Below, piece after piece: positions 1 through 32,000 of a stretch of DNA of 32,000 nucleotides. The stretch comes from Haloferax volcanii DS2. GTDB taxonomy: Archaea > Halobacteriota > Halobacteria > Halobacteriales > Haloferacaceae. The notes beneath the pieces are model-generated. The model was not told the origin of the DNA and made no database searches. It worked only from the letters and a program-made list of their open reading frames with translations. The position numbers and the translations under genes are program-made. The stretch is from positions 240,001 to 272,000 of the forward strand of contig NC_013967.1 in the NCBI RefSeq assembly GCF_000025685.1, read 5' to 3'. Numbering within the stretch: position 1 is the stretch's first letter; each line of letters starts with the position of its first letter.

Positions 1-1095
1 AAGGCGAAAATCACCATCGTTAACGAGCTCAACAACGGCTCGACGGTCAGTCAGGCGAAAGTCGCGGCCAATCAGACAGTCGCGGAGTACTACACCGGCG
101 TCCAGCGGAACGTGATTGCTGATTGGAACGCGAAGACGTACACACTCGGGTACCTCCACACGGAAAGCGGACTTGCCCTCACTCCAGACGGTTTCTCGCA
201 CATCACAGAGTGGGACAACAAGACGTACACGCTTTCGGATGGGTCGACGCAGACCCTGCGAGCGATGGACTACTCAACGAATGGAGACTACCACGTGGCC
301 CCTGAGACGACTATCATGCCACGCTCGACGGCCGACCCCGGTATCACGACTATGGGGTCCATCCAAGCCGAAGACCCGTCGGACGGATCTACGACTCACG
401 TTCTTAGTGCGGTGGCCTACGCCGAGATTCTCGACAACACCTACAATCAGTCAAATCAGATTCAGGCGAACGTCGACGAGTACGCTGATGATGCGTACGC
501 GCAGTACCAAGCGGGCGACATCAACACGAGCGACCTGCTCGACCCGACAACGATTGCCTCGCAAGCGGCGACTGATTACAACTCGACGGGGTACTACTCG
601 TTTGCCGCTGTGCAACTCGCGTCGCTCGGTGCGTCGGGCGACCTCAACGCCTCGCACACTATCGAGACGGGCGACGGTACGACGCTCAACGGGACGCTCT
701 ACTACACAGGCGACGACGCGCCTGCCGGTGGTTGGGTGACTAATGAGACGTACACCGTTTCGAACTTTAGCGGGACGTTCTACGTGGCCGCCCAACAGCA
801 GGACGGAAACGGGAGTATCGTCGACCTCTCGACCTACGAGAATTTCACAATCGTCGACGCGGTCAACACCCGGACAGGTGAGTCGCTGAACGCGACGCAA
901 CCCGAGACGTACATCTACGACTCGACGAACGCAAGCGCCCTCGCGGACGAAATTGATCGGCTTCGTGATCTTCGCGCAGAGTACGAGCAGGCCGGCGGTT
1001 CCGGTGGCGGCGGTGGAATCGGAATCGGAACTGAGGACCGCCTTATCATCGCCGGTGCGATCGTTGCGCTCATCCTCGTCGCTACCCGGAACTGA
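1..1095 (+). CDS. Provirus envelope/spike-like glycoprotein (pleolipovirus VP4-like), 5'-truncated by the window edge
   Basis: Frame 1 is open from base 1, so the track start at 112 is internal. There are many N-x-S/T sequons. An amphipathic stretch (LADEIDRLRDLRAEYEQ) is followed by a Gly-rich linker (GGSGGGGGIGIG) and a C-terminal TM helix (LIIAGAIVALILVA). It is the first gene of a 4-gene coupled block ending in a P-loop NTPase. The function is inferred from architecture and synteny, not from a search. Confidence 0.6.
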   Translation, partial: KAKITIVNELNNGSTVSQAKVAANQTVAEYYTGVQRNVIADWNAKTYTLGYLHTESGLALTPDGFSHITEWDNKTYTLSDGSTQTLRAMDYSTNGDYHVAPETTIMPRSTADPGITTMGSIQAEDPSDGSTTHVLSAVAYAEILDNTYNQSNQIQANVDEYADDAYAQYQAGDINTSDLLDPTTIASQAATDYNSTGYYSFAAVQLASLGASGDLNASHTIETGDGTTLNGTLYYTGDDAPAGGWVTNETYTVSNFSGTFYVAAQQQDGNGSIVDLSTYENFTIVDAVNTRTGESLNATQPETYIYDSTNASALADEIDRLRDLRAEYEQAGGSGGGGGIGIGTEDRLIIAGAIVALILVATRN

Positions 1096-1128
1096 CCGTT
1101 TCGACCACTCTACCAACCTTTCACACTC

Positions 1129-1704
1129 ATGCGCAGAACCATCATCACGCTCGTGATCCTCATCGCAGTCGTATCGCCCGCGCTCGTCGGCACGGTCGCC
1201 GCGCAAGAATCGACGAACTCCACGACGACCACCGCGCCGTCGACCACGCCCGAAGCAACTCAGACTATCGAACTCTCTCCGACGACGCGAATCAAATCGT
1301 GGTCGTTCTCGAATGGGACGTTCTCGCTCGTCGTCGAGGCTGACATCCCGACACGGATCGCCATCACCGACGCTGGTGAACTCTCTCGGATTCTTTCCGA
1401 GGGAGACGGTGCAGCTGCCGGGAAAGCCCGCGTCCGGCGCATGACCTTGACCCCCGGAACGACCGTCGTCAAGTTCCGCGCCGAATCGGTCGGTGACGCG
1501 TCGGCAATCACCGTCTCCTCGTCGAACGCAGACGGTATCGTTGCTATCCGCTCCGACGCGATCAAGACTGGAAACCCGCCCGTCGAGTACGGAACGGTCC
1601 AGACGCTTCTCGCGTCGACGGCGGTCGCCGCGGCCGGTGGGACCTTCCTGTGGGTTCGCAAGAAGCGCAACGAGAAGCAGCTGGAGGTTGAGCGGGAATG
1701 GTGA
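1129..1704 (+). CDS. Provirus secreted/membrane-anchored protein (signal peptide plus C-terminal TM)
   Basis: ATG start. The N-terminal signal-like helix is MRRTIITLVILIAVVSPALVGTVAAQ, followed by a Thr/Ser-rich linker. The C-terminal TM helix is followed by basic residues (WVRKKRNEK). It overlaps the next gene by 7 nt. Confidence 0.7.
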   Translation: MRRTIITLVILIAVVSPALVGTVAAQESTNSTTTTAPSTTPEATQTIELSPTTRIKSWSFSNGTFSLVVEADIPTRIAITDAGELSRILSEGDGAAAGKARVRRMTLTPGTTVVKFRAESVGDASAITVSSSNADGIVAIRSDAIKTGNPPVEYGTVQTLLASTAVAAAGGTFLWVRKKRNEKQLEVEREW

Positions 1705-2492
1705 ACGACTGGGTGAAGCTCGGCGCTGTGGGCGCTGTTTTCGCCTACTTCGGCGGGTACCAATTCCCCGAGTGGGCACCACTCGCCGCGTCCGGTCTCG
1801 TCATCGCTGGAATCGGTGCGCTGTTCGCGACGGGGAAGATCAACGATCTCCTCCCCGACCCACCGCGGGTGCGTCTCGTGCAGGTGAACGCGAACAGCGA
1901 CGACCCGCTGGCGTGCTGGTCTCTGTCTCCGGACAAGTTCGCAGAGATGCAGGTCGAGTGGGGCCCGCTGTATCCACACGAGCAGGCTCACGGCGATGTG
2001 TACGAGTGCTACGCGTATGATCCGTCCTCGAACGTCGCAGTTGGAACGTGGCGGCGTTCTCTCCCCGGTTCGTCACTCGTGGGGCGACACGATACAGACG
2101 ACGTTCTCGACGTAGTTGGAGAGCTTCGCGGCGACCTCGAACCGGCGGCCCGGAGAGGACAGGAACTCAGACAGGCGCTTCCGGCGATTGTGAGAAGAGT
2201 GAAGCACGATACGATGGAGGCACAGAACGCCGCGCTCGATCCATCGGCACCGATGATCACCGACCAGCCGACGGTCGACGAGATCATCACGTCCGAACTC
2301 CCCGAAGAACTCCGACCCGGCCGGCTGCAGAACGGTGACCTCCGTGATCTCCTCGAGGCTGCGGGCGACCAGGACGACAATCGGGGCGACTGGGGCGATG
2401 GTCTCGGGATGGTCTTCGACGACGACCTCGCCGATGATGCGCTCGAACCTGTTCCCACCGACCCGCTCGTTAACGATGGTGGTAACCGATGA
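1698..2492 (+). CDS. Provirus membrane protein (two N-terminal TM helices, acidic C-terminal half)
   Basis: The ATG at 1698 overlaps the upstream stop codon. The hydrophobic N-terminus is LGAVGAVFAYFGG...LVIAGIGALFATG. The remainder is very acidic, and the stop overlaps the next start as ATGA. Confidence 0.7.
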   Translation: MVNDWVKLGAVGAVFAYFGGYQFPEWAPLAASGLVIAGIGALFATGKINDLLPDPPRVRLVQVNANSDDPLACWSLSPDKFAEMQVEWGPLYPHEQAHGDVYECYAYDPSSNVAVGTWRRSLPGSSLVGRHDTDDVLDVVGELRGDLEPAARRGQELRQALPAIVRRVKHDTMEAQNAALDPSAPMITDQPTVDEIITSELPEELRPGRLQNGDLRDLLEAAGDQDDNRGDWGDGLGMVFDDDLADDALEPVPTDPLVNDGGNR

Positions 2493-3640
2493 GCGGACGC
2501 AAGCAGGGTGACTCGGCTGTTTACGCAGCTGCACAGGGACGCGAGTTCCTACGGGGTGCTCTCCGTGACAAGAGCAACGAGTACATTCGTGAGTTCGCCG
2601 GGATGATCGACGACCCCGACGTGCTCGACTTTCTGAATCGGTACTGCTCGATCTATGAGGAGCGCGGCAAGAACTTTCTCGAGACCCACGTCGGTCGGCA
2701 CGTCGTCCGGTCGGCCGCAACGTCGATGGCTGACCGCGCGTACCGCGAGGGGAACGTCTCGCAACTGCAGGGCATGGTCGGGCTCACTAACCAGAAGCGG
2801 GACGGCTCCGAGGCTATCGTCGAGGCGGCGAAACGACTCGCCGACGAAGGTGCGATCTATCTCGTTCTCGGTCCACCGGGTGCGGGAAAGACTGCATTCG
2901 CGCTCGACGTGGCGCGCGTCTTCGGTTCTCTCACCGGCGGCACCGTCCTCGCGAACGTCGCGTGGGACGGTGCAGACCGAGTCACGACATCTTCCGGCTC
3001 GATGCTCGACGCGATGGGTTCGACTGATGGACAAGTGCTACAGCTCATCGACGAGGCCGGACAGTCGCTCACCTCTCGAGGAGCTGAGGCAGCGATCACC
3101 GACGAGTTCGTGAAATCGCTGAAGTACGTCCGCAAGAAGGAGGACGGCGATACCTACGCGAAGCGCGGCTCGGTTCTGCTCATCGGACACACGAGAAAGG
3201 ACACCGCCGCCGAGATTCGCCGACTCGCCTCGGGCGCGTTCGTCAAACCGACTCGGAACGACCCCGGCCGCGTTGTCTTCCTCGACTCCGAGGGTGGTGC
3301 AGACTCGTTCGAGGAAGCCGCCGAGTTCACGGGCGTCACGGATACGCGTGAGAAGTACGATGAGCACGAGGCGTCGCATTTCTCGGTGACGCTCGACGGC
3401 GGTGACGACGACCAGGACGACTCGCCAGACCCGAACCAGATACGATGGGAGTCCGCCGTGGCGACCGTGATCAAAGCGTGCAAGCCGTGGGATGAAGAAA
3501 ACGGGATGAGCTATCCTGACGCGGCCGAACTCGTCATTTTCGGAGATTCATGGGTTGGGAATCGCGTCCGCGAGTGGAAACGTGGCGATCATCGAGATAT
3601 CGTAAGCAGTCCGGAAGGTGATTTCGAGTGGCGGCGGTAA
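2489..3640 (+). CDS. P-loop NTPase (pleolipovirus VP8-like putative ATPase)
   Basis: Walker A is LGPPGAGKT and the Walker B-like motif is VLQLIDEAG. It is the last gene of the coupled block. This position matches the conserved NTPase of the pleolipovirus core as I recall it. Confidence 0.75.
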   Translation: MSGRKQGDSAVYAAAQGREFLRGALRDKSNEYIREFAGMIDDPDVLDFLNRYCSIYEERGKNFLETHVGRHVVRSAATSMADRAYREGNVSQLQGMVGLTNQKRDGSEAIVEAAKRLADEGAIYLVLGPPGAGKTAFALDVARVFGSLTGGTVLANVAWDGADRVTTSSGSMLDAMGSTDGQVLQLIDEAGQSLTSRGAEAAITDEFVKSLKYVRKKEDGDTYAKRGSVLLIGHTRKDTAAEIRRLASGAFVKPTRNDPGRVVFLDSEGGADSFEEAAEFTGVTDTREKYDEHEASHFSVTLDGGDDDQDDSPDPNQIRWESAVATVIKACKPWDEENGMSYPDAAELVIFGDSWVGNRVREWKRGDHRDIVSSPEGDFEWRR

Positions 3641-3787
3641 CTTCCAGCAGTCGCCACCACTATCGACCCCCCGGACGGCGTATAATTACTTATCTACTGA
3701 TGCGCCGCTGGCTGCCCCCGGTGGTGGTCCGACCCCGACCGAACCGGGATTTTCGACGAAAGTCGCGTTTCGAGCGTCGAATCGAGG

Positions 3788-3795
3788 CGGTGGGT
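3788..3795. repeat. 8-bp direct repeat CGGTGGGT, copy 1 of 3 (left flank of the IS4 tandem)
   Basis: The identical octamer lies immediately outside the left IR of IS copy 1. It occurs again at 5243-5250 and 6698-6705. Confidence 0.85.
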
Positions 3796-5242
3796 CCATC
3801 CGTTCTAGTTTAACGAAGAATCCAGTTGCTGTCTGTTGATTTGATATCGTCGCAACTACCTGATTGAGAAACCCGGTGGGAAGTATGACCTACAGCCCAC
3901 CGGATTCGGTCATAGTTGACCGGATTCAAAGAGCGTTTCCCTCTGATGAGTTGCGCGAGCGCGCTCGCGCAACGAATCTCGTCCAACGAGAGCGGAAATT
4001 CGACATCGTTGCGCTGTTCTACACACTCTCGTTTGGCTTCGCTGCTGGCTCAGACCGCTCTCTCCAAGCATTTCTCGAACGCTACGTCGAGATGGCTGAC
4101 TGTGACGAACTCTCCTACGCATCGTTCCACGACTGGTTCGAACCAGGATTCGTTGCACTCCTTCGAGAGATTCTCGATGACGCAATCGAGAATCTCGATA
4201 CCGGACGAGAAGATTTGAACGGCCGTCTCGAACGCTTTCGAGACGTCCTCATTGCTGACGCAACCATCGTTTCGCTGTACCAGGACGCCGCTGATATCTA
4301 CACAGCAACCGGCGACCATCAAGCCGAACTGAAACTTCACCTCACCGAATCTCTCTCGACTGGGCTCCCGACACGATTCCGGACAACCGATGGGACGACT
4401 CATGAACGGAGTCAGCTACCCACCGGTGAGTGGGTAGCTGACGCCCTCATCTTGCTCGATTTAGGCTTCTACGACTTCTGGTTGTTCGACCGAATCGACC
4501 AGAACGGCGGGTGGTTCGTCTCCCGGGTGAAGGACAACGCGAACTTCGAGATCGTCGAAGAACTGCGAACGTGGCGAGGCAACAGCATTCCGCTGGAAGG
4601 AGAGTCGCTGCAGGCCGTCCTTGAGGACCTGCAGCGACAGGAAATCGACGTACGCATCACGCTTTCATTCGAGCGCAAACGAGGGTCGGGCGCCAGCGCG
4701 ACCCGGACGTTCCGACTGGTCGGCCTGCGCAACGAGGAGACCGACGAGTACCATCTGTATCTGACGAATCTGGCGAGAGAGGACTACAGCGCGCCCGATA
4801 TCGCGCAGCTCTATCGGGCGCGCTGGGAGGTCGAACTGCTGTTCAAGGAGCTGAAGTCGCGGTTCGGCTTGGACGAGATCAAGACGACCGACGGCTACAT
4901 CATCGAGGCGCTGATCATCATGGCCGCAATTTCGTTGATGATGAGTCGTGTAATCGTGGATGAGTTACGGTCGCTCGAGGCAAGACAGCGAGAGGGCGAA
5001 GCCGCCGCAGACGCCGACTCGTCGGCGTCGCGGCTCCCTCGGCGTCGCTGTTCGCTCGCCGTGGAACGCCACGGTCATCTGATCCAGTTGTATCTCATGA
5101 TCGAGTTGGGCTACGAACTGCCGGATTTGGACGAGCTGTTGCTGTGGGCGTCACGAAATCCAAATCCACACAGAGATCGGTTACGTGAGCAGGTTGAACG
5201 AGGTGAGTTCGGCTTTGATCGCTACTAAACTAGAACGCATGG
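3796..5242 (+). mobile_element. IS4-family insertion sequence, copy 1 (1447 bp)
   Basis: The terminal inverted repeats are CCATCCGTTCTAGTTTA (3796-3812) and TAAACTAGAACGCATGG (5226-5242), matching at 16 of 17 positions. There is a single transposase ORF. CGGTGGGT flanks both ends. Confidence 0.85.
3885..5228 (+). CDS. IS4-family DDE transposase
   Basis: YRARWEVELLFKELK matches the IS4 Y-(2)-R-(3)-E-(6)-K signature. The ATG at 3885 is preferred over the TTG at 3864 used in the track. Confidence 0.85.
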   Translation: MTYSPPDSVIVDRIQRAFPSDELRERARATNLVQRERKFDIVALFYTLSFGFAAGSDRSLQAFLERYVEMADCDELSYASFHDWFEPGFVALLREILDDAIENLDTGREDLNGRLERFRDVLIADATIVSLYQDAADIYTATGDHQAELKLHLTESLSTGLPTRFRTTDGTTHERSQLPTGEWVADALILLDLGFYDFWLFDRIDQNGGWFVSRVKDNANFEIVEELRTWRGNSIPLEGESLQAVLEDLQRQEIDVRITLSFERKRGSGASATRTFRLVGLRNEETDEYHLYLTNLAREDYSAPDIAQLYRARWEVELLFKELKSRFGLDEIKTTDGYIIEALIIMAAISLMMSRVIVDELRSLEARQREGEAAADADSSASRLPRRRCSLAVERHGHLIQLYLMIELGYELPDLDELLLWASRNPNPHRDRLREQVERGEFGFDRY

Positions 5243-5250
5243 CGGTGGGT
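5243..5250. repeat. 8-bp direct repeat CGGTGGGT, copy 2 of 3 (the only spacer between the two IS copies)
   Basis: It lies exactly between the IRR of copy 1 (ends 5242) and the IRL of copy 2 (starts 5251). Confidence 0.85.
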
Positions 5251-6697
5251 CCATCCGTTCTAGTTTAACGAAGAATCCAGTTGCTGTCTGTTGATTTGAT
5301 ATCGTCGCAACTACCTGATTGAGAAACCCGGTGGGAAGTATGACCTACAGCCCACCGGATTCGGTCATAGTTGACCGGATTCAAAGAGCGTTTCCCTCTG
5401 ATGAGTTGCGCGAGCGCGCTCGCGCAACGAATCTCGTCCAACGAGAGCGGAAATTCGACATCGTTGCGCTGTTCTACACACTCTCGTTTGGCTTCGCTGC
5501 TGGCTCAGACCGCTCTCTCCAAGCATTTCTCGAACGCTACGTCGAGATGGCTGACTGTGACGAACTCTCCTACGCATCGTTCCACGACTGGTTCGAACCA
5601 GGATTCGTTGCACTCCTTCGAGAGATTCTCGATGACGCAATCGAGAATCTCGATACCGGACGAGAAGATTTGAACGGCCGTCTCGAACGCTTTCGAGACG
5701 TCCTCATTGCTGACGCAACCATCGTTTCGCTGTACCAGGACGCCGCTGATATCTACACAGCAACCGGCGACCATCAAGCCGAACTGAAACTTCACCTCAC
5801 CGAATCTCTCTCGACTGGGCTCCCGACACGATTCCGGACAACCGATGGGACGACTCATGAACGGAGTCAGCTACCCACCGGCGAGTGGGTAGCTGACGCC
5901 CTCATTCTCCTTGATTTGGGCTTTTACGACTTCTGGCTGTTCGACCGCATCGACAAGAACGACGGTTGGTTCGTCTCTCGTGTCAAAGACGACGCGAACT
6001 TCGAGATTGTCGAAGAACTGCGAACGTGGCGAGGCAACAGCATTCCGCTGGAAGGAGAGTCGCTGCAGGCCGTCCTCGACGACCTGCAGCGACAGGAGAT
6101 CGACGTCCGCATCACGCTCTCGTTCGAGCGCAAACGAGGGTCGGGCGCCAGCGCGACCCGGACGTTTCGACTGGTCGGACTACGTAACGAGAAGACCGAC
6201 GAGTATCATCTGTATCTGACGAATCTGGCGAGAGAAAGCTACAGCGCGCCCGATATCGCGCAGCTCTATCGGGCGCGCTGGGAGGTCGAACTGCTGTTCA
6301 AGGAGTTGAAGTCGCGGTTCGGCTTGGACGAGATCAAGACGACCGACGGCTACATCATCGAGGCGCTGATCATCATGGCCGCAATTTCGTTGATGATGAG
6401 TCGTGTAATCGTGGATGAGTTGCGGTCACTTGAGGCAAGACAGCGAGAGGGCGAAGCCGCCGCAGACGCCGACTCGTCGGCGTCGCGGCTCCCTCGGCGT
6501 CGCTGTTCGCTCGCCGTGGAACGCCACGGTCATCTGATCCAACTGTATCTCATGGTTGAGCTGGGCTACGAACTGCCGGATTTGGACGAGCTGTTGCTGT
6601 GGGCGTCACGAAATCCAAATCCACACAGAGATCGGTTACGTGAGCAGGTTGAACGAGGTGAGTTCGGCTTTGATCGCTACTAAACTAGAACGCATGG
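5251..6697 (+). mobile_element. IS4-family insertion sequence, copy 2 (1447 bp), in direct tandem with copy 1
   Basis: It has the same IRs (5251-5267 and 6681-6697). The offset from copy 1 is exactly 1455 bp, which is 1447 plus 8. The sequence differs from copy 1 only between the equivalents of 4427 and 5106. Confidence 0.85.
5340..6683 (+). CDS. IS4-family DDE transposase (variant copy)
   Basis: It has the same length and motif as 3885..5228. There are six amino-acid differences, for example QNGGW versus KNDGW and EETDEY versus EKTDEY. Confidence 0.85.
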   Translation: MTYSPPDSVIVDRIQRAFPSDELRERARATNLVQRERKFDIVALFYTLSFGFAAGSDRSLQAFLERYVEMADCDELSYASFHDWFEPGFVALLREILDDAIENLDTGREDLNGRLERFRDVLIADATIVSLYQDAADIYTATGDHQAELKLHLTESLSTGLPTRFRTTDGTTHERSQLPTGEWVADALILLDLGFYDFWLFDRIDKNDGWFVSRVKDDANFEIVEELRTWRGNSIPLEGESLQAVLDDLQRQEIDVRITLSFERKRGSGASATRTFRLVGLRNEKTDEYHLYLTNLARESYSAPDIAQLYRARWEVELLFKELKSRFGLDEIKTTDGYIIEALIIMAAISLMMSRVIVDELRSLEARQREGEAAADADSSASRLPRRRCSLAVERHGHLIQLYLMVELGYELPDLDELLLWASRNPNPHRDRLREQVERGEFGFDRY

Positions 6698-6705
6698 CGG
6701 TGGGT
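6698..6705. repeat. 8-bp direct repeat CGGTGGGT, copy 3 of 3 (right flank of the IS4 tandem)
   Basis: It follows the IRR of copy 2 immediately. Confidence 0.85.
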
Positions 6706-6713
6706 CAAAGAAA

Positions 6714-7094
6714 ATGAATCGCTCGCGGAAAGCAGCACGCTACGGTCGGCTCGCGGAAGAAGCGGCGCGGCGAATCTATGACCTCGACGCCGACCACGCG
6801 AGTTGGCACGACGCCCACACGTCGGACGGTAGGCCCGTCGAGACGAAAGCGGCGATGCTGAACCGTGCTGATGGGACAGAGGGCCGATTTCGGATTTTCG
6901 AGGACTACCACGAGAGACTGGTGCGGCACGATGGCCTGTACGTCTTCATACCCTACCGCGCCCGTGGACGCGGTATACAGGTCGTGGACGCCCGTTCGGT
7001 GGAAGCATCGAAACTACGGTTCAAATTCTACGGCGCTGGTGGGCACCGAGAGTCACAGCAAGTGAAAATCCATCCGCGTCGGGTCTTTGGTTAG
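6714..7094 (+). CDS. Small basic protein, possible PD-(D/E)xK nuclease-fold protein
   Basis: ATG start with high GC3. The stretch WHDAHTSDGRPVETKAAM contains a D...E-x-K arrangement after an N-terminal helix, as in restriction-endonuclease-like folds. The assignment rests on this motif only. Confidence 0.55.
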   Translation: MNRSRKAARYGRLAEEAARRIYDLDADHASWHDAHTSDGRPVETKAAMLNRADGTEGRFRIFEDYHERLVRHDGLYVFIPYRARGRGIQVVDARSVEASKLRFKFYGAGGHRESQQVKIHPRRVFG

Positions 7095-7253
7095 TCAGGG
7101 TCTGTTGAACTGTTCAAAATATATCTGAAGTTGTGTGTGGTTGGAAATTATATTCACAAAACACCTGAAAGGAAGACATGATATGACTAAAATTAAAATC
7201 GAGACACACTTTCAAGGCGAGGCCCATCTTCGATACTAATTACAAATTGAGTT

Positions 7254-7859
7254 ATGGACGCAGACTTTACTATTATCCCAATCGTTGAAAATCCAGTTGT
7301 TAACAAAGGCGAAACCGTTCGGATACAATTATTCGTCTCTGGCTCTGGTTCACACTCAAAGCACAAGTTATACATCAATTATTCGTATGAAAATTTACTT
7401 GACACAAGTGAACCGAAAAATGGGAGTATTGGCTTCTTCAAGATGCCAATCACTACGGACAGTGGCGGAATTAATATCTCAAGTCAAGAATTGCCTCCTA
7501 ACGCAAGCTATTTTTATGAACCCTCTCGGTTCGGAACCGCAACTGGAAAAATGACTGGTGAAACACCTGATGGTCAGGTTCCAGTAAGAGTATCGGAGGC
7601 AACTGCCGACGGTTATCCACCAATGTGGGTTGAGTTAAATATCTCCTCTGAAGCCACTCCCGGCGACTATGGCATTCCAATAACGTTTACGCACTATGAT
7701 GAATCAACGGTCGCTGTAACCAAAGAAACCCCGACATTCCACGTGAACACGTGGGCAGAAAAACACAGAACCAAAATTGAATTGGTTGGTGTCATCGCTG
7801 CCTTAATTGCCTTTTTCGCGTTTCTAATTCAAGCACTAGATGTGATTGGTTGGATTTAA
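7254..7859 (+). CDS. Low-GC cargo gene: beta-rich protein with a single C-terminal TM helix (tail-anchored topology), function unknown
   Basis: It is the only long ORF in an AT-rich island. Its codons mostly end in A or T, unlike all neighbouring genes. There is no N-terminal signal peptide. The C-terminal TM helix is IELVGVIAALIAFFAFLIQALDVIGWI. Confidence 0.7.
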   Translation: MDADFTIIPIVENPVVNKGETVRIQLFVSGSGSHSKHKLYINYSYENLLDTSEPKNGSIGFFKMPITTDSGGINISSQELPPNASYFYEPSRFGTATGKMTGETPDGQVPVRVSEATADGYPPMWVELNISSEATPGDYGIPITFTHYDESTVAVTKETPTFHVNTWAEKHRTKIELVGVIAALIAFFAFLIQALDVIGWI

Positions 7860-7977
7860 TCTTCCTATCCCACTCATCCCCCGGTTCAGTGAAGCTCTCG
7901 TGAACTATTTCACATACGTCAATCATCTTCTCTCCTGAATGGTTATTGACTGGTGCTGACTTGATGGAAATTCTGCT

Positions 7978-8185
7978 ATCCCATCGGAGCGTGAATCAAT
8001 TATGGGACGCAAGAGACCGAGCTGTATTCCGTGCGCTAGAGCACGTGGTGCTGACTGGTCCGAGTGCGAAAGAAGCCGAGTTATGGGCGTCACAGCCCGG
8101 ATGCCGCTCCTGGCGGCATCCGGGAAAGCCCGCATAGGTGAATTTCTGATTCACGCACCGCCGTCCTATCCCGGAGGAACGAACC
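7978..8185 (+). ncRNA. Candidate bridge (guide) RNA region in the 5' non-coding end of the IS110 element
   Basis: Positions 8046-8056 (TGGTGCTGACT) are identical to the left flank at 7951-7961. Positions 8133-8143 (CATAGGTGAAT) are identical to the right junction at 9403-9413. A perfect 12-bp GC-rich hairpin (8096-8107 pairing with 8113-8124) lies between them. The RNA itself is an inference. Confidence 0.35.
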
Positions 8186-9184
8186 ATGTACCTCGGAATC
8201 GACCTACACAAACGATACGCACAGGTGGCAGTAATGGACCTCGAGGGCGAGATTGTCGAAGAGGTTCGCGTCAAAAACGCGAACCTCGACGACCTCGCTC
8301 AGCGATACGCTGGCTCTCGTGCAGTAATCGAGGCGACCAGCAATTACTACCACGTCTACGATACTCTCGCGGAGTACTTGGACGTAACCGTCGCTCATCC
8401 AGGCAAACTGACGCTCATCGCTCGGTCAGACAAGAAAACCGACCGCGTCGACGCGAAAGAACTCGCGCGGCTGCTCCGGCTGAACTCTGTTCCGCAGAGT
8501 TACGTTCCTACCGACGAGATTCGGGAAGCCCGCGCACTCGTGCGCGGGCGACAGACCTTGGTCGAAGATCGGACCAAGTTCGCCAACAAAATCCACGGCT
8601 TGCTCGCCGATAACGGCATCACTCAGACGGTAAAACCGCTGAGTGTCGAGGGACGAGAGTTCCTCCGGGAACTCTCGCTCCCGTCTCCGTGGGACAGTCT
8701 CTTGGACTCGTATCTCGACGTGGTCGAGACGCTAACCGAGCAGATGACTCAGTTGGAAGCGGCGATTGAGGAGCGCGCTGGGTCTCTGAAGGAGACCCAG
8801 CTGCTGATGACCATCCCCGGTGTCAGTTACTACTCCGCGTTGCTGGTCTACGCTGAACTGGGTGAGATCGATCGGTTCGACGGCCACAAAGAGGTCGTGA
8901 GTTACATGGGACTGAACCCGACGATCCGCGAGTCCGGTGACTCGCGGATCGAGGGTGGTATCTCGAAACGCGGCTCAGGACGAGTTCGCTGGATCTTGGT
9001 TCAGAGTGCGTACTCAGCCGTGTACACGTGTAAAGACGCGTATCTAAGCACGTTCTTCCACCGGTTGAATCGTCGAATGAACTCGAAAAAAGCGATCGTC
9101 GCGACGGCACGAAAACTGCTCGTCTCGATGTACTACATGCTCGTCCGAGAGGAAGTCTACGATCCACCGGGGGTGAGCGCCTGA
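8186..9184 (+). CDS. IS110-family transposase (DEDD/RuvC-like N-terminal domain plus Transposase_20-type C-terminal domain)
   Basis: The N-terminus MYLGIDLHKRYAQVAVMD is typical of the family. So is the C-terminal region LMTIPGVSYYSALLVYAELGEIDRFDGHKEVVSYMGLNPTIRESGDS...GISKRGSGRVRW. Confidence 0.9.
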   Translation: MYLGIDLHKRYAQVAVMDLEGEIVEEVRVKNANLDDLAQRYAGSRAVIEATSNYYHVYDTLAEYLDVTVAHPGKLTLIARSDKKTDRVDAKELARLLRLNSVPQSYVPTDEIREARALVRGRQTLVEDRTKFANKIHGLLADNGITQTVKPLSVEGREFLRELSLPSPWDSLLDSYLDVVETLTEQMTQLEAAIEERAGSLKETQLLMTIPGVSYYSALLVYAELGEIDRFDGHKEVVSYMGLNPTIRESGDSRIEGGISKRGSGRVRWILVQSAYSAVYTCKDAYLSTFFHRLNRRMNSKKAIVATARKLLVSMYYMLVREEVYDPPGVSA

Positions 9185-9194
9185 AGAAGGGAAT

Positions 9195-9223
9195 CTGAGG
9201 AACGCCGGACCGGCGTTCCTCAG
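9195..9223. repeat. Near-perfect palindrome/hairpin just after the IS110 transposase stop
   Basis: CTGAGGAACGCCGG (9195-9208) and CCGGCGTTCCTCAG (9210-9223) are exact reverse complements. The role is unknown; possibilities are a 3' end structure or part of the element's non-coding RNA or end. Confidence 0.5.
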
Positions 9224-9748
9224 TGGCCGGATGAGGCCAGCGTAAGCGACAGCTCTAGCAAGACTCGTTCCGACCGCCTACCGGTTGTGGAGGTCTCAAT
9301 CACCACGTTGTCTAGTGGTTTCTCGTCGTTGAGGGACTAGAGAAGCTAGATCGTGCGAACAACTTTATCGCCAGCGGTGGTTAGTTGAGCCAGCAGAATT
9401 TCCATAGGTGAATACACGGCCTGGGTTCAGTACAACTTCGACAACCTATCACCACCTGATGGTTTTCAACAGCCCAAATTTTTCGCGCGGTCCAAGGGAC
9501 CGGCGCGTCCGCGGTTCTGCGTGCGTAGCTGTGCGGTGTATTTTGGTCAGGTGGCGTTAGCCACACATGCTAAGCGACGCGCGGCCACCCCCCGGCCGCC
9601 GAGTCTCGGCGAAGGCTATGAAGTCGAGAAGCAACGAGTGAATCTTTCGAAGGAATGTGTCTCGAAAGCAGTTGTCGACAACTGATTCCGGACTCAAAAG
9701 GCCGAAAATAAGATTCGTTGGTAGTGATGCCTCTCGCTGGACCACGCG

Positions 9749-11479
9749 CTACGTGTCGTCGCGGTCCTCCGTGGGCTGTGGAAGGCCCGCTTTCCACGCT
9801 TCCCAATCCACGCTCTCGACCTTCTCCCGAACCGAGCGTACGTCGAGATTGGTGATGTTGCCCGTGGTGAGCTGAAGGTCGGAAAGGATCGTCGTGTGCT
9901 CACCTCCGAGGTGGTCATGGTAGGTTACGGTCACTCGGCGTAGCGATGTCCACCGGTCGCGGGCTGCACGCTTGATGTCGCGGAGCATGTCGGTTCGGTT
10001 CTCCCAGTCAGTCGGCCGATACTCGACATGAATCTCGTCGCGTCGGCAGTCATGCTCGACGACGCGAGCGGCGTACCGATTCTTTATCTCGGACCACTCC
10101 GACCGACGACGGCCCGCAGCCGCGTCAGCGGCGGTCATCACGGCGTCTTCCATCGCGGTCTCGAAGTTCTCCGCAGCGGCGCGGACGCGAGAGAGAAGCA
10201 TGTTTTGCATGTGCTTACTCCCGATTTCGAGTTTCCCCGCGGCGTCGGCCACGATGCCTTCGCACCTGTTGACGTACCGCCGAACGGTGCGGTAGCTCCA
10301 CCCGGTTCGCTCGGCGAGTTCTTCGCGCGTCGGCGTGCCGCCGTCTTCGATGAGACTGCGAGTGAAATCCCTGTCAGATGTCTTCATGTCGCCCCAGATT
10401 CGCATCACGACGTGTTCCTGCTCGTCCTCGATTTCTGGCAGCGGACAGTCAACGAGACGGCGAGAGCGGCGCGTCTCGCTCTCCGCGTCGAAGTGTACGT
10501 CTGACTCAAACACCTCGTCGTCGGCGCGAGTGGTCAGTCCTGCCCAACTGAGGTAGTTCAGTAGCGTCTCGTCGAGTTCACGCAGCGCGTCGTCGAGGTC
10601 GGACCAGTAGACCGTCTCGTCGGTGATGCTGGTCTGAAGTGAGACTTCGACTTTCGGATTGTAGAGCGGGTGGTCCTCGTCGAACTGCTCGGGATTCAGC
10701 GGGTAGTAGTGTTTGGCCTCCTTCCCGAGTCGGTGGCCCCTGATAATGTCGCCAGCGCGTTCGTCGGTGATGTGTGTCGAGACGTAGTAGCCGGGGATTT
10801 TCCGGTGGTCCTCCTTGTGCATCCGGTAGCCCGACATACCGCTGGTCATCACCGAGTGAGTTCGGGCGATTGGTCCATCCGGGGCGTAGATAGCTCCCGA
10901 GTGTTCACGCGAGAGGCGGACGTAGACGGCGAGGTCCTGAACGTTGCTCATCTCGTGTGGCGTCTGGAAGTATCGACGACTCACACCGAAGGCTTCCATC
11001 GCGGTCTGAACGAGGTCGTGGTAGAGGTGGTGGTCGATGTTCGACGCCTGAATCTGCACGTCTAGGTAGGGGCCTCCAAGATTCGGGATTCCTCGGACGG
11101 GCTTCCCGTCCTTGGTCATGTCCGGCCACCGAGGGCGAATCGTCATCGTGCCGCCCGTCGTCCGGGCAGACTGGTCGGCGGGCTCGTCGTCGTAGAGCGA
11201 ATCATCCGCGACGAAGTAGATACGGAACAACGGGACCGTCTGAAGCTGGTAGTCCTCGTGGTCGCGAGGGTCGATGGGTTGCACGTCATAGTCGTAGGCG
11301 AGGTGCCACGTCTGGTTCCGCCAACTGACCTTTCGAGTAGGCTTCCCGGTGGTCTGCCAGCCGTCGTAATCCTTCCTGACGCTATCGAGCGCGAAGTACG
11401 GCTTCAGTCCGTACTCGTCAAAAATCAGATGAACGTCGCCCTCGTGCGGCTGCGGGTCGATGAACGGGGCGGCCGTCAT
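9749..11479 (-). CDS. Large provirus protein with a C-terminal-half HTH, putative replication/DNA-binding protein (betapleolipovirus-type by recollection)
   Basis: It is a 576-aa acidic ORF starting at the ATG at 11479. The track's GTG at 11524 would overlap the upstream mini-ORF. The HTH-like segment is TREELAERTGWSYRTVRRYVNRCEG. It is the last gene of a coupled - strand operon. Confidence 0.75.
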   Translation of the reverse strand: MTAAPFIDPQPHEGDVHLIFDEYGLKPYFALDSVRKDYDGWQTTGKPTRKVSWRNQTWHLAYDYDVQPIDPRDHEDYQLQTVPLFRIYFVADDSLYDDEPADQSARTTGGTMTIRPRWPDMTKDGKPVRGIPNLGGPYLDVQIQASNIDHHLYHDLVQTAMEAFGVSRRYFQTPHEMSNVQDLAVYVRLSREHSGAIYAPDGPIARTHSVMTSGMSGYRMHKEDHRKIPGYYVSTHITDERAGDIIRGHRLGKEAKHYYPLNPEQFDEDHPLYNPKVEVSLQTSITDETVYWSDLDDALRELDETLLNYLSWAGLTTRADDEVFESDVHFDAESETRRSRRLVDCPLPEIEDEQEHVVMRIWGDMKTSDRDFTRSLIEDGGTPTREELAERTGWSYRTVRRYVNRCEGIVADAAGKLEIGSKHMQNMLLSRVRAAAENFETAMEDAVMTAADAAAGRRRSEWSEIKNRYAARVVEHDCRRDEIHVEYRPTDWENRTDMLRDIKRAARDRWTSLRRVTVTYHDHLGGEHTTILSDLQLTTGNITNLDVRSVREKVESVDWEAWKAGLPQPTEDRDDT

Positions 11480-11510
11480 CGGTGGCCTCCAGCGACGTGA
11501 GCGGGTTCGG

Positions 11511-11606
11511 TCACCGCTGGTCACCTCTCACGAGGTCGTGGCCGCAGTAGTCACAGCGGAACAGCGTCTTCGATTCGTGACCGCAGGCAGGACATTCGAC
11601 AGTCAC
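11511..11606 (-). CDS. 31-aa zinc-ribbon mini-protein (CPxCG type)
   Basis: The manual translation is VTVECPACGHESKTLFRCDYCGHDLVRGDQR. It has two Cys pairs. The GTG start overlaps the upstream stop as GTGA, and GGAGGTGA lies 7 nt upstream of the GTG start. It is below the track's size cutoff. Confidence 0.45.
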   Translation of the reverse strand: MTVECPACGHESKTLFRCDYCGHDLVRGDQR

Positions 11607-11728
11607 GAAGCGTCACCTCCGATCGACCGACGAACGTCCTCGTCAGTCGCATCGAACGCGGGATGACGAACGACTGCCCGACTCTCGACGTTGTAGAGCG
11701 TCGAGGCACGGACGAAGGTCGTCGGCAT
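11603..11728 (-). CDS. 41-aa hypothetical mini-protein
   Basis: The manual translation is MPTTFVRASTLYNVESRAVVRHPAFDATDEDVRRSIGGDAS. Its ATG overlaps the upstream stop (TGATG) and its stop overlaps the next start (GTGA). GGGAGGT lies upstream. Confidence 0.35.
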   Translation of the reverse strand: MPTTFVRASTLYNVESRAVVRHPAFDATDEDVRRSIGGDAS

Positions 11729-11964
11729 CACTTCGACCTCCCTTCAGGGGAACCGCCGTGCCGACCGCACGCGTGCTGTGGGTCTGGAACAGAGACAGAG
11801 AGACCAGCGCCCGACCCGCGCTGCAGGCGAATGAGCGTGTCACACTCGCGGCAGCGGTGAACGTGGTTGTTAGAATCGCCGTAGACTCGACGGAAATCGC
11901 GGGTGACGTGTGACCCGCAGTACCGACAGCTACTCGCGTCGCTCTGGGACTCGAGTAGCATCAT
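11728..11964 (-). CDS. Small zinc-finger protein (C-x2-C ... C-x2-C)
   Basis: The motif is CRYCGSHVTRDFRRVYGDSNNHVHRCRECD. The ATG at 11964 is preceded by GAGGTG. It is the first gene of the - strand operon, next to the tRNA. Confidence 0.6.
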   Translation of the reverse strand: MMLLESQSDASSCRYCGSHVTRDFRRVYGDSNNHVHRCRECDTLIRLQRGSGAGLSVSVPDPQHACGRHGGSPEGRSK

Positions 11965-12025
11965 GCCGACCACCTCAAACGGCCGCTAGAACCGGCAAGA
12001 ACGGCCGATTCAGCCTTAATGGGTA

Positions 12026-12098
12026 TGGGACCGCCCGGATTTGAACCGGGGTCACGGGCACCCAAGGCCCGAAGTATACCAGGCTAACCCACGGTCCC
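12026..12098 (-). tRNA. tRNA-Pro (anticodon UGG)
   Basis: The reverse complement folds as a cloverleaf. The acceptor stem is GGGACCG/CGGTCCC, the anticodon stem is CGGGC/GCCCG with loop CTTGGGT, and the T arm is CCCGG-TTCAAAT-CCGGG. The discriminator is A and CCA is not encoded. Confidence 0.85.
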
Positions 12099-12147
12099 GC
12101 ACATACGACTCTCCCCGTCGCGGAGTAAAGGGTTTCGTTCCGCCCCG

Positions 12148-14004
12148 TCAGGTCAGGGGGAAGAAGTACGCGACGCCGATAGTCGTCACCACGCCGAGAA
12201 GCAACTGGAGCGGGCCGCCGACGCGGATGTAGTCCGTGAACTTGTAGCCGCCGGGGCCGTAGACGAACAGGTTCGTCTGGTAGCCGACGGGGGTCATAAA
12301 GGCCGTCGACGCCGCGAACATGACCGCGAGGACGAACGAGAACGGGTCGGCGCCGAGCGTCGCCGCGGCCTCGATGGCGACCGGAATCATGAGCACGACG
12401 CTCGCGTTGTTCGAGATGACGTTCGTCAGGAGCGCCGTCACGAAGTAGAACACGCCGAGGACGGCGATGAGGGGGAGGTAGTCGCCGGTCATCACGACCA
12501 GTTCCGCGAGGAGGCCGGCGGCCCCGGAGTTCTCCATTGCGATGCCGAGCGGGATGACGCCCGCGAGCAGGAAGATAACGTCCCACTGGACGGCGTCGTA
12601 CAGTTCGGTCGGCCGGAGACATTTCGTGGCGACCATGGCGAGCGCGCCGAGGAGCGCGGCGACGACGATGGGCAGGAAGCCGAGCGCGGCGAGCGCGACG
12701 ACGCCGGCGACGATGCCGACGGCGACGGGGATCTTCGACTCGCGGTAGTCGTGGCGCTCGATTTCCTGGGCGACGATGAAGTTGCGGTTGTTGTCGAGGC
12801 GCTCGATGCTCTCGACGGTCGCCTGCACGAGCAGCGTGTCGCCGACGCGGAGCGGGAGGTTGTCCATCCGTCGGCGGATGAGTTCGCCGCCGCGGCGGAG
12901 CGCGAGCACGGTCGCGTCGTACCGCTGTCTGAAACTCGCCGAGGCGAGCGACTCGCCGACCAGCGCGGACCCCGGCGCGACGACGACTTCGACGAGGTTC
13001 TGGCCGCGGTCGGCGAGTTCGAGTTCGTCCTCGGTGACGGTCGCCGGCACGAGGTCGAGGCCCTCCACGTCGAGCAGTTCGACGAGCGTGTTGCGGTCGG
13101 TTCGGAGGGTGAACACGTCGCCCGGCTGAATCTCCTTCGGGCCGAGCGGTTCGAGGAAGACGCTCTCGCCGCGGATGAGTTGGAGGAGGTCGACGTCGAA
13201 CTCCGTCTCGACGAGCGCCCGCTGGACCTGCTGGCCCACGAGCGGGGAGTCCTCGCGGACGACGACCTCGGTCAGGTACCCCGCCATCTCGAACTCCTCG
13301 GTGAGGTCGCGTCGGGGTTCGATTCGCCCCGGGGTGAGCCGACGGCCGATTGTCATGAGGTAGACGACGCCGACGGCCATCACCACCGCGCCGAGCGCGG
13401 TGAACTCGAACATCGAGAAGGGCGCTTCGCCCGTGATGCGCGAGTAGACGTCGCTGGCGAGGATGTTGGTCGACGTACCGATGAGCGTCAGCATGCCGCC
13501 GAACATCGAGGCGTACGACAGCGGCAAGAGGAGCTTCGACGGCGAGGTTCGCCCGCGCTCCGCGAGGTCGGTCACCATCGGGAGCAGGATGGCGACCGCG
13601 GCGGTGTTGTTGATGAAGCCGGAGATGGGGCCGACGACGCCGACGGTCGCGCCGAGCTGTCGGAGTTCGCTGTCGCCGGTGAACGTCGATATCTTCGCGC
13701 CGAGAAGCTGGATGATACCCGTCCGCTGGACGCCCTCGCTGAGGATGAACATCGCCAGGACGGTCAGCGTCGCCGTGTTGGCGAACCCCGAGAGGGCGTC
13801 GCCGGGGTAGGACTCGAACAGGACGATTGGCGCGCCGAGCATCCCGGCCGAGGCGAGCGCCTCGGAGGCCGGCTGAATCAGCATCAGCGACACCATCACG
13901 CCGATGGCCGTCACGTCGACCGGGACGGGTTCGGTCGCGAAGAACGCCAACGCGACGAGGATGACGGCGAAGACGACGAGGATGTCCGGCGTTATCGCTA
14001 CCAC
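12148..14004 (-). CDS. SLC13/DASS-type permease with two central TrkA-C (RCK_C) domains
   Basis: Multi-TM N- and C-terminal halves flank two soluble repeats (VVREDSPLVGQQV... and VVVAPGSALVGESL...). The GTG start at 14004 is preferred, giving VVAITPDILVVFAVILV... The 943-aa track ORF runs into the helicase gene and is Arg-rich upstream of that start. Confidence 0.8.
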   Translation of the reverse strand: MVAITPDILVVFAVILVALAFFATEPVPVDVTAIGVMVSLMLIQPASEALASAGMLGAPIVLFESYPGDALSGFANTATLTVLAMFILSEGVQRTGIIQLLGAKISTFTGDSELRQLGATVGVVGPISGFINNTAAVAILLPMVTDLAERGRTSPSKLLLPLSYASMFGGMLTLIGTSTNILASDVYSRITGEAPFSMFEFTALGAVVMAVGVVYLMTIGRRLTPGRIEPRRDLTEEFEMAGYLTEVVVREDSPLVGQQVQRALVETEFDVDLLQLIRGESVFLEPLGPKEIQPGDVFTLRTDRNTLVELLDVEGLDLVPATVTEDELELADRGQNLVEVVVAPGSALVGESLASASFRQRYDATVLALRRGGELIRRRMDNLPLRVGDTLLVQATVESIERLDNNRNFIVAQEIERHDYRESKIPVAVGIVAGVVALAALGFLPIVVAALLGALAMVATKCLRPTELYDAVQWDVIFLLAGVIPLGIAMENSGAAGLLAELVVMTGDYLPLIAVLGVFYFVTALLTNVISNNASVVLMIPVAIEAAATLGADPFSFVLAVMFAASTAFMTPVGYQTNLFVYGPGGYKFTDYIRVGGPLQLLLGVVTTIGVAYFFPLT

Positions 14005-14075
14005 GCGGTCACCGACGCGTCGGCGGCCAAAAAGCGTGCGGGATTCGGACTGTCTCTCGGCCGAGCGCGTCGTCG

Positions 14076-16130
14076 CTACCGGCCTTCCTCGTCGAGTTCG
14101 AGGTCGGCGACGATTTTGTACGGCGACGACCCCTTTCGGATGCCGTCGAGGATGGCGAACGCCTCCTTCGGCGAGAGGAACTGCCGGGTCACGGCGAGGC
14201 CGAGCGGCGTCGGGTCGAGGCCGTCGATGAAGCCCCACTCCAAGAGCTTCCCGACCGCGTGGGTCGTCGGCAACTCCCCGAGCATGCGGTTGTTGAGCGC
14301 CTTGGCCTTCGTGCCGGCGACGACGATGTTCGCCAGCGTCTCCTCGACCGCCGACGACTGGTCGTACACCGTTCGAACCTCCTCCATCTCGCCTTTGAGG
14401 AGCTTGAACGCCACCTCGTCTTCGGTCATCTCCATCGTGTTGTGATAGCTCGCGTCGGGTTCGACGAGCAGGTAGACGACGCCCTTGTCGTGGTAGTCGG
14501 GGCGGCCGGCGCGGCCGAGCATCTGGCTGAACTCCTGGACGGAGAGCCACTCGATGCCCATCGCCAGCGTGTCGAAGATGACCTGCGACGCCGGGAAGTC
14601 GACGCCGGCGGCGAGCGCGGCGGTCGTCACGACGGCCGCGAGGTCCTGATTGGCGAACTGTCGCTCCACGCGCTTTCTTTGGCCGTAGTCGAGGCCGGCG
14701 TGGTACGCCGCGGCGTTGTAGTCCATCTTCCGGGCGATTTCGTGACACCGCCGCCGGGAGTTGGTGAAGATGATGGTCTGACCGCGGTAGCCCTTCGAGG
14801 ACTTCGAGTCGAACGCCTGCCGCACGAGGCGGTTTTCGATGCGCGGCTTCTCTTGGCCGTCGGCGAAGGTGACGTGGCGCTCGATGGGCACGGGGCGGTC
14901 TTCGTACTCGACGAGGTTCGCCCGGAGGTTCTGTGCGAGCCACTTCGGGTTGCCGACGGTCGCAGAGAGGTAAATCCACTGCGCGCCGCCGTAACCCTCG
15001 CGGCGGTCCGCGCGGGACTCGCAGTAGTGTTTCAGGCGGGCTATCATCCCGTCGAGGCGGTGGCCGCGTTCCTCTTCTTTCAGGGTGTGGACCTCGTCGA
15101 TGACGACCGTGCCGATGTCGCCGAGGTCTTTGCCCGTCCGGAGCGCGTGGTCGATACCCTCGTAGGTGCCGACGATGACGTCGGCGTTCGGGTCGAAGCG
15201 GTTGCCGTCGTCGTTGATTCGGCTCGCGCCGACGCGGATGGTCACCTTCCCGAGGTGGCCGTAGCGCTCCTTGAAGTCCTCGTGTTTCTGGTTGGCGAGC
15301 GCGACGAGCGGGACGAGAAACAGCATCTTCCCGTCGTCGTTCAGCATCCGGTTGATTCCGGCGAGTTCGCCGACGAGCGTCTTCCCGGTCGCCGTCGCGC
15401 TCACCACGAGTTGGTCGTCGCCGTCGAGCAGGCCGTTGTCGATGGCGAGGCTCTGGACGGGGAGCAGGGTGTCGAAGCGCTCCGTCAGCATCGATTTCAG
15501 GTTCGGGTGGAGGTCGAGCGTGTTCGTCTCGACCAACTCCACGTCCTCCGTCGTCGCGCTGATGGTGTCGAACTTCGTCAGGTCGGGGTCCAACTCGCCT
15601 TGCAGTAGGTTCGTGATACGGGTCAGGTCGCCCGTCTCGTACAGCAGTTCCTCCAGGCGCTCTTGGGCAGCCTGCGTGAGCCCGCCCGCGAATGAGAGTT
15701 CGCCCTCTAGTTCTTGGACAGCGCAGTCGCGGCAGATGTGCTCGTGTTCGGCCTTGATGGCCGTGTCGTCGGTGATAGGCGAGTAGCGCCCGTTGACGGC
15801 ACAGCGGCGGCAGGTCCGCACCGTCAGCGCCTCGAGTTGGTATCCGTCGAGCATCTCCTTTAGCTCGTCGCGGCCGTCCTTCGGCGTCTGCTGCGAGATG
15901 CGGATGCGGGCGGCCGACCGGGCGAGTTCGACGAACTGGCTCGGGTCGCGCGGCGAATCCTCTCCCTTCCGCGTCACCAGAAAGCGCAGGGGGCGGGGCC
16001 CCGCGTTCGTCTCTTTGAGTTCGAGCTTGCCGCGGAGCACCCGCTTTCCGTCCCGGCGGGCGACGACGAGGTAGTCGTCGCCCGTCTGGTGGAGAAACAG
16101 CGTGTCGACGCGGGTGACCTGTTTAGACAC
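14076..16130 (-). CDS. DEAD/DEAH-box (DEVH) superfamily 2 helicase with an N-terminal zinc-ribbon region
   Basis: Motif I is SATATGKT, motif II is VIDEVH and motif III is LSATVGN. Cys pairs CRRC...CRDC lie in the N-terminal domain. Confidence 0.9.
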   Translation of the reverse strand: MSKQVTRVDTLFLHQTGDDYLVVARRDGKRVLRGKLELKETNAGPRPLRFLVTRKGEDSPRDPSQFVELARSAARIRISQQTPKDGRDELKEMLDGYQLEALTVRTCRRCAVNGRYSPITDDTAIKAEHEHICRDCAVQELEGELSFAGGLTQAAQERLEELLYETGDLTRITNLLQGELDPDLTKFDTISATTEDVELVETNTLDLHPNLKSMLTERFDTLLPVQSLAIDNGLLDGDDQLVVSATATGKTLVGELAGINRMLNDDGKMLFLVPLVALANQKHEDFKERYGHLGKVTIRVGASRINDDGNRFDPNADVIVGTYEGIDHALRTGKDLGDIGTVVIDEVHTLKEEERGHRLDGMIARLKHYCESRADRREGYGGAQWIYLSATVGNPKWLAQNLRANLVEYEDRPVPIERHVTFADGQEKPRIENRLVRQAFDSKSSKGYRGQTIIFTNSRRRCHEIARKMDYNAAAYHAGLDYGQRKRVERQFANQDLAAVVTTAALAAGVDFPASQVIFDTLAMGIEWLSVQEFSQMLGRAGRPDYHDKGVVYLLVEPDASYHNTMEMTEDEVAFKLLKGEMEEVRTVYDQSSAVEETLANIVVAGTKAKALNNRMLGELPTTHAVGKLLEWGFIDGLDPTPLGLAVTRQFLSPKEAFAILDGIRKGSSPYKIVADLELDEEGR

Positions 16131-16280
16131 GGTCCCTGCTACGGCGACGTGGTATTTCAGCGATTCGCCTGCGACCGCTCAGATTCGATAGCGACCCGCA
16201 CACGCCTTCGTACCGTGTCTTCGAGCCCCGACCCCCGAGGTCCACCGAGGGCCACCGACGGCCACTGACGGCAACCGCGC

Positions 16281-16670
16281 TCAGGCGTCGGCGTCGGCGG
16301 CGAGTTCGATGGCGTCGTCGCCGTTGGGGACCGCACAGAGGAACGCCCCTTCCGCGTCGGATTCGTTTCGATACCAGTGGACGACGCCGGCGGGAATCAG
16401 AAGCGAGTCCCCGGCTTCGACCTCGTACTCCTCGTCGCCGATGCCGACGACGTAGCGTCCCGAGAGGACGTACTGTTCGTGTTCGACCTCGTTCGTGTGT
16501 TTCGGGACCGACGCGCCGGGGTCGAGGACGAACCGCCGGATGGCGAAGTTCGGCGCGCCGTCGGCCTCGGAGACGAGGACGCCCTTCGACATCCCGTCGG
16601 CCGCGCCGACCGCCTCGTACTCGATGTCCGCGCTCCGCTTGACCACCGGCTCCGGTCGGGAATCGCTCAT
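16281..16670 (-). CDS. Cupin domain protein
   Basis: The cupin motifs are PKHTNEVEHEQYVLSG and GDSLLIPAGVVHWYRN. The ATG at 16670 is preceded by GGAGGT. Confidence 0.85.
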   Translation of the reverse strand: MSDSRPEPVVKRSADIEYEAVGAADGMSKGVLVSEADGAPNFAIRRFVLDPGASVPKHTNEVEHEQYVLSGRYVVGIGDEEYEVEAGDSLLIPAGVVHWYRNESDAEGAFLCAVPNGDDAIELAADADA

Positions 16671-16757
16671 ACCTCCCCGTCGATTGCCCGCCCGCGTAAG
16701 CATTTCCCCGTCTCTCCGCCCTGACTGCTTAAGGCCCCTCCGCGGCTACCTACGGGT

Positions 16758-17930
16758 ATGCGAGGAATCCGCATCGGTAGCGTCTTCGGTATCCCGATAA
16801 AGTTGGACCTCACGTTCCTCATCGTTCTCCCGCTTTTCGCGTGGCTCATCGGCTCGGACGTGACGAATCTCGCGGCCATCGTCAACGACCTCTTCGGCTC
16901 GACCATCGACGGCGCGGCCATCTCCGCGGGGTCGATGCAGTGGGTGCTCGGGAGCGCGGCCGCCATCGGGTTGTTCGCCGGCGTCCTGCTCCACGAGTTC
17001 GGCCACTCGCTCGTCGCCATGCGCTACGGCTACGAAATCGAGTCCATCACGCTCTGGCTCTTCGGCGGCGTCGCCCGGTTCAAGGAGATACCCGAGGACT
17101 GGAAACAGGAGTTCACCATCGCCGTCGCCGGCCCGGTCGTCTCGGTCGCCATCGGCGTCGCCTCCTACGCCGGCTTCCTGTTGCTCCCCGAGTCGCAGGC
17201 CCCCGCGCAGTTCGTCCTCGGCTACCTCGCGCTGGTGAACGTTTCTCTCGCCGTGTTCAACATGCTCCCCGGCTTCCCGATGGACGGCGGGCGCGTCCTC
17301 CGGGCGCTTCTCGCGCGGAACCGCCCCCACGCGAAAGCGACGCAGATGGCCGCCGAGGTCGGTAAGGTGTTCGCGTTCCTGCTCGGCCTGTTCGGCCTCT
17401 TTTTCAACCTGTTTCTCGTCGCGCTCGCCTTCTTCATCTACATGGGGGCGTCCGGCGAGGCCCAACAGACCGTCCTCAAGGCGACGTTCCAGGACGTGGT
17501 CGTCCGCGACATCATGACCGGCCGCGAGAACCTCGACGTGGTCGACGAGAAGACCTCCGTCGCGGAACTCCTCGAACGCATGTTCGTCGAGCGCCACACG
17601 GGGTATCCGGTGCTCAGAAACGGCGACCTCGTCGGCATGGTCACCCTCGACGACGCCCGCGGCGTCAAGGAGGTCGAGCGCGACGCCTTCCGCGTCGACG
17701 ACATCATGAGCGACGAACTAACGACCATCACCCCCGACGCCGACGCGATGGACGCCATCGCCCTCATGCAGGAACGCGGTGTGGGCCGCCTCCCGGTCGT
17801 CGACGAGGCGGGCGAACTCGTCGGCCTCGTCTCCCGGTCGGACCTCGTCACCGCCTTCAACATCATCCGCAGTCGCGGGTCGCTCGACGCCATGCCCCGC
17901 TCCGACGCCGGCCTCGCACAGCTTCGCTGA
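16758..17930 (+). CDS. Site-2 protease (M50) family metalloprotease with a C-terminal CBS pair
   Basis: The HEFGHSLVA (HExxH) motif lies in a TM region. NMLPGFPMDGGRV is also present. Two CBS-like repeats follow (VVRDIMT... and RVDDIMS...). Confidence 0.9.
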   Translation: MRGIRIGSVFGIPIKLDLTFLIVLPLFAWLIGSDVTNLAAIVNDLFGSTIDGAAISAGSMQWVLGSAAAIGLFAGVLLHEFGHSLVAMRYGYEIESITLWLFGGVARFKEIPEDWKQEFTIAVAGPVVSVAIGVASYAGFLLLPESQAPAQFVLGYLALVNVSLAVFNMLPGFPMDGGRVLRALLARNRPHAKATQMAAEVGKVFAFLLGLFGLFFNLFLVALAFFIYMGASGEAQQTVLKATFQDVVVRDIMTGRENLDVVDEKTSVAELLERMFVERHTGYPVLRNGDLVGMVTLDDARGVKEVERDAFRVDDIMSDELTTITPDADAMDAIALMQERGVGRLPVVDEAGELVGLVSRSDLVTAFNIIRSRGSLDAMPRSDAGLAQLR

Positions 17931-17950
17931 CCAGTCGCTCGCTGGCTAGA

Positions 17951-18775
17951 TTACTCCCCGTCGCGGCTGCCCAACCGTCCGTCGTCGCGGCCGATTTGAC
18001 TTCGTTCTTCGCCGCCCGCCTCTGCCTCGCGCGCCGTCTCGACCGCCGCTTCGCTCTCGTAGAGGTCGACCGTCGCGTTCGACCGGAACCACGCCATCGC
18101 GTCGTCGAGCGCCGCCGGGTCGCCGCCGGTGAGTTTGACTCGCGTCGGCCCGCCGCTGTTGGGATAGCTCCCGACGCCCACGCCGAAGCGCTCGGCGACG
18201 ACCCCGAGTTCGCGGGCGACAGCCCCCTCCGGCGCGTCGGCGTAGCACTCCCGCGACTCCACGTCGCCCGCGAACCGCTCGGCGATGCCTTCGAACATCG
18301 GCTTCATCTCGTCGGGGATGCCCGGCAAGACGTAGACGTTCCCCGCCCGACAGCCGGGCGCGAGCCCCTCTTCGTTCGGGAGCACCTCGGCGTCGGCGGG
18401 CATCGAGGCGTACCACTCCGGTTCGAGGTCGAAGTCGATGTCCGGCCGGCGTTCGAGAATCGCCGCGATGGTCGATTCGACCTGCGCCGCGGCCTCCTCG
18501 TTGACGACGAACGCCCGGTCGAGCCCGGCGGCGACGGCCTCCATCGTGATGTCGTCCGGCGTTCCGCCGAGACCGCCGGTGACGAGGACCGCGTCGAAGG
18601 CGGCCGCCCAGTCGGCGACCGTCTCGGCGATGACCTCGTGGTCGTCGGGAACCGTCTGAATCCGCGCCACCGTCGCCCCACCCTCGGTGAGCCGCCGAGC
18701 TAACCACGTCGCGTTCGTGTTCTCGATGTCTCCCGCGAGCAGTTCGTTGCCGACGGTGAGGATGGCGATTTGCAT
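17951..18775 (-). CDS. CinA-like / MoCF-biosynthesis (molybdopterin-binding) domain protein
   Basis: The N-terminus MQIAILTVGNELLAGDIENTNATWLARRL and the motif VTGGLGGTPDDIT are typical of the family. Confidence 0.85.
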   Translation of the reverse strand: MQIAILTVGNELLAGDIENTNATWLARRLTEGGATVARIQTVPDDHEVIAETVADWAAAFDAVLVTGGLGGTPDDITMEAVAAGLDRAFVVNEEAAAQVESTIAAILERRPDIDFDLEPEWYASMPADAEVLPNEEGLAPGCRAGNVYVLPGIPDEMKPMFEGIAERFAGDVESRECYADAPEGAVARELGVVAERFGVGVGSYPNSGGPTRVKLTGGDPAALDDAMAWFRSNATVDLYESEAAVETAREAEAGGEERSQIGRDDGRLGSRDGE

Positions 18776-18947
18776 GGCCGAGTGCTAGTACTTCCAGACG
18801 AAAGACCTGCCCGTTTCCGGCGTTCCCTTCGCGTTGTCGACGACGGCCGTCTCGACGTTTCTGGACGAGTCGCTCCGCTCCTGGCGGTTCGAGCACCAGT
18901 TCACGGAAAAGAGAGGGAGACCGGCGACGACTCTGCGGAGCGACCGA

Positions 18948-19067
18948 TTAGCCCGTCGGTACCGTAGGGCCGACTGGGTCTTCGTTATCCTCCGGGTCGC
19001 CGCGGTTGAGTATCGCGTCGCGGATGCGGTCGAACACCGAGTTGTCCGCGCGGAGTTGGGTTCTCAT
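18948..19067 (-). CDS. Possible 39-aa acidic mini-protein
   Basis: The manual translation is MRTQLRADNSVFDRIRDAILNRGDPEDNEDPVGPTVPTG. It is the only plausible coding frame in a gene-poor stretch of about 500 bp. Support is weak. Confidence 0.25.
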   Translation of the reverse strand: MRTQLRADNSVFDRIRDAILNRGDPEDNEDPVGPTVPTG

Positions 19068-19156
19068 CCCACGGCGAATGTTGTGTGTGACACACTTGTG
19101 TCTGGTGGGGTGTCGCGGCGCTCACGTCTCGATTGCGGCCCTCGTCGTTCGAGATT

Positions 19157-19183
19157 AGAGGTTCAGGTGCGAGAATTGAACCC
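19157..19183. repeat. Duplicated 3' end of tRNA-His (27 nt, 1 mismatch), direct repeat of 19294-19320
   Basis: AGAGGTTCAGGTGCGAGAATTGAACCC here compares with AGAGGTCCAGGTGCGAGAATTGAACCC at the real tRNA 3' end, 137 bp away. Confidence 0.75.
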
Positions 19184-19297
19184 CGGTCGCAACAAGTTGC
19201 TCGCTGATTCAATTCTCGCCGTCGTCCCTCACAGTACATTTCGAGAATGGGTTCGCGCACGCTACGCGGCGCTCACTGGTCGAAATGTAAAGAAGAG

Positions 19298-19371
19298 GTC
19301 CAGGTGCGAGAATTGAACCCGCGTCTCAGCCTCCACAAGGCTGAAGGATAGTCCACTACCCCAACCCGGAC
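19298..19371 (-). tRNA. tRNA-His (anticodon GUG) with encoded G-1
   Basis: The reverse complement gives an 8-bp acceptor stem including G-1:C73. The anticodon stem is CAGCC/GGCTG with loop TTGTGGA. The T arm is GCGGG-TTCAATT-CTCGC. Confidence 0.85.
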
Positions 19372-19520
19372 ACGTTGCAACCCTTCCTAATCCGCTACGA
19401 CTAAAATACGTTACGCTACGGTCCCGGAATGACAGTACGTAACAGAGGTCGCCCCCATCGACCACACCGCGCCGGCGAGCGGGACGCTTTTGCCGCGGTG
19501 GCCCGAACTCCCGGGTAGCA

Positions 19521-19982
19521 GTGGCTATCACCGACAAGATCTATCTCAAAAACCACCGCCAAATCGTCTCGCAACTGGATACGAACATCCCCAAGCGCGT
19601 CTTCAGCGGTGCGACCCTCGAAATCCTCTACTCCGGCGAGGGCCTCGCCAAGGTGGACGACGCCACCCGCGACCGCCTGCTCGACTTCGCGCAGGACTTC
19701 CTCGACTGCGAGAATTCGGACGACATCTACACCGGCTACCCCGAGCGCCAGTTCATCGAGTACCTGCTGGAACTCCGCGCGCAGGGCCTCGGCCCCGACG
19801 CCATCGTGGACGTGATGAGCGACGACTACATGGTGTACGCCTACCCCGGCGACGTGCTTTCGTTCCTCGACGACTCGGTCCGGACGCTCGAATCGGTCGA
19901 GGCGCTCGCGGACGTGGAAGGAGACAGAGAGATGCGGGACGAGGCGCGGCGGGCGAAGCAGGACCTCGTCGGTCCTCGCTGA
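19521..19982 (+). CDS. Conserved-looking acidic hypothetical protein
   Basis: GTG start with high GC3. The composition is acidic and typical of haloarchaeal cytosolic proteins. I recognise no motif. Confidence 0.7.
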   Translation: MAITDKIYLKNHRQIVSQLDTNIPKRVFSGATLEILYSGEGLAKVDDATRDRLLDFAQDFLDCENSDDIYTGYPERQFIEYLLELRAQGLGPDAIVDVMSDDYMVYAYPGDVLSFLDDSVRTLESVEALADVEGDREMRDEARRAKQDLVGPR

Positions 19983-20021
19983 AATCGGTGGGTGCGGACG
20001 CCGCGGCGGAGACGACGACGC

Positions 20022-20435
20022 TTAGCCGAGGCGGAACGACGGCTCGTCGCCCGTATCGAGGTCTTCCAGTTGGATGACCTCCTCCACGTCGTCGTGGTCG
20101 TTTTCGACCTGCTCGCGCAGGTAGTTCACGTAGCCTTTGTGTTCTTCGAGTTGCTCGCGGAGGTGTTCGGCCTCCAGTTCGAGGCGTTCGTGCTCGCGGA
20201 TGAAGCTCTTGGGAACCTCCACGGTCGGCGGGAACGACTCGTCTTCGCCCTCGCGCAGCTTTTCGAGTTCGTGTTTGGGGACGACCTGCACCTGACCGTC
20301 GTGGGCAACTAACGTGTCCACGTAGTCGCGGAAGACGGCGGACAGGGAGATGTCCCGCTCCTCGGCTATCTCCCGAAGGGTCTCGAACGCGTCCTCGTTG
20401 ACGCGAAACGAGATAGTCTTGTTCTTGTTGCCCAT
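20022..20435 (-). CDS. Ribbon-helix-helix (CopG-like) DNA-binding protein with an acidic coiled-coil tail
   Basis: The N-terminus KTISFRVNEDAFETLREIAEERDISLSAVFRDYV fits the RHH pattern. Confidence 0.8.
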   Translation of the reverse strand: MGNKNKTISFRVNEDAFETLREIAEERDISLSAVFRDYVDTLVAHDGQVQVVPKHELEKLREGEDESFPPTVEVPKSFIREHERLELEAEHLREQLEEHKGYVNYLREQVENDHDDVEEVIQLEDLDTGDEPSFRLG

Positions 20436-20599
20436 GATATTGGTCGGTCCGTGGTGAGGCCACTTAATGGTTCGTCAGACGAGGGGTCCCGGGCGTCGTA
20501 ATTCGTCGCAAAAAGGGGCGTGTGACGGTGGAAATCGGCCGTCGGTTGTGTTCGGTCGGCGTTCAGGCCGACGCGAACGAAACGGAGCGAGACGCCCGC

Positions 20600-21190
20600 T
20601 TACGCGCTCAGTTCGTCGGCCTGTTCGAGGCTTTCGAGCGCGGCGATGGCGGCGCGCTTGTACTCCTCGGGGTCGAGGTCGTAGTGCTCGCGGGCCATCC
20701 GCGCGTACTCGTCGCCCTCCTCGTCGAACGCCGCGATGCGGTCGAGCGTCTTGTCCGCGGTCTCCGTCACCCAGCGGTCGCGCGTGGCCGCGTCGACCTC
20801 GGTGATTGATTCGGGGCGGACGGAGACGTTGATGCTGCCGTCGTCGGTCTCGTACGTCCGCGGCTTGCCGACGACCGCGACGTAGGCGGGCGCGTCGAGG
20901 TCGCGCAGCGCGCTGGCGGCCTCGGGCTGGTACTGGCCGGCGTAGACGAAGAACGTCCCCGTCGGGTCGACGATGCGACCCCGCCAGTACTCGTTGTCCT
21001 CGCCGACGTCTTCCTTCTCGGTCAGCGTGCCGACGAGGAAGACGCGGTTGGCGCTCTCTCCCGTCGGGAGCAGCAGATAGACGGGCGCGCGCTCGTCGTC
21101 CGACTCTTTGAACGTGTAACCGGCGTCGTTGAACTCCTGTGCGAAGACGCGCCGGGCGACCTCTCGAGTGGGGATTTCGTTGGAACTCAT
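20600..21190 (-). CDS. rpap3: RPA-associated protein (COG3390-type), partner of the upstream RPA
   Basis: It is 196 aa and starts immediately after the rpa stop (21190/21191). Its size and position match the Haloferax rpa3-rpap3 operon as I recall it. The symbol is by recollection, not by search. Confidence 0.65.
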   Translation of the reverse strand: MSSNEIPTREVARRVFAQEFNDAGYTFKESDDERAPVYLLLPTGESANRVFLVGTLTEKEDVGEDNEYWRGRIVDPTGTFFVYAGQYQPEAASALRDLDAPAYVAVVGKPRTYETDDGSINVSVRPESITEVDAATRDRWVTETADKTLDRIAAFDEEGDEYARMAREHYDLDPEEYKRAAIAALESLEQADELSA

Positions 21191-22126
21191 TTACATCGAC
21201 CTCGCTTTGATGAGCAGTTCTTCTGCGTCCGCCGGCTCGCGCAGCCGCTCGACTTCGTTGGCGAGCACGTACCGGCCCAGCGTCGGGCCGGTGACGCGGT
21301 AGTAGTACCCCACGAGGTCACCGCGCATCTCCTCTTCGACGATGGTGGTGTCGAGGGCGTCCATGGCCATCTGCTTCGCCTCGTCCAGTTCGATACCGGT
21401 CAGCTCCTCCGTCATCTCTCTGTTGAAGATGACTTCGTGGACCTCGTCGCCGTCGTCGACGACGGCCTTGATTCGGAGGTCGAACTCGCCTTCGACGCTG
21501 CCGTGTTCGGAACAGCGCCCGTTCTGGAGGACGCGCGTACAGCCCTCCTCCGGACAGCGCTTGATGAGGCCGCTCCCCGACTGGCTGTCCACGAGCGCGC
21601 CCTCGACGCTGGTCGAGTCGTCGCCGACTTCGATCTCCTCGTCGAGTTCGGTGATGCTCGTCGTCCGGTTGAGCTTCACGGAGAAGTTGCCCTGGTACTC
21701 GTCGGTGACGACGTTGCCGAGCGCGTACGACTTCCCTTCTTCGAGTTCGGGGAGTTCGGACGTGGTGAACGAGACGAACTTCATCCGCCCGGAGTCGTCG
21801 CCGAGCAGGCCGACCTGCGCGATGGACTCGCTCCGGGGTTCCCAGAGTTCGACGACCTTCGCGCGCACGTCGACCCACTGCTCGTCTTCGTCGATGTCGT
21901 TGAGCAGGGTCTGTTCGTTTCCGCCGGAGCCGCCGGCGAGCTCGTCGCGCTCGATACCGGCCTCGTCGAGGTAACTGTTGACGACGCTCCGCCGCGCTTC
22001 GTCGACGGGGACGCGGTACTCGGTGACGAGGCTCTCTAATCGTTCTTCGACTTCGTCCGCGGACACGTCTAGGTGGTCCGAGAACTGGTCGGCTATCTCA
22101 GCCGCATGGGTTCGCAAATCAGTCAT
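21191..22126 (-). CDS. rpa3: Replication protein A (single-stranded DNA-binding protein with an OB fold and a zinc finger)
   Basis: It is 311 aa. The OB-fold region is WVDVRAKVVELWEPRSESIAQVGLLGDDSGRMKFV. The zinc finger is CPEEGCTRVLQNGRCSEHG. Confidence 0.8.
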   Translation of the reverse strand: MTDLRTHAAEIADQFSDHLDVSADEVEERLESLVTEYRVPVDEARRSVVNSYLDEAGIERDELAGGSGGNEQTLLNDIDEDEQWVDVRAKVVELWEPRSESIAQVGLLGDDSGRMKFVSFTTSELPELEEGKSYALGNVVTDEYQGNFSVKLNRTTSITELDEEIEVGDDSTSVEGALVDSQSGSGLIKRCPEEGCTRVLQNGRCSEHGSVEGEFDLRIKAVVDDGDEVHEVIFNREMTEELTGIELDEAKQMAMDALDTTIVEEEMRGDLVGYYYRVTGPTLGRYVLANEVERLREPADAEELLIKARSM

Positions 22127-22297
22127 GGTCTACCTCGCCTCCACCTTGGTTTCCATTGGGAGGCATACTGACCTTGGATGCGTACTCATATAAAAAGTTG
22201 CAAACGGCGCAGTGAAAGTGAACGTCGCGGCCGAGAGCGCGCCAGAACCGCCGCACCGAGCGAGGAATTGATAGCCTCGGGGCACGCACTCGACAGA

Positions 22298-22579
22298 ATG
22301 GACGACCGCCTCGAAAGCATCATCCGCAGCGCCGCCCGCTCGGCCGGCAAGCGCTACGAAGAGGCCAAACGCGCCTATCGAGACGGTCGGGACCCGTCTC
22401 CGACGCACTCCCTCCCGCGGGACGCCGAGGGTCGCGCGAAAATCGTCTGCCGCCGCCACGCCGAGCACCGCGCCGTCGCCGTCGACGCGAAGGGCCGTCC
22501 CGCCTGCTTCGACCCCGACCACCCCGACTGTCAGGGCTGTGTCGATGACATTCGCGAGGGGATGGTCGAGACGTGGTAG
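22298..22579 (+). CDS. Small Cys/His-containing hypothetical protein
   Basis: The ATG at 22298 is preferred, because the upstream part of the track ORF is Arg/Ser-rich junk. The C-terminus is CRRHAEH...CFDPDHPDCQGC. Confidence 0.55.
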   Translation: MDDRLESIIRSAARSAGKRYEEAKRAYRDGRDPSPTHSLPRDAEGRAKIVCRRHAEHRAVAVDAKGRPACFDPDHPDCQGCVDDIREGMVETW

Positions 22580-22633
22580 GCGACGTGGTTGGAGACGTGG
22601 TACGGTTTTGAGGCTGTGGCACCACCGGCCCGT

Positions 22634-23638
22634 ATGGACCGCCCACTCGTCGCGCTCGTCCTCGCCGGCGGCACCGGCACCCGCCTGTACCCCGCGAGCC
22701 GGAGCGACCGGCCCAAGCAGTTCCTCCCGCTCGGCGGCGACCGCTCGCTGCTCGCGGAGACCGTCGCCCGCGCCGACTTCGCCGACCACGTCGTCGTCTC
22801 GACGCGTCCCGCGTTCACCGACGACATCGCTGACCATGCGCCCGACGCCGAGGTCGTGGTCGAGCCCGCGGCCAAGGACACCGGCCCGGCGCTCGTCTAC
22901 GCGACCCACCGCATCGCCGCATCGTACGACGACCCGGTCGTGGTCGTCCTCCCGAGCGACCACCACGTCGGCGACGGCTTCGCCGAGGCAATGACCAGCG
23001 GGGCGCGCGTCGCCGCCGACACCGACTCCCTCGTCGCCTTCGGCGTCGAACCCACTCGCCCGGAGACCGGCTACGGCTACATCGAACCCGGCGCGGACCG
23101 CGACGACGCCCGCGACCTCGCCGCGTTCCACGAGAAACCGGACGCCGAGACGGCCGCCCGCTACGTCGACCAGGGCTACCTCTGGAACGCCGGGATGTTC
23201 GCGTGGACGCCCGAAGCGCTGTTTTCCGCCGCGCGCGACTCGCCGCTTTCCCCCCTCCTCGACGCCCTCGACGACGGCGACGCGGACGCCGGCTTCGCGG
23301 CGGTCGAAGGCGTCAGCATCGACTACGCGGTGATGGAGCGCGCCGCCGACGCGGCGGTCGTCCCGGCCGATTTCGAGTGGGACGACCTCGGCTCGTGGGA
23401 CGCCCTCGAACGAATCGTCGACGCCGACGAAGACGGTAACGTCGCGCTCGGTGACGACCCGGTGTTCGTCGATGCCGCGGACAACGTCGTCGCCACCGAC
23501 GGCGCGACCGTCTCGCTCGTCGGCGTCTCCGACCTCGCGGTCGTCGCGTGGGGCGACCGCGTGCTCGTCGTGCCGAAAGAGGAGGCGCAGAAAGTTCGCG
23601 AGGTGGTGTCGCGGCTGAAGCGGAAAGAGATGTTCTGA
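22634..23638 (+). CDS. Sugar-phosphate nucleotidyltransferase (mannose-1-phosphate guanylyltransferase-like)
   Basis: The N-terminal signature is LVLAGGTGTRLYPASRSDRPKQFL. The ATG at 22634 is preferred over the TTG at 22589. Confidence 0.85.
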   Translation: MDRPLVALVLAGGTGTRLYPASRSDRPKQFLPLGGDRSLLAETVARADFADHVVVSTRPAFTDDIADHAPDAEVVVEPAAKDTGPALVYATHRIAASYDDPVVVVLPSDHHVGDGFAEAMTSGARVAADTDSLVAFGVEPTRPETGYGYIEPGADRDDARDLAAFHEKPDAETAARYVDQGYLWNAGMFAWTPEALFSAARDSPLSPLLDALDDGDADAGFAAVEGVSIDYAVMERAADAAVVPADFEWDDLGSWDALERIVDADEDGNVALGDDPVFVDAADNVVATDGATVSLVGVSDLAVVAWGDRVLVVPKEEAQKVREVVSRLKRKEMF

Positions 23639-23679
23639 CCGAACGGTTCTTCGTCGCGTAGTTCAGCCTGGTTGATAGT

Positions 23680-24327
23680 ATGGGCGACAGGCACCTCCCG
23701 AACCGACGACAGCGCGTCGAGCAGTTACTGACGCAGTACGAGTGTCTCCAGAGCGAAAAACAGGACCTCATCGACCAACAGAGCAGGCGGATTCAGGGGC
23801 TGATGGCCGCCATCGCCGCCGTCATCGGCTACGCGCTCTACGCCGGCCACCTCGTGTATCTCGGGATGGTTCCGATTCTCATCGGTCTCGTGTTCGTCGA
23901 GGTGATTCTCACTCACAACCAGATGCTCTTCGTGGCGAAGCATCTCGCCGTCATCGAGGCGGCGCTCGCGGGGTCGTCGGACTCCCCGTTCAGACACGAA
24001 CGCGTCCGCGGCGGCGTCTTCGGCGACGAGCGCGGGAGGGGACGATGGCTCGCGCTGGCCGACGTTCCGCACCTGTTTCAGCTCGCGCTCGGCGTCGTCG
24101 CGTACGGCTGTTTCGCCGTCATTTCGACGCGCCCCGTGGCGTGGGAGCGCTACGGCGGCACCGTTCCGTCGGTCGTCGGCATCGACCTAAACGCCGACCT
24201 CGTCGGCGCGGCGCTTCTCGTATACTTCGCCGGCCTGCTCCTCGTGGGACTCTCGCACCTCGCGCTCAGGTCGCGGGTCCACCGGGGCGTGGCGGCGTCG
24301 GTGTCTCCCTCAAAAATTGCGCCGTGA
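23680..24327 (+). CDS. Hypothetical integral membrane protein
   Basis: Several predicted TM helices are present (AAIAAVIGYALYAG, MVPILIGLVFVEVIL, LALGVVAYGCFAVI, GAALLVYFAGLLLVGL). Confidence 0.7.
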   Translation: MGDRHLPNRRQRVEQLLTQYECLQSEKQDLIDQQSRRIQGLMAAIAAVIGYALYAGHLVYLGMVPILIGLVFVEVILTHNQMLFVAKHLAVIEAALAGSSDSPFRHERVRGGVFGDERGRGRWLALADVPHLFQLALGVVAYGCFAVISTRPVAWERYGGTVPSVVGIDLNADLVGAALLVYFAGLLLVGLSHLALRSRVHRGVAASVSPSKIAP

Positions 24328-24340
24328 CCGGCGGGGCGGC

Positions 24341-25126
24341 TCAGGCGCTCCGCAGCCGCCCGCCGTCGACCGGGACACACGCCCCGGTGACGAAGCTCGC
24401 GCGGTCGCTGGCGAGGAACGCGACCACGTCGCCGAGTTCGCGCGGGTCACCGACGCGGCCCAGCGGAATCCCGTCGGACCACGAGTCGAGGCCTTCTTCG
24501 TACGTGTCGTGGTCGCCGCGCTCGACGGCCGCCTCGACCAGTTCCTCGATGCGACTCGTCTCGTGTGCGCCCGGCAGGACCGCGTTCACCCGCACGCCCG
24601 GCGCGAGTTCGCGCGACAGCGACTTCACGAGGCCGATGACGCCGCGGCGGACCGCGTTCGAGAGGATGAGGTCGTCGATGACCTCCTTGACCGACGTAGA
24701 GGTGATGCAGGTAATCGTCCCCACGTCGCTCGCTTCGAGGTGCGGCCGCGCCGCCCGCACGGTCCAGACGGCGCTCATGACGAGCATGTCGAACGCGCCG
24801 TACCACTCCCGTTCGGTCAGGTCAGCGAAGCCGCCCGGCGGCACGCCGCCGGCCGAGGTGACGACGTGGTCGACGCCGCCGAACTCCTCGACGGCAGCCT
24901 CGACTAGCGCCTCCACGTCTCCCTTGTTCGTGATGTCAGTCTCGACGCCGAGCACGTCGCCGTCGAGGTCGCCAAGCTCCGATTCGGTCGCCGCGAGGCG
25001 CTCGGGGTCGCGCCCGCAGACGACGACGTTCGCTCCTTCGTCGGCCAGCGCCGCGGCGCTCGCGCGCCCGAGACCGGCCGAACTCGCCGTGACGACGACC
25101 GTGTCGCCGTCGAGTCCGAGTTCCAT
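24341..25126 (-). CDS. SDR-family oxidoreductase
   Basis: The cofactor motif is VVVTASSAGLGRA, with a downstream NAVLPG segment. The ATG at 25126 is preferred. Confidence 0.9.
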   Translation of the reverse strand: MELGLDGDTVVVTASSAGLGRASAAALADEGANVVVCGRDPERLAATESELGDLDGDVLGVETDITNKGDVEALVEAAVEEFGGVDHVVTSAGGVPPGGFADLTEREWYGAFDMLVMSAVWTVRAARPHLEASDVGTITCITSTSVKEVIDDLILSNAVRRGVIGLVKSLSRELAPGVRVNAVLPGAHETSRIEELVEAAVERGDHDTYEEGLDSWSDGIPLGRVGDPRELGDVVAFLASDRASFVTGACVPVDGGRLRSA

Positions 25127-25237
25127 GTCCGGGGCGACGACCGCCGCGAGCAAAAGCGTGGGCCTCGCGGCACGACGTGTGGCGAATCGGGCCGTCAGAA
25201 CGGCGGGTCGGTGCGGTCGGCTGCGCGCTGTACGGGC

Positions 25238-25732
25238 TCAGACGCCGTCGGCGTGTCGGCGGACGCGAACCCGGCCGTCGCTCGTGACGCCGACGAAGAG
25301 CTGTTCTTTGATTTCCCGTCCCTCCACCGCGTCGCCGGCGGCGTCGGAGACGATTTTCATCAGGTCCGGCGCGGTCTGGTTCACCTTCACGCCCGCCTCG
25401 TCGCAGGCGTCGTACACCTGCTTGGGCACGTCGTAGAGGTCGCTTCCGGTCGGGACCTCGACGCGGACCGGCGCGGTGAGCGCGTCCACGAACGTCACCG
25501 TCTCGCGGGCCTTCTCGACGTTGGCGCGGGCGCTGGCTTCGATGCTGGAGACGTTCGCGCGCGAGGTGCCGAGGAAGTCGGCGATAGTCGACTGGCGGAC
25601 CCCACGCTCGCGCAGCGCGAGCACCTCCGCCTGCCGTCGCGTGAGGACGCTCGTCTCCGGGTCGAACCCCGCCCTGTCGAGCAGTTGGTCTACGTCGGGG
25701 ACCGTCTCGTCGTCGCGTCCGGCGTCGCTCAT
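25238..25732 (-). CDS. Tfx-family DNA-binding protein
   Basis: LTRRQAEVLALRERGVRQSTIADFLGTSRANVSSIEASARANVEKA matches the Tfx / sigma-70 region-4-like HTH. Confidence 0.8.
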   Translation of the reverse strand: MSDAGRDDETVPDVDQLLDRAGFDPETSVLTRRQAEVLALRERGVRQSTIADFLGTSRANVSSIEASARANVEKARETVTFVDALTAPVRVEVPTGSDLYDVPKQVYDACDEAGVKVNQTAPDLMKIVSDAAGDAVEGREIKEQLFVGVTSDGRVRVRRHADGV

Positions 25733-25808
25733 ACCTCGGGGTAGGTCTCGGGGGTGAAAAAAGATACAGCAGGCTGACTGTCCACGGGACGCCGCCGCCG
25801 ACTCGGCG

Positions 25809-26291
25809 TTACTCGCCCCAGAAGTTGTCTCGGCTGCCGAGCGCCTCGGGGCGCTTCGGACCGTCGCGACCGCTTCCCTTCGATTTGGCGTCCGCGCCGG
25901 TTGACTCGCCCGCCCCGCTCGTCTCTCCCGCCTCGTCCCCCTCGGCTTCGGGGTCGAGCGGCAGGCGCTCGACGATTTTCTTCGCGCGGGCGTGGCTCCC
26001 CTTCACCCGGTCGATGCGGACGATGGCGCGCGCGTCCGGCAGGAGCCCGTCCACGAAGACGATGAAGCCGTCTTCGGTCCGCCCGACGCCGGCACCGCTC
26101 TCGTGGATGTCCTCGACGGTGACGATGACCTCCTCTCCCGGCTTGACGGGCTGCTGTTTGAGCTCGGAGATGGGGCGCTCGTAGTGGTCGCACCACTCCG
26201 CGCCGCCGCGGTCGCCGTAGTACTGGCACCCCATGCCCGCGATTCGTTCTGAGAAGCTCGGGCAGTCGTCCGCGAGTGGACAGTCGGACAT
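25809..26291 (-). CDS. TRAM domain protein with an N-terminal Cys cluster
   Basis: The TRAM-like beta segment is GEEVIVTVEDIHESGAGVGRTEDGFIVFVDGLLPDARAIVRIDRVKGSHARA. The N-terminus CPLADDCPSF...CQYY...WC is Cys-rich. Confidence 0.8.
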   Translation of the reverse strand: MSDCPLADDCPSFSERIAGMGCQYYGDRGGAEWCDHYERPISELKQQPVKPGEEVIVTVEDIHESGAGVGRTEDGFIVFVDGLLPDARAIVRIDRVKGSHARAKKIVERLPLDPEAEGDEAGETSGAGESTGADAKSKGSGRDGPKRPEALGSRDNFWGE

Positions 26292-26381
26292 GCGGGGAGG
26301 TACACTAGGGGCACTCTAAACGCTTGCGGGTAGCCCGTCGCCCGCCGAAACGCTTTCCCTCGCGCGCTCGAACCCCGCGGT

Positions 26382-27068
26382 ATGGCAGAACGCGTCCCCG
26401 AGTTCGCACTCCTTATCGGCGTCTTCCTCGGCCTCTCTGCGACCGTCTCCGCGGCGGTTCTCTCGGGCGCGCTGTTTCGCCCGCTCCTGTTCGGTGCCGC
26501 CGTCTGTTACCCCTTCGCCGCCTTCGGCGTCCTCCGGTCCGAAGACCCCTCTGAGGCGCTGCCGCCGCGGGTCGTCCTCGGCCTCGGCGTAGCCATCGGC
26601 CTCCTGACCGCGGCGGCCGCCGTCCTCGAACGCGCGACGGTCGAACCGCTCGACGGCGTGTTCGCCGCCGTCGTGGTGTCGCTTCCGCCCGTCGCCTACG
26701 CGGTCCGGTTCGGCGCGGACGTGAACCCGCTGTCGCCGGTCCAGTCGCTCGCCTGCTGTGCGGTCGTCGGCACGGCGTTTCTCGCGCTCGCCCCGCGCCT
26801 CGGGACGACGAGCGCGCTCCTCGGGTTCGTTCTCGGACTCTCGGGCGCGCTCTACGCCGACGCCCGCGGATTCAGGCCGACACACCGCCAACAGCGCGCC
26901 GGCATCGCCGCGGGCGTGTTCGTCGGCGTCGCGGTCGCGGCCGCCGGCGTCGCGACGGGTCTCCCTCTCGGGTCGACCACGGCCACGGCTGTCGCCGCGG
27001 CGCTCACGCCGAGTCTGTCCGTCGCGCTCGCGAGAAACCGGAGACAACCCCATCGCTTTCGGTCGTAG
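26382..27068 (+). CDS. Hypothetical multi-pass membrane protein
   Basis: It is a hydrophobic Ala/Leu/Val/Gly-rich protein with several TM segments. The antisense 257-aa ORF is Arg/Glu-rich and implausible. Confidence 0.65.
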   Translation: MAERVPEFALLIGVFLGLSATVSAAVLSGALFRPLLFGAAVCYPFAAFGVLRSEDPSEALPPRVVLGLGVAIGLLTAAAAVLERATVEPLDGVFAAVVVSLPPVAYAVRFGADVNPLSPVQSLACCAVVGTAFLALAPRLGTTSALLGFVLGLSGALYADARGFRPTHRQQRAGIAAGVFVGVAVAAAGVATGLPLGSTTATAVAAALTPSLSVALARNRRQPHRFRS

Positions 27069-27116
27069 CGGGCGCGTGAAACTCCGCAAAAATCTGGACC
27101 AAAAAGAACGCAGAGT

Positions 27117-28139
27117 TCAGGCCAGCGGCGTCCGCTCGACCACCGTGCCATCGTACGTCGGGTACTGCTCGACTATTTCGCCGTCGTCGACGTCGCCGTC
27201 TTCGATCATCTCTTCGAGGAGCCACCACGCGACCTCGACGTGGTTCGACTTGATGCTGTAAAACTCGTCGGGGACGCCGAGTTCGATGAACCGCTCGGCG
27301 GGCGTGTAGGTCTTGCCGTAGACGAGCGTGCCGTCGTCCGTCACCTCGTCGAAGGGGCGGCGGAGGTTGCGGGCCATGCGCTTCAGGCGATTTCTGTGCT
27401 GGGCGGCGTCCTTGAACACGGAGGTACAGAAGTAGACGCGCTCGTGGTCGCCCATCTCGTCGAGAATGGCCTCCTTCGAGCCATCAACCGCCGACATGTG
27501 GCCATCTTGCAGTTCGTAGCCCTTCTCCTGCATCCGGCGGTAGTTCCCGTCGGACATCTCGAACTCGTTGATGTTGCAGAACTCCGCGGCCCCCTCGTCG
27601 AGGAAGTCGAGGAACTCCGGTTCCGCGCGGATGCCCGGAATCTCGAACGCCGGAGTCAGGCCTTCCTCGCGGGCGATGTAGAGGATATCTTCCCATTCGG
27701 TGCCGTGCATGTCGCCCCAGAGTTCGAGCGGCGGGTGGAAGCGAATCTCGTCGAGGCCGGCCTCAGCGAGGCGGCGCATGTTCTCGCGGCCGCCAGTGAT
27801 TCCCGTATAGAGGTGGATGTGGTGGTCCTCACCGAACTCGTCTTTGAGAAGCGAGATGTATCGGCAGGTCTTGTCGAGCGCCTCCTGCGGTTCGCCGCCG
27901 GTGATGGACGACCCGAGTGCGTCCATGCGTTTCGCCTCCTCGATGACGTCGGCGTCGGACTCGACTTTCCGCTCGTTGGCGTACACGTCGGTGACGTTCT
28001 TGCGATTCTCGCCGAGCGGGCAGTAGAAACAATCGCGCTGGTCGCAGTACCCGTAGACGAACAGCACCATCTTCCCGCCCATGGCGCACTGTTCGCATCC
28101 CTTCGAGATCATTCGATTACGGATCCATACTTGGTGCAT
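27117..28139 (-). CDS. Radical SAM domain protein (pyruvate formate-lyase activase-related family)
   Basis: The Cys cluster is YCDQRDCFYCP, followed by GGEP and further conserved-looking motifs. The ATG at 28139 is preferred. Confidence 0.8.
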   Translation of the reverse strand: MHQVWIRNRMISKGCEQCAMGGKMVLFVYGYCDQRDCFYCPLGENRKNVTDVYANERKVESDADVIEEAKRMDALGSSITGGEPQEALDKTCRYISLLKDEFGEDHHIHLYTGITGGRENMRRLAEAGLDEIRFHPPLELWGDMHGTEWEDILYIAREEGLTPAFEIPGIRAEPEFLDFLDEGAAEFCNINEFEMSDGNYRRMQEKGYELQDGHMSAVDGSKEAILDEMGDHERVYFCTSVFKDAAQHRNRLKRMARNLRRPFDEVTDDGTLVYGKTYTPAERFIELGVPDEFYSIKSNHVEVAWWLLEEMIEDGDVDDGEIVEQYPTYDGTVVERTPLA

Positions 28140-28219
28140 CGTCAAAAGGCGTCCGACTTCGCCCGGAGCACCTCCCGCTCGCCGGTACGATTATTATTAT
28201 CTGTGACTGACAACACGCC

Positions 28220-30109
28220 ATGTCTCTCGGTTCCGTCGTTCGTGCTGAGGGCCCGGTACGGGTGCTCCTCGTCGACGATACCGAGTCCGCCGCGGACACG
28301 ATGTCGGCGCTCAGCGGCTGTGACCGCCTCGATGTCGCGGCGGTCGACGCTCCGACCGCGGCGGTCGACGCGCACGCCGAGTCGCCGTTCGACTGTATCG
28401 TCACCGAGTTCGAATTCGACGGCACCGGCGGTCTTGACGCGCTCCTTCGCGTCCGCGAGCTGCCGAACCCGCCGCCCGTGATTCTGTTCACCCGGCTTGA
28501 CTCCGAGGAGACGGTCCGCGAGGCGGTCGCCGCCGGCGTCGCCGACGTGGTCGACAAGCGACCGACCGACGCTCAAATCGCGGTGCTCGCCCACCGCATC
28601 TCGAAGGCGGTCGCCGCGGCCCGCCAGTCGACCGAACTCGACGAACTGCACGCGTGGCTCCGCGTCGTCGCCGAGCAGTCGCTCGTCGGCCTGTACGTGA
28701 TACGCGACGGCCGGGTCGCGTTCGTCAACGAGTATCTCTCGAACTTGCTCGGCTACGACACGGACGAGGTGGTCGGCCGACCCATCACCGAGTTCGTCGT
28801 CGAAGAAGACCGCACCATCGTCGAAGAGAGCCTGCGAAACAGGTCCCACGGCAGCGTCGAATCGATGTCGTACACCGTTCGCGTCCGTGATTACGCCGAC
28901 GAGCTGACCGCGCTGGAAATCACCGGTCAGCGGACGACGGTCGACGGCGAGCCGGTCGTCGTCGGGACCGCGATGGACGTCACGGCCCGACTGGAGTCCG
29001 AACGACTCCTCAGACGGTCCGAACGTCTCACCAGCCAAATCATCTCGTCGCTCCCGGATATGGTGTTCATCTCGGAGCCCACCGAGTTCGATATCGTCTA
29101 CATCAACGACCAGTTCGAGAGCGTCTGGGGACGCGACGTGTCGCTTCTCTACGATGACCCGAACTCGTTCCTCGACCTCATCCACGTCGACGACCGAGAC
29201 CAACTGACGCGGGCTATCGACGAGATGTTCGTCGACATCCGAGACGGTGCCGTCGACGACCAGTACGAGTTCGAGTTCCGATTCGTTCCCGAGGGGAGCG
29301 AGCGTATCCACTGGGCCACCGCCCGCGCGGTCCCGCTCCTCGGTGAGAACGGCGACGTGACGAACATCCTCGGCGTGATTTCCGACCTCACGGAACGCAT
29401 CAGCCACGAGCGCGAACTCGCCCAGCAGAACGCCCGGCTCGACGCCTTCGCCCGCGTCCTCTCGCACGACATCCGCGGCCCGCTGGCGGTCGCACAGGGC
29501 CGGCTCGAACTCGCACGCGAACTCGACGACGACAGCCACCTCGACCACGTCGAGCGCGCCCACCGACGCATCACCGACGTGGTCGAAGACGTGCTGTCTC
29601 TCGCCCGCGACGAGCGCTCCGTCCTCGACGCGACGGAGGTCTCGCTGGCCGACGCCGCGGCCACCGGCTGGGAGATGTGCTCGTCGAACGCCGACCACGT
29701 CCGCTGTGAAATCGGCGAGCTTCCGGTGGTCGAAGCCGACGAGAGCCGGACGACGCGCCTCTTCGAGAACCTGTTTCGGAACGCGCTTCAGCACGCTCGA
29801 AACGGCCGCGCCGGCGCGGCCGACCGCGGCGACGAGCCGACCGACCTCGTGATTCGCGTCGGCGCGCTTCCGTCGCGCCGCGGCTTTTTCGTCGAGGACA
29901 ACGGGCCCGGCATCCCGGCGTCGATTCGCGACCGCGTCTTCGACGCCGGCTTTTCGACCAAAGACGGCGACGGAAACGGCCTCGGACTCGGCATCGTCCG
30001 GCAGATTGCCGACTCCCACGGCTGGGCGGTTCGGGTTGTCGACGGCGCGGCCGGCGCGCGCTTCGAGGTGCTTTTCGACCCCGTCGGCGAGGCCGGCGCG
30101 GCGGAGTGA
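28220..30109 (+). CDS. Hybrid sensor histidine kinase: receiver domain, two PAS-like regions, HisKA and HATPase_c
   Basis: The REC domain starts at RVLLVDD. The H-box is LSHDIRGPL. The N box is FENLFRNALQH. The G boxes are VEDNGPGIP and GNGLGLGIV. Confidence 0.9.
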   Translation: MSLGSVVRAEGPVRVLLVDDTESAADTMSALSGCDRLDVAAVDAPTAAVDAHAESPFDCIVTEFEFDGTGGLDALLRVRELPNPPPVILFTRLDSEETVREAVAAGVADVVDKRPTDAQIAVLAHRISKAVAAARQSTELDELHAWLRVVAEQSLVGLYVIRDGRVAFVNEYLSNLLGYDTDEVVGRPITEFVVEEDRTIVEESLRNRSHGSVESMSYTVRVRDYADELTALEITGQRTTVDGEPVVVGTAMDVTARLESERLLRRSERLTSQIISSLPDMVFISEPTEFDIVYINDQFESVWGRDVSLLYDDPNSFLDLIHVDDRDQLTRAIDEMFVDIRDGAVDDQYEFEFRFVPEGSERIHWATARAVPLLGENGDVTNILGVISDLTERISHERELAQQNARLDAFARVLSHDIRGPLAVAQGRLELARELDDDSHLDHVERAHRRITDVVEDVLSLARDERSVLDATEVSLADAAATGWEMCSSNADHVRCEIGELPVVEADESRTTRLFENLFRNALQHARNGRAGAADRGDEPTDLVIRVGALPSRRGFFVEDNGPGIPASIRDRVFDAGFSTKDGDGNGLGLGIVRQIADSHGWAVRVVDGAAGARFEVLFDPVGEAGAAE

Positions 30110-30239
30110 GCGCCGCGGCTCACGGGCGGGTCGCGACCGCGCGCCCGAGGCCGACCGCTCGCTCGGTGAGACCGACGGACCGCGCCACCGCGACCGCTCC
30201 CCCGAAAGCAGATATATCCCCGTGGCATAGGAGTCAACG

Positions 30240-31373
30240 ATGCTCTTGGTCCTCTGTGTCGACCTCGACGACGACCTCGGCCGCAAGACGGGTCTGTCGA
30301 CGCCCGTCGTCGGCCGACAGCGCGTCGAGGACGCCGCGGTGGCGCTGGCCACCGCGGACCCGGAGGACTCCGACGTGAACGTCCTCTTTCAGGGCATTCA
30401 GGTCCACGACGAACTCCTCGAATCGGAGGACGAGGAGGTCGAAGTCGCGGCGGTCACCGGGTTGGAAGGCAGCGACGTGAAGGCGAACCGCGCCATCGGC
30501 GACGAGATAGACACCGTCCTCGCGAGCCTCTCGACCGGCGAGCCCGTCCACGCCATCGTCATCACCGACGGCGCACAGGACGAGTCGGTCCTGCCGGTCA
30601 TCCGCTCGCGCGTCCCCATCGACGGGGTTCGCCGGGTCGTCGTCAGGCAGGCCCAGAACCTCGAATCGATGTACTACACGATGAAGCAGGTGCTCGCCGA
30701 CCCCGAGACCCGCGGGACCATCCTCGTCCCGCTCGGCATCCTGCTTCTCATCTACCCCTTCGTCACCATCGCCAGCTTCTTCGACGTGCCTGGCGCGGTC
30801 GTTCTCGGCCTCATCTCGGCGCTGCTCGGCCTGTACACGCTGTTCCGGGGCCTCGGCCTCGAATCAGCGGTCGACGAGGCGGCCGACCGCGCCCGGAACG
30901 TCCTCTACGCCGGCCGCGTCACCATCATCACCTACGTCGCCGCCGCGGCGCTCCTCGTCGTCGGCGGCGTCCGCGGGGTCGAACTCCTCGAAACCGTCTC
31001 GGAGAGCGTCGCGGGCGACCCCCCGGCGGGGCTCGTCCTCGCCACGCTCGTCCACGGCGCGGTCGAGTGGTTCGCCGCCGCCGGCATCACCAGCAGCCTC
31101 GGGCAGGTGACGGACGAGTACCTCCACGACCGCTTCAAGTGGCGCTATCTCAACGCGCCGTTCTACGTGCTCGCCATCGCCATCGTACTGTACGCGCTCT
31201 CGGGGTTTTTCCTCCCCGAGGGCGTCGTCGGCGTCCAGACGTTCTACCTCCCCGGGCTCGCCGTCGCGCTCACGGTCGGCACGCTCCTCGGCGTGCTGAG
31301 CACGCTCACGTTCGCGGTGGCGGAGTCGCGCTACCCGACCGGCTCCGACGGCGAAAACGAGCAACCGGCGTAA
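30240..31373 (+). CDS. DUF373-family membrane protein
   Basis: The N-terminal soluble domain is MLLVLCVDLDDDLGRKTGL...AIVITDGAQDE. About six TM helices follow. The family is named by recollection. Confidence 0.75.
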   Translation: MLLVLCVDLDDDLGRKTGLSTPVVGRQRVEDAAVALATADPEDSDVNVLFQGIQVHDELLESEDEEVEVAAVTGLEGSDVKANRAIGDEIDTVLASLSTGEPVHAIVITDGAQDESVLPVIRSRVPIDGVRRVVVRQAQNLESMYYTMKQVLADPETRGTILVPLGILLLIYPFVTIASFFDVPGAVVLGLISALLGLYTLFRGLGLESAVDEAADRARNVLYAGRVTIITYVAAAALLVVGGVRGVELLETVSESVAGDPPAGLVLATLVHGAVEWFAAAGITSSLGQVTDEYLHDRFKWRYLNAPFYVLAIAIVLYALSGFFLPEGVVGVQTFYLPGLAVALTVGTLLGVLSTLTFAVAESRYPTGSDGENEQPA

Positions 31374-31411
31374 TCGGCGTTCCCCCGCCGACTGTGTTTC
31401 CTCTCGACTCC

Positions 31412-32000
31412 TCAGCTCTCGCGGACGATGACGAACTCCGCGAGGTCGCGGAGATACTCCAGCGGCTCCGAGTCGTCGACGCCCGAGTCGTCCAGCGCCG
31501 ACAGCGCCTCGTCGGCCTGCTTGCGGGCCCGGCGGTTCGCTTCCTCGGGGGTCAGGTCAGTCACCTGCACGAGCGACGGCCGGCCCATCTCGGCGTCCTG
31601 TCCCGTGGGTTTCCCGAGTTCCTCGGCGTCCGCGGTGGCGTCGAGCACGTCGTCGCGGATTTGGAAGGCGACGCCGACGCGGGCCGCGTAGTCACCGAAC
31701 GCCTCGACGACGTGGGCGTCGCCGCTCGCGGCGACTGCACCGAGTTCGGCCGCAGCGCGGAACAGCGCGCCCGTCTTGCGATGGGCGAGCTGCATGTACT
31801 CGGCTTCGTTCGAGGGGACCGCGACCAGTTCGGTCGCCTCGCCCTCACCGAGTTCGACCATCGATTCGGCGACGATGCGGGTGGCGCGGTCGGACGACGA
31901 CAGGAGGGCGAACGCCTCGCCGAGCAGGCCGTCGGAGGCGATGATGGCCGGGCCGTAGCCGTACTCGGCCCACGCGCTCGGCGTGCCGCGGCGGATGTCG
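31412..32000 (-). CDS. idsA: Polyprenyl (geranylgeranyl) diphosphate synthase, N-terminus beyond the window
   Basis: The second Asp-rich motif is FQIRDDVLD, followed by GKPTGQDAEMGRPSL. The frame stays open to base 32000 (...RRGTPSAWAEYGYGPAIIASDGLLGEAF...). Confidence 0.8.
   Translation of the reverse strand, partial: DIRRGTPSAWAEYGYGPAIIASDGLLGEAFALLSSSDRATRIVAESMVELGEGEATELVAVPSNEAEYMQLAHRKTGALFRAAAELGAVAASGDAHVVEAFGDYAARVGVAFQIRDDVLDATADAEELGKPTGQDAEMGRPSLVQVTDLTPEEANRRARKQADEALSALDDSGVDDSEPLEYLRDLAEFVIVRES

What the first reader, a model, noticed from the sequence alone, without database searches (positions are those of the whole stretch)
7951..9413. IS110-family element whose 5' non-coding end carries exact copies of both insertion flanks: candidate archaeal bridge RNA
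Seen directly in the sequence:
- A perfect 14-bp terminal inverted repeat (7964-7977 and 9392-9405) brackets an IS110-type transposase.
- AT is present at both junctions (CTTG-AT-GGAAA and TTTCC-AT-AGGTG).
- Inside the left non-coding end, TGGTGCTGACT (8046-8056) is identical to the 11 nt of left flank at 7951-7961.
- CATAGGTGAAT (8133-8143) is identical to the right junction at 9403-9413, which is 3 nt of element plus 8 nt of flank.
- A perfect 12-bp hairpin (8096-8124) lies between the two segments.
- GAATTTC (8140-8146) repeats the right-end sequence at 9396-9402.

IS110 elements are known to encode a bridge RNA. Its internal loops pair with the target flanks and with the donor ends. Flank-matching segments on either side of a capping hairpin are what a target-binding loop would look like.

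One caveat: in the characterised IS621 system, as I recall it, the two target guides pair with opposite DNA strands. Here both matches are in the same sense. However, GTGAAT/ATTCAC at 8139-8155 also supplies the reverse-complement sense. The exact architecture is therefore unresolved.
Basis: partly seen in the sequence, partly recalled or inferred. Interest (0 to 1): 0.7.

Follow-up and report, generated by a model that had tools for sequence, protein, structure and literature searches.

The report
ISHvo9 insertion sequence with bridge RNA
This is ISHvo9, a catalogued Haloferax volcanii jumping gene whose upstream non-coding end very probably encodes a guide ("bridge") RNA that pairs with both the insertion site and the element's own ends; a published survey had already predicted that RNA there, so the finding is real but not new.

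Summary
The sequence observations are all correct, and the two 11-nt repeats are far beyond chance.

- **Identity.** The 332-aa transposase is identical to ISHvo9 of Haloferax volcanii. Durrant et al. 2024 list it as "ISHvo9 | LE | IS1111".
- **Boundaries.** Three empty-site alleles show that the 14-bp inverted repeat is subterminal. The element carries 7 bp (TG+ACTTG) beyond the left repeat and 3 bp (AGG) beyond the right. The duplicated core is TG, not AT. The element spans 7957-9408 (1452 bp).
- **Target loop.** The left end encodes two guide loops in IS1111 order. The right target guide (RTG) is 8023-8029, followed by a hairpin. The left target guide (LTG) is 8046-8053.
- **Donor loop.** The right donor guide (RDG) is 8077-8083, followed by a stem-loop that includes the 12-bp hairpin. 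The left donor guide (LDG) is 8134-8140.
They are the left guides of two different loops, each extended 3 nt across its junction.
- **Support.** Guide-to-DNA covariation across about 70 haloarchaeal copies gave 0/10000 shuffles reaching the observed match. RDG changes are compensatory in distant relatives. The fold has 13 pairs with compensatory changes.
- **Missing.** There is no transcript or biochemical evidence.

The parts
7951..7956 (+). Left target flank (LT, TGGTGC), host DNA
   Evidence: Same sense as the left target guide (LTG) at 8046-8051. Flank-guide identity is 0.85 against 0.455 in shuffles across loci. It continues directly into TG+AATACA in the empty-site homologue L081.
7957..7958 (+). 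Core dinucleotide TG, left copy
   Evidence: TG lies at both junctions in 66/68 left and 55/58 right junctions. Empty sites hold a single TG.
7959..7963 (+). Left terminal extension of the element (RD1-5, ACTTG; ACTCG in most relatives)
   Evidence: Absent from empty-site alleles. With the core it makes the 7-bp left extension typical of the IS1111 group (PMC11187229). Paired by the right donor guide (RDG).
7964..7977 (+). Left subterminal inverted repeat (sTIR)
   Evidence: Perfect 14-bp inverted repeat with 9392-9405. The two arms covary across the family: ATT/AAT, ACG/CGT, ATC/GAT.
7985..7998 (+). P1 closing stem, 5' strand (pairs with 8147-8160)
   Evidence: Compensatory changes at 5 of its pairs.
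8015..8019 (+). P2, basal stem of the target-binding loop, 5' strand (pairs with 8056-8060)
   Evidence: 100% paired in 35 sequences, with one compensatory pair.
8023..8029 (+). Right target guide (RTG, UGUAUUC), complementary to the top strand G+AATACA at 9410-9416
   Evidence: Antiparallel covariation between right flank +7..+11 and 8027..8023, with 71-93% complementarity. Identity is 0.76 against 0.42 in shuffles, 0/10000. Found at the same position in distant relatives.
8030..8045 (+). P3 hairpin between RTG and LTG
   Evidence: Three of its 5 pairs show compensatory changes.
8046..8053 (+). Left target guide (LTG, UGGUGC+UG), same sense as LT plus core, so it pairs with the bottom strand
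8054..8056 (+). 3-nt extension of the LTG (ACU), equal to RD1-3 of the element's own left end
   Evidence: It changes to AUU exactly in the three elements whose RD is ATTCG.
8077..8083 (+). Right donor guide (RDG, CGAGUUA; CGAGUCA in most), complementary to the top strand of TG+ACTTG at 7957-7963
   Evidence: An unbiased scan picks this site with 7/7 pairs in WIN, L023, L037, L092 and L093. RD and RDG change together: ACTCG/CGAGUCA, ATTCG/CGAAUUA, AAGCT/AGCUUCG, ATGCG/CGCAUCA.
8084..8132 (+). P4 (8084-8088/8128-8132) and P5 (8096-8107/8113-8124), the stem-loop capping the donor-binding guides
   Evidence: 99.8-100% paired. P5 has 4 compensatory pairs.
8134..8140 (+). Left donor guide (LDG, AUAGG+UG), same sense as the right end 9404-9408 plus core
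   Evidence: Invariant across the family and in distant relatives, matching an invariant LD. There is no variation to test covariation.
8141..8143 (+). 3-nt extension of the LDG (AAU), equal to RT1-3 of the right flank
   Evidence: Position 8141 equals the first flank base in 97% of loci. All 5 loci with a non-A base there match.
8147..8160 (+). P1 closing stem, 3' strand
8186..9184 (+). ISHvo9 transposase gene (DEDD/RuvC-like plus Tnp domains)
   Evidence: Pfam hits. Exact match to H. volcanii ISHvo9 proteins. Distant homology to the IS621 and ISCro4 structures.
9195..9223 (+). Perfect 14-bp hairpin just after the stop codon
   Evidence: Weak sub-threshold Rfam hit only. Function not tested.
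9363..9385 (+). Conserved AT-rich box and GTGGTTWG motif about 40 nt from the right end, a candidate outward-facing promoter
   Evidence: Conserved in position across 47 right ends. The promoter role is inference only.
9392..9405 (+). Right subterminal inverted repeat
9406..9408 (+). Right terminal extension (LD, AGG)
   Evidence: Absent from empty sites. Matches the 3-bp right extension of the IS1111 rule.
9409..9410 (+). Core dinucleotide TG, right copy
9411..9416 (+). Right target flank (RT, AATACA), host DNA

Best explanation
The element is ISHvo9, an ISH18-type member of the IS110 family with IS1111-type ends. It spans 7957-9408 and lies between two copies of a TG core. Its left non-coding end (about 7985-8160, + strand) encodes a bridge RNA of about 176 nt.

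A closing stem (P1) encloses two guide modules. Each has the layout right guide, stem-loop, left guide.

**Target module**
- The left target guide (LTG, 8046-8053) has the same sequence as left flank TGGTGC plus TG, so it pairs with the bottom strand.

**Donor module**
- The left donor guide (LDG, 8134-8140) has the same sequence as the element's right tip ATAGG plus TG, so it pairs with the bottom strand.

Holding target and circularised donor together in this way, the DEDD/serine recombinase would exchange strands at TG.

Each left guide runs 3 nt further, and those bases match the recombined junction: ACU equals the element's left tip, and AAU equals the right flank.

**Shown here:** the boundaries and core, guide-DNA covariation, and the conserved fold.

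**Inferred:** transcription, binding to the transposase, the circular intermediate, and the role of the 3-nt extensions.
For: **Identity.** The protein is identical to H. volcanii ISHvo9. The Durrant 2024 supplement row reads 'ISHvo9 | LE | IS1111'.

**Boundaries.**
- The uninterrupted 20-mer TGYTGACTCGATAGGTGAAT, which an AT core with repeat-bounded ends would predict, is absent from viral contigs. The metagenome scan gave a single hit, in AT-rich sequence unlike haloarchaeal DNA, which I take to be chance.
- Three empty-site alleles read LT-TG-RT without gaps: L026/L088, L028/L089 and L037/L090.
- The window's own reconstructed empty site aligns across the junction to a Haladaptatus plasmid.

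**Guides.**
- The covariation is diagonal.
- Shuffle tests gave 0/10000 for both target guides.
- RD and RDG change together in five sequence classes, all at one conserved position.

**Fold.** Of 40 pairs, 94.3% are paired, and 13 show changes on both sides. Slid controls give 23-39% paired. G-U pairs fix the + strand as the RNA strand.

**Fit to the family.** The architecture matches published IS1111 rules: a subterminal repeat, 7/3-bp extensions, and the top-strand complement lying 5' of the bottom-strand match. Donor guides sit in a multi-loop.
Against: - No transcript, transcription start site or protein-binding data were available. Rfam has no model that hits the region.
- LD and LDG are invariant, so that pairing rests on identity alone.
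- The RDG is short. Its core is CGAG(U), and only about half the copies pair through the TG core.
- Two distant relatives, L091 and L094, pair at only 6 of 7 RDG positions.
- In the window copy the RDG needs two G·U/T wobbles.
- No promoter for the integrated copy was identified.
- The loci are related, so the number of independent events is smaller than the number of loci.
Confidence: 0.85

Rival explanations
1. The element is bounded by the 14-bp inverted repeat with an AT core. Segments 8046-8056 and 8133-8143 are the two target guides of a single loop capped by the 12-bp hairpin.
For: Both 11-mers exactly match the sequence outside the repeat, and AT abuts both arms.
Against: - Empty sites lack TGACTCG...AT and AT...AGG.
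- The predicted empty 20-mer does not occur in the collections scanned.
- All copies in a genome carry the same 'flank' variant, for example TTG in three Halobellus copies.
- A separate top-strand guide at 8023-8029 covaries with the right flank.
- The hairpin sits between the RDG and the LDG.
Confidence: 0.03
2. A seekRNA-like model. Only a short RNA carrying the target module (about 8015-8060) is functional. The element's ends are recognised by the transposase through the subterminal repeats. The donor-guide matches would then be by-products.
For: The abundant RNAs of IS1111 elements are 70-100 nt and are described by their target matches. The long perfect repeats could be protein-binding sites. 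LD and LDG show no covariation.
Against: - RD and RDG change together in several lineages at a fixed position next to a conserved stem-loop.
- P1 encloses both modules and shows compensatory changes.
- The LDG extension tracks the first flank base.
Confidence: 0.09
3. No guide RNA at all. The internal copies of junction sequence are DNA-level relics, such as captured target DNA or remnants of nested insertion, and targeting is by protein alone.
For: No expression data. Two 11-mers alone could be a relic.
Against: - The segments sit at fixed positions in about 70 copies from many genera.
- They change in step with the DNA they match, one of them in antisense register.
- They are embedded in a fold with compensatory base changes.
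Confidence: 0.02

Closest known systems
ISHvo9 / ISHvo10 / ISH18 (ISfinder; Haloferax volcanii, Halobacterium)
   Same: The transposase is identical in sequence to ISHvo9. Durrant et al. 2024 list ISHvo9 with the bridge RNA in the left end and place it in the IS1111 group. Siddiquee et al. note that ISHvo10 has long non-coding regions on both sides.
   Different: Nothing differs; this is that element. I found no published map of its guides, core or exact ends in the papers searched.
IS1111-group elements with seekRNA/bridge RNA (ISEc11, ISKpn4, ISPa11)
   Same: - Near-perfect subterminal inverted repeats.
- 7-bp left and 3-bp right extensions.
- The top-strand complement lies 5' of the bottom-strand match.
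- Donor-binding bases sit in a multi-loop.
   Different: - The RNA is encoded upstream of the transposase gene, not downstream.
- The host is archaeal.
- The transposase is only about 20-27% identical to the other ISfinder transposases shown in the part of Siddiquee et al.'s identity matrix that was retrieved; the table is truncated there.
IS621 bridge RNA (IS110 group, E. coli)
   Same: - Two loops, each with a left guide pairing the bottom strand and a right guide pairing the top strand.
- The core is included in the guides.
- The RNA lies in the left end and is of similar size (about 176 nt here against 177 nt).
- The recombinase is a DEDD plus Ser enzyme.
   Different: - The order of guides within each loop is reversed.
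- The core is TG, not CT.
- The repeats are 14 bp, not 2-3 bp.
- The extra 'handshake-like' bases follow the left guides and match the bottom strand of the product, whereas in IS621 they follow the right guides and pair with top strands.

Membership tests
IS110 family (DEDD transposase) | Transposase with DEDD_Tnp_IS110 (RuvC-like) and Transposase_20 domains | tested here: met
   PF01548 at 1.8e-18 and PF02371 at 2.2e-20, both above their cut-offs. Sequence homology to the solved IS621 and ISCro4 transposases, E 1e-8 to 1e-9.
IS110 family (DEDD transposase) | Conserved catalytic acidic residues and serine | tested here: inconclusive
   D6, E49, D86, D89, S250 and S253 are invariant in 21 homologues. 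The ESGDS motif aligns with ISCro4 ESGSS. Residue-by-residue equivalence to IS621 D11/E60/D102/D105/S241 was not established.
IS1111 group | Subterminal inverted repeats of about 11-13 bp, perfect or nearly so | tested here: met
   14/14 bp at 7964-7977 and 9392-9405. They are subterminal according to the empty sites.
IS1111 group | Asymmetric terminal extensions beyond the repeats, 7 bp on the left and 3 bp on the right | tested here: met
   TGACTTG (7957-7963) and AGG (9406-9408), fixed by three empty-site alleles and the window's own homologue. The rule is as stated in PMC11187229.
IS1111 group | Guide RNA encoded in the long non-coding region downstream of tnp | tested here: not met
   All four guides lie upstream, at 8023-8143. 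A 224-nt downstream non-coding region (9185-9408) exists, but no guide was found in it. Both papers record this clade as an exception.
IS1111 group | Top-strand complement lies 5' of the bottom-strand match in the RNA | tested here: met
   RTG 8023-8029 precedes LTG 8046-8053, and RDG 8077-8083 precedes LDG 8134-8140.
Bridge RNA (IS110/IS1111) | Guides covary with target flanks on opposite strands and overlap the core | tested here: met
   0/10000 shuffles for each target guide. The wrong-sense controls give 0.23-0.29 identity.
Bridge RNA (IS110/IS1111) | A second pair of guides matches the element's own ends (the donor) | tested here: met
   RD and RDG are compensatory in five classes. LDG equals LD plus core but is invariant, so that half rests on identity only.
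Bridge RNA (IS110/IS1111) | Conserved secondary structure that presents the guides as unpaired strands | tested here: met
   40 pairs, 94.3% paired, 13 compensatory, well separated from the slid controls.
Bridge RNA (IS110/IS1111) | The RNA is transcribed, binds the recombinase and is required for recombination | not testable with these tools
   No RNA-seq or biochemistry was available. The only expression data found concern the transposase mRNA.
ISHvo9 (ISfinder entry) | Sequence identity to the named element | tested here: met
   Exact protein look-up returns the H. volcanii ISHvo9 accessions ADE01718, ADE01882, ADE02497 and ADE03701. IS-only contigs from H. volcanii assemblies match window 7953-9414 exactly, apart from one ambiguous base (N) in L087.

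The most novel reading that the evidence does not exclude
The 3-nt extensions of the two bottom-strand guides may be functional. ACU after the LTG equals the element's left tip, and AAU after the LDG equals the right flank. They would be a mirror image of the IS621 handshake guides, pairing with the bottom strands of the recombined junctions. If so, in this IS1111-type archaeal clade the bottom strand would be the one 'introduced' between loops. That could mean a different order of strand exchange or a different control of directionality from IS621. It would be testable in the genetically tractable H. volcanii.
Probability: 0.3. Interest if true: 0.5.

Novelty: already known. Interest (0 to 1): 0.3.

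Why it matters
**Main value: correction and annotation.** The analysis fixes the true ends, core and four guides of ISHvo9. It also shows that exact copies of both flanks inside an IS110 or IS1111 end can be junction-spanning guides from two different loops. A scanner should not read them as one target loop.

**Practical use.** No archaeal bridge RNA has been tested experimentally in the literature I could search. ISHvo9 sits in a model archaeon with good genetics. The map given here specifies which bases to reprogram, which circle junction to look for by PCR, and which target (GGTGC-TG-AATACA) to supply.

**Limit.** It adds no new principle.

Tried and rejected
- **AT core with repeat-bounded ends.** I adopted this at first. 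I dropped it when the predicted empty 20-mer was missing from the plasmid, viral and metagenome collections and real empty sites read LT-TG-RT.
- **The conserved 'flanks' as a dispersed repeat or another transposon's end.** An all-against-all comparison of 400-nt flanks shows mostly unrelated contexts. Only one sub-clade sits in IS5-family termini.
- **GAATTTC (8140-8146) as a donor guide.** It is not conserved and does not track repeat variants.
- **ATTCAC (8150-8155) as the antisense target guide.** It belongs to the P1 stem, which has compensatory support.
- **RNAalifold's GGGACG/CGUCCC and GUGCG/CGCAC helices**. They conflict with P1 and show no compensatory change.
- **Right-end segment 9301-9315 complementary to 8036-8050** (13/15). 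It does not follow the guide in L031, and a match of this kind is expected by chance in 2 kb.
- **Rfam.** No family matched at the gathering or the E-value threshold.
- **Other copies in the same genome with their flanks.** Only IS-only contigs were returned.
- **Other window copies or unoccupied targets.** None found.
- **Left-end-only BLAST hits as solo RNA genes.** Those inspected are truncated remnants.
Full report
**Observation**

- The 14-bp inverted repeat at 7964-7977 / 9392-9405 is perfect.
- TGGTGCTGACT occurs at 7951 and 8046.
- CATAGGTGAAT occurs at 8133 and 9403.
- The 12-bp hairpin lies at 8096-8124.
- AT abuts both repeat arms.
- ORF 8186-9184 carries both IS110-family domains.

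Each 11-mer occurs exactly twice in the 32-kb window. Shuffles predict 0.01 and 0.00 occurrences.

**What the element is**

The 332-aa protein is found, residue for residue, as the [quoted passage not shown] of Haloferax volcanii, under four accessions. IS-only contigs from H. volcanii assemblies match window 7953-9414 exactly, apart from one ambiguous base (N) in L087.

Two published surveys already mention this clade.
- Supplementary Table 5 of Durrant et al. 2024 (PMC11208160) holds the row "ISHvo9 | LE | IS1111 | ISHvo10;ISHvo9", with this same protein sequence. Given the table's title and the text on Fig. 6, I read this as a bridge RNA predicted in the left end and an IS1111 group assignment.
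- Siddiquee et al. 2024 (PMC11187229) single out ISHvo10 as a diverged IS with long non-coding regions on both sides.

More than 1,600 homologues exist. Every named source organism among the 120 best hits listed is a haloarchaeon, and NCBI already names some of them "IS110 family RNA-guided transposase".

**Boundaries**

I fetched 80 related loci and aligned 69 left ends. Homology starts exactly at the repeat. Even so, 10-13 nt outside it on the left (..TGYTGACTCG) and 8-11 nt on the right (AGGTGAAT..) are also conserved, and beyond that the flanks are unrelated.

If those bases were target DNA with an AT core, the uninterrupted site TGYTGACTCGATAGGTGAAT should exist somewhere. It does not.
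- It is absent from plasmids.
- It is absent from viral contigs.
- The metagenome collection gave one hit, in AT-rich sequence unlike haloarchaeal DNA, which I take to be chance.

The seekRNA paper states that IS1111 elements carry 7 bp beyond the left subterminal repeat and 3 bp beyond the right. I rebuilt empty sites on that rule, joining left flank, TG and right flank. This gave gapless matches to uninterrupted DNA in other genomes:
- L026 against a Natribaculum longum plasmid (GTCTGC-TG-AATAGAAGG);
- L028 against intact IS5-family termini in many plasmids (CTGCCGTGT-TG-AATAGCT);
- L037 against a Haloarcula plasmid (CCCCTGTAC-TG-cCCACT).

The AT-core reconstruction scored lower in all three. 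For the window itself, the TG-core reconstruction aligns across the junction to a Haladaptatus plasmid (TATTG...GGTGCTGAA...). The AT-core version aligned only from the right flank onwards.

The element therefore runs from 7957 to 9408 (1452 bp). The core is TG, with copies at 7957-7958 and 9409-9410. The 14-bp repeat is subterminal.

**Guides**

A column-by-position mutual-information scan gave clean diagonals.
- Left positions -12..-8 are identical to 8047-8051.
- Right positions +7..+11 are complementary, in antiparallel register, to 8027-8023.
- Position +6 is identical to 8141.

In the corrected frame the four guides are:

| Guide | Coordinates | Sequence | Pairs with |
|---|---|---|---|
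| LTG (left target) | 8046-8053 | UGGUGC+UG | bottom strand of left flank + core |
| RTG (right target) | 8023-8029 | UGUAUUC | top strand of core-G + AATACA |
| RDG (right donor) | 8077-8083 | CGAGUUA | top strand of TG + ACTTG (7957-7963) |
| LDG (left donor) | 8134-8140 | AUAGG+UG | bottom strand of right end 9404-9408 + core |

Shuffling flanks among distinct flank-guide pairs never reached the observed identity. The values were 0.85 against 0.455 and 0.76 against 0.42, with 0/10000 shuffles for each. Wrong-sense controls gave 0.23-0.29.

For the donor, an unbiased scan picks 8077-8083 as the best partner of the top strand of TG+ACTTG. The site lies immediately 5' of a conserved stem. The same position wins in relatives whose left tip differs, and the guide changes with the tip:

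| Left tip (RD) | Donor guide (RDG) |
|---|---|
| ACTCG | CGAGUCA |
| ATTCG | CGAAUUA |
| AAGCT | AGCUUCG |
| ATGCG | CGCAUCA |

The LDG (AUAGG+UG) is invariant, as is the right tip it matches, so that pairing rests on identity alone.

Each left guide continues for 3 nt that match the recombined junction.
- ACU (8054-8056) equals the element's left tip. It becomes AUU exactly where the tip is ATTCG.
- AAU (8141-8143) equals the right flank. Its first base tracks the flank in all five loci where that base is not A.

They are copies of the left and right junctions, and they belong to two different loops.

**Fold**

My model comprises these stems:

| Stem | 5' strand | 3' strand | Role |
|---|---|---|---|
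| P1 | 7985-7998 | 8147-8160 | closing stem |
| P2 | 8015-8019 | 8056-8060 | base of the target module |
| P3 | 8030-8034 | 8041-8045 | hairpin between RTG and LTG |
| P4 | 8084-8088 | 8128-8132 | base of the donor stem-loop |
| P5 | 8096-8107 | 8113-8124 | the 12-bp hairpin |

Across 35 diverse sequences the model is 94.3% paired, and 13 pairs change on both sides. Controls with the partner slid by 1-3 columns give 23-39% paired and 2-6 such pairs.

Invariant G-U pairs show that the + strand is the RNA strand. The window sequence alone folds with z = -2.9 and recovers P1 to P5.

Both modules have the order right guide, stem-loop, left guide. The donor guides lie in the multi-loop closed by P1. 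Both features are described for IS1111-type RNAs.

**Mechanism**

The mechanism is inferred by analogy with IS621. The RNA would hold the target (...GGTGC-TG-AATACA...) and the circular donor junction (...CCATAGG-TG-ACTTGATGG...) in one complex, and the recombinase would exchange strands at TG.

A conserved AT-rich box at 9363-9369, about 40 nt from the right end and facing outwards, could act as a promoter reading across the circle junction into the left end. Junction promoters are known in this family. This remains untested here.

**Comparison and novelty**

By its ends and guide order the element fits the IS1111 group. By the position of its RNA, upstream of tnp, it behaves like the IS110 group. 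Both 2024 papers record that exception.

The logic is the same as for IS621, with left guides on the bottom strand, right guides on the top strand, and the core included. Four things differ:
- the order of guides within each loop;
- the core sequence;
- the length of the repeats;
- the placement of the extra junction-matching bases.

The element is catalogued, and a left-end bridge RNA has already been predicted for it, so I rate the finding as already known. The guide-level map and the corrected ends are, as far as I could find, new detail. The mirror-image "handshake" reading is the only part with some novelty, and it is unproven.

**Limits**

- No expression or biochemical data were available.
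- The loci are phylogenetically related.
- LD/LDG cannot be tested by covariation.
- The RDG is short and imperfect in some copies.
- The column meanings of the Durrant table are my reading.

Noticed in passing
window 3864-5228 and 5319-6683 (+): Two adjacent 454-aa ORFs, each with a DDE_Tnp_1 transposase domain (IS4-type). These look like two tandem IS copies just upstream of ISHvo9.
   Followed up: partly
window 9749-11524 (-), 12026-12098 (-), 19298-19370 (-): A DUF7845 plus HTH protein lies right next to the IS, and two tRNA genes lie nearby. The literature places one ISHvo9 copy (HVO_0278) inside the Halfvol1 provirus, so this stretch may be a provirus edge.
   Followed up: no
window 9411-9470; L081 1800-1862; L082 1801-1855: The right flank shares a motif of about 60 nt (TTCAGTACAAC..CTATCACC..TGATGGTTTCAACA) with intergenic DNA on Haladaptatus, Halorussus and Haloprofundus plasmids, upstream of hypothetical genes. 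Its nature is unknown.
   Followed up: partly
window 9195-9223: A perfect 14-bp hairpin with a 1-nt loop lies immediately after the transposase stop codon. It gave only a sub-threshold Rfam hit (STnc420, E 0.008). It may be a terminator-like structure.
   Followed up: no
window 9363-9385: An AT-rich box (CTTTATC) and a GTGGTTAG motif are conserved in position in 47 right ends, about 40 nt from the tip and facing outwards. This is a candidate promoter acting across the circle junction.
   Followed up: partly
L028, L030, L075 right flanks; H56-H75: One sub-clade of relatives is inserted a few bases inside the terminus of IS5-family elements. Many intact copies of that IS5 end exist and serve as empty sites.
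   Followed up: partly
L084 501-644; L085 501-641; L057: Several plasmids carry only the first 140-145 nt of the left end, broken within the P5 hairpin. L057 has an internal deletion from that hairpin into codon 30. P5 may be a recurrent breakpoint.
   Followed up: partly
window 8255-8293 and 8922-8951: Two strong hairpins lie inside the transposase ORF: 17 nt at 88% complementarity and 13 nt perfect. The second overlaps the conserved ESGDS motif. Similar hairpins at comparable positions in the transposase gene recur in distant relatives L091, L092 and L094. The reason is unknown.
   Followed up: no
window 9301-9315 vs 8036-8050: A right-end segment is complementary to the P3/LTG region at 13 of 15 positions. 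It does not follow the guide change in L031, so it is probably chance.
   Followed up: partly
L013 right junction; L064 right junction; L051 and L027 right junctions: A few copies have imperfect junctions. L013 has TTACAG instead of AATACAG. L064 has a CG right core, and L051 and L027 have TA. These may be mutations after insertion or off-target events.
   Followed up: no
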